Assembly (NCBI GenBank): GCA_963714085.1
Contig: OY970229.1
Location: 448,001-512,000 of the forward strand
Direction of reading: 5' to 3'
DNA length: 64,000 bases
DNA from: an uncultured Candidatus Micrarchaeota archaeon
GTDB lineage: Archaea; Micrarchaeota; Micrarchaeia; Anstonellales; Bilamarchaeaceae
The notes beneath the pieces were generated by a model. The model saw nothing but the letters and a program-made list of their open reading frames with translations, had not been told where the DNA came from and ran no database searches. Shown piece after piece: positions 1-64,000 of the stretch. Numbering within the stretch: position 1 is the stretch's first letter; every line of letters begins with the position of its first letter. The translations under genes were made by a program, and so were the position numbers.

Positions 1-222
1 GGCTCGTTCCTGAAAAGGCGCCTAGGCATGGAATCCGGCAAGCCTTTCCTCCTGGACACCATGCTCTTCCTCGCCTTCGCCCTGGTCTTCGTGTTCCCGC
101 TCGTGGGCGCGTCGCTCTACTCAATCCCGAACCTCGTCTTCCTGTTCGCGCTGACCATAGTGCTCCATCCAGCGACGAATTTCATAGCCAACAGGGCCGG
201 GCTGAAGAAGGTGCCATGGTAG
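1..222 (+). CDS. carS: CDP-archaeol synthase, C-terminal part (5' end outside window)
   Basis: Frame is open from position 1: GSFLKRRLG...LLD...LH..TN.IA...GLKKVPW, the typical CarS C-terminus. Confidence 0.85.
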   Translation, partial: GSFLKRRLGMESGKPFLLDTMLFLAFALVFVFPLVGASLYSIPNLVFLFALTIVLHPATNFIANRAGLKKVPW

Positions 223-224
223 GT

Positions 225-881
225 TCAGTCCTTCCTGAACCCGTACCTGCCTGAGAGGGGCACGAACATCACTGGCAGCAACGGGTCCCTCCTCCCGCTT
301 TTCCTGTCGAAGAGGATGAGGTCCTGGTAGAGGATGGTGCCCACCGGGGCGATGAGCCTGCCCTCCGGCCCCAGCTGCCTGATCAAAGGATGGTTGAAGC
401 CCAGCCATGGCATCGCGGCTGTGACGATTATCCGGTCGTAGGGCGCGTTCTGCTCGTAGCCGCGGCTCCCGTCCCAGGCCACGAACTCGATGTTGCGGCA
501 GTCCGCGGACGCCTTCGCGCAGTTTGACTTCGCCGTCTCCACCAGCTCGGGCATGATGTCCACCGTGGTCACCCTGCCCCCCGGGCCGGCGAGCTTGGAG
601 AGCAGGCAGCAGTTGTACCCGCTGCCGGTCCCGACTTCCAGGATCCGCATCCCCTTCCTCACATCCAGCTTCTCCAGCATGAACGCGACCACGCTCGGCG
701 CCGAGATGGTCTGCCCGTAGCCCACCGGAAGGGCGGTGTCGGCGTATGCGAATACCTTTTCGGATTCAGGGACGAAGCATGCGCGGTCCACGCTCAGCAT
801 GGCTTCCCGCACGCTCCTGCTTTTGAGGTAGCCGGTGGCGACGAGGTAATGGACCATCACGCTGAGCCCCTTTTCAAGCAT
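225..881 (-). CDS. pcm: Protein-L-isoaspartate O-methyltransferase
   Basis: GQTISAP, LEVGTGSGY and APYDRIIVTAA motifs. Confidence 0.95.
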   Translation of the reverse strand: MLEKGLSVMVHYLVATGYLKSRSVREAMLSVDRACFVPESEKVFAYADTALPVGYGQTISAPSVVAFMLEKLDVRKGMRILEVGTGSGYNCCLLSKLAGPGGRVTTVDIMPELVETAKSNCAKASADCRNIEFVAWDGSRGYEQNAPYDRIIVTAAMPWLGFNHPLIRQLGPEGRLIAPVGTILYQDLILFDRKSGRRDPLLPVMFVPLSGRYGFRKD

Positions 882-913
882 GCAATTTAAAAGAAAGCAA
901 CAGATATATAGAT

Positions 914-1705
914 ATGCCGAACCAGACTTTCGGGGGCGACGACGACAGCGGCGCCCCTGCGCCGGAGGAGAAGAAGCGCAAGATAGACCTCTCCCGGTTC
1001 TCGAAGGGCCAGGACATGAACATCAGCCAGCTGTTCTGGGACATCGTGGAGGCTTACGCCGAGGGCAAGCGTCCCGAGAGCTTCGGCGGCCTGGAGAACG
1101 ACCGGCTCGCGCTGGTGCGCGCGGCGGTCGGTGCGCTCACGAGGCCCTCGCCCCTGCACGCGAGGCTCGCGCCCGAGACCGTTTCCCGCTACGCGCTCAT
1201 GATGCTCTTGGACGCCGGATGGCAGGACGCGCTAGCTGAGTTCCTGGAGGAATGCAACCATAGGGAAGCGCAGAGGCGCGCGGCCGCTGCCGGGATGCGG
1301 GACCTTGCAGCCGATGCGGGATACAGCCCGCTCGTGATGGAATCCCTCAGGGCCATGCTCAGGAACCGCGAGGCGGGCGGGACCGCGCTCAGGTACATCG
1401 CGGGGATCGGCTCCCCTGCGCTGCTCAAGGGGCTGGAGAAGGAGCTGCTGATATTCGCCAGGGGGGACATCGGAGAGAACCAGCTGAACGCCATCGGAGC
1501 GCTCGCACTGCTGGAGGACGAGGAGGCGACCAAGGCCATGATCGCGCTGCTCACCCACTGGGACGATGGCGCGAGGAAGGCCGCTGCCGAGGCTCTGCTC
1601 AAAAGGGGTGGAAGCGAGGCTGCGGCCGCGGCTGCGAAAAGGCTCGCGTCCGAAACCGACCCTGATATAAGAAGTATGCTTGAGAAGATAGCGAAGAAGA
1701 AGTAA
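914..1705 (+). CDS. HEAT-repeat protein
   Basis: All-helical; C-terminal HEAT-like units (ALLTHWDDGARKAAAEAL; LASETDPDIR). Confidence 0.65.
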   Translation: MPNQTFGGDDDSGAPAPEEKKRKIDLSRFSKGQDMNISQLFWDIVEAYAEGKRPESFGGLENDRLALVRAAVGALTRPSPLHARLAPETVSRYALMMLLDAGWQDALAEFLEECNHREAQRRAAAAGMRDLAADAGYSPLVMESLRAMLRNREAGGTALRYIAGIGSPALLKGLEKELLIFARGDIGENQLNAIGALALLEDEEATKAMIALLTHWDDGARKAAAEALLKRGGSEAAAAAAKRLASETDPDIRSMLEKIAKKK

Positions 1706-1720
1706 GAGGCTGATGCTGAT

Positions 1721-2242
1721 ATGGAGATTGTGAGGATACCCACGGAACGACTTAAGGCCCTGCTCGGCGAGAAGGGCGAGACCAAATCCCTCATAGAGAA
1801 GAAGTGCAACGTGAAGCTGGACGTAGACGAGGAGGGCGAAGTCCGCATAAACGGGGACAGCGCGGACATCTTCTTCGCCAAGGACGTGGTGAAAGCGGTG
1901 GGGAGGGGATTCGAGCCCAGGGACGCGCTCAGGATAGCCAACGACAGCTACCAGTTCGAGCTCATAGACCTCAAGGACATCCTCAAGAACGAGAAGGCGA
2001 TAACGCGGATAAAGGGCAGGATAATCGGCGAGAAGGGCAAGATGAAGTCCGAGATAGAAGCCGCGACCGAATCCGTGATCGCGGTGTACGGCTACACCGT
2101 GGGTATAATCTCGCGGCTCGACACCATGCAGTACGCCAGGGAGGCGGTGATGCGGCTCGTGGATGGCGCGGAGCACATGAGCGTGTTCAACTACCTGGCG
2201 AAGGTGAAGAAGGACATCCTCGTGAGCAGGCTGGTCCAGTGA
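1721..2242 (+). CDS. KH-domain pre-rRNA processing protein (Dim2/Pno1 family)
   Basis: Two GxxG KH loops (LLGEKG, IIGEKG), GRGF.P motif, conserved position upstream of top6B. Confidence 0.9.
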   Translation: MEIVRIPTERLKALLGEKGETKSLIEKKCNVKLDVDEEGEVRINGDSADIFFAKDVVKAVGRGFEPRDALRIANDSYQFELIDLKDILKNEKAITRIKGRIIGEKGKMKSEIEAATESVIAVYGYTVGIISRLDTMQYAREAVMRLVDGAEHMSVFNYLAKVKKDILVSRLVQ

Positions 2243-2400
2243 TGGTGAACTTGATTTAACGATTATTTTACCAAGTTTAACGCTCTTCATCAAAAGCCGG
2301 ATGGGACTTGTTCGGATTGCGACCGGCTCCGGATGGGAGCAGCCTTTTTAATCTTTTTAAGGAAATCACAGACAGACCTCCCAAAGACAACGGTGTTTGC

Positions 2401-4011
2401 ATGGCTGATGGCGAGAACATATTTGCGCAGTTCAAGGAGCACTCGGTGGCGGAATTCTTCAAGAAGAACCAGCAGATGCTGGGTTTCTCCGGGAAGGTGC
2501 GCTCGCTCACCACGGTGGTGCACGAGCTTGTAACCAATTCTATCGACGCCTGCGAGGAGGCGGGCATACTCCCAGAAATAACCGTGAACCTGGAGGAGCT
2601 CGGCGAGGAGCATTACAGGCTCACTGTGCAGGACAACGGTCCGGGGATACCCAAGACGCACGTGGGCAAGGCGCTGGGCCAGATGCTCGCTGGGACCAAG
2701 TTCCACAGGTACATACAGCAGCGCGGCCAGCAGGGCATAGGCGCTAGTGGTTGTTGCATGTTCTCCTACCTGACCACGGGCAAGCCGACGAAGGCGGTCT
2801 CCTGCTACAAAGGCACGCGGTACGACCTCGAGGTGCTCATAGACTTCAAGACCAACAAGCCGCTGCTCAACATGATCTCCGAGAGCCCGACGGACCAGCA
2901 CGGCCTCACCGTGATATCCGAATACAAGGGAGTGAAGCACGAGCAGTCCAACAAGGGCATATTCGAGTACCTGAGGAGGACCGCGCTGGTGAACCCCCAC
3001 GCGTCTATCACGTTCATGGACCCCGTGACGGGGAAGGTCTCCCTTCCCAGGTCCACCGAGGTCATACCGCCGAAGCCGTTCGAGATAAAGCCCCATCCGC
3101 TGGGCATATCGCCACACGACCTCCTGGAGACGAGCCACCAGTATTCCACGGATTACAGGAAGCTCTCCTCCATGCTGCAGAACGCGTTCTCGCGAGTCAG
3201 CAGCGCGAAGGTGGAGGAGCTCAGGCGCCTCGTGCCGGACGTGGATTTCGACAAGAACCCGGCACTGCTCACATGGGAGGAAGCGGAGAAGGTGGTGAAG
3301 GGGTTCGGGCAGGTGAAGTGGATTGCCCCTGCGACCGACTCCCTCGTCCCAATAGGCCAGGCGCAGATAGAGAACTCGTTCAAGAACATCTTCAGCCCGG
3401 AACTCGTGATAGTCACCGAGAGGAGCCCGAAGGTCTACAAGGGGGGCATCCCGTTCATAGTGGAGGCAGGCATCGCATACGGAGGCGGGATAGCCGCCGC
3501 GGGCAAGCAGGGAGAGGTGATGCGCTTCGCCAACAAGGTGCCGCTCCTGTTCGACACGTCCGGATGCGCCATAACCGAGACCGTGAAGGCGATCGACTGG
3601 AACAGGTACAACCTGAAGAATTTCGACGAGGAGCCTATCGCGGTGCTCGTGAACCTCGCGTCCGTGCACATACCCTACACCGGGGCTGGCAAGCAGGCTG
3701 TGGCCGCTGAGGAGGAGGTCGAGAACGAGATAAGGTTCGCCGTGATGGAGGCCGCGCGCGGCATCCAGAGGTACCTCTCAGGCAAGCGGAAGGCGCATGA
3801 CATAGCGACCAGGAAGAAGCTAGTGGAGAGGTACGTGGAGCAGCTCTCCGCCGACCTGGCCGACCTCTCGGGCAGCAAGAAGGACAAGATCGTCAAGAAG
3901 CTCAATCAGATAATCGAGGACAAATACGCGGGGCCGGGCGCCGAAGGCGAGGATGAAGAAGGGCCCGCGGCGGAGACCGAAAACGAGGACTCGGACAGAG
4001 GCGATGAGTGA
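2401..4011 (+). CDS. top6B: DNA topoisomerase VI subunit B
   Basis: GHKL motifs HELVTNSIDA, DNGPGI, RGQQGIG; RFANKVPLL. Start moved to ATG 2401. Confidence 0.97.
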   Translation: MADGENIFAQFKEHSVAEFFKKNQQMLGFSGKVRSLTTVVHELVTNSIDACEEAGILPEITVNLEELGEEHYRLTVQDNGPGIPKTHVGKALGQMLAGTKFHRYIQQRGQQGIGASGCCMFSYLTTGKPTKAVSCYKGTRYDLEVLIDFKTNKPLLNMISESPTDQHGLTVISEYKGVKHEQSNKGIFEYLRRTALVNPHASITFMDPVTGKVSLPRSTEVIPPKPFEIKPHPLGISPHDLLETSHQYSTDYRKLSSMLQNAFSRVSSAKVEELRRLVPDVDFDKNPALLTWEEAEKVVKGFGQVKWIAPATDSLVPIGQAQIENSFKNIFSPELVIVTERSPKVYKGGIPFIVEAGIAYGGGIAAAGKQGEVMRFANKVPLLFDTSGCAITETVKAIDWNRYNLKNFDEEPIAVLVNLASVHIPYTGAGKQAVAAEEEVENEIRFAVMEAARGIQRYLSGKRKAHDIATRKKLVERYVEQLSADLADLSGSKKDKIVKKLNQIIEDKYAGPGAEGEDEEGPAAETENEDSDRGDE

Positions 4012-5108
4012 TGGCAGAGAAAGCGACGCTTAAGAAACTCGAGGAGATGGGCACCGGCATGGTGAAGCAGATAGACGCCGGAGACGGGCCCACGTTCGAG
4101 ACCGTGCTGAGGACGAAATCCAACACCATCTACGATGAAGGGATCGGGTGCCTGAGGACCGGGGACAAGAAGGAACTGAGGAAGTTCCTGAGCATGGCCC
4201 AGGCCAAGACGTTCATGCAGACCGTCGCGATAGCGTCCAAGACCAGGAAATTCGTGAAGGAGGAGCTTCACACGTCGATCAGGGGCCTCTTCTACCAGCT
4301 CAAGTTCTCGCTGGGCGAGGACCTGGACGAGGATTTGTTCTCCGAGCAATCGGAGTCCAACGGGCTGATAGAGGACCTGGAGGTCGCGCTCGGCATAAAG
4401 AGGGAGGATTTGAACCTCACCACGGACAGGAAGGGGTTCGTGGCCGGCCCCATGACCATACTCGACAGGTTCGGAGGGGAGGAGACGCTCATAGACCTGG
4501 AGAAGCAGGGCAGGAGCGGCTGGTCCATACCGAGCGACGTGGACAACGGGATGGACATAAAGAAGCTGGACGCTGATTACGTGCTCGTTGTGGAGAAGGA
4601 CGCGCTGTGGCAGAGGCTCAACGAGGACAAGTTCTGGAAGAAGGAGAACTGCATACTTGTGACGCCAAAGGGCCAGAGCACGCGGGGGACAAGGCGGCTG
4701 CTGCGGAAGCTCGCGGACAGGAAGCTGCCGGTCTACTGCCTGATGGACTGCGACGCGTGGGGATGGTACATCTACTGGACCATAAAGACCGGCTCCATGA
4801 ACCTCGCCTACCTGGGCAGGGACTTCGCGGTCCCAGAGGCGCGCTTCATCGGGGTGACCATGTCGGACATTCAGGAGTTCGAGTTCCTCCAGAAGCTCAC
4901 GATCAACGCCAAGGAGGTCGACATCAAGCGCGCGGAGGAGATGCTCGGCTACCCCTGGATAAACCGGCACCCCGAGTGGGTGAAGGAGCTCAAGATGGTG
5001 CTCAAGACCAAGAAGAAGATCGAGCAGGACGCGCTGCAGGGGCAGAGGCTGACGTTCGTCGGGGAGTACATCAACAAGAAGATAAAGAAGAAGGACTGGC
5101 TGCCTTAG
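4011..5108 (+). CDS. top6A: DNA topoisomerase VI subunit A
   Basis: Catalytic Tyr region IRGLFY; TOPRIM motifs VVEKDA and DCDAWG; coupled to top6B. Confidence 0.97.
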   Translation: MAEKATLKKLEEMGTGMVKQIDAGDGPTFETVLRTKSNTIYDEGIGCLRTGDKKELRKFLSMAQAKTFMQTVAIASKTRKFVKEELHTSIRGLFYQLKFSLGEDLDEDLFSEQSESNGLIEDLEVALGIKREDLNLTTDRKGFVAGPMTILDRFGGEETLIDLEKQGRSGWSIPSDVDNGMDIKKLDADYVLVVEKDALWQRLNEDKFWKKENCILVTPKGQSTRGTRRLLRKLADRKLPVYCLMDCDAWGWYIYWTIKTGSMNLAYLGRDFAVPEARFIGVTMSDIQEFEFLQKLTINAKEVDIKRAEEMLGYPWINRHPEWVKELKMVLKTKKKIEQDALQGQRLTFVGEYINKKIKKKDWLP

Positions 5109-5160
5109 TACAATTTTTGATTGAAGGCATAGCCGTGCCCGGGCCGCTCCTGAAAAAGCG

Positions 5161-7638
5161 TCAGCTCGTCTGGCACTTGTCGCCGATGGCCGCCGATGCC
5201 TGCGGGGTCCCGTCGACCGGGTAGTTCTTGCACGCGAGCGTCTGGAGCGTCTTCCATGACGGGCAGCTGGACGCGCCTCCGCAGCCCTGCTCGAGCGCCC
5301 GGTAATAGGACAGCACGCGCGAGGCGTAGTCTCCGTAGAACGGCTCGCTGCCCTGCAGCTGGTTGTTGGTCACGCTGCCTGGGCCGCCGTCCGGGTGCTC
5401 GAACATGCACGTGCGCACGAACGCCACGAAGTCCGTCATGCCATAGCATTCGGGGTGCTGAGCATCGGCCCTCAGCGCGCATTCGGGCGAATCCTTGTTC
5501 GCGTCCTGGCTGCAGAAATCCGCGGTGGCCAAGTACCTGGAGCCGAACTGGCTTATCCAGCTCTGTATATAACCGCCATAGCCCCTGTAGAGCTGCAACG
5601 CGAGATAATAGGATAACACCCGCTGGGTGTTGGAATCAGGGTTGCCCAGGTTGTTCAGGTTGGCTGTCACCAAGGTCTTCTCGGTTTGGAAGAATGACGC
5701 GAGTTTGTAGACCCCCATGCACGCGTTGTCCGTGGCATTGAACGGGTCGAAGTTGGCCGGGCACTGGGCTTGCGCCTGGACCACCATTGCTGATCTCTGG
5801 TTGAGCTCGGCTTCCAGGTAGAGCTGGTTGTTCGGGGCGCCGGAATAATACTGGCCGGGTTGCCCATTCGGGGTGAGGCTGGATGGCCAGAACGTGTACG
5901 GCGGCTCCAGGATCTGCATGAGCCCGAGACCGCAGTAACGCGCGCCCGGCGCCTGGTTGTCCGCTTCATGGCATATGCCCTCGGGATCAAGCACGAAGTC
6001 GTACCCTTTGGGATAGCATCCTGAATCCGAGCTGGTCGGAGTGACCTGAGCAGCAGAGCAGTTATCGAAGTCGGGATTCTCGGCTACCACGACTGCGCGC
6101 ACCAGCATGGGGTCGACGCTGTACTTGTTCGCGTAGTAATCGAGCGCCGGGATGCTGGTGCAATAGGTGAGATTCTTCGTCGGGTCCGAGAGCCCGATGT
6201 TCGTTGCCGGGACGTTGGCCGGGAAAGTGTAGTTCTCGTTGACGCAGGCGTCGCAGCGGATGAGCGTGATGTTCTGGGCTGTGAGGTTCGCCGTGATCTG
6301 CTCGCCCTGGTCCGTGTACTGCGCCTGGAGCATGCCCATGGCGTTGAGGTCGAAATCGCACGTGCCCCCGGACGCGTTCGGGAACACGATCATGTTGTCC
6401 CCGGCCGGGTATTTGCCGGCCTGGATCTTGTAGTTCCTGCAGGACCCGAACCAGGCCTGCATCCGGTCGGGTTGCGTCCCGAGCGCGCAGTCGGTGCATC
6501 CGAGCGGGTTGCCCAGCCCGAAGCTGGATGAGTTGAAGTCGTACGGCGCCATGCCCACTACGCCGGTCTTCTGGAACGGGAAGAGCCAGTACTTGAAGGC
6601 GTCGGCGTAGCCCTGCGCCATGCCGGCCTCGGTCCAGTTGCAGCTCCCGTTGGCGTCCGTGCCAGAGGAGTCGAAAAGTATGTACGGGATTATGGTCGGC
6701 TTGCTGTTGTTGTAGAGCGAGAACCTGGCGAAGGAGAGCGCCTGCTGGAACGCGCCGTCCGGGTCGCATGTCGCCTCGTTGGTCCAGCTCAGGTTCGCGG
6801 TATGGCCGTTGACGCCGAAGGCTATGAGGTCGACCTTGTTCCAGCCGTCGGGCCCCAGCTGCTGCCTTATCGCGTTCACGCCGTTGTAATCGCCCATCTT
6901 CACTCCGAGCGCCACGAAGCAGTGTATCTCCTCGTCCGCGCCGCCGGTGCGCTTGTTCCCGCACGCGGAATCTATCGCGAGCACCTGGTTGGAGACGTTC
7001 ACCACGGCGTCGTGCGAGGAACTGTTGAAGTCCATCTCCGTGGTTATGATCACCGGGCCGGCGTTTTTCAGCAGGCCCGCGATCTGGGCCGTGACCGGGA
7101 CGTTTATGCTCTGGCTGTTCGAATAGAGCACGTAGACCGGCATGATATCGTACTGGAGGAAGCATTGGGCGCGGCTAGCGTCTGGCAGGGTGTAGTTCGT
7201 CTCATTGCTTCCCACCAGCCATTGGACCGCCATGTCCAGCCGGTTGCCGCACCAGCCGTTGGCGTCCGCGAAATCCGTGAAGGTGTAGCCCTGGCCGATC
7301 ATGAACTGCCTGGGGAACAGGCCCGTGCTCACCGCGCTCCCGTTTATCAGGCTGTCGAACACGTCCTGGCTGCAGTTCTGTACGAACAGGCAGCTGCCGC
7401 CTGCGAATGAGTTCCTGAATCCGAACCAGGCCGTCGTGTTCCTGCATGCCAGGCAGACGCACTGCCCGAGATTGCACTTCTCGAAGGTGCTCGGGTCGTA
7501 GAGCGCGAAGGTGCCGTTGAGCCCGGTGCGGTAGTCCTGCGCATAGCCGGTGCCGGCGCCCAGGGTCTGTATGCATCCTGGCAGTAGCATGGGGGTGAGA
7601 GTCAGCAAAAAGAGCAATGCCGCGACATGGACCCGCAT
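5161..7638 (-). CDS. Secreted Cys-rich lipoprotein with a C-terminal lytic transglycosylase (SLT/lysozyme-like) domain
   Basis: Lipobox-like LLPGC; YANKYSVDPMLVRAVVVAE, GLGLMQI, NACMGVYKL, ALQLYRG, YASRVLSYY. Confidence 0.7.
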   Translation of the reverse strand: MRVHVAALLFLLTLTPMLLPGCIQTLGAGTGYAQDYRTGLNGTFALYDPSTFEKCNLGQCVCLACRNTTAWFGFRNSFAGGSCLFVQNCSQDVFDSLINGSAVSTGLFPRQFMIGQGYTFTDFADANGWCGNRLDMAVQWLVGSNETNYTLPDASRAQCFLQYDIMPVYVLYSNSQSINVPVTAQIAGLLKNAGPVIITTEMDFNSSSHDAVVNVSNQVLAIDSACGNKRTGGADEEIHCFVALGVKMGDYNGVNAIRQQLGPDGWNKVDLIAFGVNGHTANLSWTNEATCDPDGAFQQALSFARFSLYNNSKPTIIPYILFDSSGTDANGSCNWTEAGMAQGYADAFKYWLFPFQKTGVVGMAPYDFNSSSFGLGNPLGCTDCALGTQPDRMQAWFGSCRNYKIQAGKYPAGDNMIVFPNASGGTCDFDLNAMGMLQAQYTDQGEQITANLTAQNITLIRCDACVNENYTFPANVPATNIGLSDPTKNLTYCTSIPALDYYANKYSVDPMLVRAVVVAENPDFDNCSAAQVTPTSSDSGCYPKGYDFVLDPEGICHEADNQAPGARYCGLGLMQILEPPYTFWPSSLTPNGQPGQYYSGAPNNQLYLEAELNQRSAMVVQAQAQCPANFDPFNATDNACMGVYKLASFFQTEKTLVTANLNNLGNPDSNTQRVLSYYLALQLYRGYGGYIQSWISQFGSRYLATADFCSQDANKDSPECALRADAQHPECYGMTDFVAFVRTCMFEHPDGGPGSVTNNQLQGSEPFYGDYASRVLSYYRALEQGCGGASSCPSWKTLQTLACKNYPVDGTPQASAAIGDKCQTS

Positions 7639-7690
7639 GGAGGGATTGAGGATGGAAAAGAATTAAAAGGAGGAAGAAATGCGGCGGATT

Positions 7691-10600
7691 TCAGAGCCTC
7701 AGGCCGCACGCGCACATGGTGCCCATCTGGCCGGACCTGCCGCACCTGCAGTACCTCTGCCTCGACGCCATCTGCGGCGAGACCGCACGGTTGAGGGCGG
7801 CTCCGCCCCTCTGCACGAGCGAGTTCACGCTCTGCTCGAGGCCGCCCTTCCTGGACGGGTCGGGGTTCCTCCACCTGTTCACGAAGTTGTATATCATCTC
7901 CTTCGGGCTCAGGGTGCTCGGGTAGCCGGGCACGCCCATATGGTAGGCGAAGAGGAGCGGGTTGAAGAACGTGTAAAGCGGGTTGTTCAGCATCCCGAAG
8001 CTCGCGAGCTCCTGCTCCCTTCTCATGGCCAGCACTTCCACGGCCACGGGCCGCCTGATTATGTCGGTCATCCCCATCTTCCGGACGTAGTCGTCATGCA
8101 TGTAGAAGCCGGACATGCCCCCCATGCTCATCAGGGCGTACTCAGCCATTGCGGGCTCGAGCTGCTCTATGCCCCTGGTGTCGGTATAGCTGGCCGACGG
8201 GTTGGCAAGCCTGGTCCTCGCTATGGCAGCAGGTCCCTTGTACACGGTCTGTATGGAGGCGAAGTCCTGGTATAGGCCTTTCGAGTGGTCATAGCCCGCG
8301 AGTTGGGCCTTCTCCGCCCTGCTCTCGTACACGTTCGCCTTCTGGAGCGCCCTGGAGAACATGCCGTTGCTCTGGGAGACGGATAGAGGATTGTAGCCCC
8401 TCATCGCCTCCAGCAGCCTGGGGGACGTGTGGTTTCCATACGGCCTCAGGGCGTCCTGGACGTCCCAGTCCCATGAGGATGCGTATCCCTGGATGGACCT
8501 CTGCGGCCCGGCTATCGCCTTCTGGTATGGCATTATCGCATGCCTGCCGAGCGCCGCGGCCCAGCCTCCCTGCGCCATGAAGGCGAAGTACTCGCCCTTG
8601 GACATGTAGGCGCTGAGGGTCGACTGCAGAGAGAACGTCATGTTCGGCCCGTATTGGAACGCCGAGGCCCATGCCTGCTGCGCGCCATGGGAAGTCGAAT
8701 TCCTCCACGGGCTGCGGTCTATGGTGACTGCCCAGACCTGGTGGAAGGCCCCGTGGGCCAGCGCCATGGAGCGGTAGGCGGCCGAAAGATGCCTCCTGTC
8801 CGCCTCCGAGGTGACGCCCTGGAGCAGCTCGTCCATGTCGCTAGTCAGTATGTCCGTGGAGAGCCTCCAGGAGTACATCTTCAGCAGCTGGGTCTTCGGC
8901 GTGATGTCGTAGGACCTTGTGTAGAGGTTTCCGGTGCCGCTTATGGCGGTATTTACCAGGAAGTCACCCACGAGCTGCCCGAAGTCATGGAACGGCTTGA
9001 GCGTCTTGGCCAGCTTCGGTACGTCCGATCCGAAGGCCCTCAGCGCGTCGGGCGTCAGCGGCGTGGTCTGATTCCTGGGCACGAGCTTCACCGCGCTCTT
9101 GTTCCAGTAGGTCTGGTAGTCGTAGGTGGCATTGGAGTATTTCCAGAGCACCGCGGCCAGGACCTTCTCGGCCTCGTAGTTGCCGCCCTTGCCGTTGGGC
9201 CTGGTCTGTTCAATCAGGTTGTTGATGAAAGGCTCCCAGACAGTCTTATCCGAGCTGTTCATGACCCTCTTCCATTCCAGGTCCATTTCGCCCTTGAATC
9301 TCACTGGCACGTCCTCCGGGCTGAAGCGCCTCCAGCCCTTGCCGTCGTGGATTGACACTACCCCGCCCAGCACCCTGTCGTTGTCGCTCACAGGCATGTT
9401 CTCCCGGTACGGTATGTAGGTGCCCTCGTGGGTCATCACCCACACGCCCTTCGAGAGATCGTCCACGCTGACGCCCCTCTTGAGGACTTCCTCGTACTGC
9501 TTCTTGTATAGCGTGCCTATCATGTACCTGAAGCGCTCCATGTCCTTCGGACTGGTGACGTCCATGCTGTTGAGGAACCGGAGGTCTGTGTGATTCTCCT
9601 CATAGCCCATTTCGCGCAGCGCCTTGGTCAGCATCGCCGCAGAAGCGCTCGTCAGGTAGCGGGCTGATTCGTTGGTCGTGTTCCCGTATGAGTTCTGGGC
9701 GTACCTGTCGCTGAACGTGTTGTGGAGGGTCTTCTCGAACAGGTCCCTGGCCCAGGCTTTCTTGGTCTCGAACTCCAGCTTCTCCGGGCTCCAGGTCCTG
9801 GCTCCGGCGCGGTCGAGCTCCGCCTGCAAGGAATTGTTGGTCGGGCGTACGAAGCTCCTATCGAACTTGCCCTGGGTCGCGGTGCCGGTTGTGAGCTGAA
9901 GTTCGCGTGTATCTATGCCATTGAGCCACTGCTGCTCCATTCTGGTCTTGAACCAGCCTTTCTGGGGGCCTATGGCGCTTTCGTCCTCATACCAAACCGC
10001 CTTGCCTGTCGTGGGGTCCCTGAGAACGCCTCCGCCTTCATTTATGAGGCCTCTCTTTTTTATCATGTACTCGGCGCCTGAGAGCACGTGCATGAAGTCG
10101 TCCATCGTGGCAGTGTCCTTGTTCCTTTTGCCGTCCGTGAGGTACTTGAGCGCCTCCTCTCCCTTGTCCGTTATGAGGCTGGCGAGCAGTTTCCTGTTCT
10201 CCTCGGTCTTCTTCTGCCTCATCCCTGTGTCCCGCATGAACTCCGGAAGCAGGTCAGCCCCTATGGCTGCGGGGTTGAGCGTCATCCACTTGTTCTCGAG
10301 TTCCACCCGCAGGGCGTTCATGAAGTCCTTCAGCGTGACGTCCTTGGTGGCGTGGCCGTTCGATATGTCGTCGATCTGCTTGCGGAAGAGCGCGACCTCC
10401 CACGGGTCAGAGCCGTGCAGGTAGCCGAGCCTGCCGACCAGGCAGTGGTACTCGTCGCCCAGCATCGCCTCTCCGACCCCGGCGCCCCTGCGCGCGCTGT
10501 TCTCGCGGTCGAAGAGCTCGTTTATCATGATCATCTTGACATGACCTTCTGCCGAGTCGTTCCTGATCTTGTCGACCTCGGATCTCATGTGCAGGTAGGA

Positions 10601-12511
10601 TGCGTCGAGGCGGCCTCCCAGGGACTGGAGCAGGTTCTCGAGCTTGTCGCGCTTTTCGAACGGGGATAAGGAGGCGGACGAGAGTATTGCGTATATCTCG
10701 GATTCCGTAGCCGCCATCCTGCCAGAGCGCGAGTAGCCGGTTATCCTCACCGGGTCCACCACGCTGCTGGCCATGGCGAAGATTTCGTTGTCCGTCACCG
10801 CGGCGGCGTTGGTGCCAAGCTGCTTGTATATCCTTTTCAGCAGGTGGCGGTTCTGGTCCTGGCCCAGTTCCGTGAGGTGGACCTCGGCCTGGTGGCTCAT
10901 CCTCATGTTCACGGGCATGATCTCGCCGAGGTGGATCTTGCCGGGCTGCTTGGTGAGCTGGTTGTAGAGCGCAGCATAGGCCCCGGAGGACTTGGATCTC
11001 TCCTTGAGCGCGTCCATCGCGCCCTTGCCGCCCACGGTCGTCACCGCGAACTTGCCGGTCGCGCGGGCGAGATCCATGCCTTGCACAACACCTGCCTGCG
11101 TGCCTCTTGCGAGCATCTTGAGGGAACGCATCCCGGCGTCGTAGCTGCCCGTGACTATCGGGCCTGCGACTGCGAACTTGTCGACGCCGACGGCTCTCAA
11201 TGCGGTCTGTATCTTCTTGCCGGTCCTGGTGGACGCCTTGTTATTGAGTTCGGCAAGGCTCTGCAGGACGTCGTAGTTCTGCCTGAGTTCGACTCCGGTC
11301 CTTCCGAGCAACCGGACGTTGGGGTCCTTCGACATCTCGAGCTTCTTGAGCACCTGCCTGAGCGAGGCGTTGTCCTCTTTGCTGTACAGCTCGAACGGCT
11401 TTGCCAGCGCCCTTAGCGCTTTGGGATCGCCGCCGCCCTGCACGTATGCCAGCCCGACAGACTTGAATACTGCTGCCTCTTGGGCGCTCATTCTGCCTGC
11501 GAGTTTGCCCACTTCGGCCTTGCCTGCGGCCAGATTGGTCGCGGCCTTGCCTGCGGCCATGTCTTCCAATTGTTTGATTGTCGCCTGGTTGGCCTTGCCC
11601 TTGTTGATGTTCCATAGCGTATCGGCGACTTTCGCAGCAGCCGCGGCCTTGGCCTTGACTGTCCTATTCATCTCGCCGTAGCCGAACGGTGCGATTATCT
11701 GGCCGCCGGCCGCGAGCCCCTTCGGGGACGGAAGCTTCGGCGTGGTTATATCGAGCATGGTTATCGGCGATCTGCCGGAGAAGTACATGGACGCGAGCAG
11801 AAGGCCGAGTATTATGAATACCCCGAGGCAGGGTACGGTCTGCCCCTGCCCGGTGAGCGAGAGATTGGTCGCCACCGGCGCGAGCGCCATCGAGAGCGCT
11901 GATGTGAAGTTCGACGCGGCGGATGCGTTCGCAGAGCTCAGGGTCACGGACTGCACGGGCGCGACCAGCTGGTCTCCGGTAGCGGAGAGCACCCTTATCT
12001 GTATCGTGGTGCCGGCGTACAGCCCCTTGTCCACGGTGCAGGTGCCTGTCCAGAGCGGTATCTGGCCGCCCGTTATATTAACTATAGTGCCTGGCTGGTT
12101 CGCGGTGACCCTGCCGCAGCCGGTGATTGTGGACCATCCGGCGCCACCCTGCCTGTACGGGTTCCAGTACATGAAAGTGAAGTTCGCGTCCTCCAGGGAC
12201 GAGAAGGTGACTGGATATACCGCGTTGGACGAGAGTATCGTGCTCTTGGCCTGGATGCATTGGTTGATGTCCGGGCTTCCCTGGCACCCGGTGACTATGT
12301 CGTTGTACTGGGCCTGGACCGCGGATACCGCCGAGGAAGGCTGGTTCGCGGTGAAAACGAGCATTGACACGTTGATGACGTTGTCGGCGCTCCTCACCCA
12401 CAGCTGGCTTGTGACCTGCTGTGTGGTGGGCGTTTGGGCGATCGTTTGCGCTGACACGACGCTAAGTGACAGCAGCAGGAGCATCCCGAGCATCACGATA
12501 TTGAGTTTCAT
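7691..12511 (-). CDS. Large single-pass membrane protein (1606 aa) of unknown function
   Basis: Signal peptide, ~200-aa external part, TM near aa 228-245, long charged helical region, C-terminal CxC...CxC. Confidence 0.8.
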   Translation of the reverse strand: MKLNIVMLGMLLLLSLSVVSAQTIAQTPTTQQVTSQLWVRSADNVINVSMLVFTANQPSSAVSAVQAQYNDIVTGCQGSPDINQCIQAKSTILSSNAVYPVTFSSLEDANFTFMYWNPYRQGGAGWSTITGCGRVTANQPGTIVNITGGQIPLWTGTCTVDKGLYAGTTIQIRVLSATGDQLVAPVQSVTLSSANASAASNFTSALSMALAPVATNLSLTGQGQTVPCLGVFIILGLLLASMYFSGRSPITMLDITTPKLPSPKGLAAGGQIIAPFGYGEMNRTVKAKAAAAAKVADTLWNINKGKANQATIKQLEDMAAGKAATNLAAGKAEVGKLAGRMSAQEAAVFKSVGLAYVQGGGDPKALRALAKPFELYSKEDNASLRQVLKKLEMSKDPNVRLLGRTGVELRQNYDVLQSLAELNNKASTRTGKKIQTALRAVGVDKFAVAGPIVTGSYDAGMRSLKMLARGTQAGVVQGMDLARATGKFAVTTVGGKGAMDALKERSKSSGAYAALYNQLTKQPGKIHLGEIMPVNMRMSHQAEVHLTELGQDQNRHLLKRIYKQLGTNAAAVTDNEIFAMASSVVDPVRITGYSRSGRMAATESEIYAILSSASLSPFEKRDKLENLLQSLGGRLDASYLHMRSEVDKIRNDSAEGHVKMIMINELFDRENSARRGAGVGEAMLGDEYHCLVGRLGYLHGSDPWEVALFRKQIDDISNGHATKDVTLKDFMNALRVELENKWMTLNPAAIGADLLPEFMRDTGMRQKKTEENRKLLASLITDKGEEALKYLTDGKRNKDTATMDDFMHVLSGAEYMIKKRGLINEGGGVLRDPTTGKAVWYEDESAIGPQKGWFKTRMEQQWLNGIDTRELQLTTGTATQGKFDRSFVRPTNNSLQAELDRAGARTWSPEKLEFETKKAWARDLFEKTLHNTFSDRYAQNSYGNTTNESARYLTSASAAMLTKALREMGYEENHTDLRFLNSMDVTSPKDMERFRYMIGTLYKKQYEEVLKRGVSVDDLSKGVWVMTHEGTYIPYRENMPVSDNDRVLGGVVSIHDGKGWRRFSPEDVPVRFKGEMDLEWKRVMNSSDKTVWEPFINNLIEQTRPNGKGGNYEAEKVLAAVLWKYSNATYDYQTYWNKSAVKLVPRNQTTPLTPDALRAFGSDVPKLAKTLKPFHDFGQLVGDFLVNTAISGTGNLYTRSYDITPKTQLLKMYSWRLSTDILTSDMDELLQGVTSEADRRHLSAAYRSMALAHGAFHQVWAVTIDRSPWRNSTSHGAQQAWASAFQYGPNMTFSLQSTLSAYMSKGEYFAFMAQGGWAAALGRHAIMPYQKAIAGPQRSIQGYASSWDWDVQDALRPYGNHTSPRLLEAMRGYNPLSVSQSNGMFSRALQKANVYESRAEKAQLAGYDHSKGLYQDFASIQTVYKGPAAIARTRLANPSASYTDTRGIEQLEPAMAEYALMSMGGMSGFYMHDDYVRKMGMTDIIRRPVAVEVLAMRREQELASFGMLNNPLYTFFNPLLFAYHMGVPGYPSTLSPKEMIYNFVNRWRNPDPSRKGGLEQSVNSLVQRGGAALNRAVSPQMASRQRYCRCGRSGQMGTMCACGLRL

Positions 12512-12626
12512 AGACTAGAACGCGTTTTGCCGCTATTTAAATACCTACGGTTGCGATAGGATTAAATACTACAAAAACTACAATAATTGTAGTATGTAGT
12601 TATAAAAACTGCATACGGGTGATTGC

Positions 12627-13673
12627 ATGAAGGGCGCGAACCCTTTTACACCGTGGGGCGCAGGGCCCCAGGATTTCATAGACAGGAAACCTGAGATGGA
12701 AATGTACGGAAGTTTTCTTAAGGCGATCGGAGGCGGCATGAGCGAGGTGCTGCTGGTGGCCGGAGCGCCGGGGAGCGGAAGGAGCGCGCTCCTGCGCAGG
12801 CTGCAGCAGGAATCCACGAAGGCCGGCGTGTTCGCTCCGCTGGTCTCAGCCGGCGACGGCGAGAGGTTCCCGTCCTTCCTCTCCAAGCTCTCCTCCGAGC
12901 TGCTCGCCTACGCCCAGGAGAAGGAGGGCGAGGGCGCGCTTTCGGACAGGATGCTTTCCGGGCTGAAATCGGCTGCCGGCGGGGAGGACATGCTGCTCTC
13001 GTTCGCCCGCATGGCGCTCAAGCACGCGGGAGGCATGGTCCTCCTGGTTGACGACGCGGACAGGCTCGGGAGGCCGGACGAACTCATCCAGTTCGTGACC
13101 AGGATGATGAAGGTCGCCATCGCCGAGCGGCTCAGGTTCGGCTTCCTGCTCTCGTTCAGCGAGGGCTTCAGGAGATTCTCTGCCATGGGCAGGGAGATGC
13201 GGCTCGGCCCGTTCGAGGAGCACGACCTCAGGGAGATGGTGGATGGCGCGCTGAAGAAAGGCCCGAAGATGGGGGAGGAGTGCTTCAGGACGCTGAACAG
13301 CGAATCCGAGGGCAACCCGCTTGTCGCAAAGACGATATGCTGGGTGATATACGATAGGCTGCCGGACAACGAGAGGATAATAACGCAGAGGCACTACCTG
13401 ACGTACTATCCGGCGGTGATGAGCACGCTGTCCAGGGAGTTCTTCGACAGGCTTTACCTCGAGCTGCCCGGTTCCGAGAGGGAGGTCCTGCGCGCCTTCG
13501 CCTCCGCCGGAAAGCCTGCTTACATCTCCGACATCGCGAGGGCGCTCGGCAAGCGCCACGCGACCACGCTCGCGCTGCGGCTGGTGGAGCGCGGGCAGCT
13601 GGTGAGGGTGGATAGGGGCTTGTACAAAGTGTTCACTAAGTTATATGGAAGATATGTACTCCAGAGGGGATGA
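12627..13673 (+). CDS. Archaeal AAA/STAND-type ATPase with C-terminal winged helix
   Basis: NPF..G...FIDR N-terminus, variant Walker A GAPGSGRS, Walker B LLVDDAD, GNP motif, wHTH tail. Confidence 0.85.
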   Translation: MKGANPFTPWGAGPQDFIDRKPEMEMYGSFLKAIGGGMSEVLLVAGAPGSGRSALLRRLQQESTKAGVFAPLVSAGDGERFPSFLSKLSSELLAYAQEKEGEGALSDRMLSGLKSAAGGEDMLLSFARMALKHAGGMVLLVDDADRLGRPDELIQFVTRMMKVAIAERLRFGFLLSFSEGFRRFSAMGREMRLGPFEEHDLREMVDGALKKGPKMGEECFRTLNSESEGNPLVAKTICWVIYDRLPDNERIITQRHYLTYYPAVMSTLSREFFDRLYLELPGSEREVLRAFASAGKPAYISDIARALGKRHATTLALRLVERGQLVRVDRGLYKVFTKLYGRYVLQRG

Positions 13674-13677
13674 GCCG

Positions 13678-14781
13678 TTAGAACACGACGGTGTCCCCGC
13701 CCCGGGATTTCGCGGTCTCCAACAGGCGTACGCATGCGTCGAGCATCCCGTGCCAGAGGCTTCCGCCCTTGTCCGTGGGGTTCGAGCTATGTGCGACCGC
13801 GAAGCTGCAGGTCACCATCACTCCGCCGGAGTGAGGAAGCTGGAGCTCGACCGGTAGTTTTGCGATCTCCTGCCTCAGCAGGTCCGCCATCTCAGCGGCC
13901 TCCTTGAGGGTCTTCGGAAGGATGAGCACGAATTCGTCGTGCTTCAGCCCGGGGTTCGAGACGGCTTCGGCGTCTTTCCTCACACCGTCCAGGAATTTGT
14001 TCTTGCCTGGCCTGAATATCACGCTGCCTTTGTAGCCGCAGGCTGCGAGCAGGTTGCGGAGCCTGTCCGCGACAGCGGCGAGCACCATGTCACCGGCCGC
14101 GGAGCTATGGTTCTGATTTATGGTCTTGAGTCGGTCGATGTCGGCGACCAAGAGACAGAATTCCCTCCCGTCCTTACGAAGATCGTTCTCCGCAGCTGCT
14201 GCGGCGGCTTCGAGCATATCTTTGTTCGGGAGCAGCGTGAGGCGGCCGATGCGCGATCCTAGGACGGTGCCGAAGAGGACGCTCAGCTGGTGGAAGATCG
14301 CCTGTTCCTCGATGTCCGCTGCTTCCGATGGGCTTGCTAGACCGCCGCGGAGCATCGGATGAGCCTCGGAGAATAGCGTCATATTGCTGACCAGCCCCGG
14401 CTTGGGGCGTATGAGCAGGGAGGTCTCGAGCGTGTGTTTCAGGCGCGCGTCATCCTCGTCTTCCGGAACCTGGTGTATGCCGCTTATCGTCCCATCCTGC
14501 ACGAAACCGTGCACGCGCCGCGAATACCCAGCCCTCGACGACTCATTCAGCAGCTCGACCGCCTTCACTTCCCGGAATATGGCAGGGACCAGCTCCATGA
14601 GCTCGAGGATGCTCGAGCTTCGGGCGCGTTCTGCGATCATGCGCTTCGCGTTTGCATAGCCCATGGAAGGGGATGCGGGCTCCACGAGCGGCAGGTCCCC
14701 GCTCCGGAACATGTTCCTGCGCCTGGTCCGGATGCTTTGCGTTTGAGCTCGGATAAGGTCGGGCGGTTTTGTTTCGGCCAT
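13678..14781 (-). CDS. Degenerate GGDEF-domain protein
   Basis: LLVADIDRLKTINQNHSSAAGDMVL, HDEFVLILP, VTCSFAVA, AKSRGGD. Start set at ATG 14781 because the longer ORF runs into the tRNA. Confidence 0.75.
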   Translation of the reverse strand: MAETKPPDLIRAQTQSIRTRRRNMFRSGDLPLVEPASPSMGYANAKRMIAERARSSSILELMELVPAIFREVKAVELLNESSRAGYSRRVHGFVQDGTISGIHQVPEDEDDARLKHTLETSLLIRPKPGLVSNMTLFSEAHPMLRGGLASPSEAADIEEQAIFHQLSVLFGTVLGSRIGRLTLLPNKDMLEAAAAAAENDLRKDGREFCLLVADIDRLKTINQNHSSAAGDMVLAAVADRLRNLLAACGYKGSVIFRPGKNKFLDGVRKDAEAVSNPGLKHDEFVLILPKTLKEAAEMADLLRQEIAKLPVELQLPHSGGVMVTCSFAVAHSSNPTDKGGSLWHGMLDACVRLLETAKSRGGDTVVF

Positions 14782-14889
14782 GGGATCGTGCTCTGGTTTC
14801 AGGTCTATGGTTGAGGCTGGGCGGAATTTTGTTATGTAGTAGTATATGGATAAGAAGAGTTTAAAAAGACAGGACTCCGGGGTGGGATT

Positions 14890-14975
14890 CGCCGAGGGGG
14901 TGATTTGAACACCCAAGCCTCGTGAGAGGCACAAGGTTAGCAACCTTGCGCACTACCGGGTTATGCGACCTCGGC
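14890..14975 (-). tRNA. tRNA-Ser(GCT)
   Basis: Acceptor GCCGAGG/CCTCGGC, anticodon arm CAAGG-TTGCTAA-CCTTG, long variable arm, T-loop GTTCAAATC. Confidence 0.95.
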
Positions 14976-15038
14976 GTCAGATGAAAGCGAACCGGTTTAG
15001 TATCAGAAAATCATTTAAAGGCGAACCCGGCCGGGAGT

Positions 15039-16226
15039 TCACACCACGGTTCCCCAGGCGGAGAGCCTCCACCGCTGGCCGACCCGCTTGCTGAGCGCGA
15101 CCTTGGTGCCCTTCTCCGCGACCACCGGCTTCTTGAGCAGCACGGTCGCCACGCCTTTGGCGAGATTGGTTATCGCGCCCACGCCGGTCGCGGTGTGCAC
15201 GTTGAGCACCACCGGCTCGCCGTCGCGGAGGGGCGCTATCTCGGTGTCCGTGCGCTTGAGCATCTCGTATTTCACTTTCACGGTGTTGGCCGCGTCCGGG
15301 AGCTCGCCCGGCCTGCCTATCATCGAGCCCACGAGCGCGTCGGATTTCGTTATGGACGGGTCTATGGACGTCCCCACCGCGATGAGGCCGCCGGGCTTGG
15401 CGACCTCGAGCGTCTCGTTCTCCTCCATTATGCTCCTGGCCTCGCAGGCCACGGTGATCGGCGGGCCGCCCGCTTTCCGGACGATGCCCGGCTTTATCTC
15501 TATCTTCTCGCCGGATTTGAGCACGCCCTGCACTATGGAGCCGCCCAGCACGCCCCCGTTCAGCGATGATATCTTCGTGCCCGGCTTGTTGACGTCGAAT
15601 GAGCGCGAAACGTACATGCGCAGCGGCGCGGCCTCGTCCCGCTTGGGGGTCGGTATGCGCTCCTCGATCCTGGCCACCAGCTCGCCGATGTTGAGCTTGT
15701 AATTCGATGATACGGGCACTATCGGGGAGCTCTCCGCGACGCTTCCTTTGAGGAACTTCTTTATCTGCGCGTAGTTCTCCAGCGCCTTCTCCTTCGACAC
15801 CAGGTCGATCTTGGTCTGCACCACTATTATGTTCTTCACGCCCATGGACTCGAGCACGATGAGGTGCTCCACGGTCTGGGGCTGGGGGCATGGCTCGTTC
15901 GCCGCTATGAGGAACAGCGCGGCGTCGAGGAGGTTCGATGCCGCGATGACCGCGGTCATGAGCGTCTCGTGGCCCGGCGCGTCTATTATGGATATCTTTC
16001 TCCTGAACTCGGCCTTACCGCCGCAGTCGCACGTGTCCTGCACGGTGTACTTGCCGCACTTGGAGCACTGGTAGACCTTGAAGTCGGCATAGCCCAGCCG
16101 GATGGATATGCCTCTCTTTATCTCTTCAGAATGCGTGTCGGTCCATTTACCGGTGAGCGCAGATGTCAGGGTGGTCTTGCCATGGTCCACATGGCCGAGC
16201 ATCCCTATGTTCAGTTCAGCCTGCAA
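15039..16226 (-). CDS. eif2g: Translation initiation factor 2 gamma subunit
   Basis: GHVDHGKT, RGISI, DAPGHE, QTKID, Zn knuckle; TTG start. Confidence 0.97.
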   Translation of the reverse strand: MQAELNIGMLGHVDHGKTTLTSALTGKWTDTHSEEIKRGISIRLGYADFKVYQCSKCGKYTVQDTCDCGGKAEFRRKISIIDAPGHETLMTAVIAASNLLDAALFLIAANEPCPQPQTVEHLIVLESMGVKNIIVVQTKIDLVSKEKALENYAQIKKFLKGSVAESSPIVPVSSNYKLNIGELVARIEERIPTPKRDEAAPLRMYVSRSFDVNKPGTKISSLNGGVLGGSIVQGVLKSGEKIEIKPGIVRKAGGPPITVACEARSIMEENETLEVAKPGGLIAVGTSIDPSITKSDALVGSMIGRPGELPDAANTVKVKYEMLKRTDTEIAPLRDGEPVVLNVHTATGVGAITNLAKGVATVLLKKPVVAEKGTKVALSKRVGQRWRLSAWGTVV

Positions 16227-16236
16227 AGAGGGTCAC

Positions 16237-16632
16237 CTATTTCTTCTCCTGCTTCTTCTCGGTTTTCGGGAAGAACTGCTCGAGGGGGGTCGCGCCTGCG
16301 GCCACGACCTTGGCGTTCACCTGCGCGGTGTCCGCTGAGAACGTGTTGCCGCGCATCATGCGCCTCTGCCTCTCGCCGTTGCGCTTGGTGTGGAAGCCCA
16401 CGCCTTCGCTGACGAGCACCGCGACCTTTCTCTGACCGGGTATCTCCTCCCTCATTGGGAAGCCGGAGTTGTCCGATCCGCCCGTGAATTCGAGCTGGTA
16501 TCCGGCCGCGCCGAGCACTCCGCCATCCAGCTTGTCGCCGATCTTCTTGCCGGCTATGTGCGCCTCGTGCTCCTTGGAGACTTCCGCCTGGTAGCTTTTT
16601 CCTGTCTTAGGGTCCGATATCACTATGCGCAT
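16237..16632 (-). CDS. rps6e: 30S ribosomal protein S6e
   Basis: ISDPKTGKSYQ, TGGSDNSGFPMR, GER.R...RGN; upstream of eif2g. Confidence 0.95.
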   Translation of the reverse strand: MRIVISDPKTGKSYQAEVSKEHEAHIAGKKIGDKLDGGVLGAAGYQLEFTGGSDNSGFPMREEIPGQRKVAVLVSEGVGFHTKRNGERQRRMMRGNTFSADTAQVNAKVVAAGATPLEQFFPKTEKKQEKK

Positions 16633-16728
16633 AACGATCCACCTCATGAACAGAATCTGGAGTAGAATCTAGGAATGAGTTTATAGAAGTTTAATTTAAA
16701 AAGTAATAGGAAAAAAAAGGGGAAGGAT

Positions 16729-16944
16729 TTACGCGTTCTTCAGCTTCGCCTTGTAAACGTATCCGTCCTTGCCGAGGAAGTACATCCAGCCGGACTCTTT
16801 CGAGATCTTCTCGTTTCCGACTTTCTTTTTCCTGCCTTTCTTGTTGTGCTTCATCGGAGCTGCCCAAACGAAACCGTCTTTACCTACGTAGTAAAGATAG
16901 CCGTCCTCCCGCGAAATCTTTTCTGATCCGATTCTTGTTCCCAT
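16729..16944 (-). CDS. Small basic protein with an internal duplication
   Basis: Two copies of EKIS[RK]E.G[YW][LM]Y[YF].GKDG[FY]V; GGAGGGTGA RBS; T-rich tract downstream. Confidence 0.8.
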   Translation of the reverse strand: MGTRIGSEKISREDGYLYYVGKDGFVWAAPMKHNKKGRKKKVGNEKISKESGWMYFLGKDGYVYKAKLKNA

Positions 16945-17111
16945 CTTGTCACCCTCCAAATGCCTCTTTTTCCACGGGGCGAAGACGTCGTAAAAACCGT
17001 GGCATGGGCTATTACAGAGATATAATTTATAAAGCTTTCGACGGTGGAACGACGGTGAAAATGGGTTTTCCTGATGGGGATTTTTAAAGGCAGCCTGACA
17101 AAATAAGGAAT

Positions 17112-17375
17112 ATGTTCGAATTGTTCGCGAGGCCCAAGCCTTGCCGCATCATGGTGACGCTCAAGGACCCGACCAATACGTGGTACCTCTCGAAAATAGC
17201 GGTCAGCACCGGCACCACCTACGTCTATGTCACGAAGCTGGTGTCCAAGCTCGAGAAGAGCGGCTACCTGCAGATAGAGGCCAAGGGCAAGAAGAGGGTA
17301 GTGAAGCTCACCGAGCGCGGGCTCCTCGTCGCCAACGCGATAACGGATTTGAACAGCAGGCTGGACACCAAATAG
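17112..17375 (+). CDS. MarR-like winged-helix transcriptional regulator
   Basis: HTH followed by LEKSGYL...GKKRVVKLTERG. Confidence 0.85.
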   Translation: MFELFARPKPCRIMVTLKDPTNTWYLSKIAVSTGTTYVYVTKLVSKLEKSGYLQIEAKGKKRVVKLTERGLLVANAITDLNSRLDTK

Positions 17376-17383
17376 GTGACCGC

Positions 17384-17830
17384 ATGGCCGATCGTCTCGT
17401 TAACGGCTTATTGATCGGCCTCGCCTTTGTCGCTATCGGAGCATGGCTCATGTACTCCGATTATGTGGCATCGACATGGAATCCGGTCGAGGGCCGAATA
17501 ATATCGTCTGCTGTGGCTACCATCAGTCCAGAAGGCGTCTATGGGAGGACCACATACCAGGCTGACATCCAATACGGATATTCGGTCGGAGGGAAAGAAT
17601 ACACGGGCAGCTGCTGCCAGGAAGTCAGCACCAACGCCGGCGATGCAGGGGAGATGGTCAATAAGCATAGTCCGAACGATACGGCGCAGATAATGGTCGA
17701 CCCGAACGATCCGAACCAGTCCAAGCTCACGGACGACATCCAGCCATCTAACTGGGTGCACATCATGATGATATTGGTAGGCGTTCTCCTCATTGCGGCC
17801 TACGTTTACTTACGACAGCGATCTAAATAG
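17384..17830 (+). CDS. DUF3592-like two-TM membrane protein
   Basis: W..VEGRIISS, Y.Y.VGGKEYTG, VDPNDP..S; GGTGA RBS before ATG 17384. Confidence 0.8.
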   Translation: MADRLVNGLLIGLAFVAIGAWLMYSDYVASTWNPVEGRIISSAVATISPEGVYGRTTYQADIQYGYSVGGKEYTGSCCQEVSTNAGDAGEMVNKHSPNDTAQIMVDPNDPNQSKLTDDIQPSNWVHIMMILVGVLLIAAYVYLRQRSK

Positions 17831-17838
17831 GAAAAAAA

Positions 17839-18321
17839 TCACACTACCCTTATGCTCGTCTTCCTCTGCACAGAGGCGTAGACCTTGTTGTAGTCCTGGT
17901 AGTGCGCGTAGGCGCTGACATCCATCATGTAGTCGCCGGCCGCGGTCTGGTTGCTCGCCCACACGGGGATCGAGACCTCCTTCGTCTCCCCGGGCTGCAC
18001 CTCGCCGACCTTCTTCTCCGTCATCTTGTTGATGCAAGCCGGGTCGAAGCCGACCAGCTCCTTCCTCGGGAGCAGGACATCCACGGACACGAGCTGCGGG
18101 TCGTTGGTTATGTTCGTGAGCCTCACCACGAGATTGACCGAGTTCGCCTTCATCGCGCTCAGGCGCAGCGGGAGGAACGATGTTGATATCCTGAACGGCA
18201 CGACCGGGACTCGCTTGGAGGCGTCGCTGGTCACGGACGCCTTGGACTCCTTGCTCGCCCTACTGCCTTCCTTCCCGAACTTCCTCTCCTCCTCACCCAA
18301 AAGCGAATCCAGAAAACCCAT
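17839..18321 (-). CDS. Hypothetical protein (Ig-like beta domain)
   Basis: Host-like codon usage; beta-rich, GEVQPGETKEVSIPV. Confidence 0.65.
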   Translation of the reverse strand: MGFLDSLLGEEERKFGKEGSRASKESKASVTSDASKRVPVVPFRISTSFLPLRLSAMKANSVNLVVRLTNITNDPQLVSVDVLLPRKELVGFDPACINKMTEKKVGEVQPGETKEVSIPVWASNQTAAGDYMMDVSAYAHYQDYNKVYASVQRKTSIRVV

Positions 18322-18373
18322 TTTATCACCAAAGGCACGGAAACCGATTGTTGCCTGCTTATATCATATGTAG

Positions 18374-18922
18374 TTAGAATATTAAAACTGCCGCCGCGAG
18401 CACGGAGGTCCATTTGCCGTTCTTGTCGGATATCGCGGACTGCGTCACGTTGCTCGTGCGCACCATCTTGCCGGACATCTTGAAATATTTCTCCCTCTCG
18501 TTCCAAGCGGTCTCCGTGTCGAAGTCGATGCCGAGCGTGGACGCGAGCATGGACGCTGCCAAATCCTCGGCGTAATCCGCCGCCTTCTTCTCGGTCTGGC
18601 CGAACGCGTGGTGCTCGCTCAGGTAGCCGTACATCTTCTTGTTGGCCGGGACCGCGCTACCTACGCTGGTGACGAGCAGGCGGTTCGGCTCGTTGCAGGA
18701 CGCGCGGGACATCACGAGGAAGACGACCTGCCCGGGCTTGAGGTGCTTGAGCCCCTCCTTCTTGGATATTATCTTGGCGTTCGGCGGCAGGATGGACGAG
18801 ACGGACACGAGGTTGTATGGCGCTATGCCCGCGTCCCTGAGCGCCATCTCGAACGAATGCAGCTGGTCCTTGCTCTTCCCCGCACCTTTCGTGAAGAAAA
18901 TCTTCGTCGGCACAAAATCCAT
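18374..18922 (-). CDS. pdaD: Pyruvoyl-dependent arginine decarboxylase
   Basis: SFEMALRDAGIAPYNLVSVSSILPP self-cleavage motif; GYLSEHH. Confidence 0.93.
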   Translation of the reverse strand: MDFVPTKIFFTKGAGKSKDQLHSFEMALRDAGIAPYNLVSVSSILPPNAKIISKKEGLKHLKPGQVVFLVMSRASCNEPNRLLVTSVGSAVPANKKMYGYLSEHHAFGQTEKKAADYAEDLAASMLASTLGIDFDTETAWNEREKYFKMSGKMVRTSNVTQSAISDKNGKWTSVLAAAVLIF

Positions 18923-19057
18923 TAGATCACATCGCAGCTACTGTTTTGCCATTCCCTGTTTTTTCTAAGATTTTTTCCCGCTACCTTCTAAAAGAAAAGT
19001 GTTTTTTAATCTTTGCTGGATGATTATACGAAAATCCAACGTGTCAGGGTGGGAACC

Positions 19058-20344
19058 ATGGAAATAAAACCTTTGTACGCGGTCATCGCTCTCGTAGTCG
19101 TATTCCTGGCGCTGTTCGCGGCCAGCCAGCTCATGGCTCCGCCGCCCGTGGCGCCGGATTACTCGGCCCAGGCAGAGGCCATCTTCATGAGGGGGGCTTC
19201 GGCCGGAGAGAACGCGAGCGCCTACACCTACGCCTACACCGAATCCTCAAACGGCTTCCTCGAGAATTACACGCTCGAGTACGACGGGAGCATCTCGTCG
19301 GTCGAGGTGTCCAGCATCCTGTCCGACAGGAAGCTCTATTTCCTGAAGAACGACACCGTCCTGTGCGTGGACTTCGCGGGTGCGAGCGCCTGCTCGTCGG
19401 TGGAGAACGTGAGCGGCGCTGCTTCCTACGTCGCGGACATGCATGATCGGCTGTTCAACCCGGCCGCCATAGAGACGATGAAGGCCGATTACGCGTACAT
19501 GTACAACAAAAGCATACTGACGTTCTCGCCGGACATGCAGGAGATGGTCCTTCCGGACGGCAGGGAGTGCACCCAGATAGAGTACACCATCGATTACCAG
19601 AACATAACGCTGGAGGACATGAGCAAGCTGGGCGTCACGGCCGCGACTCCGCGGATATTCCAATTCGTGTCCTGCGTCGGGACCGACGGCGTCATCGACC
19701 AGCTGTATTTCAATTACACCTACCAGGGGAGCTTGTACACCGCCCAGCAAAAGCTCATCACCGCGGATTTCGCCACGGTGCCCGCGATAAACCCGCCGCA
19801 GAACCTGTCCGGAGACGCCTTCAGCATCGCATCCGATGAAAACACCGCGAGGGACGCTCTGTTCCAGTGCTATCTCTCCCAGCCAGAGGGAGAGGCGCGC
19901 GGCACGTGCATCCAGAACATCGCGCTGGAGCTGAGCGACAAGGACCTCTGCGACGCGGCAGGCACGGTGCGCGACAGGTGCCTGGTCTCGTTCATGCCGT
20001 ACATCAGGGACCCGAGCGTATGCACCACGATGAGCATGCCGGAGTTCAAGGACGACTGCTACATCGAGCTTGCCGGCGCGTACAAGAACAGCACCTGGTG
20101 CAACATGGTGAACGACAGCACGAAGAAGGACTATTGCTTGCAGATAGCCACGCAGTCTCCGGCGGAGAATGAAACCCCGGCGGCCAACGGGACCGGCTCC
20201 GTGGCACAGAACGCCTCGGAGAACGAGAGCGCGATCCCGGCGGCGGTGGCCGCGATCTTCAACGAGATGGAGAACTCGACCGGCACGGCGAACTCCACAA
20301 GCTCCTCAGGCCCGGAGAATTCCACCGCGAACGCCACGGGTTGA
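19058..20344 (+). CDS. Membrane-anchored surface protein with Cys repeats and S/T/N-rich tail
   Basis: N-terminal TM, many N-x-S/T sequons, repeated paired-Cys units. Confidence 0.75.
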   Translation: MEIKPLYAVIALVVVFLALFAASQLMAPPPVAPDYSAQAEAIFMRGASAGENASAYTYAYTESSNGFLENYTLEYDGSISSVEVSSILSDRKLYFLKNDTVLCVDFAGASACSSVENVSGAASYVADMHDRLFNPAAIETMKADYAYMYNKSILTFSPDMQEMVLPDGRECTQIEYTIDYQNITLEDMSKLGVTAATPRIFQFVSCVGTDGVIDQLYFNYTYQGSLYTAQQKLITADFATVPAINPPQNLSGDAFSIASDENTARDALFQCYLSQPEGEARGTCIQNIALELSDKDLCDAAGTVRDRCLVSFMPYIRDPSVCTTMSMPEFKDDCYIELAGAYKNSTWCNMVNDSTKKDYCLQIATQSPAENETPAANGTGSVAQNASENESAIPAAVAAIFNEMENSTGTANSTSSSGPENSTANATG

Positions 20345-20350
20345 GACCCG

Positions 20351-21562
20351 ATGAAAATAGCCCTGTTCACGGATACCTGGCATCCCCAGGTCAACGGGGT
20401 CGTCTCCTACCTGGACAGCATGCTCCCGTACATCGCCAAAGGCAACGAGGTCATCCTGTTCGCTCCTGGGGATTGCAAGAGGATAGAATCCGTGCGGGGC
20501 AAATACGGCGTGAAGACGTACTGGATCCCCGCATCCCCGTTCCCGTACTACGAGGGCTACCGTATGAGCGGGATGTACGCCCATGAGATATCCCAGATAC
20601 TCAAACAAGAGAAGCCGGACGTCGTCCATGCCCATGCGCCGGTGCTGCTGGGGCTCCAGGGCCTCGTGGCAGCCAAGAGGCGCGGCATCCCGGTGGTCGC
20701 CACATACCACACGCACTTCCCGGATTACCTCCCCTACCTGCTGGACGGCAAATTCCCAGGATTCGTGGGTACGCTGGGAAGGACCACGGTGAAGGGGCTC
20801 ATCAGGTTCGTGTTCTCCATGACCGAGAGCACGATCGCCCCCACGGACGAGCTGGCCAGGGAGCTGAGGGCGTACGGCGTGAGGAACGTCATCGTCATCC
20901 CCAACGGCATAGACCTGGGGCGGCTTAAGGCCACCGAAGCGCAGAAAGCCAGGTTCAGGAAGAGATACCGCATACCTGCGGGCAGGAAGCTGATACTCTA
21001 CGTGGGCCGGCTCGGCTTCGAGAAACGGCTCGACGTGCTCCTCGCTGCGCTCCCCAGGCTCAAGGCCAGGGACTGGTTCCTCTTGGTCGTCGGCTCAGGG
21101 CCGCAGCAGGAGGGCTACCTGCGCGAGGCCGAGGCGCTCGGCCTGAGGAATGCGAGGTTCACCGGCCTTGTCAGCGGCGACGAGCTGTGCGCGGCGTATG
21201 CGTGCGCAGACGTGTTCGCATCGGCGTCCGACTCAGAGACGTTCGGGCTCACGTTCATAGAGGCCATGTCCTTCGGAGTCCCGACCGTGGGCGTGGACAA
21301 GCTCGGCCCCAGGGAGATAATCAGGAACGGGATTAACGGCTTCCTGGTGAAGCCCGGCGACAGCGCAGCCATGGCGAAGAGGATAGATATGCTGCTGTCC
21401 GACGCGAAGCTGCGGAAGCGGCTGGGGGCGCAGGCGAAGGCCACGGCGGCGAGGTTCACCATAGAGAGCAGCGCTGAGGCCACCCTGCGGGCCTATCGGG
21501 AAGTCGTTGAGGCGAAGGGGAGGAAACGCGGGTGGGGACGGTTCATCCCGGCCATCAAATGA
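20351..21562 (+). CDS. GT4 family glycosyltransferase
   Basis: FTDTWHPQVNGV, TYHT, YVGRL..EK, ETFGLTFIEAM. Confidence 0.93.
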   Translation: MKIALFTDTWHPQVNGVVSYLDSMLPYIAKGNEVILFAPGDCKRIESVRGKYGVKTYWIPASPFPYYEGYRMSGMYAHEISQILKQEKPDVVHAHAPVLLGLQGLVAAKRRGIPVVATYHTHFPDYLPYLLDGKFPGFVGTLGRTTVKGLIRFVFSMTESTIAPTDELARELRAYGVRNVIVIPNGIDLGRLKATEAQKARFRKRYRIPAGRKLILYVGRLGFEKRLDVLLAALPRLKARDWFLLVVGSGPQQEGYLREAEALGLRNARFTGLVSGDELCAAYACADVFASASDSETFGLTFIEAMSFGVPTVGVDKLGPREIIRNGINGFLVKPGDSAAMAKRIDMLLSDAKLRKRLGAQAKATAARFTIESSAEATLRAYREVVEAKGRKRGWGRFIPAIK

Positions 21563-21658
21563 ACGCCTGTGTGATGCAAACCGCCAGTACCTCAACAGAA
21601 AAGCTTATATACTCGGAATGACAGAATATGTATGTTATCACAACATGCGGGTGGTTCA

Positions 21659-22408
21659 TTGGCTAAGAACAGGAAAGTATCAAGAAAGAAGACGGCAAGA
21701 CCTGTCGCCTCGAAGATGAAAGTGAAGGGCAAGACCAGGGTCGCCGCCAGGCCGCTAGCCAGCAGGAAAAGGGCCAAAATCACCCTTGCCAAGGCGAAGA
21801 AGACCACGAAAAAGGCCGCCCCATCGAAGAACACGGTCAGGGCGCCGATACTGTTCTCAGCCAAGAAGCAATCCATAAAGATCGTCAGCCCCACGAAGGC
21901 CGCCACCCCGGAGCAGAAGGCCGAGGTGGAGCACATCCACAGGATCCTTTCCGACGCCTATGTCAGGCAGATGCTGATAGAGATAGGCGGCGAGAACGCG
22001 CTCGAGATAGTGAGGCACTTCTACGGGAGCCACAGCGACGAGGAGCTCGCCAAGTCGCTCCAGCTCAGGATCTCGGACGTGCGCGCCACGCTCAACAAGC
22101 TGCACAGCAAGGGCCTAGTGCAGTACGCCCGCGAGAAGGACTCCGAGACCGGATGGTACTCGTATTCCTGGTCGTTGAACAAGGCCCGCATAGTGAAATG
22201 GGTGAGCGAGACCGCGCTCAAGGTCGCTGCCAACGCCGCGGGCGGGGACGGCAACCAATACTATTTCTGTCCGGCCTGCGGCCTGGGGTCCATCATGGAC
22301 TTCGGCGCGGCCACGGACAAGGAGTTCCGCTGCAACAAGTGCAACAAGTCCCTGGAATTCATCGAGGAGGAGAGGTTCTCGGTGATAAACCAGGTCCTCA
22401 GGAAGTAA
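21659..22408 (+). CDS. tfe: Transcription factor E alpha with Lys/Ala-rich N-terminal extension
   Basis: SDEELA..L......VR.TLNKL...[19 protein letters not shown]...FRCNKC; probable TTG start after GGTGG. Confidence 0.85.
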
Positions 22409-22412
22409 TCCG

Positions 22413-22805
22413 ATGAGGGTACAGGAGCTGAACGCGTACCTCGTCGCGAACAACAATGGCAGGATCCTTTTTCTGAAACGGCCCGGCGGCTGGTGGGAAT
22501 TCCCGGGCGGAAAGATTGAATGGGGCGAGACCCCGGAGCAGGCGGCAATACGCGAGCTCAAGGAGGAGACCGCGCTCGTCCCTGCCGGCGTTCTGAAGAT
22601 GCTCGGCATGACCTCCGCGACCTACGAGAAGGATGGGAACGAGAAGCATTCTATTTACATCGTTTATTCTTGTGAAACTACGAGCGACCGCCAGATCATC
22701 TCCGGCGAGCACATGGAGGCCCGCTGGCTCATGCCGCAGGAGGCGAAGTTCCTCAAGCTGGGGCTGAACGCCGAACCTGTGCTGGATATGCTGGATGCCA
22801 AATAG
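22413..22805 (+). CDS. NUDIX hydrolase
   Basis: Nudix box [22 protein letters not shown]. Confidence 0.93.
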
Positions 22806-22820
22806 CGCCAAGGATAAGAT

Positions 22821-25355
22821 TCAGACCCCTTTGAACTCCTGCACCATCTTCTCGAGCTCCGGATAGGTTAGCAACATCACCGAATTGGCCTCGACCTCCA
22901 GCTTCATCACGAGCGGCGCCTTGGTGATGGAGTTGAGCTGGCCCGCGAACTCGCCCTTCTCCACGTCGTCCTTGAAAAGCACGATGGTGATGCCCTTGCT
23001 GAGCGTAGAGAGCGCCCTCGTGAGGACGTCCGCGGCGTTGGTCTTGTCGTAGAAGTGCAGGAACATCTGCTGTCCTACCACGGTTATCTCGCTGTCGCAC
23101 ACCTCTGATTCGCCGAGCTGGGTGAAGGGTATCGCGTTGTTGACGCAGATGTCCCTCAGCTTGCGGAGCATCGCCAGGTAGCGCACGCTGTGGCCGGCCT
23201 TCGGCTCCCACTCCTCGAGCCCGTAGTAGTCGAGGAACTCCTTCACCTTTTTCATCCTGACGAGCTGGTTGAGCAGGAACTCGGTGTTGTAGTCGGTTAT
23301 GAATATCGGGTTGCCCCGGAAGTACATGTTCTTGAACCCGTTCTTCACCTCGCTCGCCACCAGCGGGGTGTACTCCCACCTGTAGGTCGTGTTGACACGG
23401 TCGAACACGGACAGCACGGCGTCTGTGGTGAGCGGTATCTTGGTGCGCGAGACCGGCGGGAAATCAGGCACGTCGATGGAGAAGAAGACCTGCTCCTGCC
23501 TGGCGAAGTACAAACCCACTCCCATTATGGCCCCTGCGAGCAGCACGACCAGCAGGAGGCCGGGCGGGAACGGAGGCGGCGGTATGGGCCTGTAGTAGGA
23601 CGCGGTCTTCTGGAAGTTCCCGGCGGTGAATGCGAACGTGTGGTTGCCGTAGGAGAGCGCGTCTCCGCCGCTGTACTGCGAGATGTCCACGCTCAGAGGG
23701 CCTGCGGAGACGCCGCTGAAGTCCTTCTTGAACTTACCGCTGTCCAAGTCGACGCTGAGCGTATCGAGCGTGATCGGAGTATCCACCTGGAATATGTAAA
23801 TGGAGGGCTTCGCGCCCTGGGTCGGCCCGGTTATGGATATGGACTGCACGTCCAGGTAGGTGGAGGCGTAGACCTTGCCCGTGTCGTCCTCCAGGCTGAC
23901 CATGTACTCTCCCTGGTCGAGGGGGATCTGCACGTCCAGATTGGCGTTCTGGGTCTGGGTGTTCACGGTGCCCACTGGGGTGCGCAACACCTCGGTGCCG
24001 TTCAGATCCATGAATGCGAGGGACATGGATGGCGATGCGGGGGTGGGCTCTGCGAGATTGGCGTTCAGCCTTATCACCCCGCCCGTGATGTTGGTGTTCG
24101 TGATGGTGAGCTGGGGCGTGTAGAGCTCGCCGAGGGAAGACTTGCCCACGTTGAGCACCTTCATGTCCTGGAAGGATGAGCCCCTGGGCGTGAGGCCGGT
24201 GAACGACACCTTGACGCTGCGTTTCACTCCGTCGTAGGGCAGGCTGAAGAACTGCTGCGTGCCTGAGAGGCCGGTGGACAGGTTGTCTGCCCTCAGCGTG
24301 TAGGTCGAGCCGGCGTTGTCCGGCACCGCCCATGGCGTCTCCACGACTATTCGTGCGATGTCATGGGCTGCCGCCACCGGGTCCGAGCGCCAGCCGCCGT
24401 CGATGGTCTGAGGGACCATGAGCAGCGTGCCGTTGCCGAAAGGGAGCACGGAGACGCATCCGTAGGCCATCGCGGCGCCGTCCACCTGGTAGAGCGGCTG
24501 GAAGAGCGTGAAATTGTCCGTGCACGTGGGCGAGGCCGTCTCATCGAAGGATATCTGCAGGGACGCGTACACGTCCTGGGGCGTGGTTTGCACGAGCGTG
24601 CCGTTGAGCATGGACTTGAAGGACTGGCCGATGTACACCACGACCACGCCCTCGTTCATCAGGCGCATGATGCTGCCATTGCCGGCCAGCAGCTGCTCGG
24701 GGACCACGCCTGACGGGATTATCACCTCGGCGCCCCTGGGCACGGTCTCCAGCTGCTGGAAAGATATCTCGTCGAGCACCACGCCCGTGCTGCCCAGATC
24801 GCCGCGGAGCGCGGTGAGGAAGTCCGAGTAGCGGGTCGCCTCGATCCGATTCGAGTTCAGCACGAACACCTGCGTCGGCAGCTGCTCGGGGTAGGTCTTG
24901 AGCGAGATCGTGTAGTTCATGATCCCGCTGGTGTTGTAGTTTATGAAGAGCATCGCGACGTGGTCGTTGCTGCCGCGGGACGCGGCGCTGATCACGCTGC
25001 CGGAGATTATCTTGTTGGACAGCGACGCCTTCTCCACGGGCTGGACCTGCGTGTACCCGGGGGATATGTTCGGCATGAGTAGCATCAGTCCGGCAACCAC
25101 GAGGATGATGGCGATCACGAACGCAGCCGCGATGGGCAGCAGGTTGAATCCGCCGGGCGCAGGCGCTTCCTTGGCCGGGCCGGAGGCTGTGGGCGTAGCC
25201 GCCTTCTTCGGGGCCAGGAACGCCTTGAGGGAGTCCCTGAGCTTGTCGAGCCCGCTGCGCGCTATCACCTTGTAGCGCAGCACGTACTGGTATCGCTTGT
25301 GGGCTTCGAACTTGTATATGCCCCTGCGGATCTTCAGTGCGCCTATCTCGACCAT
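22821..25355 (-). CDS. Two-TM membrane protein with ~500-aa external domain
   Basis: TMs near aa 70-92 and 600-620, sequon-rich middle, conserved-looking cytoplasmic tail. Confidence 0.8.
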   Translation of the reverse strand: MVEIGALKIRRGIYKFEAHKRYQYVLRYKVIARSGLDKLRDSLKAFLAPKKAATPTASGPAKEAPAPGGFNLLPIAAAFVIAIILVVAGLMLLMPNISPGYTQVQPVEKASLSNKIISGSVISAASRGSNDHVAMLFINYNTSGIMNYTISLKTYPEQLPTQVFVLNSNRIEATRYSDFLTALRGDLGSTGVVLDEISFQQLETVPRGAEVIIPSGVVPEQLLAGNGSIMRLMNEGVVVVYIGQSFKSMLNGTLVQTTPQDVYASLQISFDETASPTCTDNFTLFQPLYQVDGAAMAYGCVSVLPFGNGTLLMVPQTIDGGWRSDPVAAAHDIARIVVETPWAVPDNAGSTYTLRADNLSTGLSGTQQFFSLPYDGVKRSVKVSFTGLTPRGSSFQDMKVLNVGKSSLGELYTPQLTITNTNITGGVIRLNANLAEPTPASPSMSLAFMDLNGTEVLRTPVGTVNTQTQNANLDVQIPLDQGEYMVSLEDDTGKVYASTYLDVQSISITGPTQGAKPSIYIFQVDTPITLDTLSVDLDSGKFKKDFSGVSAGPLSVDISQYSGGDALSYGNHTFAFTAGNFQKTASYYRPIPPPPFPPGLLLVVLLAGAIMGVGLYFARQEQVFFSIDVPDFPPVSRTKIPLTTDAVLSVFDRVNTTYRWEYTPLVASEVKNGFKNMYFRGNPIFITDYNTEFLLNQLVRMKKVKEFLDYYGLEEWEPKAGHSVRYLAMLRKLRDICVNNAIPFTQLGESEVCDSEITVVGQQMFLHFYDKTNAADVLTRALSTLSKGITIVLFKDDVEKGEFAGQLNSITKAPLVMKLEVEANSVMLLTYPELEKMVQEFKGV

Positions 25356-25367
25356 CGCAAATCACGC

Positions 25368-26168
25368 CTATTTGAGGACTTCCAGGTAGCCCTCGCCGAC
25401 CAGCCTGTTGAGCATCTGCTCGACCCTGGCCTCCGGGATCTTGTACACCTTGGTGAACTCGATCACGTTTATCTCGCCGTTGTGCTCCATGACCCACTCT
25501 TGGAGCTTGGCCTTGAGCGCGTCGTCCGACAGGACCTCGAGCGCCTGGACCCGCAGCTGCATCTCGTCGTTCGAGGCCTTGAGCTCGTAGTTCTTCGTGG
25601 TCAGCGCCTCGGACTGGTCCTGGAGACGCTCGACCTTCTTGCGCAGGTCGTCGGCGTCCTTCTTCATGGAATCGTAGGCGGTGTAGAGCTTGGAGTAGTC
25701 CATGGTCACGGACTCGAGCAGGTCCTTAACCGCGGCCTCGATGAGCTGGTAGAGCACCTTGTTTTCTATCGGGTATGACGACTCGACCAGGGTGAGGATG
25801 TTGAGCAGGTAGCGAATGACGTCGAGCTTCCTCTTCCTGGGCGCGATCTCGGATGGTATGGAATACAAGACCTCCAGCTCGTCCTTCTTCAGCTTGAGTA
25901 TGGAGAACAGGTAGGGGTTCTTGTTTATGTCCCTGGACTCCACGTAGACCACGTTGACCGCGTCCTTCTCAGGAGCGACCTCCAGGAACGAGATGGTGCG
26001 CAGCGTGTCCGATATGTCCTTCGCCGTGCCGATCATCTTCGCCTTTATCTTGAATCCGTCGACCTTCGGCGTGAGCGATGCCGCGCCGGCGGCCGGCTGC
26101 GCTGCGGCTGGTGCGGGTTTCGCGGCGCTACTGGCCGCTGCCGCCGGTTTCTGCTGTGGTGGCGCCAT
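25368..26168 (-). CDS. Coiled-coil protein with C-terminal winged helix
   Basis: Heptad region aa ~165-215; VEQMLNRLVGEGYL. Confidence 0.75.
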   Translation of the reverse strand: MAPPQQKPAAAASSAAKPAPAAAQPAAGAASLTPKVDGFKIKAKMIGTAKDISDTLRTISFLEVAPEKDAVNVVYVESRDINKNPYLFSILKLKKDELEVLYSIPSEIAPRKRKLDVIRYLLNILTLVESSYPIENKVLYQLIEAAVKDLLESVTMDYSKLYTAYDSMKKDADDLRKKVERLQDQSEALTTKNYELKASNDEMQLRVQALEVLSDDALKAKLQEWVMEHNGEINVIEFTKVYKIPEARVEQMLNRLVGEGYLEVLK

Positions 26169-26175
26169 GTATCAT

Positions 26176-26646
26176 CTACCCCTTCTTCCCGGACGGCTTC
26201 CTCGCCCCGGGTGCTGGCTTCCCCTTGCTCTCGATCTCCTCTAGCGCCTCGGGGAGCTTGGGCTTCCCTGCCTTGGGCCCCTCGCCGGGCCCCTTGTCCA
26301 GGGCGGGCGCGTACTTGAACACTATCGCGAAAAGCAGTATGAAGAGGCCTATGAGTATGGCCGAGATGAACGCGAATATGTCGAAGCGGCCGGACATGAT
26401 GATGGTGAGCACCAGGAGTATGACGACCACGGCCGCCAGGACTCCGAAGAGCACGAGCGAGCGCTCGAACTCCTTCCTCCGCTTGTCGTGGACCGGTATG
26501 TCGTCCTCGCACACGTAGAGCTCGTTGTTCTGCGCGATGTTGAAGGCGGACTTGACCTTCCTGATGGAGCGGATGATGGCGTCATCCTTGACCGGTACCG
26601 CGCTCTTGCCCTCCACGTCCTTCTGGCACACTATGCAGATCCGCAT
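26176..26646 (-). CDS. Small two-TM protein with N-terminal Cys motif
   Basis: CIVC...VC, two hydrophobic helices, basic tail. Confidence 0.75.
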   Translation of the reverse strand: MRICIVCQKDVEGKSAVPVKDDAIIRSIRKVKSAFNIAQNNELYVCEDDIPVHDKRRKEFERSLVLFGVLAAVVVILLVLTIIMSGRFDIFAFISAILIGLFILLFAIVFKYAPALDKGPGEGPKAGKPKLPEALEEIESKGKPAPGARKPSGKKG

Positions 26647-26650
26647 GGCA

Positions 26651-28234
26651 TCAACCCTCGAGGACGACCTGGGTTATCTCCTTGGCGCCGCCTTCCGTCT
26701 TCCTCATGTCCACCTTGCCGAACACGTTGATGATCGTGATGTCGTCCAGGCCCGTGTCTTTGAGGAAGTCGCCGATGTTCCTCCTCGCCACGCCGAACCG
26801 CTCGAGCGTTATCACCAGCGACACGACGTCCAGGTGCCGGTTCTTCTTCTCGAACATCTTGGTGAGCTCCTCCACCTTGTCGTCCCCGAGCCCGAACTGC
26901 CTCATCTTGCGCCTGAAATCCTCCTTGATGAATGAAACGCTTTTGGCCATGTTGACATCCCTCTTCTGCTTGACGCTCATCACTTCGTCCAGGTCGAGGA
27001 AGAATTCCTTCGCCGGCTCCTCTCCGATTATCTTCTCCAGCAGGAACGTGGATGGGTATGGGGTCGGGGTGGTCAGGGCCATGTTCACGGCCGCCTCGCC
27101 GACACCCAGCCTTGATATCTCCTCGCGCATGTAGTTGGAGAAGTTCAGCGAGCCCTGGAGGTAGTCCAGGAACTTCTCGAACTTCACCTTGAGCATGAAC
27201 GTGGTGCCGACGTTGGAGAATATGGCCTCGGATATGTCCGTCGGGTTCTGGGAGGCGACGATCATGCCGAAGTTGTACTTGCGTCCCTCACGCACTATCA
27301 TGACCAGGTCCGAGTTCTCGTCCTTCGCGATCTTCCACGCCTCGTCCACCACCAGTATGAGCCGCAGCCCCTTCTCGCTGGACCAGCCGGAGAGCCGCAT
27401 CTTCTCCTTGGCGAACTGCATGAGCGTGAGCGCGGCCATGGCCCTGAAGGTCTCGTCCGGCAGGCCAGAGAGGTCCAGGTCCACCAGCCCGGACGTGATA
27501 AGGTCCTCCAGCTTCACAGTGGACTGCTGGGCGAAGAAATCCTCGCCCGACTTCGTGTACTGCTTGAGCCTGTAGATGGCGTTCTCCAGCTCGGCCGGGA
27601 ATTCGTAGGTGCCCAGCGATGCCTGCTCCTCGAGCAGACGCACGACGTCCTTGAGCGTCGGGGCGGTGAGCGACTTGCCCAGCTCGTCCTTCTGCTCCCT
27701 CGCGTCCATGCGGTACTTGGCCTCCACGTAGGCCTTCTCCATGGCCTGCTCCGTGAGCCGCTTCTGCTCCGGGTAGTTCGCGATGTCCGTGAGCATCTCC
27801 AGTGTGCGCATTATCTGCTTGAGCCTGTCGTAAGGCTTCATGCCGCCCAGGTCCAGTATGTTGAGGTAGGAGCCCTTGCCGAGGGATATCACCTTGCCCC
27901 CGGTGTCCTTGACCCAGGGCTTGTATTCCCCGGCCCAGTCGAATATGAGCGCGTTCGCGTTCCACACGAACGCCGCGCGCAGCAGGAAGGTCTTGATGAA
28001 GTAGGACTTCCCAGAACCGGATATGCCCACAACGGCTATGTGCGGGTTGGGCACGTTCTGGTAGTTCCAGTAGAACGGCGCGTGGAATATCTTGGTCTTG
28101 CCGATGAAGATGGAGTTCGCCGGGTCGTCGCACAGGACGGAGAGCGGCGGCTCTGGGGGGTAGACCAGCAGGTTCCTCCTGCTGAGCTCCCGGTTCGAGA
28201 CCTTGAGAACCTCCAGCTTTCCGCTCAGGACCAT
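26651..28234 (-). CDS. VirB4/HerA-FtsK superfamily ATPase
   Basis: NPHIAVVGISGSGKS, LVVDEAW, REGRKY, ASQNP; ATG 28234 follows a GGTG RBS (GTG 28243 is an alternative). Confidence 0.88.
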   Translation of the reverse strand: MVLSGKLEVLKVSNRELSRRNLLVYPPEPPLSVLCDDPANSIFIGKTKIFHAPFYWNYQNVPNPHIAVVGISGSGKSYFIKTFLLRAAFVWNANALIFDWAGEYKPWVKDTGGKVISLGKGSYLNILDLGGMKPYDRLKQIMRTLEMLTDIANYPEQKRLTEQAMEKAYVEAKYRMDAREQKDELGKSLTAPTLKDVVRLLEEQASLGTYEFPAELENAIYRLKQYTKSGEDFFAQQSTVKLEDLITSGLVDLDLSGLPDETFRAMAALTLMQFAKEKMRLSGWSSEKGLRLILVVDEAWKIAKDENSDLVMIVREGRKYNFGMIVASQNPTDISEAIFSNVGTTFMLKVKFEKFLDYLQGSLNFSNYMREEISRLGVGEAAVNMALTTPTPYPSTFLLEKIIGEEPAKEFFLDLDEVMSVKQKRDVNMAKSVSFIKEDFRRKMRQFGLGDDKVEELTKMFEKKNRHLDVVSLVITLERFGVARRNIGDFLKDTGLDDITIINVFGKVDMRKTEGGAKEITQVVLEG

Positions 28235-28251
28235 TGTAAGCACCTATGCGA

Positions 28252-29067
28252 CTAGATGGTCGCCTCCTCGAGATCCTGCGGAGTGACCGGGAAGAACCTC
28301 TCCCATTCGAAGCATTTGAGCATCTCCTCGCCTTTTAGCCACTTGACCTCCACGTTCAGGGCGTTGGAGAGCACGGTCATGAGCTCGTTCGCCTGCGCCT
28401 TGGCGGATGCGGTGGCGCCCTCCTTGCTCAGGGCGGCCGCCGTGGTCATGGCATAGGCGATCACACCCATGGGCTTCACGCCCTTGATGAGCTTGTTCAG
28501 CTGGAGGTCCCAGTGGGCGACCTCGCGCTCGTACTTGTCTATCTTGAGCACATCGGCGTCGGACTTGTCCCTCTCGCGGGCAAGGCGCAGCTGGGCCTCC
28601 GCCCGCTTGGTCTCTATCTGCTTCCTCTTCTCGCCGATGTCCTCCACGTAGAGCATGTACGCGATCTTGGTGACGTATTTCAGGTTGGACACCGCGCGCT
28701 CGAAGAACTCGTTGTAGGCGATGTTCTCCTCGGTCGCCTTCTCGGTGGCGGACTCGAATATCTTGATGCCGAGGAAGACGCTCGCGTAGTACACGCCGTT
28801 CTCCATCTGCTTCACTATGACGTCCTCGCCTGCGGGGATCTCGTAGCCCCCGTCCATCTTCATGATTATCCTGGTGCGCTCCGTGATGATCGGGATGAGC
28901 AGGTAGCCGTATTTCCAGAAGATGAATGTGCCGAAGGCGCCCAGTGCGCAGAGTAGGGCACCTATTATCGTCGCGCCGCTCGAGCCCTGGCCGAACATGA
29001 AAACGAAGACCAGGCCTATCACCGCGGCGCCTAGCGAGCCGTATATGAACATCTTTCCTTCTGCCAT
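28252..29067 (-). CDS. Two-TM membrane protein with coiled coil, possibly a VirB4 N-terminal-like domain
   Basis: N-terminal TM pair; alpha/beta domain interrupted by a coiled coil; directly upstream of the ATPase. Confidence 0.7.
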   Translation of the reverse strand: MAEGKMFIYGSLGAAVIGLVFVFMFGQGSSGATIIGALLCALGAFGTFIFWKYGYLLIPIITERTRIIMKMDGGYEIPAGEDVIVKQMENGVYYASVFLGIKIFESATEKATEENIAYNEFFERAVSNLKYVTKIAYMLYVEDIGEKRKQIETKRAEAQLRLARERDKSDADVLKIDKYEREVAHWDLQLNKLIKGVKPMGVIAYAMTTAAALSKEGATASAKAQANELMTVLSNALNVEVKWLKGEEMLKCFEWERFFPVTPQDLEEATI

Positions 29068-29168
29068 ATGGATACCTCGCGTGGTACGTGCTGATTCTGA
29101 TGGACTTAATGGGACTATATTTAAAAAGAGTATCGGCAGCGGCGTACCCTACGTGCCATGCCAGCACG

Positions 29169-29202
29169 TTTATAAACTCTTTGCCACTAATTATAACATA
29201 TG
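29169..29202 (+). promoter_or_regulatory. Duplicated leaderless promoter, copy 1
   Basis: TTTATAAACTCTTTGCCACTAATTATAACATATG; 33/34 identical to 30321-30354. Confidence 0.7.
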
Positions 29203-30276
29203 CTCGTCAAGTATGCGCCCCCAGCCCAGGGCAGCCGCAGCAGCATGCGCACGTGCGAAACCTTTGAGGCACGCATAAGGATGGTTCAGGACCCTTCCTC
29301 GCCTTACAACGGCATGGTGGAGCGGCTGCAGCCGGTCGCCAAGGGCTCCGGAGACCTGGACTTCGAGATAAGGGTTGCACGATTGTACCATCTGGCCGGC
29401 CCGTCCAGCTCCTTTTGCCACGTCGCCAGGTTCCTGGCGCTGAGGGCCGCGAATGCCCTGTTCCCGGGCAACATCGTGGACGCCCGCGAGCTGCGCATGT
29501 TCAGGGAAAGCGGCGTGCTCCATGCCGCCACATACTCGCCTTTCGTGAGCGATGACAACGGCGTGATTGAGAGGCGCGGGGCTGCGATGCGCGAATTTTA
29601 TGCCACGGAGTTCAGCGACTCTATGGCAAAGCTGAGATTCGTCGAAGCAAAGGACACGATCGAACGCGAACTGAATCCTGAGCTGAGATTCCTTCCGCGC
29701 AGAATGAAGGATGCCGGGATAGAACCCAGCCATCCGGAAATGAATTATCATCTCTCCAAAGGGGCGACGGTGTTCTTCGAGATAGACGGCATTGACCTGG
29801 GAAAGGCCGCCACTGCGGCGCTGGATGCTGATGCGGATGACCAGAATGGCAAGCCTGCGATGGAGGCCGTTGCGGCGATATACGCATTGCTCGTGCACCT
29901 GGAGGCGAGGCAACGGATAAGGACGCAAGCATGGTACGGCCAGACGGAGACTGAACGCGATGCAATGAGAGAACGGTACGAGACTACGGCGGATACTCCA
30001 CCGTCGAGGATATATGAGCTCGTTTTCAATCTGGTGTCCGACACTGGCAACAGCTCGGCAATCAAACTACCTGAGACGTTCATCAGGCTGGGGCTTCTCC
30101 AGCTCGCCGCGGGCACTGAGGGCGCCTTGTTACAGATAAACCAGGGCGAGAGAATGGCGGATTGGGGAACCCCGGCGCCATTCCCCGTCGACCCGGCCGT
30201 CATCGCGGCCATGGATGACGAAAAATACGAAATCAGGAAAGAAAAGCGCGAGCCGCTTTATCCTAGCGGGCTCTAG
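29200..30276 (+). CDS. Hypothetical protein, tandem paralog 1
   Basis: Shares RFLALRAA.ALFP.NIVD.RELRM, FVSDDNGVI and SHPE.NYHLS.G.TVFFEID with the next gene. Confidence 0.8.
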   Translation: MLVKYAPPAQGSRSSMRTCETFEARIRMVQDPSSPYNGMVERLQPVAKGSGDLDFEIRVARLYHLAGPSSSFCHVARFLALRAANALFPGNIVDARELRMFRESGVLHAATYSPFVSDDNGVIERRGAAMREFYATEFSDSMAKLRFVEAKDTIERELNPELRFLPRRMKDAGIEPSHPEMNYHLSKGATVFFEIDGIDLGKAATAALDADADDQNGKPAMEAVAAIYALLVHLEARQRIRTQAWYGQTETERDAMRERYETTADTPPSRIYELVFNLVSDTGNSSAIKLPETFIRLGLLQLAAGTEGALLQINQGERMADWGTPAPFPVDPAVIAAMDDEKYEIRKEKREPLYPSGL

Positions 30277-30320
30277 CCCCTCGCCGTTTTCTCAACGCTG
30301 TTCTACGGCATCCCGGCTTA

Positions 30321-30354
30321 TTTATAAACTCTTTGCCATTAATTATAACATATG
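30321..30354 (+). promoter_or_regulatory. Duplicated leaderless promoter, copy 2
   Basis: TATA-like TTTATAAA ~30 nt before the ATG; near-identical to 29169-29202. Confidence 0.7.
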
Positions 30355-31341
30355 ATTATAAAGTATGCCGGCCCGGTCAGGGGCGGGCGCGAGCTCATGT
30401 GCAAAACCGATGAGGCGCAGGTGAGCAGGATACGCGGCTCGTCCGCGCGCTACGAAGGCATGGTGGAGCGCCTGCAGACAAACGCAACCGTGGGCAGAGA
30501 CCATTCTTTCGCGATAAAAGGCACTAACGGCGATTACCACGGCAACCCCAGGAGCTACGAATACCGGGTCAGCGCTGAGAGTTGCATCTACCACTTCGGC
30601 AGGTTCCTTGCGCTAAGAGCCGCCAGGGCCCTGTTCCCGGACAACATCGTGGATGTCAGGGAGCTGCGCATGCGCAGGGAAAACGGCGTGCTCTATTCCG
30701 CCACGTACTCGGATTTCGTGAGCGACGACAATGGCGTGATTAAAAGGCGCGCCGATACGATGCGCGAATTCTATGCCAGGACGTTCGCGAGCGAGGATGC
30801 CCGGAGGCGGTTCGTTGCGGCAGCGGACAGGGCGGAACGCAGATTGAATCCGGACCTGGAGCCGCTTTCAAGCAGGATCAAGGAGGCTGGGATAGGGCTC
30901 AGCCATCCGGAACAGAATTACCATCTGTCCGATGGAACAACGGTGTTTTTCGAGATAGATGATATCGACCCCAAAAAGGTCGCCACTGCGGCGCTGGAAG
31001 CGGGCGCCAAGCAGGCGATAAAGGCCGTTGCGAATATGTACGCACTGACTGTGAAGCATATTGCGGTATTGGAGATGTTCAAGGATAATAGCAATAGATT
31101 GTTCCGGAATGTGGCGGATACGGCCTTGCCTTATACGTACGGCTACGTTCTGGAGATTCTGTCCAATCCCGAACTCGATAAATACGATTGGATAGCCCAT
31201 CCGATGGAATTCATAACCGGGGACGTAGTCGCGATTATGAGGAATCTGGGGGTGCCTCCGGCTCGGCCCCTGGTCGGGCTGGGCATTGACCGCATCTTGT
31301 ATGACGAATGTTACGAAATTGCGAAAAAGGACAAGCCCTAG
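30352..31341 (+). CDS. Hypothetical protein, tandem paralog 2
   Basis: Clear paralogy with 29200-30276. Confidence 0.8.
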   Translation: MIIKYAGPVRGGRELMCKTDEAQVSRIRGSSARYEGMVERLQTNATVGRDHSFAIKGTNGDYHGNPRSYEYRVSAESCIYHFGRFLALRAARALFPDNIVDVRELRMRRENGVLYSATYSDFVSDDNGVIKRRADTMREFYARTFASEDARRRFVAAADRAERRLNPDLEPLSSRIKEAGIGLSHPEQNYHLSDGTTVFFEIDDIDPKKVATAALEAGAKQAIKAVANMYALTVKHIAVLEMFKDNSNRLFRNVADTALPYTYGYVLEILSNPELDKYDWIAHPMEFITGDVVAIMRNLGVPPARPLVGLGIDRILYDECYEIAKKDKP

Positions 31342-32645
31342 TCCTTCACCGCTTCCTCCACGATCTTCTCCGCGCATCCTATGTATGTGTACGGGTCGAA
31401 GATGACGTCCAGCTCCTTCTGCGGCAATAGCTTCTTCTCGGCAGCGAGCGCTTTGAGCTCCTTGTTCTCGGAAAAAGCTTTCTGCGCGAGCGTGCGCACC
31501 AGCTCGTGCGCCTCCTGCCTGCCCATGCCTTTCTCCGTGAGCGCTATCATCAGCCGCTCGGCCATCACGAGGCCGTGCGTCAGGTTCAGGTTCTTCTCGA
31601 TGTTTTCAGGGAAGATCTCCAATCCCTGGAGTATCTTCGTCATCTCGAGCGTCATGTAATCCACGGCGATGAACGACTCCGCGAAGATGGCGCGTTCGTT
31701 CGCGCTGTTCGTTAGGTCGCGCTCGTGCTCGAGGGGGATGTTCTCCAGCGCGGTGAGCACGTTCGCGCGCACCAGCCTGGCGAGCGAGCATACGCGCTCG
31801 GACTTGTGCGGGTTGCGCTTGTGCGGCATGGTGGAGGAGCCCACCTGCTTCTTGGCGAACGGCTCGCTTAGCTCCGATATCTCGGTCCTCTGGAGGTTCC
31901 GCACCTCTTTGGCTATCTTCTCGAGGAGCGCGGCGGTGAGCGCGAGGCAGCAGAGCACCTCCGCGTGGCGGTCCCTCTGTATCACCTGGTTGGAGGCCCT
32001 GGCCGGCTCGAGCCCGAGCTCCTTCATGACCATCTCCTGTATCTCCATGCCCTTGGAACCGAAGGTCGCCATGGTTCCTGTGGCTCCGGACATCTTGCCC
32101 ACGCCTATCCGCTTCTCCGCCTCTTTGAGCCGCTCGCCGTCGCGGAGCAGCTCCTGGTAATATATCGCGAATTTCATGCCATAGGTCGTCGGGACCGCGT
32201 GCTGGCCGTGGGTCCTGCCGATGCACACCGTCCTCTTGTGCTTCTTCGCGAGCTCGCGGAGCACGCCTGAGAGGACCTCGAGCCTGGAATCCAGGACCTC
32301 CAGCGCGTCCAGGAAGATCAGCGCCGTGGCCGTGTCCTCGATGTCGTAGCTGGTCGCGCCCAGGTGCACGTATCTGCCCGCGTCCCCGGACTGCTCGGAC
32401 AGGGCCTTGACCATGGCCATGAGGTCGTGGTGTATCTCGGCCTCGATCTGCCTGACTCGCCCGGGCTCCACCTTCTTCGCGCCGTCCTCGATCTTCCTCA
32501 CCGCGTCTTTGGGTATGGTGCCGAGCTGGGCATGGACCTTCGCCAGGCTGACTTCCACCTGCATCCATTTACGCAGCCTGTTGTCCTCCTCGAATATGTC
32601 GTTCATCTCTGTCCTGTACCTGTCCTCGAATGGAGAAATAGCCAT
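31338..32645 (-). CDS. purB: Adenylosuccinate lyase
   Basis: HLGATSYDI, GRTHGQHA, GSSTMPHKRNP, HERDL; start at ATG 32645. Confidence 0.96.
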   Translation of the reverse strand: MAISPFEDRYRTEMNDIFEEDNRLRKWMQVEVSLAKVHAQLGTIPKDAVRKIEDGAKKVEPGRVRQIEAEIHHDLMAMVKALSEQSGDAGRYVHLGATSYDIEDTATALIFLDALEVLDSRLEVLSGVLRELAKKHKRTVCIGRTHGQHAVPTTYGMKFAIYYQELLRDGERLKEAEKRIGVGKMSGATGTMATFGSKGMEIQEMVMKELGLEPARASNQVIQRDRHAEVLCCLALTAALLEKIAKEVRNLQRTEISELSEPFAKKQVGSSTMPHKRNPHKSERVCSLARLVRANVLTALENIPLEHERDLTNSANERAIFAESFIAVDYMTLEMTKILQGLEIFPENIEKNLNLTHGLVMAERLMIALTEKGMGRQEAHELVRTLAQKAFSENKELKALAAEKKLLPQKELDVIFDPYTYIGCAEKIVEEAVKD

Positions 32646-32774
32646 CGTTTTCACCAAATAGAGGTTGTCAGGCAGTCCTTTAAAAACCTGGTCTTTCGCC
32701 CCAAAAACGATAGCTTTAAATACATCAAAATCCATAATAAATAACAGACAAACATTCCTCCCAGAGGCAAAAAT

Positions 32775-33602
32775 ATGAAACAGAACACGAAATCAGGATT
32801 CCTCGACCTGTTGAGCGCGGGTGACCCGGATACGGCAGCCACGGCGTTGCAGCTGATAGAGAGCGGCAACCTGAAGCCGGCCCAAATCAGCCTCATACTG
32901 GAGGCGGCTGCCACCGGAGTGGCGAAGCTGGACGCGCCGAAGATCGAGACCAAAACAATCATGTCGAAGGCTATCGAGGCGGCACGGCACGTCATAGCGT
33001 ACGTATCCGGGGCAAAGGCCAAGGCAGAGACCTTCAAATCAATGACGAAAAGGATCGCATGGAGGATGCCTCCCGAAGCGGTCAGGCATTTCAAGTGGGA
33101 GCTCATAACCGCGCTCAACAACCCGGACAATGCTCATCCGGAGAGGCTCGAATCCCTCGCCGCCGGGGCCGCGGTGCTCATGGAGGAGCGCCTGCTGGCC
33201 AAAGACCACCTCCTGGACGTGGCAGAGACACTCGCCGAGGGACTGGGGAGGACCACGGACGAGACCAGGATAATCATCATGCATGAGCGCATCGGCTCTT
33301 CCTTGGACAGAAGGCTGCCGCACCACCACCAGAGGGTATACGAGGCGGTGTTCATGCTCACGCGCTACCCTGGCGATGTTATTTCAGATGTCGTGCTCCA
33401 GGCGTATATCAACAGAGCCAAACAGGGCGCAGTTGCGCTGGAACCGGTCGTGATCGAAAGGATGTATGCTATCAGGCCTCAGGCTAAGACCGGGCCTTTC
33501 TCTGACGGCGACAGCAAACTGCCGAACCCCATGAGGCCTCAGGCCGTGCATGCCACGAACCTCGCGAAGAAGCCTGCTGCCAACAGGCTGGGCGCGCAAT
33601 AG
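32775..33602 (+). CDS. Hypothetical helical protein
   Basis: Long ORF with AT-rich upstream region; no motif recognised. Confidence 0.7.
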   Translation: MKQNTKSGFLDLLSAGDPDTAATALQLIESGNLKPAQISLILEAAATGVAKLDAPKIETKTIMSKAIEAARHVIAYVSGAKAKAETFKSMTKRIAWRMPPEAVRHFKWELITALNNPDNAHPERLESLAAGAAVLMEERLLAKDHLLDVAETLAEGLGRTTDETRIIIMHERIGSSLDRRLPHHHQRVYEAVFMLTRYPGDVISDVVLQAYINRAKQGAVALEPVVIERMYAIRPQAKTGPFSDGDSKLPNPMRPQAVHATNLAKKPAANRLGAQ

Positions 33603-33655
33603 CGCGCTCCGCGATGAACTCTCATTTTTATAATCTTCCGAACAGAAAAAGCCCT

Positions 33656-34447
33656 ATGGCGAGAGCGAGGGTCATAAGGAAGCAGGACCGCTGCTTCATC
33701 GAATTGCCCAAGGAGTTCCTTTCAGTGGAGGAGATAGAGCTCTTCCCGCTCCGCGACGGGTATTATTTCCTCAGCATGCCCCTTGGACAGAGCCAGAAAC
33801 CCGGCTCTAGGCAGGCCGGAGCGACGGGCGAGGAGATCGCGGTGCTCCATAGGCTCCAGTCCATAAAGTTCGGCGACAGGACCCCGGATAACGTGTCCAA
33901 GGCCCTCAGCGGGCCTGAGAAGGAGGTCCTGAAAAGGCTCGAGGAGAAGGGCTGGGTGAACGTCTTCAGGGGCAACAAGTACAAGAACGGCGTCTACAAC
34001 ATAGCGGACGAGGTCTACCCGATGCTCAAGAGCCAGGACGCCCCGCACGCCCGGCCAGCCGCGGAGCAGAGGCCCGAGGCACCGCAGAAAGCGGCTCCGG
34101 CCCAGAGCCTTCCGCCCTCTTACGCGCTTCTCATGAAACAGGGCTACATGGTCATAAAGGACCAGAAGGACGCGAAGGCGCTCTCAGAGATGCTCAAAAG
34201 CGACATGAAGTCCGGCTCCGTGGTGGGCACCAAGGGCTTCGACGGCTCGTTCTACGTGGTGACAAGGGACTATTTCAGCAGCGCCTCCAAGGCCATCCTG
34301 GATTCCATCAGGGAGAAACCCGGCGACGTGGCAGCGATAGCGGAATCCTCCGGGCTCGATGCGGACGGCGCGCGGGCCGTGCTCCAGCATCTGGCCGAAT
34401 CCGGGGATGTCATAGAGAAGAGGAAGGGCACCTACGCCGCGGTGTAG
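33656..34447 (+). CDS. Hypothetical protein with winged-helix-like segments
   Basis: AbrB-like start (FIELPKEF), LKRLEEKGWV, C-terminal HTH...LAESGDVIEKRKG. Confidence 0.7.
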   Translation: MARARVIRKQDRCFIELPKEFLSVEEIELFPLRDGYYFLSMPLGQSQKPGSRQAGATGEEIAVLHRLQSIKFGDRTPDNVSKALSGPEKEVLKRLEEKGWVNVFRGNKYKNGVYNIADEVYPMLKSQDAPHARPAAEQRPEAPQKAAPAQSLPPSYALLMKQGYMVIKDQKDAKALSEMLKSDMKSGSVVGTKGFDGSFYVVTRDYFSSASKAILDSIREKPGDVAAIAESSGLDADGARAVLQHLAESGDVIEKRKGTYAAV

Positions 34448-34451
34448 CGCC

Positions 34452-35561
34452 ATGATGATCAAGGACGAGATATACGGCATGATCGGATTCGACGATTTCG
34501 AGAGGCGCGTAATAGACACCCCCGACTTCCAGCGCCTTCGCCGCATAAAGCAGATGTCATTCACCAACCTGGTATATCCGGGCGCGAACCACACCCGGTT
34601 CGAGCACTCGCTCGGCACCGCGCACCTCTCAGCGCTGATAGCCGGGCGGCTCGGCCTGGACAAGGATGCGTGCGCGAAGGTGAAGCTCTACGGCCTGCTC
34701 CACGACGTCGGGCACACCGCCTTCAGCCATGAGGGCGAGGACGTGCTCGAGCCGCTCATAGGCGACCACGAGAAACTCGGCGAGGAGCGGATGAGATCAG
34801 GCCCTCTGGCGGACGTTTTGAAGGAGAACTACCGGCTGGAGGAGATAATCGGGCTCGGCAAACGGAAGGAGGGGCAGATAGTCGGCTCGGACATAGGCTC
34901 TGACCGGATGGACTACCTCAAGCGCGACGCGCTCAACACCGGCGTGGCCTACGGGGTCATAGACATGGACCGCATCGTCCACACGCTCGCCTTCGCCGGA
35001 GACGAGCTGTTGATAGAGGAGGGTGGGCTCGAGGCCGCAGAATCGCTTCTCATCGCGAGGTTCATGATGTTCTCCGCGGTCTACCTGCACCACACCGTGC
35101 GCATAGCCACCGCGATGCTGAACCGCGCGCTCTCGCTCTCGATAAAGGACGGCACGATTGGCGCCGAGGAGTTCCGCTCATTGACCGACGACGAGGCCGT
35201 GGCGTGCATGCTCCGCTCCGATGAAGCGAGGCCGCACATGGAGGGCATCCTGAGCAGGAACCTCTACAAGGAGGCGTTCTCCTTCCCGGCGAGCGGGAAG
35301 GCAAGAAAAGACGCGGAACGCGCAGCGGGGGAGCTCTCGGCCAGGCTCGGCTGCAAAGTGATCCTCGACTGGCCCCACCATTTCTCGAAATCAGTCGGGT
35401 TCAGGGTGAAGACCGGGTCCAGCCTCAGGCCGATAACCGAATTGTCCGGCCTCGTGCTCTCGCTCGAGAAGGCGGAGGAGGGCAGGATGAGGGCGCTCGT
35501 GCTGGTGCCGGCTGGGAGAAGGGACGACGCAGAGATGCTGGCGCCGGAACTGTTCGGCTGA
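34452..35561 (+). CDS. HD-domain phosphohydrolase (SAMHD1/dNTPase-like)
   Basis: FQRLRRIKQ, HTRFEHSLG, LLHDVGH..FSH, DRMDYL.RD. Confidence 0.93.
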   Translation: MMIKDEIYGMIGFDDFERRVIDTPDFQRLRRIKQMSFTNLVYPGANHTRFEHSLGTAHLSALIAGRLGLDKDACAKVKLYGLLHDVGHTAFSHEGEDVLEPLIGDHEKLGEERMRSGPLADVLKENYRLEEIIGLGKRKEGQIVGSDIGSDRMDYLKRDALNTGVAYGVIDMDRIVHTLAFAGDELLIEEGGLEAAESLLIARFMMFSAVYLHHTVRIATAMLNRALSLSIKDGTIGAEEFRSLTDDEAVACMLRSDEARPHMEGILSRNLYKEAFSFPASGKARKDAERAAGELSARLGCKVILDWPHHFSKSVGFRVKTGSSLRPITELSGLVLSLEKAEEGRMRALVLVPAGRRDDAEMLAPELFG

Positions 35562-35564
35562 GCC

Positions 35565-35732
35565 TCACTTCAAGAAGATATCCGCTACTTTTACTACCAC
35601 AATCAGGATGAGCGCCGCGGCCACTATGGTCTTCGGCTCTATCTCTATGCCCGCGAGCTTCATGTCCGATGAGAAGCCCACTATGCCTGCGGACGACATC
35701 GGCATGGATACCTGTTCCTGTTTATAAGCCAT
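35565..35732 (-). CDS. secG: Preprotein translocase subunit Sec61beta (not in ORF track, 55 aa)
   Basis: Hand translation MAYKQEQVSMPMSSAGIVGFSSDMKLAGIEIEPKTIVAAALILIVVVKVADIFLK: S.AG(I/L)..F plus I.P..V plus C-terminal TM. Confidence 0.85.
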   Translation of the reverse strand: MAYKQEQVSMPMSSAGIVGFSSDMKLAGIEIEPKTIVAAALILIVVVKVADIFLK

Positions 35733-35785
35733 GGATAGAAATAGACGCTATAGGTATTAAAAGGTTGTGCGGACTAGTATTATCC

Positions 35786-36517
35786 ATGGCCAGCATAGAA
35801 ATCCACAGGACGGAGGCGATCAAGCTCCACGAGCCCACAATCGTGCTCGGATTCCCCGGCACCGGGCTGGTCGGCTCGGTCGCCGCATCGCAGATCGTCG
35901 ACGCCCTCGACCTCAAGTTTTGCGGCTACATAACCTCGCCGGATTTCGCGCCGCTCGCCGCCATACACAACTACATACCGCTGCCCGCTGCGCGCATACA
36001 CTACTCCCAGAAGCACAACCTGGTCGTGATACTCTCCGAGATGTCCATACCGGTCGCCAACTCCATGGAGCTGGCGGACAAGATATTCGCGTTCGCCAAG
36101 TCGCTGCACGCGAAGTCCATAATCTCCATAGGCGGCATATCGCTCAAGGAGGAGGACAGCGCGGTCTACGTCGTATCCACGGACAAGGGAATGGTGAGGG
36201 ATATCATCGCGAGGAAGATCGCGAAACCGATACGCGAGGGCGCGACCACGGGGGTGACGGGCGTGCTGCTCGCAAAGGGCGTTCTTGAGAACTTCCCGGT
36301 GATGACGATACTGGCCGAGGCCGAGCAGGATTTCGTGGACCCGAGGGCCGCCTCCAAGGCGCTCAAGGTGCTCAGCGAGTTCATAAAGACCCCGATAGAC
36401 ACTACGGAGCTGGACAAGGAGCAGGCCGCGATAGTCAAGTCCGCCGGCGACAAGATGATAAAGTCGAAGATATCCAAGAAGGGCCCGATGGCGGGCGAGA
36501 GCGGAATGTACGGGTGA
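35786..36517 (+). CDS. PAC2-family proteasome assembly chaperone
   Basis: GFPGTGLVGS, ISIGG, DPRAA, C-terminal HbYX MYG. Confidence 0.9.
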   Translation: MASIEIHRTEAIKLHEPTIVLGFPGTGLVGSVAASQIVDALDLKFCGYITSPDFAPLAAIHNYIPLPAARIHYSQKHNLVVILSEMSIPVANSMELADKIFAFAKSLHAKSIISIGGISLKEEDSAVYVVSTDKGMVRDIIARKIAKPIREGATTGVTGVLLAKGVLENFPVMTILAEAEQDFVDPRAASKALKVLSEFIKTPIDTTELDKEQAAIVKSAGDKMIKSKISKKGPMAGESGMYG

Positions 36518-36521
36518 TATA

Positions 36522-36830
36522 ATGGCCTGGCCGCCTCCGCCCGTAGAACCGCAGCCGCCCGTTCCCGGACTCTGCCAGAGTTGCGGCATGCCCATGACCA
36601 AGGAAGGCGACTTCGGCACCAACGCGGACGGCAGCAGGAACGCTGATTATTGCGCGCACTGCTTCAGCAAAGGCGCTTTCACGGAGCCCGGCATGACGCT
36701 GGAGCAGATGATAGAGCGCCTTGTGCAGTTCGCGCCCAAGATGAACATGCCGGAAAACAAGGTCCGCGCCATGGCGAAGAAGAACCTGCCCAATCTGAAA
36801 AGATGGCGCGCGTCTGCCGGGAAAAAATGA
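36522..36830 (+). CDS. Zinc-ribbon protein
   Basis: CQSCGMPM...GT.ADGS...YC.HC...LP.LKRW. Confidence 0.88.
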   Translation: MAWPPPPVEPQPPVPGLCQSCGMPMTKEGDFGTNADGSRNADYCAHCFSKGAFTEPGMTLEQMIERLVQFAPKMNMPENKVRAMAKKNLPNLKRWRASAGKK

Positions 36831-36833
36831 GCT

Positions 36834-37718
36834 TCAGAACAACGACGCGGGCGTCAAATCCGCGCGGCTTCTGACGTATTTTGATTCCAATTTAGCTATT
36901 GAATCGTCCAGACCATCAGCCGGAAGGCCGAGCGCGACGACTGCGTCCTTGAGCTCGTGGAGGTGCTCGCCGTAATCCGGGGATATCGGCAGCATGACGA
37001 ACCTCACCAACGCGTTCTTCGCGAGCGCATCCGCGAGGCCGGGGAGCAGCTTATCCTTGTAGACCGTATTCGCGGCGTTTATGATCCCTGCCAGCTGCGG
37101 GCCTGGCATCGTCGCCTCCTGCTCTTTCCCTACGCAGCGCATGAAGAGCAGCATCTTCGGGTGGTTGAGCGGCACGGTGCCCATCGCCATCCCCCTTCCC
37201 AGGAATATCATCCTTCCGGTATCGTCCGGCTTGGAGACGTCCGGGTGCTGGGAGCGGCAGACGACATAAGTGGGCTTGGCTGCGGCGAGCGCTGCGGAAT
37301 AAAGCAGGAGGTGCATATCCCTCCTGTTGCCGCTGAAGACCTCGGAATGGAGCAGCACGAGGAGCGTGGAGGCCTCCTGCTTGACCACGCAGCCTTCGGC
37401 GGCCGCTGCGAGCGCGCCTGACCTGTCCTTCACGCATACCAGGAGATAACCGGGCAGGGCTGTGTCCTTCGACTTCAGCAGACGCAGGGCTTCTTTCTGG
37501 TCCTTGGAGCCAAGCGAGGGCTGGAAGACCGTGAGACCGGCCTCGTCCATGATGCTTTTCAGGCGCCGCGGGTTCTCCCACGAAGGAAGCAGCTCGAACG
37601 CTGGGACGAGCGGCGGGGCTGCTTCGGGCTGGGGCGTAATCTCCGGCGTTATCTCTTCTTGCGCCTTGGTCGGGCTCGGCTTCGTCTTTTCCGGCGCGCT
37701 GCTTTTCTTCCCTGCCAT
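36834..37718 (-). CDS. Hypothetical protein
   Basis: Long ORF with a Pro-rich N-terminus; no confident motif. Confidence 0.7.
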   Translation of the reverse strand: MAGKKSSAPEKTKPSPTKAQEEITPEITPQPEAAPPLVPAFELLPSWENPRRLKSIMDEAGLTVFQPSLGSKDQKEALRLLKSKDTALPGYLLVCVKDRSGALAAAAEGCVVKQEASTLLVLLHSEVFSGNRRDMHLLLYSAALAAAKPTYVVCRSQHPDVSKPDDTGRMIFLGRGMAMGTVPLNHPKMLLFMRCVGKEQEATMPGPQLAGIINAANTVYKDKLLPGLADALAKNALVRFVMLPISPDYGEHLHELKDAVVALGLPADGLDDSIAKLESKYVRSRADLTPASLF

Positions 37719-37800
37719 GGGACTGCATAATCAGATGAGATTTAAATAAACTTCTCCAATCCACGCTTTTGGATGGCATGAAAAACGGTTCCGGCAGGAT

Positions 37801-38991
37801 TCATGCCTTCCTGAAAAGGGACCCGAACATCGAGAGCAGCCCGGATTTTTCCGCGCTTTCCGCCTTGCGGTCCGGATTCCCGGAATCCAGAAACTCGATC
37901 AGGCGCGCGACGTCCTTCAGCTCTGCTTCGAGCTCCTTTTTCGAGTATTTGGCGAGCTCTTCCCTGCGTTTGGCGAGGCGCCTGCTTTTCTCGTACTCCT
38001 CTTCGTAAGCGCGCCTCTCCTTCCCCAGGCTCCTCAGGTCTTCGACTGTCTTTCTCTCGCTTTCGCCCATCGCGGAGTAGAAATCCAGCGTCCTCTCGTC
38101 CAGGCCGTCCACTGCCAGGAAGCCGGCCTGGGCGAAGGAGCGCACGGCCTCGAAAAACGCCGCATTGGAGGCGACGATCTTCCTGAACCTGGAGGTCTCG
38201 GGGCAGATGTGCGAGAGCTTCTTCTCGCTGTAGGTCAAGCACTCGCAGAGCTGGCCGACATCGTACCTGCCGAAGGACGGATAATCTGAGAAAAACTGCT
38301 TGAGCTGGGCCATCGCCTCGTTTTCCGGGAAGGACGGGCAGTGCTCTTTCAGGCCCTCCAGCTCACGGAGCAGCTCGGCCACCGGCTTCGAGAGCAGCGA
38401 ATGCAGGTACGCGTCCCTCGATCTCCTCAGCGAGTCCAGGCCTTTCTCGAGCTCGCCGTGCCTGCGGACCTTCTCCTGGTCGATGGTCTCGTTTTCGAGC
38501 TCCGAGATATCGGCCAGCAGCTTCTCAACCCGCAGCTGCTCCCTTCTGAGCGCCCTGCCGCTCTCCTTGAGGTCCTCTTCGGCTTTCTCATAGCTGTCGC
38601 TCAGCTTGATGATACCGTCGAAATACGCGAACTCCTCTTTAGCGGCCGGTATCTTGCCCTCCCGTGCGAGCCTTGCGATGGATGCGAGCCTCTTCCCGGT
38701 GGCCTCAGGCAGATTGCCCTTCTGGAACTCGCTCGCGGCCCACCTTTCGAAATAGACGGAGTCCTTGGACAGTTCCATGGCTCTCTTGGCCATCTTTATC
38801 CGCGTGCTCACTGCCGGGTTCCAGACGGTTTTTCCCTTCTCCTGCACGTCCTCTATCTCGGCTATGAGCAGTTTCAGCTGCTTGGAAAGCTTCACCGTAG
38901 CCGGGCGGTGGCTGGTTCCAATCGTTTCCACTCTCTTTGCCAGGTCCTTGTGCGTTTTTTTAAGCTCGCGTATTTCCTCTTCGCTGATCAT
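37801..38991 (-). CDS. Coiled-coil hypothetical protein
   Basis: E/K/R-rich heptads throughout. Confidence 0.75.
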   Translation of the reverse strand: MISEEEIRELKKTHKDLAKRVETIGTSHRPATVKLSKQLKLLIAEIEDVQEKGKTVWNPAVSTRIKMAKRAMELSKDSVYFERWAASEFQKGNLPEATGKRLASIARLAREGKIPAAKEEFAYFDGIIKLSDSYEKAEEDLKESGRALRREQLRVEKLLADISELENETIDQEKVRRHGELEKGLDSLRRSRDAYLHSLLSKPVAELLRELEGLKEHCPSFPENEAMAQLKQFFSDYPSFGRYDVGQLCECLTYSEKKLSHICPETSRFRKIVASNAAFFEAVRSFAQAGFLAVDGLDERTLDFYSAMGESERKTVEDLRSLGKERRAYEEEYEKSRRLAKRREELAKYSKKELEAELKDVARLIEFLDSGNPDRKAESAEKSGLLSMFGSLFRKA

Positions 38992-39072
38992 CCGGTTCGC
39001 CCGCTCCCCTTAGCTTATTATGATTATTCAGGTATTTAAATTCGTTGCCGTTTGTGTGCAGGCGGCATTGAT

Positions 39073-39085
39073 TGCAGGAGGAAGG
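39073..39085 (-). repeat. att-like copy of tRNA-Leu 3' end (distal boundary)
   Basis: TGCAGGAGGAAGG, 13/13 match to 50325-50337. Confidence 0.75.
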
Positions 39086-39191
39086 GCCTCAGAACAGCTC
39101 TGAAAGTGCAAGGTAAATTTTTCTATTTTTTTCAAACTTAGTTGCTTGTCCATTTATTAAATTGAAATCAAAAGCTAAAAATAGAAAAAAA

Positions 39192-39470
39192 CTAATCTTC
39201 CGGCATTATTGGGCTTCTCTCATCTGTAAGAGCGAAATATGACTGAAATTTAGCCCGGTATGAAATATATTTCAGGATCCAGCTATGGAGGGCCTTGTTC
39301 CGTTTCCCCGTTATCAAAATATGAAGGAACTGAAAGAGGCAAGTTAAGACACCAATAATAGCAAGTACGATAACGACTATTAGCGATGGTATCATCCATA
39401 AGATCCTTATAATCAGCTCCCACCTGCTTGCTTTTTCAGAGAAGGCCACATTGAATTTAACGTTTTTCAT
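39192..39470 (-). CDS. DUF4389-like small membrane protein
   Basis: SRWELIIR...ILITGKRN..L...Y..LTDE.SP; AT-rich; start at ATG 39470. Confidence 0.75.
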   Translation of the reverse strand: MKNVKFNVAFSEKASRWELIIRILWMIPSLIVVIVLAIIGVLTCLFQFLHILITGKRNKALHSWILKYISYRAKFQSYFALTDERSPIMPED

Positions 39471-39535
39471 AATCCAAATTAGCAAGTATAAATTTAAATG
39501 ACTCTCGATAACAAATTTTAACGCTGAAATGGGTG

Positions 39536-39607
39536 GCCCTCGTAGTCTAGCCTGGATAGGACGCAACCCTCCGGAGATTGATTGAGGTTTAAATACCCGA
39601 CAAAGCA
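39536..39607 (+). pseudogene. Degenerate tRNA-Arg(CCG)
   Basis: Intact 5' half GCCCTCG-TA-GTCT-AGCCTGGATA-GGAC-G-CAACC-CTCCGGA-GATTG; T arm and 3' acceptor strand decayed. Confidence 0.7.
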
Positions 39608-39752
39608 CCCTTTTTAACCTCTGGCCCTCAGACGCTCATTTGGTCGGACGGACACCACTGGTCTGAACTCAGACCAGATCTGAAAGCGCTAGGGCAGGAC
39701 TTCAGATCAGATATGAGTTCCTAAAAAGGCAGGAACTAAGAGTAGATTAAAA

Positions 39753-39913
39753 TGCAGGAGGAAGATGCCGAGACCAGGGCTCGGAACAGAACATTTCCAG
39801 TCCCGAACGATTGGCTCGGTTTCCATGCCTGCACTATCATTTTGGTTCAAGTCAAACCCTGTTTTGACCTCCTAACCGAGGGCTCTTCTGCGGAGAGAAC
39901 TATTTAAAGCTAG
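39753..39913. repeat. att core plus left arm, copy A
   Basis: Aligns with 41623-41790; last 54 nt differ at 4 positions. Confidence 0.9.
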
Positions 39914-39920
39914 CTCTGAG

Positions 39921-41078
39921 TTATTTTCCATTGCCGTTCAATTCAACCATATCCTCGTCATGAACCGGTCGGAACCACTTTTGCGCTATGAATGTCGGAA
40001 TCACTGCGCTGGTTATGACTACGGCGATAAGGACCGAGAACTGGATCTGATTGACATAACCTGCCTGATAGCCGAAAACGCTGGCAATCGTGCCGAAGGT
40101 CAACCCCGTGCTCATAAGCAGCGTCGTGTACATGCCACCTTCGGGGATGTATTTCTTGGCAAGGAAGTACACGCCTAGGAATTTCGTGATTTGTTTTAGC
40201 AGGAAGAGCGTGACAAACAAGCCGAATGCCGCAACGACCAAGGGAACAGACACCTTCATACCGTCGGTTATGAAGAAGAACGGCGTGATGAGGGCGTATG
40301 CCACGGTTCTGAGCCGATTCCTTACCGCCAGCGTTTCGGGGCTTTCCGTGAAATGCTTCGACATGGCAAGACCTAGTACGAAGGCAGGCAGGACGGCCTG
40401 GCTATCCCCTATCGCCGCGAAATAGCTGAAAATCAGTAAAAGGACAAAGATGTACTTGATTTCCGGCTCTATCACCTTGCCTTTGAGAAGAGGGTTATCG
40501 AAGACCAGATGGGAAAATTTCGTCGCGATCCATATAACTACTATTGAAACGGCGAGGAAAACCCAGGTGTAGAAGGAAGGCTTGATGAAAAGGATGGTGA
40601 GGGCTAGGACCGTGCAAATATCGGTTACAAACGTGGCAGCCATGATGAGTTTCCCCAGCTTCGTTTTCGTCAGGCCTGTCTCGACCAGCACCGAATACAC
40701 GACAGCCAGGGAGGTCGTAGACAGCGCGGCACCCGCGATGAGGGAGGCGTTCAGCGTCCAGCCAGCCATGTAATATGTGTACAGAAACGCGCCCAAGAAG
40801 GGCACGAGAAACGAAGCACAGCCTATCAGCATGCTCTCCTTGAATTTCTCCCGCATCAGGTCGACATCTACTTCGGCGCCTGCGAGGAACGTTAGTAAGA
40901 TGCTGGCGAATCCCGCAAGATAAGTCATCCACGGCTGGGCTTCGATGCCGAGATAGTTGCCTGCGATTACACCTAGGAGAATCTCGATGATGGCAACTGA
41001 AAGCCCAAGTCGAAGAGAGATGAGGCTAGCCAAAAATATCAGCATACCTGCTGCTAAAGGAATCAAAGTCGCATCCAT
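39921..41078 (-). CDS. CPA2-family cation:proton antiporter
   Basis: Polytopic membrane protein; FLAGAEVD, ALSTTSLAVV, AATFVTD, PFFFI; start at ATG 41078 after AAGGTG. Confidence 0.9.
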   Translation of the reverse strand: MDATLIPLAAGMLIFLASLISLRLGLSVAIIEILLGVIAGNYLGIEAQPWMTYLAGFASILLTFLAGAEVDVDLMREKFKESMLIGCASFLVPFLGAFLYTYYMAGWTLNASLIAGAALSTTSLAVVYSVLVETGLTKTKLGKLIMAATFVTDICTVLALTILFIKPSFYTWVFLAVSIVVIWIATKFSHLVFDNPLLKGKVIEPEIKYIFVLLLIFSYFAAIGDSQAVLPAFVLGLAMSKHFTESPETLAVRNRLRTVAYALITPFFFITDGMKVSVPLVVAAFGLFVTLFLLKQITKFLGVYFLAKKYIPEGGMYTTLLMSTGLTFGTIASVFGYQAGYVNQIQFSVLIAVVITSAVIPTFIAQKWFRPVHDEDMVELNGNGK

Positions 41079-41102
41079 GGAGAACACCTTTCAACACGGA
41101 TG

Positions 41103-41237
41103 CTAAAACGATTTCAGGAATCCGTCTTTCCCCAATCTGAATTTATGCTCCGGGTTCTTGGGGCAAACGAATACATCGTCCTTCTTGGACAACTGATAGT
41201 TCATGCTGGAATTCATGCGGCATGTCGGACATACCAT
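41103..41237 (-). CDS. Small Zn-ribbon protein (44 aa, not in ORF track)
   Basis: MVCPTCRMNSSMNYQLSKKDDVFVCPKNPEHKFRLGKDGFLKSF; AGGTGA RBS; lies between riboswitch and antiporter. Confidence 0.65.
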   Translation of the reverse strand: MVCPTCRMNSSMNYQLSKKDDVFVCPKNPEHKFRLGKDGFLKSF

Positions 41238-41275
41238 CGTATACTCACCTGTCATGGGCATCTACCTCTTGAAAA

Positions 41276-41334
41276 GTAGAAGCTATCAGCCCGTTTGGGC
41301 GGTTTGGCTTTTGCCAGGTGAGCTTCATCGCCTA
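41276..41334 (-). ncRNA. Fluoride (crcB-class) riboswitch
   Basis: GGCGATGAAGCTCACC...AAACCGCCC-AAAC-GGGCTGATAGCTTCTAC fits GGCGAUG..GUUCGCC...ACCGC...GCUGAUGAC..CUAC; GAAGC/GCTTC pseudoknot pairing is kept. Confidence 0.88.
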
Positions 41335-41419
41335 TCAAAGATTACACAAATAATCTTTAATAGCATTTTGGTTTGATTGGTTTGGATTCCTGCAGTCCCG
41401 AGATTCGTATGGAGTACTA

Positions 41420-41622
41420 CCCAAGAGTCCTGAGACCTGGTCTCTGAACATAAACATAAAGATTGGAACCTCGGTTCGAATCTCCAAAACCGCATTTTGT
41501 GTCTTCAGCTACCATAAAATCGTCGAAGAATGCCATTAGGGAACTGAAGAAAATAAAGCAGCAAAACAGAATGGAACCATTGGTTCGGTTCTTTTTCCTG
41601 CGGATTCGAACTAAAATGATGA
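41420..41622. repeat. Right arm, copy C
   Basis: Collinear with 50123-50324 (GTTCGAATCT, GTCGAAGAATG, AGAAAATAA, CATTGGTTCGG.TCTTTTTC). Confidence 0.85.
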
Positions 41623-41790
41623 TGCAGGAGGAAGATGCCGAGACCAGAACTCGGAGCAGAGCCTTCTCTGCCCCGTCCGTTTGGTTCGAGTCTTCCTTCT
41701 CCAATAACATTTTGGTCCAGGTCAGAACAAACCTCTTGTTTTGACCTCCTAACCGAAGGCTGTTCTGAGGAGAGAACTATATAAAGCTAG
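41623..41790. repeat. att core plus left arm, copy B
   Basis: TGCAGGAGGAAGATGCCGAGACCAG identical to copy A; shared terminal block. Confidence 0.9.
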
Positions 41791-41903
41791 GTCTCTGGTT
41801 TCGCTATTTTCCACAATGCCTCGAAATATGTTTCGAAGCTTTTAACCGCTTCCTCGCTTTCGATGAGAAACCCTTTCGGCTCGCGGGTAAAGGAGACCGC
41901 CAT
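41787..41903 (-). pseudogene. C-terminal remnant of a TrmB-like regulator
   Basis: AVSFTREPKGFLIESEEAVKSFETYFEALWKIAK resembles the TrmB effector-domain tail; no N-terminal HTH upstream. Confidence 0.55.
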
Positions 41904-41977
41904 GGAAGGCGAGGGAGTGCAACGGCCAGTTCTCGCTGAACGTGCTGAAGCCGGATCATTGAGGGTACGCACTGCAC

Positions 41978-42757
41978 CTAAGCTGATCGCAGTAGCGCCG
42001 CATCCGGATACCGATAGGCGCTGCCGATGCCATCCTGCCGTACCAGTTCCGCAAGGGCTTGCGGTGAGAATGCAGCTACTGAGAGGGCCGCCGTCCCCAT
42101 GGCTGATTCTATGCCTTCGAGGTCGTCCACCAGGTGTATCGGCATCGCTGAAAAACTGCCCTTTCTTTTCAGGCATTCGATTATACCCACCTTTTCTAGG
42201 ATGGCGTCGCGGGTCAGTCCAACGCGCCTCAATTCCACGAGCCTGGCGCAAACATCCGGTGGTGCCCTGAAACCAATAACATCCGGCGTCCCTACTGACT
42301 CTGGTCTGTGGATGGTGAATTTCCGCGCCGATAGTCTGTGAACTAATATGTTTCTAAGTACATGCAAGCATCCGCCATCATCGAACAGGCGCTCTATCCC
42401 GTATTCGCCTGATTTGGGCCGATAGGATAGGATTCCGTGGCCAAACTCAGGAAATTCGGCTGCAAGGAAGATGAACAGGTCGGCAATCCCAGGCCTTGGG
42501 TGGAATACTCGCTCCGGCATTTCGAATCCGAGTGTGTTGTCAAGATCCCAGAAAACCATGGCCCGCCCTGCTTTTGCCCACTCTTGGCAGGTCCGGAAAA
42601 CCAGGATGGTGAATCCGATTTCGTTCCCGATGATTCCTGCCTTCGCGTCTTCTTTACGCGTGCAGATAAGCTGCTCCATCAGTGCTTTTTGCCGGCTTAA
42701 GAATTGCCGCAAGCGGGGCTGGACATTTTCGCTTATGGTTGATATGAGCGCACCCAT
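41978..42757 (-). CDS. HAD-superfamily-like protein
   Basis: Motif I VFWDLDNTL, RPG, ILS, motif IV LVDDL. Confidence 0.65.
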   Translation of the reverse strand: MGALISTISENVQPRLRQFLSRQKALMEQLICTRKEDAKAGIIGNEIGFTILVFRTCQEWAKAGRAMVFWDLDNTLGFEMPERVFHPRPGIADLFIFLAAEFPEFGHGILSYRPKSGEYGIERLFDDGGCLHVLRNILVHRLSARKFTIHRPESVGTPDVIGFRAPPDVCARLVELRRVGLTRDAILEKVGIIECLKRKGSFSAMPIHLVDDLEGIESAMGTAALSVAAFSPQALAELVRQDGIGSAYRYPDAALLRSA

Positions 42758-42814
42758 GTTAGTATCAGTGCAATTTCAAGTTTATAAATTATATGGTATT
42801 TATTGTATAGTTAT

Positions 42815-43840
42815 ATGTGTTCTCAATCGCGCGCGTGCCGCGCTGGCAGCAGGGAAAAAGTCAAGGTGGCGTTCATCGGAGCCGGGAATATCGCAGCGCA
42901 GCACATGCGAGCGCTTGTCGCATTCCCAGACGTCGCGGTGGAAGGGGTTTGCGACGTCAGTAAAAGCGTCCTTGAGCAAAGGCGTCTGGAGTTCGGCGTA
43001 GGTACGTATTCGTCCGTGGGCGCCATGCTCCGCTCGGTTTCTCCTGACGCCGTGTTCATCTGCCTTCCACCCTACGCCCACGGTGGTGCAGAGCGGGCCT
43101 GCATAAGCCGTGGCATCCCGTTCTTGGTTGAGAAACCACTGTCCAATGACCTGTTCCTTGCCAGGAAAATAGCAGCCGAGGTCCGCAGGACTGGACTGCT
43201 GACCTCCGTCGCCTACATGAACCGTTATAGGCGGAGTGTCCAGAGGGCCAAAGAACTGCTCGGCAAGCATCCCCCCGTTCTGATTGACGCTGGCTGGCGT
43301 ATAGGCACGCCGCTGGGCCACCCTTGGCTGACCCAAAAACGCCTCTCGGGAGGGCAGCTCCTCGAACAGACCACACACTTATTCGACCTCATCAGATACC
43401 TTTGTGGGGAAGCCGCCAGCGTCTATTGCTGCGGCGCTAGGGGCTTCGTTCCAAGGAGCCGCGCATACGATACGGATGATGCGACTGTCGTGAGCCTGTG
43501 CATGAGAAACGGTGCGGTAGCCTCGATACAGAGCTCCTGGTCAAGCGGATTATGCGACATGATACATATCAGGTTCCTCGGACCGGCGATAATGGTGGAA
43601 CTTACTGGCTGGAACCAGGATGCGAGGATAGTCACCAAAAGATCGAGTGTGGAGATAAGCGGCGAAGAGGATATTTTTGCCATCGAGGACAGGGCCTTCC
43701 TGCATGCAGTGAGGAGTGGCGACTCTTCCGGCGTACTCAGCGACTATGGCGAAGGCGTGAGGAGCCTGGAGCTGAGCATTGCAGCCAACATGAGTCTGGA
43801 AACCGGAAAGCCGATCAAACTTCGTGGAGACGGGAAATGA
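42815..43840 (+). CDS. Gfo/Idh/MocA NAD-dependent oxidoreductase
   Basis: FIGAGNIA, ICLPP..H, VEKP, SGG.LLEQTTH.FD. Confidence 0.93.
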   Translation: MCSQSRACRAGSREKVKVAFIGAGNIAAQHMRALVAFPDVAVEGVCDVSKSVLEQRRLEFGVGTYSSVGAMLRSVSPDAVFICLPPYAHGGAERACISRGIPFLVEKPLSNDLFLARKIAAEVRRTGLLTSVAYMNRYRRSVQRAKELLGKHPPVLIDAGWRIGTPLGHPWLTQKRLSGGQLLEQTTHLFDLIRYLCGEAASVYCCGARGFVPRSRAYDTDDATVVSLCMRNGAVASIQSSWSSGLCDMIHIRFLGPAIMVELTGWNQDARIVTKRSSVEISGEEDIFAIEDRAFLHAVRSGDSSGVLSDYGEGVRSLELSIAANMSLETGKPIKLRGDGK

Positions 43841-44315
43841 TCTCCTTTACCGCATCTTCCACCCGTCCGGAGATGTCGATGGTCGTGCCGTAATCTAACC
43901 TGGCAACCAGCCTGTAGACGTCTCTGACAGCCGTTTTTCCGTAAGGCGCGGCCCGCTTTCTGTCCCTTTCGATGCAGATCTCAAGCGGCGCATTCAGGCT
44001 GAATACGAAACCCCGGTAGGGGGACAAGCGGCCCATCAGGTCGTCTATGGCTTCCCTGTGGTAAAAGCAGGCGTCAAAAATCACAATCCGGTCGCCGTCA
44101 AGGTTTTTCCTTGCAGCCGGAGCCATCAGCCTGTCTGCTTTGATGAAGTTTTCAACAGGGATGCAGCCGATTTTCGTATCGATGACGTCCAATCCATTCT
44201 CGGCAAGGACGGCATCAACCGAAACATAAGCGGCTCCCATAGCTGCAGCTATTTTACTTGCAATGGTTGTCTTGCCGCAGCCCAGCGGCCCCCTTATGAT
44301 TACGAAATATGCCAT
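43815..44315 (-). CDS. Small P-loop kinase (gluconate/shikimate/nucleotide kinase-like)
   Basis: RGPLGCGKTT, VIFDA, APLEICIERD.KR. Confidence 0.85.
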   Translation of the reverse strand: MAYFVIIRGPLGCGKTTIASKIAAAMGAAYVSVDAVLAENGLDVIDTKIGCIPVENFIKADRLMAPAARKNLDGDRIVIFDACFYHREAIDDLMGRLSPYRGFVFSLNAPLEICIERDRKRAAPYGKTAVRDVYRLVARLDYGTTIDISGRVEDAVKEIISRLHEV

Positions 44316-44478
44316 GGCAGGTCCCAGCGTTCCGGATTGGTTGGTTTCCCTTTTGTATCCCCCTCCCTGGTATTAAATATTCGCCTCAGCCAGCCGCCAC
44401 GGGAGTCCAATTAAAATCTTACACATTTATTTACCTAACAAAACATTATTATACTTTTTCATGGTATAATTAGCAATC

Positions 44479-45660
44479 ATGAATCATTTGGCGTATGCAG
44501 GAAATACTGCAGCTGAAGTTGCGCAGAAAGGCGCTCCGGCAAAGACCAAGATTTCCCTACTGTCGAAAGGCATCGCCTTCGACCTGAGTCTATTCAAGGA
44601 CTTCCCAGGCACTTTCTATGATAACCAGTATGTGTACGGGAGGACCAGCCAGGGTGCCCTGCCTGAGCACAGACTGCCTCAGATACTGAGACTGGGGGAC
44701 GGCGTGGTTACCGCGCTTTTAAGGCGCCGGAACAGCCCCTGGCAACTGAAACTAGAGGGCGAAATTCCGCGGCTGTATTTTGGAGGCAAGTACGTCCAGG
44801 ACGTGGAGCTTCCGGAACGGCCCCCATATTTCGGAAAAGTGCTTGGCGACGGCATTCGGAGCGAATCAGTTATAGCTGTCGCTGGAGAGAGCACGCCAGG
44901 ATTCTTCCTTTATCCGAGATGCTTCTATTTCGGCAGGGGCGAGCCCTGTGGCTTCTGCTCGCTCAAAGGCAACCGTGCGACTTCCGGTAGAGCTATGGCC
45001 ATGGACTTCACGGAAGACCTCGTCGGCAAGGCGACGCGGCTTTTCCAGAATACCGCGTGGAAGGGCATCCCGGTAATATCCATCAGCGCCGGAACCCCAG
45101 CCACGGACGAGGAAAGCATGGAGCAGGTAATCAGGCTGATAAGGGCGGTCTACGACGCCCTCGACCCGAAACTGCCCATCCACGCCCTCGTCCATCCGCC
45201 GAACGACCTGAACCTCATAGAACAGTACAAAAGGGCCGGCCTCACGTCCATCGCTTTCAACCTCGAGGTTTTCGGCAGGGATGCTTTCGCGCGGCTCTGC
45301 CCGGGCAAGGAGAAATTCTATGGTTACGACAGGTGGCTCGAAGCGCTCCGAGTGGCGAGAGACGTTTTCGGCAAGTACTCCGCCTTCTGCGGCCTCGTTT
45401 GGGGTCTTGAGCCTGCCGCCAGCACGATGGAAGGCAACAGGTATTTTTTGGAGAACGGTATCGGCATCGCATCCAACATATTCCACGCGGACCAGCATTC
45501 GCTGATGGCCGCATATTCGCATCCTGCAGAGGAGCTGATACTGGAAGTCGCCATGAACCAGCGGCAGCTATACGCTGAGCATCCTGACGCGAGGACCATC
45601 TTTCCCGTCAGCATGAGGAGCACGCTCGACTGGGAAGTTAAACGGGGTGACCTTGGGTGA
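44479..45660 (+). CDS. Radical SAM protein with non-canonical CX8CX2C motif
   Basis: CFYFGRGEPCGFC; ISAGT; AFNLE.F......CPGK; GLVWGLE. Confidence 0.85.
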   Translation: MNHLAYAGNTAAEVAQKGAPAKTKISLLSKGIAFDLSLFKDFPGTFYDNQYVYGRTSQGALPEHRLPQILRLGDGVVTALLRRRNSPWQLKLEGEIPRLYFGGKYVQDVELPERPPYFGKVLGDGIRSESVIAVAGESTPGFFLYPRCFYFGRGEPCGFCSLKGNRATSGRAMAMDFTEDLVGKATRLFQNTAWKGIPVISISAGTPATDEESMEQVIRLIRAVYDALDPKLPIHALVHPPNDLNLIEQYKRAGLTSIAFNLEVFGRDAFARLCPGKEKFYGYDRWLEALRVARDVFGKYSAFCGLVWGLEPAASTMEGNRYFLENGIGIASNIFHADQHSLMAAYSHPAEELILEVAMNQRQLYAEHPDARTIFPVSMRSTLDWEVKRGDLG

Positions 45661-46787
45661 GCGTGTACGTCGATTGCGTGGGCTGCGAGCAGAGGAAACT
45701 GGACGCGCAGAGGCTCGTGAACTGCTTCAGGGCCAATGGGGCGGGGATTGTCAGCTCGGCTAGGAAATGCAACCACGCGGTGCTGGTGACCTGCGCAGTT
45801 GATTCTTCCAACGAAGAACGGTCGCTTTCCATGCTGGACGCAGTATCGCGGGAGTTACCGGAAGGTGCCGGGATGTACATCGGGGGGTGCCTGCCGTCCA
45901 TAAGCCCCGGCAGACTTTCCGGCTATCATCTTCACGGGACATTCTCTCCGCGGACTATGGGAAGCCTTGACGCTATGTTCAACTTTGCAGTGCCAATGGA
46001 TGCAATCGCCAGGCCGAATCGGTCAGTTTTCGATTCCAGTGCGGAACCGATCGGAGTGGTTTCCCCCAGGCAGGCTTACGACGATGCGAAAGCGGGGTTC
46101 AAGGTCGTAATAGACGACGGCTGCCTGATGGGCTGCTCGTACTGCGTGATAAAGCGAGCCACAGGCAGCCTAAGGAGCATGAGCGCGGAAAGCATCCTGG
46201 CGCAAATCAAGGATGGCATCTCAAGAGGCGAGAAGACGATAATGCTCATGGGCGGGGACGCTGGCGCCTACGGGAAGGACATCGGAACCGGGCTGCAGCG
46301 ATTGCTCTCCGACATCCTAGCAATTCCATCAGAGTTCAGGCTCTTCATACACGATTTCAACGTGAACTGGCTGATACGTGGCGCGGAAGAGTACCTCCGC
46401 GTCTTTTCATCCTCTGGCGGCAGGAAAATCGGCGCAATATGCTTCCCCATCCAGTCTGGCAGCGACCGCATACTGGCCTTGATGAAAAGGGGCCACACGT
46501 CCGGGAGCGCGGCCGAGGCGCTTAAGCAGGTCCGCTCTGTTTCGCCCGGCATGGGCCTAGGCACCCATGTGATAATCGGTTTTCCTAGCGAGGCTGACGC
46601 TGATTTTGCAGCTACGATGGGCATGCTCGAATACGTCGGTTTCGATTTCATCACCTGCTTCCCATACTCTGAGCATGCGTTGGCCGGTTCCGCTGCCCTG
46701 GCTGGAAAGGTCGGACCTGAAGCCGTGGAAGCCAGGTTCGAAAGAATATCCTCGGTGTTTGGGGACCGAGTGAAAATAGTGAGATGA
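45657..46787 (+). CDS. MiaB/MtaB-like methylthiotransferase radical SAM protein lacking TRAM
   Basis: N-terminal GC...TC...GGC cluster domain, GCLMGCSYC, QSGSDRIL.LMKR, IIGFPSE; ends soon after FPYS. Confidence 0.88.
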   Translation: MSVYVDCVGCEQRKLDAQRLVNCFRANGAGIVSSARKCNHAVLVTCAVDSSNEERSLSMLDAVSRELPEGAGMYIGGCLPSISPGRLSGYHLHGTFSPRTMGSLDAMFNFAVPMDAIARPNRSVFDSSAEPIGVVSPRQAYDDAKAGFKVVIDDGCLMGCSYCVIKRATGSLRSMSAESILAQIKDGISRGEKTIMLMGGDAGAYGKDIGTGLQRLLSDILAIPSEFRLFIHDFNVNWLIRGAEEYLRVFSSSGGRKIGAICFPIQSGSDRILALMKRGHTSGSAAEALKQVRSVSPGMGLGTHVIIGFPSEADADFAATMGMLEYVGFDFITCFPYSEHALAGSAALAGKVGPEAVEARFERISSVFGDRVKIVR

Positions 46788-46791
46788 CGGC

Positions 46792-48675
46792 ATGGCGGTC
46801 TTGTGCGTTGCCAGGGATTTTACAGCGCTTCACGGTACGAGAAGCGTGAAAAGGGACGGGTTCAGGGCCGAGGTCAGGCTCTCCGGAAATATCTCCAAAG
46901 GTTTTGTCAGCGGCCTGGACCACGCAACGTTGCAGAAAGCCCTGGGTGAAACCGTGGCGCGGCTGGAAGGTTCGTATCTCGACGACGTGGTCGGCAGGGC
47001 AACCAACGAAAACATTGCCCTTTATATAATGCACTCGCTGGCCGGCCTGCCCGTGGGTTCCGTGCTGGTGAGGGAAGGCCAGGGGCAGTCAGTGGAAGTA
47101 TCTTCGTCAGACCTGGATTCAAGCGCTTATCCGGCATACTTATATTTGAGCAGGGCGCAGAGCTTGCTGCTCAGGGATAAGATTCTAGAAGCCACGGCTG
47201 CCGCGGAGGCAGCCATAAGGCTGGACCCCGCCGTGGCCGAAGCCCACAATCTCATGGGCAGATGCCAGAAATACCTTGGGCACAATGACCTGGCTGCTGA
47301 AAGCTATGCGAGGGCTGTGGTCCTGCAGCCTAATTTCGGAGATGCCTACCGTAACCTCGGGAATGCGTACCTTGAACTAGGCCGGTACAGTGAGATGGCC
47401 GAGGCGTTCGCCAGGGCGACGGAGCTGACACCCGGTTCGGCTTTAGCATTCAACAACCGCGGTTTCGGGTATCAGAAGCTTGGTGACCTCAGGCGGGCGC
47501 TTGAGTGCCATTCGAAGGCCATAGAACTTGACCCGCATTACGCTGAAGCCTATGAGGACAGGAGCAAGGTGCACGAGGCACTTGGAAATGCCGAGATGGC
47601 CAGGCAGGACGTCGCGACGGCGAAGGAACTGATATCGTCAGGAACTGACACCTATTCGCCAATCACGCCATATTATGATGGCAATGCCATGCCCAGATAT
47701 GTGCCGCCGGATCTGTATTACGGTATCGCAGTCTATAACGAGGAAGGGAACATTCGCAGGTGCCTGGATTCGCTTGAGCGGCAGAGCTTCGAGGGCAGGG
47801 TCGAGACCATCATCTGCCTCAACGGCTGCACTGACCGGAGCGAGAAGGAAGCCCATGAAGGCAAGGCGAAGTACCCAGGGCTGAACGTAAAAATCATACA
47901 CAGCAAAAAGAAGGGCAAGGCGTTCGCCCAGAACCAGATTATCCGCTCAATCAGGGACAGGACCGTTCCCATAGCCTTCATAGACGCCGATGTGGTGCCG
48001 GAAACTGACTGCATGGCAGTTCTGGAGCGGGAGTTACGCAGCCTGAAGCAGCTCGTTGCCGTGGGCACATGGCCTGAACCTGAACGCGGTCCACGGCAGT
48101 CCCTCTGGCAGCGATTCCTTTACTGGATATTGTATGCCCGGGCCTTTTACCCGCAAGCCGAAGTATCCGGGCATGACGTTTCTGCATACAAGCGCTTTGC
48201 CAGGCAAAACCCACAGCCCCTGGTGAGTCCTGAGTTCGAGATGCGCTCGAAGATATTCTTTCACGGTAGGACGTTCATGCTGAGGAATGCCTCCTTCTTT
48301 CGCCTGCCGGAAGATGCAAACGTGGCAGACGATACCTACCTGCCGAATTTCATCCATACGACATACGGTCCGGGTACCGTAAGGATAAGATACGACGCCA
48401 AGGTGCTCTACAAGCCATATCTCTCGCTAAGGGCGCATTTCAAGGCCTACTGGCGGGTGTACTCAGACCTTCGGAGAATGGACCTGGAAGGCGCTTTTGC
48501 GGAGTCTAGGAAGCTGGAAAAGACGAGGCTTGACTGGAAGTTCATATTTTCAAAAGGCATTGCCACGTCCCTGCAGTTCGCGATATACAGGTTCGTCGTA
48601 GGAGTTGAACGGGCGCTCTACCATATGCTTCCGGAAAAGAAGCTGGGCGAACTCTGGTATTATCAGAAAAAATAG
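46792..48675 (+). CDS. Fusion of degenerate QueD/PTPS-like T-fold, TPR array and GT2 glycosyltransferase
   Basis: FTALH...YLDDV...TNENIA; TPR repeats (AHNLMG, AYRNLG, AFNNRG); YNEE, NGCTD, DAD, ADD. Confidence 0.8.
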   Translation: MAVLCVARDFTALHGTRSVKRDGFRAEVRLSGNISKGFVSGLDHATLQKALGETVARLEGSYLDDVVGRATNENIALYIMHSLAGLPVGSVLVREGQGQSVEVSSSDLDSSAYPAYLYLSRAQSLLLRDKILEATAAAEAAIRLDPAVAEAHNLMGRCQKYLGHNDLAAESYARAVVLQPNFGDAYRNLGNAYLELGRYSEMAEAFARATELTPGSALAFNNRGFGYQKLGDLRRALECHSKAIELDPHYAEAYEDRSKVHEALGNAEMARQDVATAKELISSGTDTYSPITPYYDGNAMPRYVPPDLYYGIAVYNEEGNIRRCLDSLERQSFEGRVETIICLNGCTDRSEKEAHEGKAKYPGLNVKIIHSKKKGKAFAQNQIIRSIRDRTVPIAFIDADVVPETDCMAVLERELRSLKQLVAVGTWPEPERGPRQSLWQRFLYWILYARAFYPQAEVSGHDVSAYKRFARQNPQPLVSPEFEMRSKIFFHGRTFMLRNASFFRLPEDANVADDTYLPNFIHTTYGPGTVRIRYDAKVLYKPYLSLRAHFKAYWRVYSDLRRMDLEGAFAESRKLEKTRLDWKFIFSKGIATSLQFAIYRFVVGVERALYHMLPEKKLGELWYYQKK

Positions 48676-48697
48676 CTGTGGATGGAGGGTGAGAATC

Positions 48698-50017
48698 ATG
48701 CAAAAGAAGCTGAAACGAGGGCCTCCGGCCCATGAACGTCCGATGTGGCGCCTTGCACGAAACATGACGCCTTGCGCGACGGAGATAGTGAGTGGAAAGG
48801 GCATATATTTCAGGGACAGCAGTGGCAAGGAGTACATGGACCTGACCGCCCAGACACTCAACCTGAACCTCGGCCACCGCCATCCGTCCATAATGCGGGC
48901 CGTGCTTGCGAAGCTGCGTGAAGACGGATTTACCTACTACGTGTCGCCCAGATTCGGAAACCGCCACGTCTCGCAATTGGCGCAGAAGCTGGTTTCGCTG
49001 GCTCCTGAGGGTCTCAACAGGGTGAACCTGCACTTGTGCAACGGAAGCGACGCGAACGAGGACGCGATAAAGCGGGCGAGGAAGTACCACGACGGAAAGA
49101 GGATGACGATAATCTCGTTCAAGGGAAGTTTCCTGGGGACTTCCTGCGAATCCATCAGCGCGTCCGGTGGCAATTTCTACAAGGAGGCGTGCCTTGGTGG
49201 CTCAGGGCAATATGTCTTTCTGGACTCCGTGATGCCGAATAGGATACCGAAGGGGTCCAGCCTCGAAGAGGAGGTCCAATCCAGGCTCATGGACGTGGAA
49301 CAAACTATCAAAAGAAGGAGGGACATAGCCGGAATCATAATGGAGCTAGTCCCTTTCAACGCAGGAGTCATCGTCCTTCCGAGGGAATATGTGAAGGGGA
49401 TAGAGAGGATATGCAAGGAGAACGACGTGGCGCTGCTGGTGGACGAGGTCCAGACCGCCTTCGGCTGGTGCGGCGACGTATTCGCGTCGAATGTATATGG
49501 CATAAGGCCCGACGTGATAACCCTGGCCAAGGGGATGACGGCCGGCTTCCCTGCCCTGGCGGCAACAGTCTTCAAGGCGAAATACGACGTCCTGACGGGC
49601 GGGACTTCCGAGAACACATTCGGCGCTCAAACGCTCGGCTGCGTGGCGACGATCGCGAACATCGACTATCTGGTTTCGTCCGGCATAATGGATGCGATAC
49701 CAGCAAAACACGCCTTGTTCATGGAGCACCTGGAAAGGATGAAAGACGCGTATCCGTTCATAGGCGACGTCAGGGGAATAGGGCTGATGTTCGGAATAGA
49801 CTTCGTTCGCGCTGACGGAACGCCCGACATGGAGACGAACATCGACGTCTACCAGGCGGCGTTCATGCGTGGATTGTCAGTAAACGTCTCGACCTCCCAA
49901 AGGGGAAAACACAACGTGATAAGCCTCAAGCCGCCCCTGACGATAACATTAAGGGAAATAAACGAGGCTATGAGTCGTCTGGGCGATGCCATGCGCTCCG
50001 TAGCGAAGAAAAGATAA
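48698..50017 (+). CDS. Class III PLP aminotransferase
   Basis: GKEYMD, NLGH, GSDANE, DEVQTAFG, PD.ITLAKG, VRGIGLM; ATG 48698 after GGAGGGTGA. Confidence 0.93.
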   Translation: MQKKLKRGPPAHERPMWRLARNMTPCATEIVSGKGIYFRDSSGKEYMDLTAQTLNLNLGHRHPSIMRAVLAKLREDGFTYYVSPRFGNRHVSQLAQKLVSLAPEGLNRVNLHLCNGSDANEDAIKRARKYHDGKRMTIISFKGSFLGTSCESISASGGNFYKEACLGGSGQYVFLDSVMPNRIPKGSSLEEEVQSRLMDVEQTIKRRRDIAGIIMELVPFNAGVIVLPREYVKGIERICKENDVALLVDEVQTAFGWCGDVFASNVYGIRPDVITLAKGMTAGFPALAATVFKAKYDVLTGGTSENTFGAQTLGCVATIANIDYLVSSGIMDAIPAKHALFMEHLERMKDAYPFIGDVRGIGLMFGIDFVRADGTPDMETNIDVYQAAFMRGLSVNVSTSQRGKHNVISLKPPLTITLREINEAMSRLGDAMRSVAKKR

Positions 50018-50122
50018 TAGAGCTGCACAGTTTTTGGCATGCCTTTGACACGTCAGTTCTTTGCCAAACTTTTTTCCTAAAAAGGTAGGTGCAGAAGATA
50101 CCGAGCCATAAGAAGAACCTTG

Positions 50123-50324
50123 CCCACGAGATCCCAGACTAGGGCTCGGAGCATCCGCTTAGAGATTAGAACCAAAGTTCGAATCTTCAAGAGTGCATTT
50201 CGTTTTGTCAGATACAACAAATATGTCGAAGAATGATGCTAAAATAATTAGAAAATAATTCAGCAGAAAAGATTGGAATCATTGGTTCGGGTCTTTTTCT
50301 TGCAGTCCCGAACCTTTGATTCTA
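50123..50324. repeat. Right arm, copy D (abuts the tRNA 3' end)
   Basis: Collinear with 41420-41622; contains inverted repeat GGTTCGGG...CCCGAACC at 50284-50314. Confidence 0.85.
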
Positions 50325-50409
50325 TGCAGGAGGAAGGATTTGAACCTTCGAAGGCACTAAGCCAGCGGATCTTAAGTCCGCCGCGTTTTCCGGACTTCGC
50401 TACTCCTGC
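50325..50409 (-). tRNA. tRNA-Leu(TAA)
   Basis: Acceptor GCAGGAG/CTCCTGC, anticodon arm GCGGA-CTTAAGA-TCCGC, variable arm, GTTCAAATC. Confidence 0.95.
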
Positions 50410-50436
50410 ATGATTAGAAAATATTTATCCAGACTG

Positions 50437-51387
50437 CTATAAAAGCCTCGCTTTTTTGCCGTCGAAATAGATGTCCTCCTCGAACCGGACGCCGAAATCT
50501 TCGAAATACGCGCTCGGCTCTATGGCCATGGTCGCCCCGGCGAGCTTGTCCTTCGACTTCATGCTGAGGCGGGGGTATTCGTGCACCTCCAGGCCGATGC
50601 CATGGCCGATGGCGTGGGGCAGCTCGGGAAGATTGTGCCTCTTGAACAGCTTTCTGGAGAACGCCGTCAACTCCGAGCCGGTGTCCAGCTCCGGCATCGC
50701 GTCGATTATCTCGTTGAACACTTCCTGGAGCTTCAGGTAGACCGCCTTCTTCTTCTCCTCGCCCATGAAGAAGCACCTCGTGAGGTCCGATGAGTAGTAT
50801 TCGGCGCGCACGCCGAAATCCACGAGCACCATGCTGTTTATCTTCGCATTCCCGGTCCGGTAGTGCGGGAAGGAGGAATTGCGGTCTGCGGCCACTATTG
50901 CCTTGAACGACACGTCCAGGTCGCGCTCCAGGGTCCCGGCCATGAGCTGCTCCCTGACCTGTGATTCGGTCATGCCCTTCTTTATGTCCAGGGATTGCAA
51001 TATCTCCCTGGCGCTGTGCACCGCCTTCTTTACCTTGTCCACCTCCTCCATGGTCTTGGCCATGCGGCGCCTGCAGAGCTCCTCCGAGACGTCCACCGGC
51101 GTGCAGAATTTCTTGAGATGCTCCGTGAGGCGGAAGTACATGCTGCTGCCGTCGACGCCCACCTGCCTGCCCTTGGCCAGCTTCCGCAGCTCGGCTATCG
51201 GGTCCTGATATGGGACGACGCTGCCGCTGAACTGCTCCTTGGCTATCTTGAGGTTCATCCGCGGCACGAGCAGCACCTGCGTGCTGCCGTCCACGAAAAG
51301 GAAGGAGTGGTCGATGTCCACGTTCGAGTAATGGTAGAAGTTGGCGTTGAAATGCTCGTCCCTGTAGAGAAGCAGAGGGTATTTCAT
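50437..51387 (-). CDS. M24 Xaa-Pro peptidase
   Basis: FPH, DFG....YSSD.TR, HAIGHGIGLEVHE, IEP, GVRFEED. Confidence 0.93.
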   Translation of the reverse strand: MKYPLLLYRDEHFNANFYHYSNVDIDHSFLFVDGSTQVLLVPRMNLKIAKEQFSGSVVPYQDPIAELRKLAKGRQVGVDGSSMYFRLTEHLKKFCTPVDVSEELCRRRMAKTMEEVDKVKKAVHSAREILQSLDIKKGMTESQVREQLMAGTLERDLDVSFKAIVAADRNSSFPHYRTGNAKINSMVLVDFGVRAEYYSSDLTRCFFMGEEKKKAVYLKLQEVFNEIIDAMPELDTGSELTAFSRKLFKRHNLPELPHAIGHGIGLEVHEYPRLSMKSKDKLAGATMAIEPSAYFEDFGVRFEEDIYFDGKKARLL

Positions 51388-51476
51388 GGTGGAGAATCCC
51401 GCCTCAGGATTAAATTGCTTGCGGTCGGGCCGTGCTCACGCATCCATCTCGTGGGAGCCGGAATCGTCCTCGAGGA

Positions 51477-51860
51477 TCATACGAACCCCACCTTGGCCTT
51501 AGACCTCAGGCCCACGACCCTCAGGCGCTCGGCTTTGAGCCGCTGCTTGAGCCCGCGGTCGTTGGTGCACACCACCGCGCGGTTCTGCCTGGCGTACTCG
51601 AAGAGCCAGTCGTCCACCGGCAGCTTCGACTCCACCTGCTTCGCCTTCTCCCCCCTGGATTCTAGGATCTTCAGCGCGAAGCGCGCCGCGGCCCCGGTCC
51701 TGCCCGGATTCCTGGCGATGCCCCGGAGCTCGCCGACGACCTTGGAGGGCACCACGAGCGTGAAGGGCCCGTCCAGCAGGCGCTCGAGCTCGGTGAACAC
51801 GTCCACCTTGAACTGGTAGGGTACGAGAAGGAAATTGGTGTCCATAATCACTTCGGTCAT
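51477..51860 (-). CDS. PIN-domain protein (Fcf1/Utp24-like)
   Basis: IMDTNFL, V..EL, VDD, CTND..L. Confidence 0.88.
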   Translation of the reverse strand: MTEVIMDTNFLLVPYQFKVDVFTELERLLDGPFTLVVPSKVVGELRGIARNPGRTGAAARFALKILESRGEKAKQVESKLPVDDWLFEYARQNRAVVCTNDRGLKQRLKAERLRVVGLRSKAKVGFV

Positions 51861-52045
51861 GGCAGTTATTAGAAGCTAATGGGATTAAAATAGAATAGGT
51901 GGAATATATACGTTACGGGAGCGAAAATGGCATTTGTTGGTATATACGGTTAGAAGAGGAGTTAAAAGGAATGTTTAAAAATGTTTTGGTTCATAAACAC
52001 TTTAGTACAAAAATTTAAACAACAATAGAGAGCGGGTGATGAGGG

Positions 52046-53587
52046 ATGAAAACAATGAAAACTGAACAAACAGGATGTAAAGTTGCTGAAAGGACGACTG
52101 GACCGACGACATCAACTCGTGGGTTCAAGAATAGAATGCTTATCACGACTGTCGGCGCCGCAGGCCTTGCGATATTATCGACGGCGTCGTGCAGCAAAAA
52201 TTCGGGAACGAGCGAAGACGCGGGCGCGTGCCAGACACTGAAGGACGATGCCGGCTTTACTACCTGCTCTCCGGGTTGCGAGATGGGCTTGGTTCCGACA
52301 AGCTCGAATGATGGCGCGGTGTCCACGGCTAAATGCGTGCCGAAGAAGGCTGTAGACGCTTCTACCAGTGAGGCTTCCGCCACGGATGTTTCAGGAGGCG
52401 AGGCTGCGGAGGAATCAGAGGCAGGATTAGTTTCACCGCAGGATGCAACTGCACTGGATGCTACTAATAAGAGTGATGCTGCAGGTCCGATGTGCAGCAC
52501 TGCGACCAAACTCAGGGCCAATGCATCGGTCGGTGGCGCCTGGGAGATGAACGGCTTCCCGTGCAACACCAATGGGAGCCCGTCTGAATTCACTGACGGC
52601 GATAGCCCCAAGTTGAAGACTGATACAGGCGAGAAAGTGCCTTGTTCCGCCGCAGTCACGAATCAACCGGAACTGACGGTCAATGTCACATGCGAGGTAC
52701 CGTCGCAAGATGGAGGCGTGGTGCAGGTGGTATTCACTGCGGTTCAAGGCGGATGCGTAAAATCTGCGGGCGGAGTTAGCCAGAAGTGCCCCGATGACCA
52801 GGACATAGCATTGGATGGCAACAGCACTCAAGTCTCCCAGAATGGTTCTGAGTCGGTGATGAAGGTCACCGGATCACAGCAGTCCGATAGGCTGATGCTA
52901 TCGACCTCCGGCTCTGCTGCTGGCTCTGCGGCCACCACGAAGGGCCTGGACTCGACGGGCAACGTCAAGGCGACGGGATCTTCGTGTGGTGTCGGTGCCG
53001 ACGGCTCAGTGGCCTTCGGAGGCCAGATTGCCGGCCCGACAAGCATGACTTTCTGCTGCGCTCCATTGCCGCTCGGGCAGTCAGTGCCTGCGGGCGCTGT
53101 CGCGCTCCAAGTAGAGGGCAGCCAGACCAATATGGGACCCAACTCCGCGGCGACTGCAAGCCCGGTATTCGGTGGCGCTGTCTTGCCGGACATCCCGGTG
53201 GGCGGTTCATTCGTAGTGGCCGGCCAGGTGACGACGCTCAAGGCCGCGATGACCAATGGCACTTATGGCGCGATCGAGATCGACGGCCAGGCGGGAACCT
53301 GTGTAATCCCAGCTGGGCAGGACAGCAACACTGCATGCGGTCAGACGTTCAATGGCGGTGCGTTGGCACTGCCTGCGGCGAGTGCGGTACACTCGACTGG
53401 CGCATGCCCGGTGACGGGCCAGGACGGGGGAGCTAAAGACGCCCCGAAAGGAGCAGACGTTGCTCCAACCGGACCGGTCGCTGATGCGAGCGCGGCGAAA
53501 CCGGCGGATGCGAGCACTGCTCCGGCACCCGTGGTCGACGCCACCGCAGTTCAGAGCGCGGCCCCGGTTGATGCAGGATCGGACTGA
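52046..53587 (+). CDS. Cys-rich putative lipoprotein with D-A-G/D-A-S low-complexity linkers
   Basis: Lipobox-like LAILSTASC; atypical codon usage; AT-rich upstream region; T-rich tract after the stop. Confidence 0.7.
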   Translation: MKTMKTEQTGCKVAERTTGPTTSTRGFKNRMLITTVGAAGLAILSTASCSKNSGTSEDAGACQTLKDDAGFTTCSPGCEMGLVPTSSNDGAVSTAKCVPKKAVDASTSEASATDVSGGEAAEESEAGLVSPQDATALDATNKSDAAGPMCSTATKLRANASVGGAWEMNGFPCNTNGSPSEFTDGDSPKLKTDTGEKVPCSAAVTNQPELTVNVTCEVPSQDGGVVQVVFTAVQGGCVKSAGGVSQKCPDDQDIALDGNSTQVSQNGSESVMKVTGSQQSDRLMLSTSGSAAGSAATTKGLDSTGNVKATGSSCGVGADGSVAFGGQIAGPTSMTFCCAPLPLGQSVPAGAVALQVEGSQTNMGPNSAATASPVFGGAVLPDIPVGGSFVVAGQVTTLKAAMTNGTYGAIEIDGQAGTCVIPAGQDSNTACGQTFNGGALALPAASAVHSTGACPVTGQDGGAKDAPKGADVAPTGPVADASAAKPADASTAPAPVVDATAVQSAAPVDAGSD

Positions 53588-53623
53588 AGTTTCTTTTTTA
53601 TTTTCCTTTAATTATCTGGCGCC

Positions 53624-54019
53624 CTACTCTTTTATGCCCAGAACCTCGCGAGCCTTGTCCATGTCGAACTGGGCTGGCTTGAAGGCTACCTCGGTGTAGT
53701 CGTTCTTCTTGGAGACGATGTAGAGCGATTCGAGGTTCACGCCCCTGTTGGCGAGCTTCCTCGTTATCTTGCCCAGCTCCCCGGGCCTGTTGAGCATCTT
53801 CATCACGATGATCTCAGACTCCTGGACCTTGACCTCCGGGATCTTGGATAGCGCCTTGGTGGCGCTGGCCGAGTCCGCCGTGAGCACCCTGAAGAAGGCC
53901 TTCTCTGCGAAGCCGTAGCAGGAGATGGCCTCGATGTTGACCCCGACGCCGCCGAGCGCCTCGGCGACCGTGGCGAGCGAGCCGACCTGGTTCTTCGCGA
54001 TGATGATGAGCTCTTTCAT
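53624..54019 (-). CDS. Tandem ACT-domain protein
   Basis: NQVGSLA.VAEALG..GVNI; NRPGELGKI..KLA..GVNL. Confidence 0.88.
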   Translation of the reverse strand: MKELIIIAKNQVGSLATVAEALGGVGVNIEAISCYGFAEKAFFRVLTADSASATKALSKIPEVKVQESEIIVMKMLNRPGELGKITRKLANRGVNLESLYIVSKKNDYTEVAFKPAQFDMDKAREVLGIKE

Positions 54020-54090
54020 GGGAAATCACCGAGAAAGCTATCCGAAACAAAGATTAAATAGGTTGCTATGGAGAAAGGAGCAGAAGACAG

Positions 54091-54417
54091 ATGAAAAGCA
54101 TGGCAGTGACGAAAAAGCAGATAATGGGGAAATTGTCTGGTGTCGTGGACCCGGAACTCGGGGTAAGCATCGTCGACCTCGGGCTGATTTACGAAGTGCA
54201 CGTGAAAAAGGCGCCGAAGAAGGGCAAGCAGAAGGCCGAGATAGTGATGACACTGACCACGCCGGCGTGCCCTTTGGCGGACTACCTGCTCGGGCAGGTT
54301 GAATCCAGGCTGAACGAGCTGCCGGACATAGACATAAACGTCCGGGTGGTGTTCCAGCCTGCCTGGAGCCCGGACAGGATGTCTGAGAAGGCGAAGATCG
54401 CATTGGGAATGAAATGA
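54091..54417 (+). CDS. DUF59/SufT metal-sulfur cluster assembly factor
   Basis: DPELGVSIVDLGLIY, MTLTTPACP, P.WSPDRMS. Confidence 0.93.
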   Translation: MKSMAVTKKQIMGKLSGVVDPELGVSIVDLGLIYEVHVKKAPKKGKQKAEIVMTLTTPACPLADYLLGQVESRLNELPDIDINVRVVFQPAWSPDRMSEKAKIALGMK

Positions 54418-54433
54418 GCATAGGAGTGATATA

Positions 54434-55777
54434 ATGAGACTGACTTTTTACGGGGGCGCGGGCGAGGTTGGAAGGTCCTGCGTGCTCCTCGAGGACCAGA
54501 ACAAGAACCTTATGATGGACGCCGGCATAAAGCTCGGCGAGAAGACGGAGTATCCGCTGATAGGGGACCTGGAGCTCAAGCGCATCCATGACATAGCGAT
54601 AACCCACGCGCACCTGGACCACTGCGGCTACCTTCCGCACGTGTATTCGAAGAACGCGAAGCCCAGGATATGGCTCACCAAGCCCACCCGCGACCTCATG
54701 GGCATACTGCTCTCCGACTATCACAGGATACAGAATGACAAGATCGCGCGGAACTTCGCCGGGCGCGACGAAGCTACGCCGCGCAAGGACACCCAGAGGC
54801 TCTTCAGCATCAAGGACGTGAACGCGGTGATGCAGGACGCCAGGATACTGGAGCCCGGCGAGGAGGCCAAGGGCGCGGACTTCCACTTCACGCTGCACCC
54901 GAGCGGCCACATCATGGGCAGCACCATGATCAGGGTGCCGGACGCCGGAGGGATAATCTACAGCGGCGACATCTGCATGCGGAAAACGCGCATACTGGAC
55001 GGCTGCGTACAGGGGCTCTCTGCGCGCACTCTCATAATTGAGAGCACGTACGGCAAGAGGGAGGACGTGATACCCAGCTACAAGGAGTCCGCCATGAAGC
55101 TGGTTGCCACCGTGAACAAGACCCTAAACGAAGGCGGCCATGTGATAATACCATCCTTCGCCGTGGGCAGGGGCCAGGAGATACTCATGATACTGGACGA
55201 CTACATGCGCTCCGGCGCGCTCGCCCAGTCCAGGATATACATAGAGGGCATGATAGGCAAGGCCACGCGCATATACAGGCACAACGCCTACTATGCCAAC
55301 GACGACATCAAGAGGCGCATACTGATGTCCGAGGACGACCCGTTCAAGTCCCCCGCGTTCCACACGCCGAAGAACAAGGACCGCGAGGACGTGCTCAAGG
55401 AGCCGTGCATAATCGTGACCACCTCGGGCATGCTGAGCGGAGGGCCGGTGCTGTTCTACCTCGAGAAGCTCGGGGGCGATCCGAGGAACAAGCTCGTCTT
55501 CGTAGGTTTCCAGGCCCCCGGCACGCGGGGTGCGAAGATACTCGAAGGGGAGCGGAAGATACAGATAAAGGATAAGGAGATAGAGCTGAAACTCCAGGTC
55601 GAGCAGATAAAGATATCTGGCCACGCGGACTTCGGAGAGCTGGTGCAGTTCGTGAAGGGTATAAAGGGCCTCAAGCGCGTGTTCGTAGTCCACGGGGAGG
55701 AGACCGACCTGCCGGAGGCGCTGGGGAACCAATACGAGGTCATAGTGCCGAAGCTGCTTGAGACGTACGGGGTTTGA
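54434..55777 (+). CDS. Beta-CASP metallo-beta-lactamase ribonuclease (aCPSF-like, no KH domains)
   Basis: GGAGEVGRS, THAHLDH, GHIMGS, ESTYG, FAVGRGQE, SGHAD, VHGE. Confidence 0.92.
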   Translation: MRLTFYGGAGEVGRSCVLLEDQNKNLMMDAGIKLGEKTEYPLIGDLELKRIHDIAITHAHLDHCGYLPHVYSKNAKPRIWLTKPTRDLMGILLSDYHRIQNDKIARNFAGRDEATPRKDTQRLFSIKDVNAVMQDARILEPGEEAKGADFHFTLHPSGHIMGSTMIRVPDAGGIIYSGDICMRKTRILDGCVQGLSARTLIIESTYGKREDVIPSYKESAMKLVATVNKTLNEGGHVIIPSFAVGRGQEILMILDDYMRSGALAQSRIYIEGMIGKATRIYRHNAYYANDDIKRRILMSEDDPFKSPAFHTPKNKDREDVLKEPCIIVTTSGMLSGGPVLFYLEKLGGDPRNKLVFVGFQAPGTRGAKILEGERKIQIKDKEIELKLQVEQIKISGHADFGELVQFVKGIKGLKRVFVVHGEETDLPEALGNQYEVIVPKLLETYGV

Positions 55778-55857
55778 GACGCAGCTTTAAGATGCTTACT
55801 TGATTTTTTAGTGGCCCGCAGGATAAGGGATGGAAAAGTGAAAAGAAACGAACCCTT

Positions 55858-58800
55858 CTAGGTGTACTGCAGGCACTGGTATATGGACGAGCCGGTGAGG
55901 TCGAGCTCGCATGCCTCGCCGTGCGGGCCTACGGTGGCCACCAGATGGCCAGATGAGGAAAGCGGCACCGTGCAGTGGGTCACGCCGGTACAGGTCTCGC
56001 CTGGGAATGTCCATATCACGTTGGAGGCCGTGCATGGCCTCAGATTGTCGGGCTCGCCGCACTTCACGTAGTAGTCCGGGGCGTCCGCCGGGCTTATCGT
56101 GCAATACTTCGAGACCCCCGGGCCGCAGCCTGCGCCGGTGCACTCCGGAGGCAAGGGCGGCGTGCCGACGGTTATCCCGGTGGTGTTGCACGGGGGCGGA
56201 ACCATGTCGAAGGCGCATGCCCAGAGCGCGGTGCTCACATTGTCGGTGGTCGCCGTGTACACAGTATAAGGTCCGCTGGTCGGGTCTATCGAGCCGATGA
56301 CCTGCGGGAATCCAGCCATGTTCCATTGCACTCCGGTGCATGGAACTGGGATGCCGTTGCTGGTGCAGGTCGTGTTGAACGACTGGTTCTCCATGAACAC
56401 CAGGTTCACGGATGGCGGGATTATGGCGAGCGTGTTGTTCGGTGGGACGACGGTCAGGTTGGACACGCAGGATGTGTTCCCGACCGTGGCATTGAGCTGT
56501 CCGGTGGTGCCGATGTCGGATGTCGGGACTACGGATGCGCCCGTAGGGCTGGTGTCGAACAGTATGCCGTCTATGCCATAGAGCTCCCAGTCCGCGCTTG
56601 CGCAGGGCACGATATCGCTGCTTTCGTTGAAGCATTGCAGACCGAATACCGCGACCTCAAGCTGACCGATATCGGCAACCGAAGGCGTCACATTGCAGCC
56701 CGCAACACCGGTCACCGGCTTGGCGCCCACGGTTATGGAGGTGTAGTTGCACGGCGAGGGCGAGACGCCCGTCGCGCATGCCCAAAGCTCGGTGTCGACG
56801 TCGGGCACGGTAGCTGTGAAGTTCGTGACCGGTCCGCTGGTCCGGTCTATGGAGCCCTCGACCTGAGGGAAGTCCGGGGGATTCCATACGACCCCGTCGC
56901 ATGCGACCACGTCGCCATCGTGGGTGCAGTTTGCGGTGAATACCTGGCTGCCATTGTACGGCAGGCTCACGGATGGCGGGTCCACGAAGAGCGTGTCGGT
57001 TGGCGGGGTAACCGTCAGGTCCGAGGAGCATGATACTGGCCCGATGGTGGCGTTAAGCTGGCCCGTGGTGCCTATCGGGGATTGCGTGAACACGGATGCA
57101 CCCGTCGGCCCTGTGTTGAACACCCTGCCGTCTATGCCATAGAGCTCCCAGTCCACGTCGCCGCATGGCACGCTATTGCCGTTGTCGGTGCACTGCAGGG
57201 TGAACGAGGTTATCTCGGAGTAGCCCAGATCGGCAGGAGAAGGCGTTATGCTGCAGTTGTTCACGTCCTGCACCGTGACGTTCTGGCCGTTGTCCGAATA
57301 CGCGCAGACGGCGTTGAAATCGCCGCTCACCGACGCGGTCACATCGCCGGTCCCGGCGCTCGGGAAAGTCACCTGCGCGCTCTGGTAATCGTTGGCCCCC
57401 AGAGTGCTGAAGCCCGGAGGCGTGGTGTCCCATGAAACCGTGGAGCCTGAGCAAGGGCCCAGGTCGCCGTTGAGATGGCTGCACTGGATGCCGAATGTCC
57501 TGGTGTCTCCGGTGGAGACCGGCATCGTGCCGTCGGTGATGTTGCAGCTGTCGCCGCCGCCAACGTTGACCTGCAGGACGCCTGCGCTGCAGGAGAGAGC
57601 CTGGCTCGCGGCCGCATTGCACGCCGACTGGTCAGAGCTGAATGAGAATGCGAGATTCGCCGTATACGTGCCCGCGGTCGTGCCATCAGGAACCGCGACC
57701 TGCACGTATACCGTCCTGCTGCCGCCCGCGCTTATGGATTGGGATGGGCCGAAGCCGTTGGACGGCGGGGAATCGCACGACGGCGCATTCGCGCAGCACT
57801 CGGGATTCGTGGACGGCCTGTCGCCACCGTTCTGCGCGCACAGCGTGCTGTCGAACGGAGCCACGGTAACCACTGGATTGTCGCTGGTTATTCCGGTTAC
57901 GTAATTGACCGCCTGGCCGCTGTTGCTTATGGTGATCGGTATGACGATGTAGCCGCCAGGGGGCACGGTCAGCGGCTGCGCGACCCCGGAGAGACCGCAG
58001 GAGAGCGCGTTCTGCTTGTTCTGCACCGTTATGTCATAGGTGTTCTTGCCGAGCGGGGCGTCGTATGCCGGTGCACTGGTACCAGCCTGGGCTGAGGTCC
58101 TCGAGTAGACCTCCTCGCCCTGGTAGCTCCCGCACGTCGGGTGCCTCACGGTCGCAGCGCAGCCCTTCACCTCGTATGAATCCCCGATGACATAGCTGCC
58201 AGGATCGTTGAGCGTGAGCGTGTTCTGGAACGAGGTGCCGCTGTCCGAAGAGGACAGACCAGGATAGGACGAACCTGAGGGCATTGTCGCTGAAGGCGTC
58301 ATGGTGCCCCAGCAGGTCACTGCGACGCTTCCGAGCCTGTTGGAGATCTTGACACCGTAATTATCGTAGAAGTTTATCTGCTTATCGTGGAGAGTGCCTT
58401 CATAACCCCAACACGCCGGGTTGTTGTAATCGCATATCTTCCAAGCGTTCATGGCATTGTAGTCGCCCTGGCTCCAGAAAACCGGGAAGTTGCCTCCTGT
58501 CGCGGAGGAAGCCCCGGGGGTGCATGTTTCCCAGACCGTGGCGTATGCGTAGAAGTTCGGCGCAGACCACGAAGCGCTCAGTGACGAATCCAGCGATGCG
58601 GTCGTGCCCGGGCACACCACCGCGCCATCGAGCGAGCCTCCCGGGCCGTATGAGAGCACCTTGGAGTCGTCGATGGAAAGCGTGGATGTGAAGGTACCGT
58701 CGAATCCCGGTTGCAACTTGAAGTAATCGTAGCCGGACGTCGTGAGCGTCTCGTAAAGGTAAGTCGACTGGTCATTCCATGTGAGCGTTTTCTGCTGGCT

Positions 58801-58872
58801 GGCTGGCCACGCTGCTCCGACCATGAGCAAAAAAATGAAAACTGTTAGCGCCTTGGCGTGCATCGGGGTCAT
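55858..58872 (-). CDS. Large secreted Cys-rich protein with Ig-like repeats
   Basis: Signal peptide; repeated C..TP...F...C.....C..V.W modules. Confidence 0.8.
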   Translation of the reverse strand: MTPMHAKALTVFIFLLMVGAAWPASQQKTLTWNDQSTYLYETLTTSGYDYFKLQPGFDGTFTSTLSIDDSKVLSYGPGGSLDGAVVCPGTTASLDSSLSASWSAPNFYAYATVWETCTPGASSATGGNFPVFWSQGDYNAMNAWKICDYNNPACWGYEGTLHDKQINFYDNYGVKISNRLGSVAVTCWGTMTPSATMPSGSSYPGLSSSDSGTSFQNTLTLNDPGSYVIGDSYEVKGCAATVRHPTCGSYQGEEVYSRTSAQAGTSAPAYDAPLGKNTYDITVQNKQNALSCGLSGVAQPLTVPPGGYIVIPITISNSGQAVNYVTGITSDNPVVTVAPFDSTLCAQNGGDRPSTNPECCANAPSCDSPPSNGFGPSQSISAGGSRTVYVQVAVPDGTTAGTYTANLAFSFSSDQSACNAAASQALSCSAGVLQVNVGGGDSCNITDGTMPVSTGDTRTFGIQCSHLNGDLGPCSGSTVSWDTTPPGFSTLGANDYQSAQVTFPSAGTGDVTASVSGDFNAVCAYSDNGQNVTVQDVNNCSITPSPADLGYSEITSFTLQCTDNGNSVPCGDVDWELYGIDGRVFNTGPTGASVFTQSPIGTTGQLNATIGPVSCSSDLTVTPPTDTLFVDPPSVSLPYNGSQVFTANCTHDGDVVACDGVVWNPPDFPQVEGSIDRTSGPVTNFTATVPDVDTELWACATGVSPSPCNYTSITVGAKPVTGVAGCNVTPSVADIGQLEVAVFGLQCFNESSDIVPCASADWELYGIDGILFDTSPTGASVVPTSDIGTTGQLNATVGNTSCVSNLTVVPPNNTLAIIPPSVNLVFMENQSFNTTCTSNGIPVPCTGVQWNMAGFPQVIGSIDPTSGPYTVYTATTDNVSTALWACAFDMVPPPCNTTGITVGTPPLPPECTGAGCGPGVSKYCTISPADAPDYYVKCGEPDNLRPCTASNVIWTFPGETCTGVTHCTVPLSSSGHLVATVGPHGEACELDLTGSSIYQCLQYT
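56164..57255 (-). repeat. Intragenic tandem duplication of a ~186-aa unit
   Basis: DWELYGIDG, IGTTGQLNAT, FPQV.GSID.TSGP and LWACA each occur twice, about 558 nt apart. Confidence 0.85.
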
Positions 58873-60845
58873 CTCTTTTGATTCAGTAAGTCCGAAACGT
58901 TAAGGTTGAATATCACCAGGACGTTCCCAGGGCCCGTGATCGGAAGGCCGGATATTGCTTCTACCGTGCGGTAGCGCACTTCGGTGCCTACCCTGACACC
59001 GTATATCTTGAGATCCGCGCCCCCTCCGATGGTGCTTTCGGTTTTGATCCCCAGCGGAGTCGGTTCCCCTCCGGAGCTCTGCACGTAGTAAAACTTCATT
59101 GGGAAATCATGACCGCTTTTAGTGCTCGGAGTTATTCCGATTCCGGCGCGCCAGATGAGGCTTGAGATGGACTGCGGATAATCGCTGCTGCCTGGCTTTA
59201 ATTCGCCGCCTATGTCTGCCACGAGCATAATCGGCATGCCCTTCAAGCTGCCGAGTCCCAAGCCCGCGGCGCCTGTCAGCGAGAAAGAGTTGCTGGGGGT
59301 CAAAAGGGTCCCCCTGAGCGCGTAGTAAAGCGGAAGTTTCAGGTACCCCGCGGTCCTGCCGCTCTGGTCCACGAAGGATGCCTCGAACAGCCCCTGCGTC
59401 TTGCCCAGGGCTATGAGCTGTCCCTGCCCGCTCGCGTCCCCGCTCTGCACCACGTCGTACTGGGACAGCGCGCCGATGTCGAGCTGGACAGTCGCGTACT
59501 CCCACGGATGGTATTTCGCTGTGCCTCCCAAGCGAACCGCCATCTGCTTGCCGGTGTAGCCGGTCGGAATCATTCTTAGGGAATATACCGTATTTCCACT
59601 GGCGTCGGTGCTTGCTTTTAGATCAGGCTGGTACTGCTGCGATGTGATGTGCGAGAGCCAGGCATTCGGCCCGAGCGTGAGCTTTCCGCCTTTGAATTTG
59701 AATAATTCAAGGTCTCCCCCCATGGTGGCTATCTCGATAGGTATGCTCGTCAGCATCTGGGGGCATGTCTGCTTGATGCTGTCGAATATGAACCCTTTCA
59801 GGCGCGACCCGTCAGGGAGCATGTTGAGGCCCTCGAGATAGTTGCCCCTACGGAACGCGTTAAGGGTGTCGACAGTGGCCTGCCGCCCAGTTTGGGTCCC
59901 TGCGTTAATCCCGGTGAGCTGGCTTATCAGGTTCCAGCGTGGGTCATTGGCATTGGCTGGATTGAGGTCGCCGCTCTGTCCCGTAGCGTTATTTGCCCAG
60001 TTTATGATAACGGTGTAATAAGTTGTGCCTGCCGTGCTATTCCTGGTTGGTTGGAAATAACCGAGCCACATTTGCCCTCCGGAAGAAACCAGCGTCGCTA
60101 CGTTTTGGTTTCCGAGCATCGAATTAAGCGCGGTGCTGGGAACGATATTCGGAGTCTTCACAGACGTGCCGACCGCTCTTTCTGGACTCGGAAGGAGGTT
60201 TATCTCGGTGTGCCGGGTCTTTGCCCTTGCGCTTGCTGAGCCCCTTTCGATTTCAGCCTCGCCTTTAGCATCGGTACTGCTTATTTCGTGCTCATCTTCC
60301 TCGCTTGGGGCGGACGGTTTCTCTACGGGCGGTTTCTCTGCGGACGGTTTCAGATTAGGTGCCTGTTTCTCCGGTTTCGGAACGACCAACGGCGCGCTGT
60401 TCACGAACGCCAGTTCGGTAGGAGTCAGTTGGCGGTTTATGTCTTTCGCTATTTTCGTGCCCTTGAGCTCATCACCGAACTTATGGTAGAGCGCTTGTAC
60501 CTCAAGCTGGTACATCAGCGGGGTCTTGGAGAACTCGCGGAGCGTCCAAGTGGCATCTTGCAGTTCCTTAATCCGTGACATGTCCACGGCGACGTAACCT
60601 TTTGCGGAGCTTAGATCGTAAAGCGCGCGGCGCTGCGTGGGGTCGAGCTTCTCGTAGACGTTTTTTTCCACGGCTGCCAATTTGTTTCTCTGCGGTATGG
60701 TTATATGCGTGGAGGCGAGACGGACGAGGATTGCGTTCATACGCTCGAGATTATTGACCGGATCGTCGGAGAGTTTTCTCAGCTCTGCCAAATCCTTGTT
60801 CACGGCGTTCGCACTACCAACCTTAGCGACGGTTTGTGATCCCAT
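58869..60845 (-). CDS. Hypothetical protein: helical N-terminus, beta-strand-rich C-terminus
   Basis: Long ORF; 4-nt overlap with the downstream gene; AAGGTGA RBS. Confidence 0.75.
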   Translation of the reverse strand: MGSQTVAKVGSANAVNKDLAELRKLSDDPVNNLERMNAILVRLASTHITIPQRNKLAAVEKNVYEKLDPTQRRALYDLSSAKGYVAVDMSRIKELQDATWTLREFSKTPLMYQLEVQALYHKFGDELKGTKIAKDINRQLTPTELAFVNSAPLVVPKPEKQAPNLKPSAEKPPVEKPSAPSEEDEHEISSTDAKGEAEIERGSASARAKTRHTEINLLPSPERAVGTSVKTPNIVPSTALNSMLGNQNVATLVSSGGQMWLGYFQPTRNSTAGTTYYTVIINWANNATGQSGDLNPANANDPRWNLISQLTGINAGTQTGRQATVDTLNAFRRGNYLEGLNMLPDGSRLKGFIFDSIKQTCPQMLTSIPIEIATMGGDLELFKFKGGKLTLGPNAWLSHITSQQYQPDLKASTDASGNTVYSLRMIPTGYTGKQMAVRLGGTAKYHPWEYATVQLDIGALSQYDVVQSGDASGQGQLIALGKTQGLFEASFVDQSGRTAGYLKLPLYYALRGTLLTPSNSFSLTGAAGLGLGSLKGMPIMLVADIGGELKPGSSDYPQSISSLIWRAGIGITPSTKSGHDFPMKFYYVQSSGGEPTPLGIKTESTIGGGADLKIYGVRVGTEVRYRTVEAISGLPITGPGNVLVIFNLNVSDLLNQKR

Positions 60846-61010
60846 ATATAGTCACCTTCTAGAGAGTGAAAGCTACTGGAACGGGCGCGCTGACTAGCGG
60901 CGCCCTGGTTTTGCCAAATCCCGTCGCTGGTGCCGAAAGGCTTGTTAACAATGCTGCCGTTGCCACCACTTTCGCGGTCGTTTGTCTCCATCCCATAATG
61001 TCACCATGCA

Positions 61011-64000
61011 TCATTTTATCTTGAATTTCGCACGCTCGTACATGTTCATGTATGCTCCCGGCGGATACTTATCTCCTCCGCTTGCGACTTCTCTCTCGAT
61101 GCTGTAGGAGGTCTGGCCAGGTTTGAGGTTTTTCGCCAACTCAGTGCCGTCGATGGGCACCCGGAACGCATCCCGCAGCCAGCGCACTTTGATAGCCAGG
61201 AAATCGAACTTTAAGTCGTTCATGCCGGTTTCTTGGTTCGGGATCGGCGTATAGGTATGTTCGAATACGAACCTCTTGACTCCTGTCCTCTCGAGTTCGG
61301 CATCCGATGTCTTGGAAGCTGCCCCATACCTGGCCCATCCGTCCTGGGCGTCGATCCATCCAACGAACGCACCCTTGTTGTAATCCCACTTCGCATAGAA
61401 GTACGCGGTTCTGCTGTCGTCGTCGCTGAGCCTCGCGACGCGCTTCACACCATGGGTCGACTCGTTATTAGACATCACGTAATAGCAATGCGGAGAAGAC
61501 GTCAGGTCCTCCTCAAACGCCGTGTAGGAAAACGTTTTGCCTTCGAAAAGCGGCGCCAGCGGAGTCTTCGCAGACCATGACAAGATGACGGATCTGCGTC
61601 CGGCATTTCCGGATTCAGGACCCATCTGGATAGAGTAGAACCTGGCGACTGGCGCGGGCGGCACCACCTTCTCCTCTTTCTTCGGCAGCCTGCTCCCCGC
61701 GTCCTGGAGGTCCTTGAGCGCGGTGGTCATCAGCTGGATGGCCCTCACCGGGTTGGCCCATGCGCCAGCGGCCGAGCAGTCGTAGAGGTTCTCCGATGCG
61801 TTGGATCGGTAAACCTCGGCGAGACCGGCAACGAGCTTGTATTTGGTGAACGCGCGGTTGTAGAGCAGCCCGGCCGCAGAACCCGATTTTTTCGATTCTT
61901 CTGCAAGCCTTGCGCTGATGCCTGACTGGTCCTGCCTTTTCTTAAGCGCGTCCCAGTCCGCCGCAAGCCTGGATAGGGGCTTGAGCAGGGCTGCATTGCC
62001 TGCGGCAACCTGCTCGGCATATTTCGCCCTGAGCGACTCCGGAGAAACACCCAGCTGTTTCACGTCGACCTTGCCGTATCCTTCTGCGGCTGCCTTCTTC
62101 GCATCGGAGAATCCGCTGAGGTCGAGTTCGGAGATTGAATATTTATCTTTCCTGAGGCTGGCCACGTATGGGGCCCAGGTCTCCTCGATGTACGGAAGCA
62201 TGCCTCTGGAGAGGTCGTCCATCGCCGCCGTATCCGCGGTCCTGCGGTAGCGCGGGTCGCGCCTTATCCCCTGCGGGACGGATTCGTCCAGCAGCTCGCG
62301 CGCCGCGGACAGGCCGGATTTGTCAGAAACCGCATCCGTCCATGGGAAGAATAGGTCCTTCTTCGCGCTCAGCGCTGATACCAGGACGCGCTCCGTCTTG
62401 TTCAGATCCCCATAGACGGCTTTCCTGTTGACCTCCTTCTGGTCGCTGGGCACGGTCGAGCTGACAGTACCCCAGTATGCGGAGTGGTGCCATCCGAAGA
62501 ACGAATTCTCCATGTTGATCAGGGAACGCGGATATATCGTCACCAGTGATTCCAGCGTGAGGTCCGGCATGGTGGCCGGGTGGGCCTCCGGGCAGTCCGG
62601 GTTGCCGAATGCGAACCTGAATAGCTCGAGCTCGTGCTCATAGGCAGCCTTCGCGTTCTTGAACTGGGCCGTGTCTTTCCCGGGCAGCTGCTTGAGCGCC
62701 TCGGCCTCTTCGTAAAGGGAGATCGCGTGCACGACACCAGCCTCGAGCTGCTCGGTCAGGCGGAACATCTCATCCGACGTGGTCGCCTTTTCCTGCGACG
62801 CCTTCTTGCAGCGCTCCACGAGCCTGTTCGCCACGTCGAGCAGCGGGCCGGCGTTCACGTGCTTGGCGGCATCCTCGGCGTAGCCTATGAACTCGTCGAA
62901 ATCCTTCTTTGCCATCACCGGGGAATCTTTTGTGAGGTTCTGGCTGGTGCTGGAGTAGTACTCCCACCTCGCCTTCATGAGGAATATCGCCACCCTCGGG
63001 GCTATCATGAGGTCCGCGGCATCGTCCTGATGGAGTATCCTTTCGAGCTGCAGCATGGCGTTCTTGCGCGGGTCCTCGGGCTTCATCTTGCGCGGGTCGT
63101 CCTTCATCGTGGAGAGCAGGAGCGCCAGGTTGTAGTTCAGCGCGTCCACCACCGCGTCGCAGGTCTTCTTGTTTCCGCCATTGCGCCGGTATTCATCGGC
63201 CACTTCCCTCGCATCTGTCAGGGCCTGGAGCGCGCTAGCGAGGTCCTCGAGCCTTATCACGGTCATGCCCGGCACGGTCGTACCTTGGGTCTTGGCGTCC
63301 TGGGCCTGTTTCACAAGGTGCTGCAACGCCGTCACGGTGTCTTTCTTCAGATCGTATTTCACTTTCACCGGCTTGCCGCGGGGGTTCGTGGACTTTAGCG
63401 TATAGGACCCTTTGAAGGCAGACGCATTGATGAGCGCTACGTACTTTTCACCTATGACCTGGGCAAGATCCCGCTGGCGTTCATTGATATCCCCCTGGTA
63501 AGGGACGTACCAGGCCTCGCCCGCGGCCGCGGTTTTGGGTGCTTCGGCTTCCGCTTTCTTGGGCACTGCTCTCACTACTGCCGCGGCCCTGGCGGCTTCT
63601 ATCTCGCCTGGAGCTGCCTGGGCCTTTTCCTGCGCCTGCCTTATCATGGCCTCCCCTTTACCGGTCGGGGCTGCTGGTTTGGAAGCGGCTTCGGAGTCTT
63701 TCTGTATCGCAGCGAGCTTGAGCACGATGTTGGTGGTGACTTCCGTCCTTGGCGAATCGCCGAAAAGCTTATCCCTGGAGATATCATCGGTGGTTCCGAA
63801 CACGCTGTTATAGCGCGCTTTCGGGGTTCTGCCTTCTGCGATACCAAGCTGTGCCATGGTGTCCAGGAATTCCTGCACGCGTTTCATGCTCGGGTTTATC
63901 TTGAAATCTTTATCTTCAAAGGAAGGGAAAGCGACCTTATTCTTAGGGTCGAAAAGCAGCTTTCTTATTCCGTCCCATTGTTCATTCGCCGTTCTTACGA
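61011..64000 (-). CDS. Large helical hypothetical protein (5' end outside window)
   Basis: Frame stays open from 63887 to the window edge; Ala/Lys-rich helical sequence. Confidence 0.8.
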   Translation of the reverse strand, partial: VRTANEQWDGIRKLLFDPKNKVAFPSFEDKDFKINPSMKRVQEFLDTMAQLGIAEGRTPKARYNSVFGTTDDISRDKLFGDSPRTEVTTNIVLKLAAIQKDSEAASKPAAPTGKGEAMIRQAQEKAQAAPGEIEAARAAAVVRAVPKKAEAEAPKTAAAGEAWYVPYQGDINERQRDLAQVIGEKYVALINASAFKGSYTLKSTNPRGKPVKVKYDLKKDTVTALQHLVKQAQDAKTQGTTVPGMTVIRLEDLASALQALTDAREVADEYRRNGGNKKTCDAVVDALNYNLALLLSTMKDDPRKMKPEDPRKNAMLQLERILHQDDAADLMIAPRVAIFLMKARWEYYSSTSQNLTKDSPVMAKKDFDEFIGYAEDAAKHVNAGPLLDVANRLVERCKKASQEKATTSDEMFRLTEQLEAGVVHAISLYEEAEALKQLPGKDTAQFKNAKAAYEHELELFRFAFGNPDCPEAHPATMPDLTLESLVTIYPRSLINMENSFFGWHHSAYWGTVSSTVPSDQKEVNRKAVYGDLNKTERVLVSALSAKKDLFFPWTDAVSDKSGLSAARELLDESVPQGIRRDPRYRRTADTAAMDDLSRGMLPYIEETWAPYVASLRKDKYSISELDLSGFSDAKKAAAEGYGKVDVKQLGVSPESLRAKYAEQVAAGNAALLKPLSRLAADWDALKKRQDQSGISARLAEESKKSGSAAGLLYNRAFTKYKLVAGLAEVYRSNASENLYDCSAAGAWANPVRAIQLMTTALKDLQDAGSRLPKKEEKVVPPAPVARFYSIQMGPESGNAGRRSVILSWSAKTPLAPLFEGKTFSYTAFEEDLTSSPHCYYVMSNNESTHGVKRVARLSDDDSRTAYFYAKWDYNKGAFVGWIDAQDGWARYGAASKTSDAELERTGVKRFVFEHTYTPIPNQETGMNDLKFDFLAIKVRWLRDAFRVPIDGTELAKNLKPGQTSYSIEREVASGGDKYPPGAYMNMYERAKFKIK

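Follow-up and report, generated by a model that had tools for sequence, protein, structure and literature searches.

The window, the whole stretch of 64,000 nucleotides analysed here, carries a tRNA-Leu(TAA) gene whose 3' 12-mer, TGCAGGAGGAAG, is present as exact copies on the forward strand at 39073, 39753, 41623 and 50325. These four cores delimit three consecutive units of 0.7, 1.9 and 8.7 kb (units 1, 2 and 3), at the positions and sizes given in an earlier note on this DNA. Each unit holds cargo flanked by short arms of the types termed X, Y and Z:

39073..39084, forward strand: distal core, the displaced tRNA-Leu 3' end at the outer edge of the array (exact match; equivalent to the outermost core of G001)
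39085..39108, forward: Y-type left arm remnant, unit 1 (only the core-adjacent 17-bp palindrome remains; no match to the YL profile)
39192..39608, reverse: unit 1, DUF4389 membrane protein (Pfam PF14333, E 5.8e-15)
39601..39751, forward: Y-type right arm, unit 1 (profile match; common to two tRNA-Leu(GAG) elements)
39753..39764, forward: core joining units 1 and 2 (exact match)
39765..39918, forward: X-type left arm, unit 2 (17-bp palindrome, inverted tRNA-end relic, conserved motif)
39921..41087, reverse: unit 2, CPA2-type cation/proton antiporter (PF00999, E 8e-38; TIGR00932 under cut-off)
41103..41261, reverse: unit 2, 52-aa zinc-ribbon-like ORF (weak PF08274, E 0.0035, under cut-off)
41270..41341, reverse: unit 2, fluoride riboswitch (Rfam RF01734, 41.6 bits against a gathering threshold of 34, E 7e-9)
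41419..41621, forward: Z-type right arm, unit 2 (comparison and profile; last 20 nt 16/20 to X-clade integrase elements)
41623..41634, forward: core joining units 2 and 3 (exact match)
41635..41794, forward: X-type left arm, unit 3 (inverted tRNA-end relic at 41683-41704)
41787..41909, reverse: unit 3, clipped gene 3' end (stop codon inside the X arm)
41978..44315: unit 3, 259-aa ORF without family (reverse), Gfo/Idh/MocA oxidoreductase (forward) and small P-loop kinase-like protein (reverse) (Pfam/NCBIfam)
44479..50017, forward: unit 3 operon of a radical SAM protein (NF045502), a methylthiotransferase-like radical SAM protein, a PTPS-like/TPR/GT2 fusion and a class III aminotransferase (Pfam/NCBIfam)
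50122..50323, forward: Z-type right arm, unit 3 (comparison and profile)
50324..50410, reverse: tRNA-Leu(TAA), its 3' end at 50325-50336 being the target core

An order-4 Markov model predicts 0.96 copies of the 12-mer genome-wide and 0.0035 on a single strand of the 11.3-kb array, and a shuffled window holds on average 0.52 matches when one mismatch is tolerated. The earlier note had feared that the 12-mer might be frequent; the 1.57-Mb genome has only six exact copies, four in the array and two at tRNA-Leu(CAA), one in this intron-bearing gene and one 0.9 kb behind it. ARAGORN mis-called the intron-bearing tRNA-Leu(CAA) as Pro. Contigs of run X1, possibly the source sample, cover each of the 30 bins between 36500 and 52500. 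Although no listed X1 contig covers the whole stretch end to end, an assembly artefact or a set of chance repeats can for practical purposes be discounted, given the low expectation for the array, the recurrence of the same architecture in independent assemblies and the 21–29% divergence of the arm copies, too great for collapsed repeats.

Between units 2 and 3, identity is 79% over 174 nt (E 1.6e-34) for the left arms and 71% over 218 nt (E 7e-22) for the right arms, which confirms the likeness that had been described, and at the coordinates given for it. The arms of unit 1, where the earlier note had none, form a separate family (Y) from the X and Z arms; the right one is 77% and 74% identical over ∼150 nt to those of a 20-kb integrase/VirB4 element and a 1.66-kb unit at tRNA-Leu(GAG). 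The X arm of unit 2 shows 83% identity with its counterpart in the G072 element and 86% with that of the L151 unit; unit 2 and the L151 unit have the mutually closest X arms, despite lying at different tRNAs with unrelated cargo. The unit 2 arm retains a worn inverted relic of the tRNA end at about 39813-39833, and the relic in unit 3 agrees with the tRNA end at 13/22 positions, compared with 19/22 for its G072 counterpart. A 17-bp palindrome is paired at a minimum of six of eight positions in 8/10 X arms and 6/7 Z arms (control windows, 3% and 6%), and the conserved motif of the X arm terminates in an inward-facing TATA-like box. The core-flanking bases of unit 2 match those of the X-clade element G072 at 16/20 and 40/45 positions, but those of the resident GAG element at only 8/20 and 20/45. 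At the boundary of units 2 and 3 the order Z arm, core, X arm is, as read from the sequence, the arrangement that a circle junction would be expected to show.

The cargo is multi-gene, lies on both strands, extends up to 8.3 kb and has a GC3 of 0.47–0.71, compared with 0.80–0.86 in five host genes. In unit 1 the true start of the DUF4389 gene is probably further in, near 39470. In unit 2 the fluoride riboswitch precedes the zinc-ribbon and antiporter genes and forms a riboswitch operon with them, and this cargo block is 79% identical to that of an integrase-bearing element of G071 at tRNA-Leu(CAG). The clipped gene of unit 3, presumably the tail of a TrmB-like regulator, has no Pfam match but is 41–50% identical to protein tails at other loci (best E 3e-6). 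The operon that fills most of unit 3 is likely a biosynthetic or modification cluster; of 175 further genomes from the order, one shows a DNA match to it, covering a single gene. As had been claimed, none of units 1–3 encodes an integrase; relics of such a gene are likewise absent, and no recombinase lies within or beside the array. The accompanying claim that replication proteins are absent holds for the cargo ORFs scanned with Pfam and NCBIfam, with the 259-aa ORF left without a family.

In related genomes the arms surround other cargo, as the earlier note had anticipated, with the Y junction in 27 and the X/Z junction in 13 of 98 genomes of the family. The same note's worry that all relatives might carry one uniform block is dispelled by two congeners with different content at this site. 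One (G001) has a 2.1-kb integrase-less Y unit and then a unit beginning with an integrase, with its outermost core at the equivalent place, before the same flanking gene as the 39073 core; on a second contig a Y arm adjoins the tRNA. The other (G002) has a single Y-armed methylase unit, whose methylase is 94% identical to that of the tRNA-Glu unit of the present genome, against 65–70% for host genes, and whose cargo meets the arm at an 8-base shared word. The number and order of units vary between hosts in core-to-core steps. If the arms were old scars serving as anchors, RadA-type recombination could swap the cargo with no integrase involved; arms do stay while cargo changes, and the 8-base joint in G002 and the clipped gene of unit 3 both show non-specific joining. 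We consider such homologous replacement quite improbable, however, since the arms are short and 50–86% identical between units, since hosts differ in core-to-core steps, and since palindromic boxes kept at fixed distances from the core would appear to fit protein binding better than homology.

Among 33 core-to-core units delimited by hand, 9 encode a full integrase and 24 do not. The units were located through their arms, and many of them had also gone into the arm profiles. No integrase relic was detected by tblastn in any of the 24 (best E 0.023), or by blastn in the 22 tested. The complete X+Z units all lack an integrase (7/7: units 2 and 3 of the window and those of G081, G086, G088, L151 and L157) and have no cargo DNA in common; the L151 cargo also occurs in the present chromosome, armless and 80% identical. 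In L157 the X+Z unit has the tRNA on one side and an intact integrase element on the other. Two genomes with integrase-less units (G066 and G089), both incomplete MAGs, have no PF00589 match. The integrase-less units in general might be passive relics, cis-mobilizable elements (CIMEs) in the strict sense, which lost their own integrase in place by deletion, were displaced outward by later arrivals and leave only with an autonomous neighbour or never. This is described as the textbook route to CIME tandems (PMC5704250) and is favoured by two Y minis whose left arms are 92% identical to integrase-bearing elements and end at the integrase start, by the presence of the unit 2 cargo on an integrase-bearing element, by an X-armed unit with a partial Z arm that does encode an integrase (G090), by eroded ends (the left arm of unit 1 and the outer cores of G086 and G002, the last being lost) and by the absence of a cognate helper from the genome. 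As an account of the array we nevertheless find it unlikely, though it deserves to be taken seriously: a gene fragment is kept in none of the 24 units, although both arms mostly survive; a full Z arm accompanies an integrase in none of the seven complete units, and its likeness to the integrase-promoter arm is confined to the last ∼20 bases; and 11 of 16 tRNA-adjacent units are without integrase.

The genome holds three tyrosine recombinases, all belonging to other elements, and a dedicated host enzyme was rejected as helper on this ground. The X and Y integrases form separate clades (support 100/100). The X clade is absent from the genome, its three resident enzymes being 43–63% identical to it. 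Catalytic motifs are present in 5/5 integrases checked, the integrases of these elements carry a C-terminal double zinc ribbon, and the best virus matches of the helper integrase are to those of archaeal pleomorphic viruses (35–38%). A recombinase element bearing the same arms, which the earlier note had thought might be found in the genome, is resident for unit 1, whose Y arms resemble the genome's own 20-kb element at tRNA-Leu(GAG); for units 2 and 3 there is no resident one, and their core-flanking bases match the X clade, present in relatives only.

Each unit, then, lies between copies of the 12-bp core, and its arms match those of integrase-bearing elements within the same Micrarchaeota family. 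We conclude, with a probability of roughly 0.6, that the block grew by tandem accretion and that its att-bounded units, themselves non-autonomous, were likely moved by an integrase borrowed from elsewhere. Of the conceivable movers a recombinase supplied in trans is the likeliest, because the arms flank other cargo and match integrase-bearing elements; the swapping of cargo and the full Z arm without integrase also point to mobility in trans, not in cis alone. Under this model each unit would have been inserted as a circle at the tRNA-Leu(TAA) 3' end by the tyrosine integrase of another element. Such units would first originate when an autonomous element loses its entire integrase gene. The X+Z type would persist as a non-autonomous lineage, its cargo exchanged between the arms by non-specific recombination. 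Excision and insertion would be carried out by the integrase of a co-resident or visiting element, which would probably contribute the VirB4-type transfer machine too. A new arrival would restore the tRNA and displace older units outward, where their arms would erode. The prediction for units 2 and 3 is that, barring cross-reaction by the resident integrases, they stay stranded here until the arrival of an X-clade element. Counting against this accretion model, neither a circle or excision joint nor an empty site, both of which the earlier note had suggested looking for, turned up in the contigs and relatives' genomes searched; there is no resident X-clade integrase; the 92% identity of the Y mini arms to integrase-bearing elements indicates that some units arise anew by deletion, as expected of in-place decay; the integrase-bearing G090 unit, the eroded ends and the lack of a PF00589 match in G066 and G089 weigh the same way; and in no two hosts was a near-identical whole X+Z unit seen, which would be a direct sign of transfer. 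The search for an autonomous parent of the X+Z units with a full Z arm was negative. The integrase-less units have no sequence outside the arms in common with three large elements, and hence no transfer origin was identified.

More tentatively, and with the odds somewhat against this fuller reading as a whole, the X+Z units may constitute a self-standing, gene-free vector family of Micrarchaeota, consisting of two dedicated arms around 1–8 kb of cargo picked up from chromosomes and other elements, served by visiting conjugative elements and providing an integron-like supply. The att site of the parents would here comprise two inverted tRNA-end copies ∼60 bases apart, so that one integrase clade could dock in either orientation; elements with an inverted tRNA-end copy in the arm do occur in both orientations. 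If true, X+Z vectors would be an integron-like gene supply, on tRNA ends, for a reduced archaeal genome. How reduced DPANN archaea acquire accessory genes is largely open, and the units offer a concrete, testable route in which two short arms and a borrowed integrase would deliver modules (the antiporter operon, the radical-SAM cluster, methylases) to several leucine tRNAs. Island finders that rely on an integrase do not see them; in a bacterial survey, as reported in its preprint, att-bounded islands without integrase trace made up only 6% (bioRxiv 10.64898/2026.01.13.699239). With a 12-bp core common to several tRNA-Leu genes and a possible two-way site, the integrases are also candidates for archaeal genome engineering.

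The earlier interpretation of an att-bounded, integrase-less stack at one tRNA end is thus retained, but its comparison with integrons does not extend to membership. A true integron-like platform would have a resident recombinase, folded single-stranded sites and a common promoter. The single-stranded folding of the unit 2/3 junction does exceed that of shuffles (z −4.6 and −3.8), and the TATA-like box of the X arm faces inward, yet we judge such a platform very improbable. With the IntI model TIGR02249, whose cut-off is 265, two of the three genomic integrases score 44.7 and 46 bits, and a box-pair search of both strands within 250 nt of the four cores gave no RYYYAAC...GTTRRRY pair, which we take to be the attC box consensus. 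Individual arms fold unevenly (z +1.4 to −5.7), in 5/10 units the first gene is oriented towards the X arm, and the array has no adjacent recombinase. Single, co-oriented promoterless cassettes were also rejected, the cargo being multi-gene, on both strands and under its own control, as with the riboswitch. Integrons, archaeal ones included, are described as ordered arrays of recombinase-less cargo at one site (PMC9668308); here, in contrast, there is neither IntI nor attC/attI, each unit has two unlike arms, and multi-gene cargo lies in either orientation.

Bacterial CIMEs are among the closest known parallels; they are described as keeping attL and attR after loss of integration and transfer genes and as stacking in tandem at one gene end by ICESt1/ICESt3-type accretion (PMC5704250). 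The array likewise has attL and attR related to an autonomous element (for the unit 1 left arm only partly), no integration or transfer genes were found in it (the 259-aa ORF being without family), and its units are stacked at a target that related elements also use; an origin by decay is supported for the Y minis but finds no full-Z parent for X+Z. It differs in being archaeal, in containing no autonomous element, in the 0/24 relics, in a Z arm seemingly proper to non-autonomous units and in its swapped cargo. IMEs, as defined in that source, were rejected because the units encode no excision or integration of their own. The best functional model is given by recombinase-less tandem SCC-like cassettes, ACME and COMER beside SCCmec, reported to be excised, one at a time or several together, by a neighbour's Ccr (PMC11470126). 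These too are tandem att-bounded cassettes, but their enzyme is a serine recombinase with the protein gene rlmH as target, their helper sits within the array and their excision was shown by experiment, whereas here a tyrosine integrase from outside the array would act at a tRNA end and excision is predicted; a Ccr/rlmH system was itself rejected, as the target is a tRNA and the arms go with tyrosine integrases. The ssrA islands of Dehalococcoides are described as tandem, with an RNA-gene 3'-end repeat and a conserved adjoining motif, 15 of them without integration modules (PMC3146451), but are bacterial, with a serine integrase, a tmRNA target and a 20-bp repeat. Tycheposons are presented as tRNA islands with serial partial tRNA copies in which newcomers displace older ones (bioRxiv 10.1101/2020.12.28.424599); they differ in encoding their own integrase and in repeats of ∼40 nt. 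SNJ2-type integrases, with a 14-bp core at the far tRNA 3' end and conserved P and P' arms, are said in the papers cited to be limited to Halobacteria and to need two accessory proteins for integration (PMC5861418; PMC8371274). The 12-bp core at a tRNA 3' end and intact "classical" tyrosine integrase found here are similar by description, although these integrases have the C-terminal double zinc ribbon and Int-SNJ2 itself is not among the matches listed for them. Of the earlier view that nothing of this sort had been described in such an archaeon, it stands that such units are little studied in archaea, but the general kind is known from bacteria as CIMEs and SCC-like cassettes, and the surprise is therefore limited. 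What is new here is the X+Z lineage, the swapping of its cargo and the second, inverted copy of the tRNA end within the arm.

Exact copies of the 12-mer that ends the tRNA-Leu(TAA) gene lie where the earlier note had placed them, at 39073, 39753, 41623 and 50325, the last being the tRNA 3′ end itself on the minus strand. The genome (G000; one contig of 1.57 Mb, 57% G+C) holds six exact copies in all, the two outside the array belonging to tRNA-Leu(CAA) and to a 0.9-kb unit behind that gene, and only 0.0035 copies are expected by chance within the array stretch. The proposed likeness of the arms of units 2 and 3 also held, at 79% over 174 nt for the left arms (X) and 71% over 218 nt for the right arms (Z), and both boundaries and arms can be read directly. 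GC3 is 0.47–0.71 in the array cargo compared with 0.80–0.86 in five host genes. The array is a real tandem of non-autonomous att-bounded units, and the chance that this arrangement of cores and arms is an artefact is negligible.

Cargo of the three array units
Unit 1, 0.7 kb: DUF4389 gene
Unit 2, 1.9 kb: fluoride riboswitch (41270-41341, minus strand, above gathering score), small zinc-ribbon ORF, CPA2 antiporter
Unit 3, 8.7 kb: clipped gene end, unassigned ORF, oxidoreductase, kinase-like protein, then an operon
Unit 3 operon: two radical SAM enzymes, TPR/glycosyltransferase fusion (46792-48675, plus strand), aminotransferase

In unit 2 the zinc-ribbon ORF and antiporter stand under the riboswitch in place of crcB, and this region has two paralogous copies elsewhere in the genome (contig positions 171232-171499 and 1325496-1325727). 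The fusion protein of unit 3 has three parts, a PTPS/QueD-like N-terminus (a weak match, E 0.0097, below the cut-off), TPR repeats and a GT2 domain. The first of the two radical SAM enzymes has named relatives in, among others, Woesearchaeota, Aenigmatarchaeota and Heimdallarchaeaceae.

A third arm type, Y, is carried by unit 1, by a resident 20-kb integrase/VirB4 element at tRNA-Leu(GAG) and by the 1.66-kb neighbour of that element. When we asked whether the arms occur elsewhere, 27 of the 98 genomes of the family matched the Y junction and 13 matched the X/Z junction. Beyond the family, 401 genomes of the class gave three marginal matches to the Z arm (E 8-9e-4), none convincing, and a virus search returned no loci with the X pattern and four with the Y pattern, none of which had an arm, tRNA or integrase match. 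At a fixed spacing from the core stands a 17-bp palindrome, at least 6 of whose 8 pairs are kept in most X arms (8 of 10) and Z arms (6 of 7), compared with 3 and 6% of the respective control windows. A 9-base box, derived from these same arms, is 60-fold denser in them (4.09 versus 0.066 per kb genome-wide), and a motif with a terminal inward TATA-like box gives a weak likeness between the X arm and the reversed Y right arm. Integrase-less hybrids with an X left and a Y right arm (L123 7664-9977 and L120 3367-6696, both loci in relatives) show that the arm types recombine. A promoter common to the arms was considered and rejected, 5 of 10 units having a first gene that faces the arm.

As had been claimed, units 1–3 encode no integrase, and they contain no relic of one. 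Manual delimitation gave 33 units that run from core to core and show both their ends, those cut by contig ends being left out; six are from this genome, its tRNA-Glu, Asn, Thr and Lys units being left out, and the rest are arm-bearing loci of relatives. Nine of the 33 carry a full integrase and 24 carry none, the integrase-less ones accounting for 11 of the 16 units that adjoin a tRNA. The 24 integrase-less units span 0.37–8.7 kb (median 2.1 kb), and no integrase relic was found in any of them. All seven complete X+Z units lack an integrase and have no cargo DNA in common, and a unit in G090, whose X arm is paired with only part of a Z arm, has a Y-clade integrase. Two Y units from separate hosts (L151 3394-6043 and L113 7746-11914), neither with an integrase, both have a shortened left arm and share an AAA ATPase at 52% identity; they are possibly an old integrase-less lineage.

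Matching arms do occur on autonomous elements, and in a tree of 30 relatives the integrases of X-armed elements (G072, G084, L150, G109 and L175) and of Y-armed elements form separate clades (100/100). The search of this genome for a tyrosine recombinase bearing the arms of units 2 and 3 returned three enzymes, none of the X clade; they border three separate elements, one each at tRNA-Leu(GAG), Glu and Asn, and all keep the catalytic motifs and the C-terminal zinc ribbon. The bases flanking the core match the G072 element at 16/20 + 40/45 positions for unit 2 and 11/20 + 34/45 for unit 3, compared with 8/20 + 20/45 and 5/20 + 22/45 for the resident GAG element, and the resident integrases are 43–63% identical to the X clade. 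On these sequence grounds a Y-clade helper for unit 1 is present in the genome, though the left arm of this unit is eroded, and units 2 and 3 have no cognate helper here. The G072 element (24 kb, VirB4-bearing, at a tRNA-Leu(TAA)) would be the kind of visitor able to serve them.

No empty site was found among the relatives: 13 of 60 had a match to the gene that flanks the array on its outer side, and tRNA-Leu(TAA) lay within 1.5 kb in none of the 12 loci scanned. The same site in both congeners is instead filled by other units, a direct observation of differing arrays at one site. In G001 a 2.1-kb integrase-less Y unit precedes a unit that starts with an integrase, the Y arm adjoining the tRNA being on a separate contig that presumably connects across the gap; G002 has one Y-armed methylase unit whose outer core is lost. 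No arm lies behind tRNA-Leu(CAA) of G001, where the flank is not strictly syntenic. Circle joints were absent from the contigs of three runs from one study, which is no evidence of absence, since contigs drop rare variants; the sole joint they gave has no relation to the cores. Run X2 was rejected as a sign of transfer because of its depth (∼3) and mixed sample: it has short contigs identical to unit 3, none that covers units 1 and 2, and one from the adjacent peptidase gene with 32 of 383 letters changed, the variants matching G001 at 14 of 30 places and G002 at 7 of 30.

We favor, at a probability of roughly 0.6, a reading in which the units move with a borrowed integrase, so that the trans-acting recombinase of the earlier note stands as the most likely mechanism while its cognate enzyme for units 2 and 3 is missing from the genome. 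Such an integrase would excise and insert the units as circles, and the VirB4 machine of the helper might transfer them; the order in which the units arrived we infer. No interior stretch that could be a transfer origin is common to the integrase-less units and three large elements, and a whole unit in two hosts was not found. That the units are passive relics of in-place decay is unlikely, though this is the main alternative. Two small Y units have left arms 92% identical to those of integrase-bearing elements, stopping at the integrase start, and thus fresh deletion also yields integrase-less units, a point against the standing lineage of the favored reading; the 24 relic-free units stand on the other side.

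Exchange of cargo between elements is directly observed. Over 1.4 kb, the cargo of unit 2 shares 79% identity with that of an integrase-bearing element in G071 (4.9 kb, tRNA-Leu(CAG)), whose arms differ from those of unit 2. The closest X arms are reciprocal between unit 2 and the L151 X+Z unit (86%), whose tRNAs differ and whose cargoes are unrelated, and the whole L151 cargo has an arm-less copy in the chromosome of this genome (80% over 2.76 kb). This copy, at contig positions 1133667-1136420, comprises a radical SAM gene and one for an AsnC-type regulator. That unit 3 starts with a clipped gene suggests imprecise capture. The methylases of G002 and of the tRNA-Glu unit of this genome share 94% identity, compared with 65–70% for host genes, and the G002 methylase meets its Y arm at an 8-base shared word. 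Swapping of cargo by homologous recombination, for which a shared word at a joint might speak, is improbable as the explanation of the units.

At ∼60 bases from the core the X arm repeats the tRNA end in inverted form; G072 keeps 19 of 22 bases of this copy, and units 2 and 3 have it worn to 12–13 of 22. The part of the arm past the inverted copy immediately follows the tRNA in G109 and G024, with its orientation reversed. Both cores are intact in G109, and the X-clade integrase that comes after them shares 82% identity with the G072 enzyme. One circle with two inverted cores could integrate through either and would account for both layouts; one old rearrangement would also explain both.

Other tRNA-linked elements and repeats were seen in this genome. 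Units of 0.8 kb bounded by 3′-end copies of tRNA-Thr(GGT) and tRNA-Lys(TTT) lie at contig positions 159404-160221 and 1472726-1473487, respectively, without X, Y or Z arms. A 30.7-kb element at tRNA-Asn (1258496-1289255) carries its own integrase, a more distant one, together with a long repeat extending past the tRNA end and, by inspection, restriction-modification-like cargo. Direct repeats at window positions 29157-31001 (95–207 nt, ∼1.17 kb apart, 74–82% identical) are a tandem gene duplication including the upstream region. The tRNA-Leu genes at loci L033, L038, L041, L043, L112, L120 and L203 of relatives have several long insertions, some in the T arm, because of which ARAGORN misses or mis-calls them.

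A literature search, mostly outside subscription journals, found no description of such arrays in Micrarchaeota. A survey of DPANN mobile elements, reportedly published in Nature Microbiology in 2024, may bear on novelty. The likeness to an integron suggested earlier does not extend to membership: the array falls outside integrons as delimited in the excerpt of PMC9668308, and that it is a true integron is very improbable. Excerpts of other papers describe CIMEs, which are stripped of integration and transfer genes, retain attL and attR, and stack up in tandem by accretion (PMC5704250), excision of recombinase-less tandem cassettes by Ccr from SCCmec (PMC11470126), and 15 ssrA islands without integration modules in Dehalococcoides (PMC3146451). 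They also describe arrays of archaeal tyrosine-recombinase elements built by re-use of one site (PMC6563490), the 14-bp tRNA 3′ core and conserved arms of SNJ2 (PMC5861418; PMC8371274), and serial partial tRNAs in Tycheposon islands (bioRxiv 10.1101/2020.12.28.424599). Bacteria are known to have arrays of this kind, of which the present one is a new archaeal form, and what is new here is a relic-free X+Z lineage with swapped cargo, a missing cognate helper and a dual-core site.
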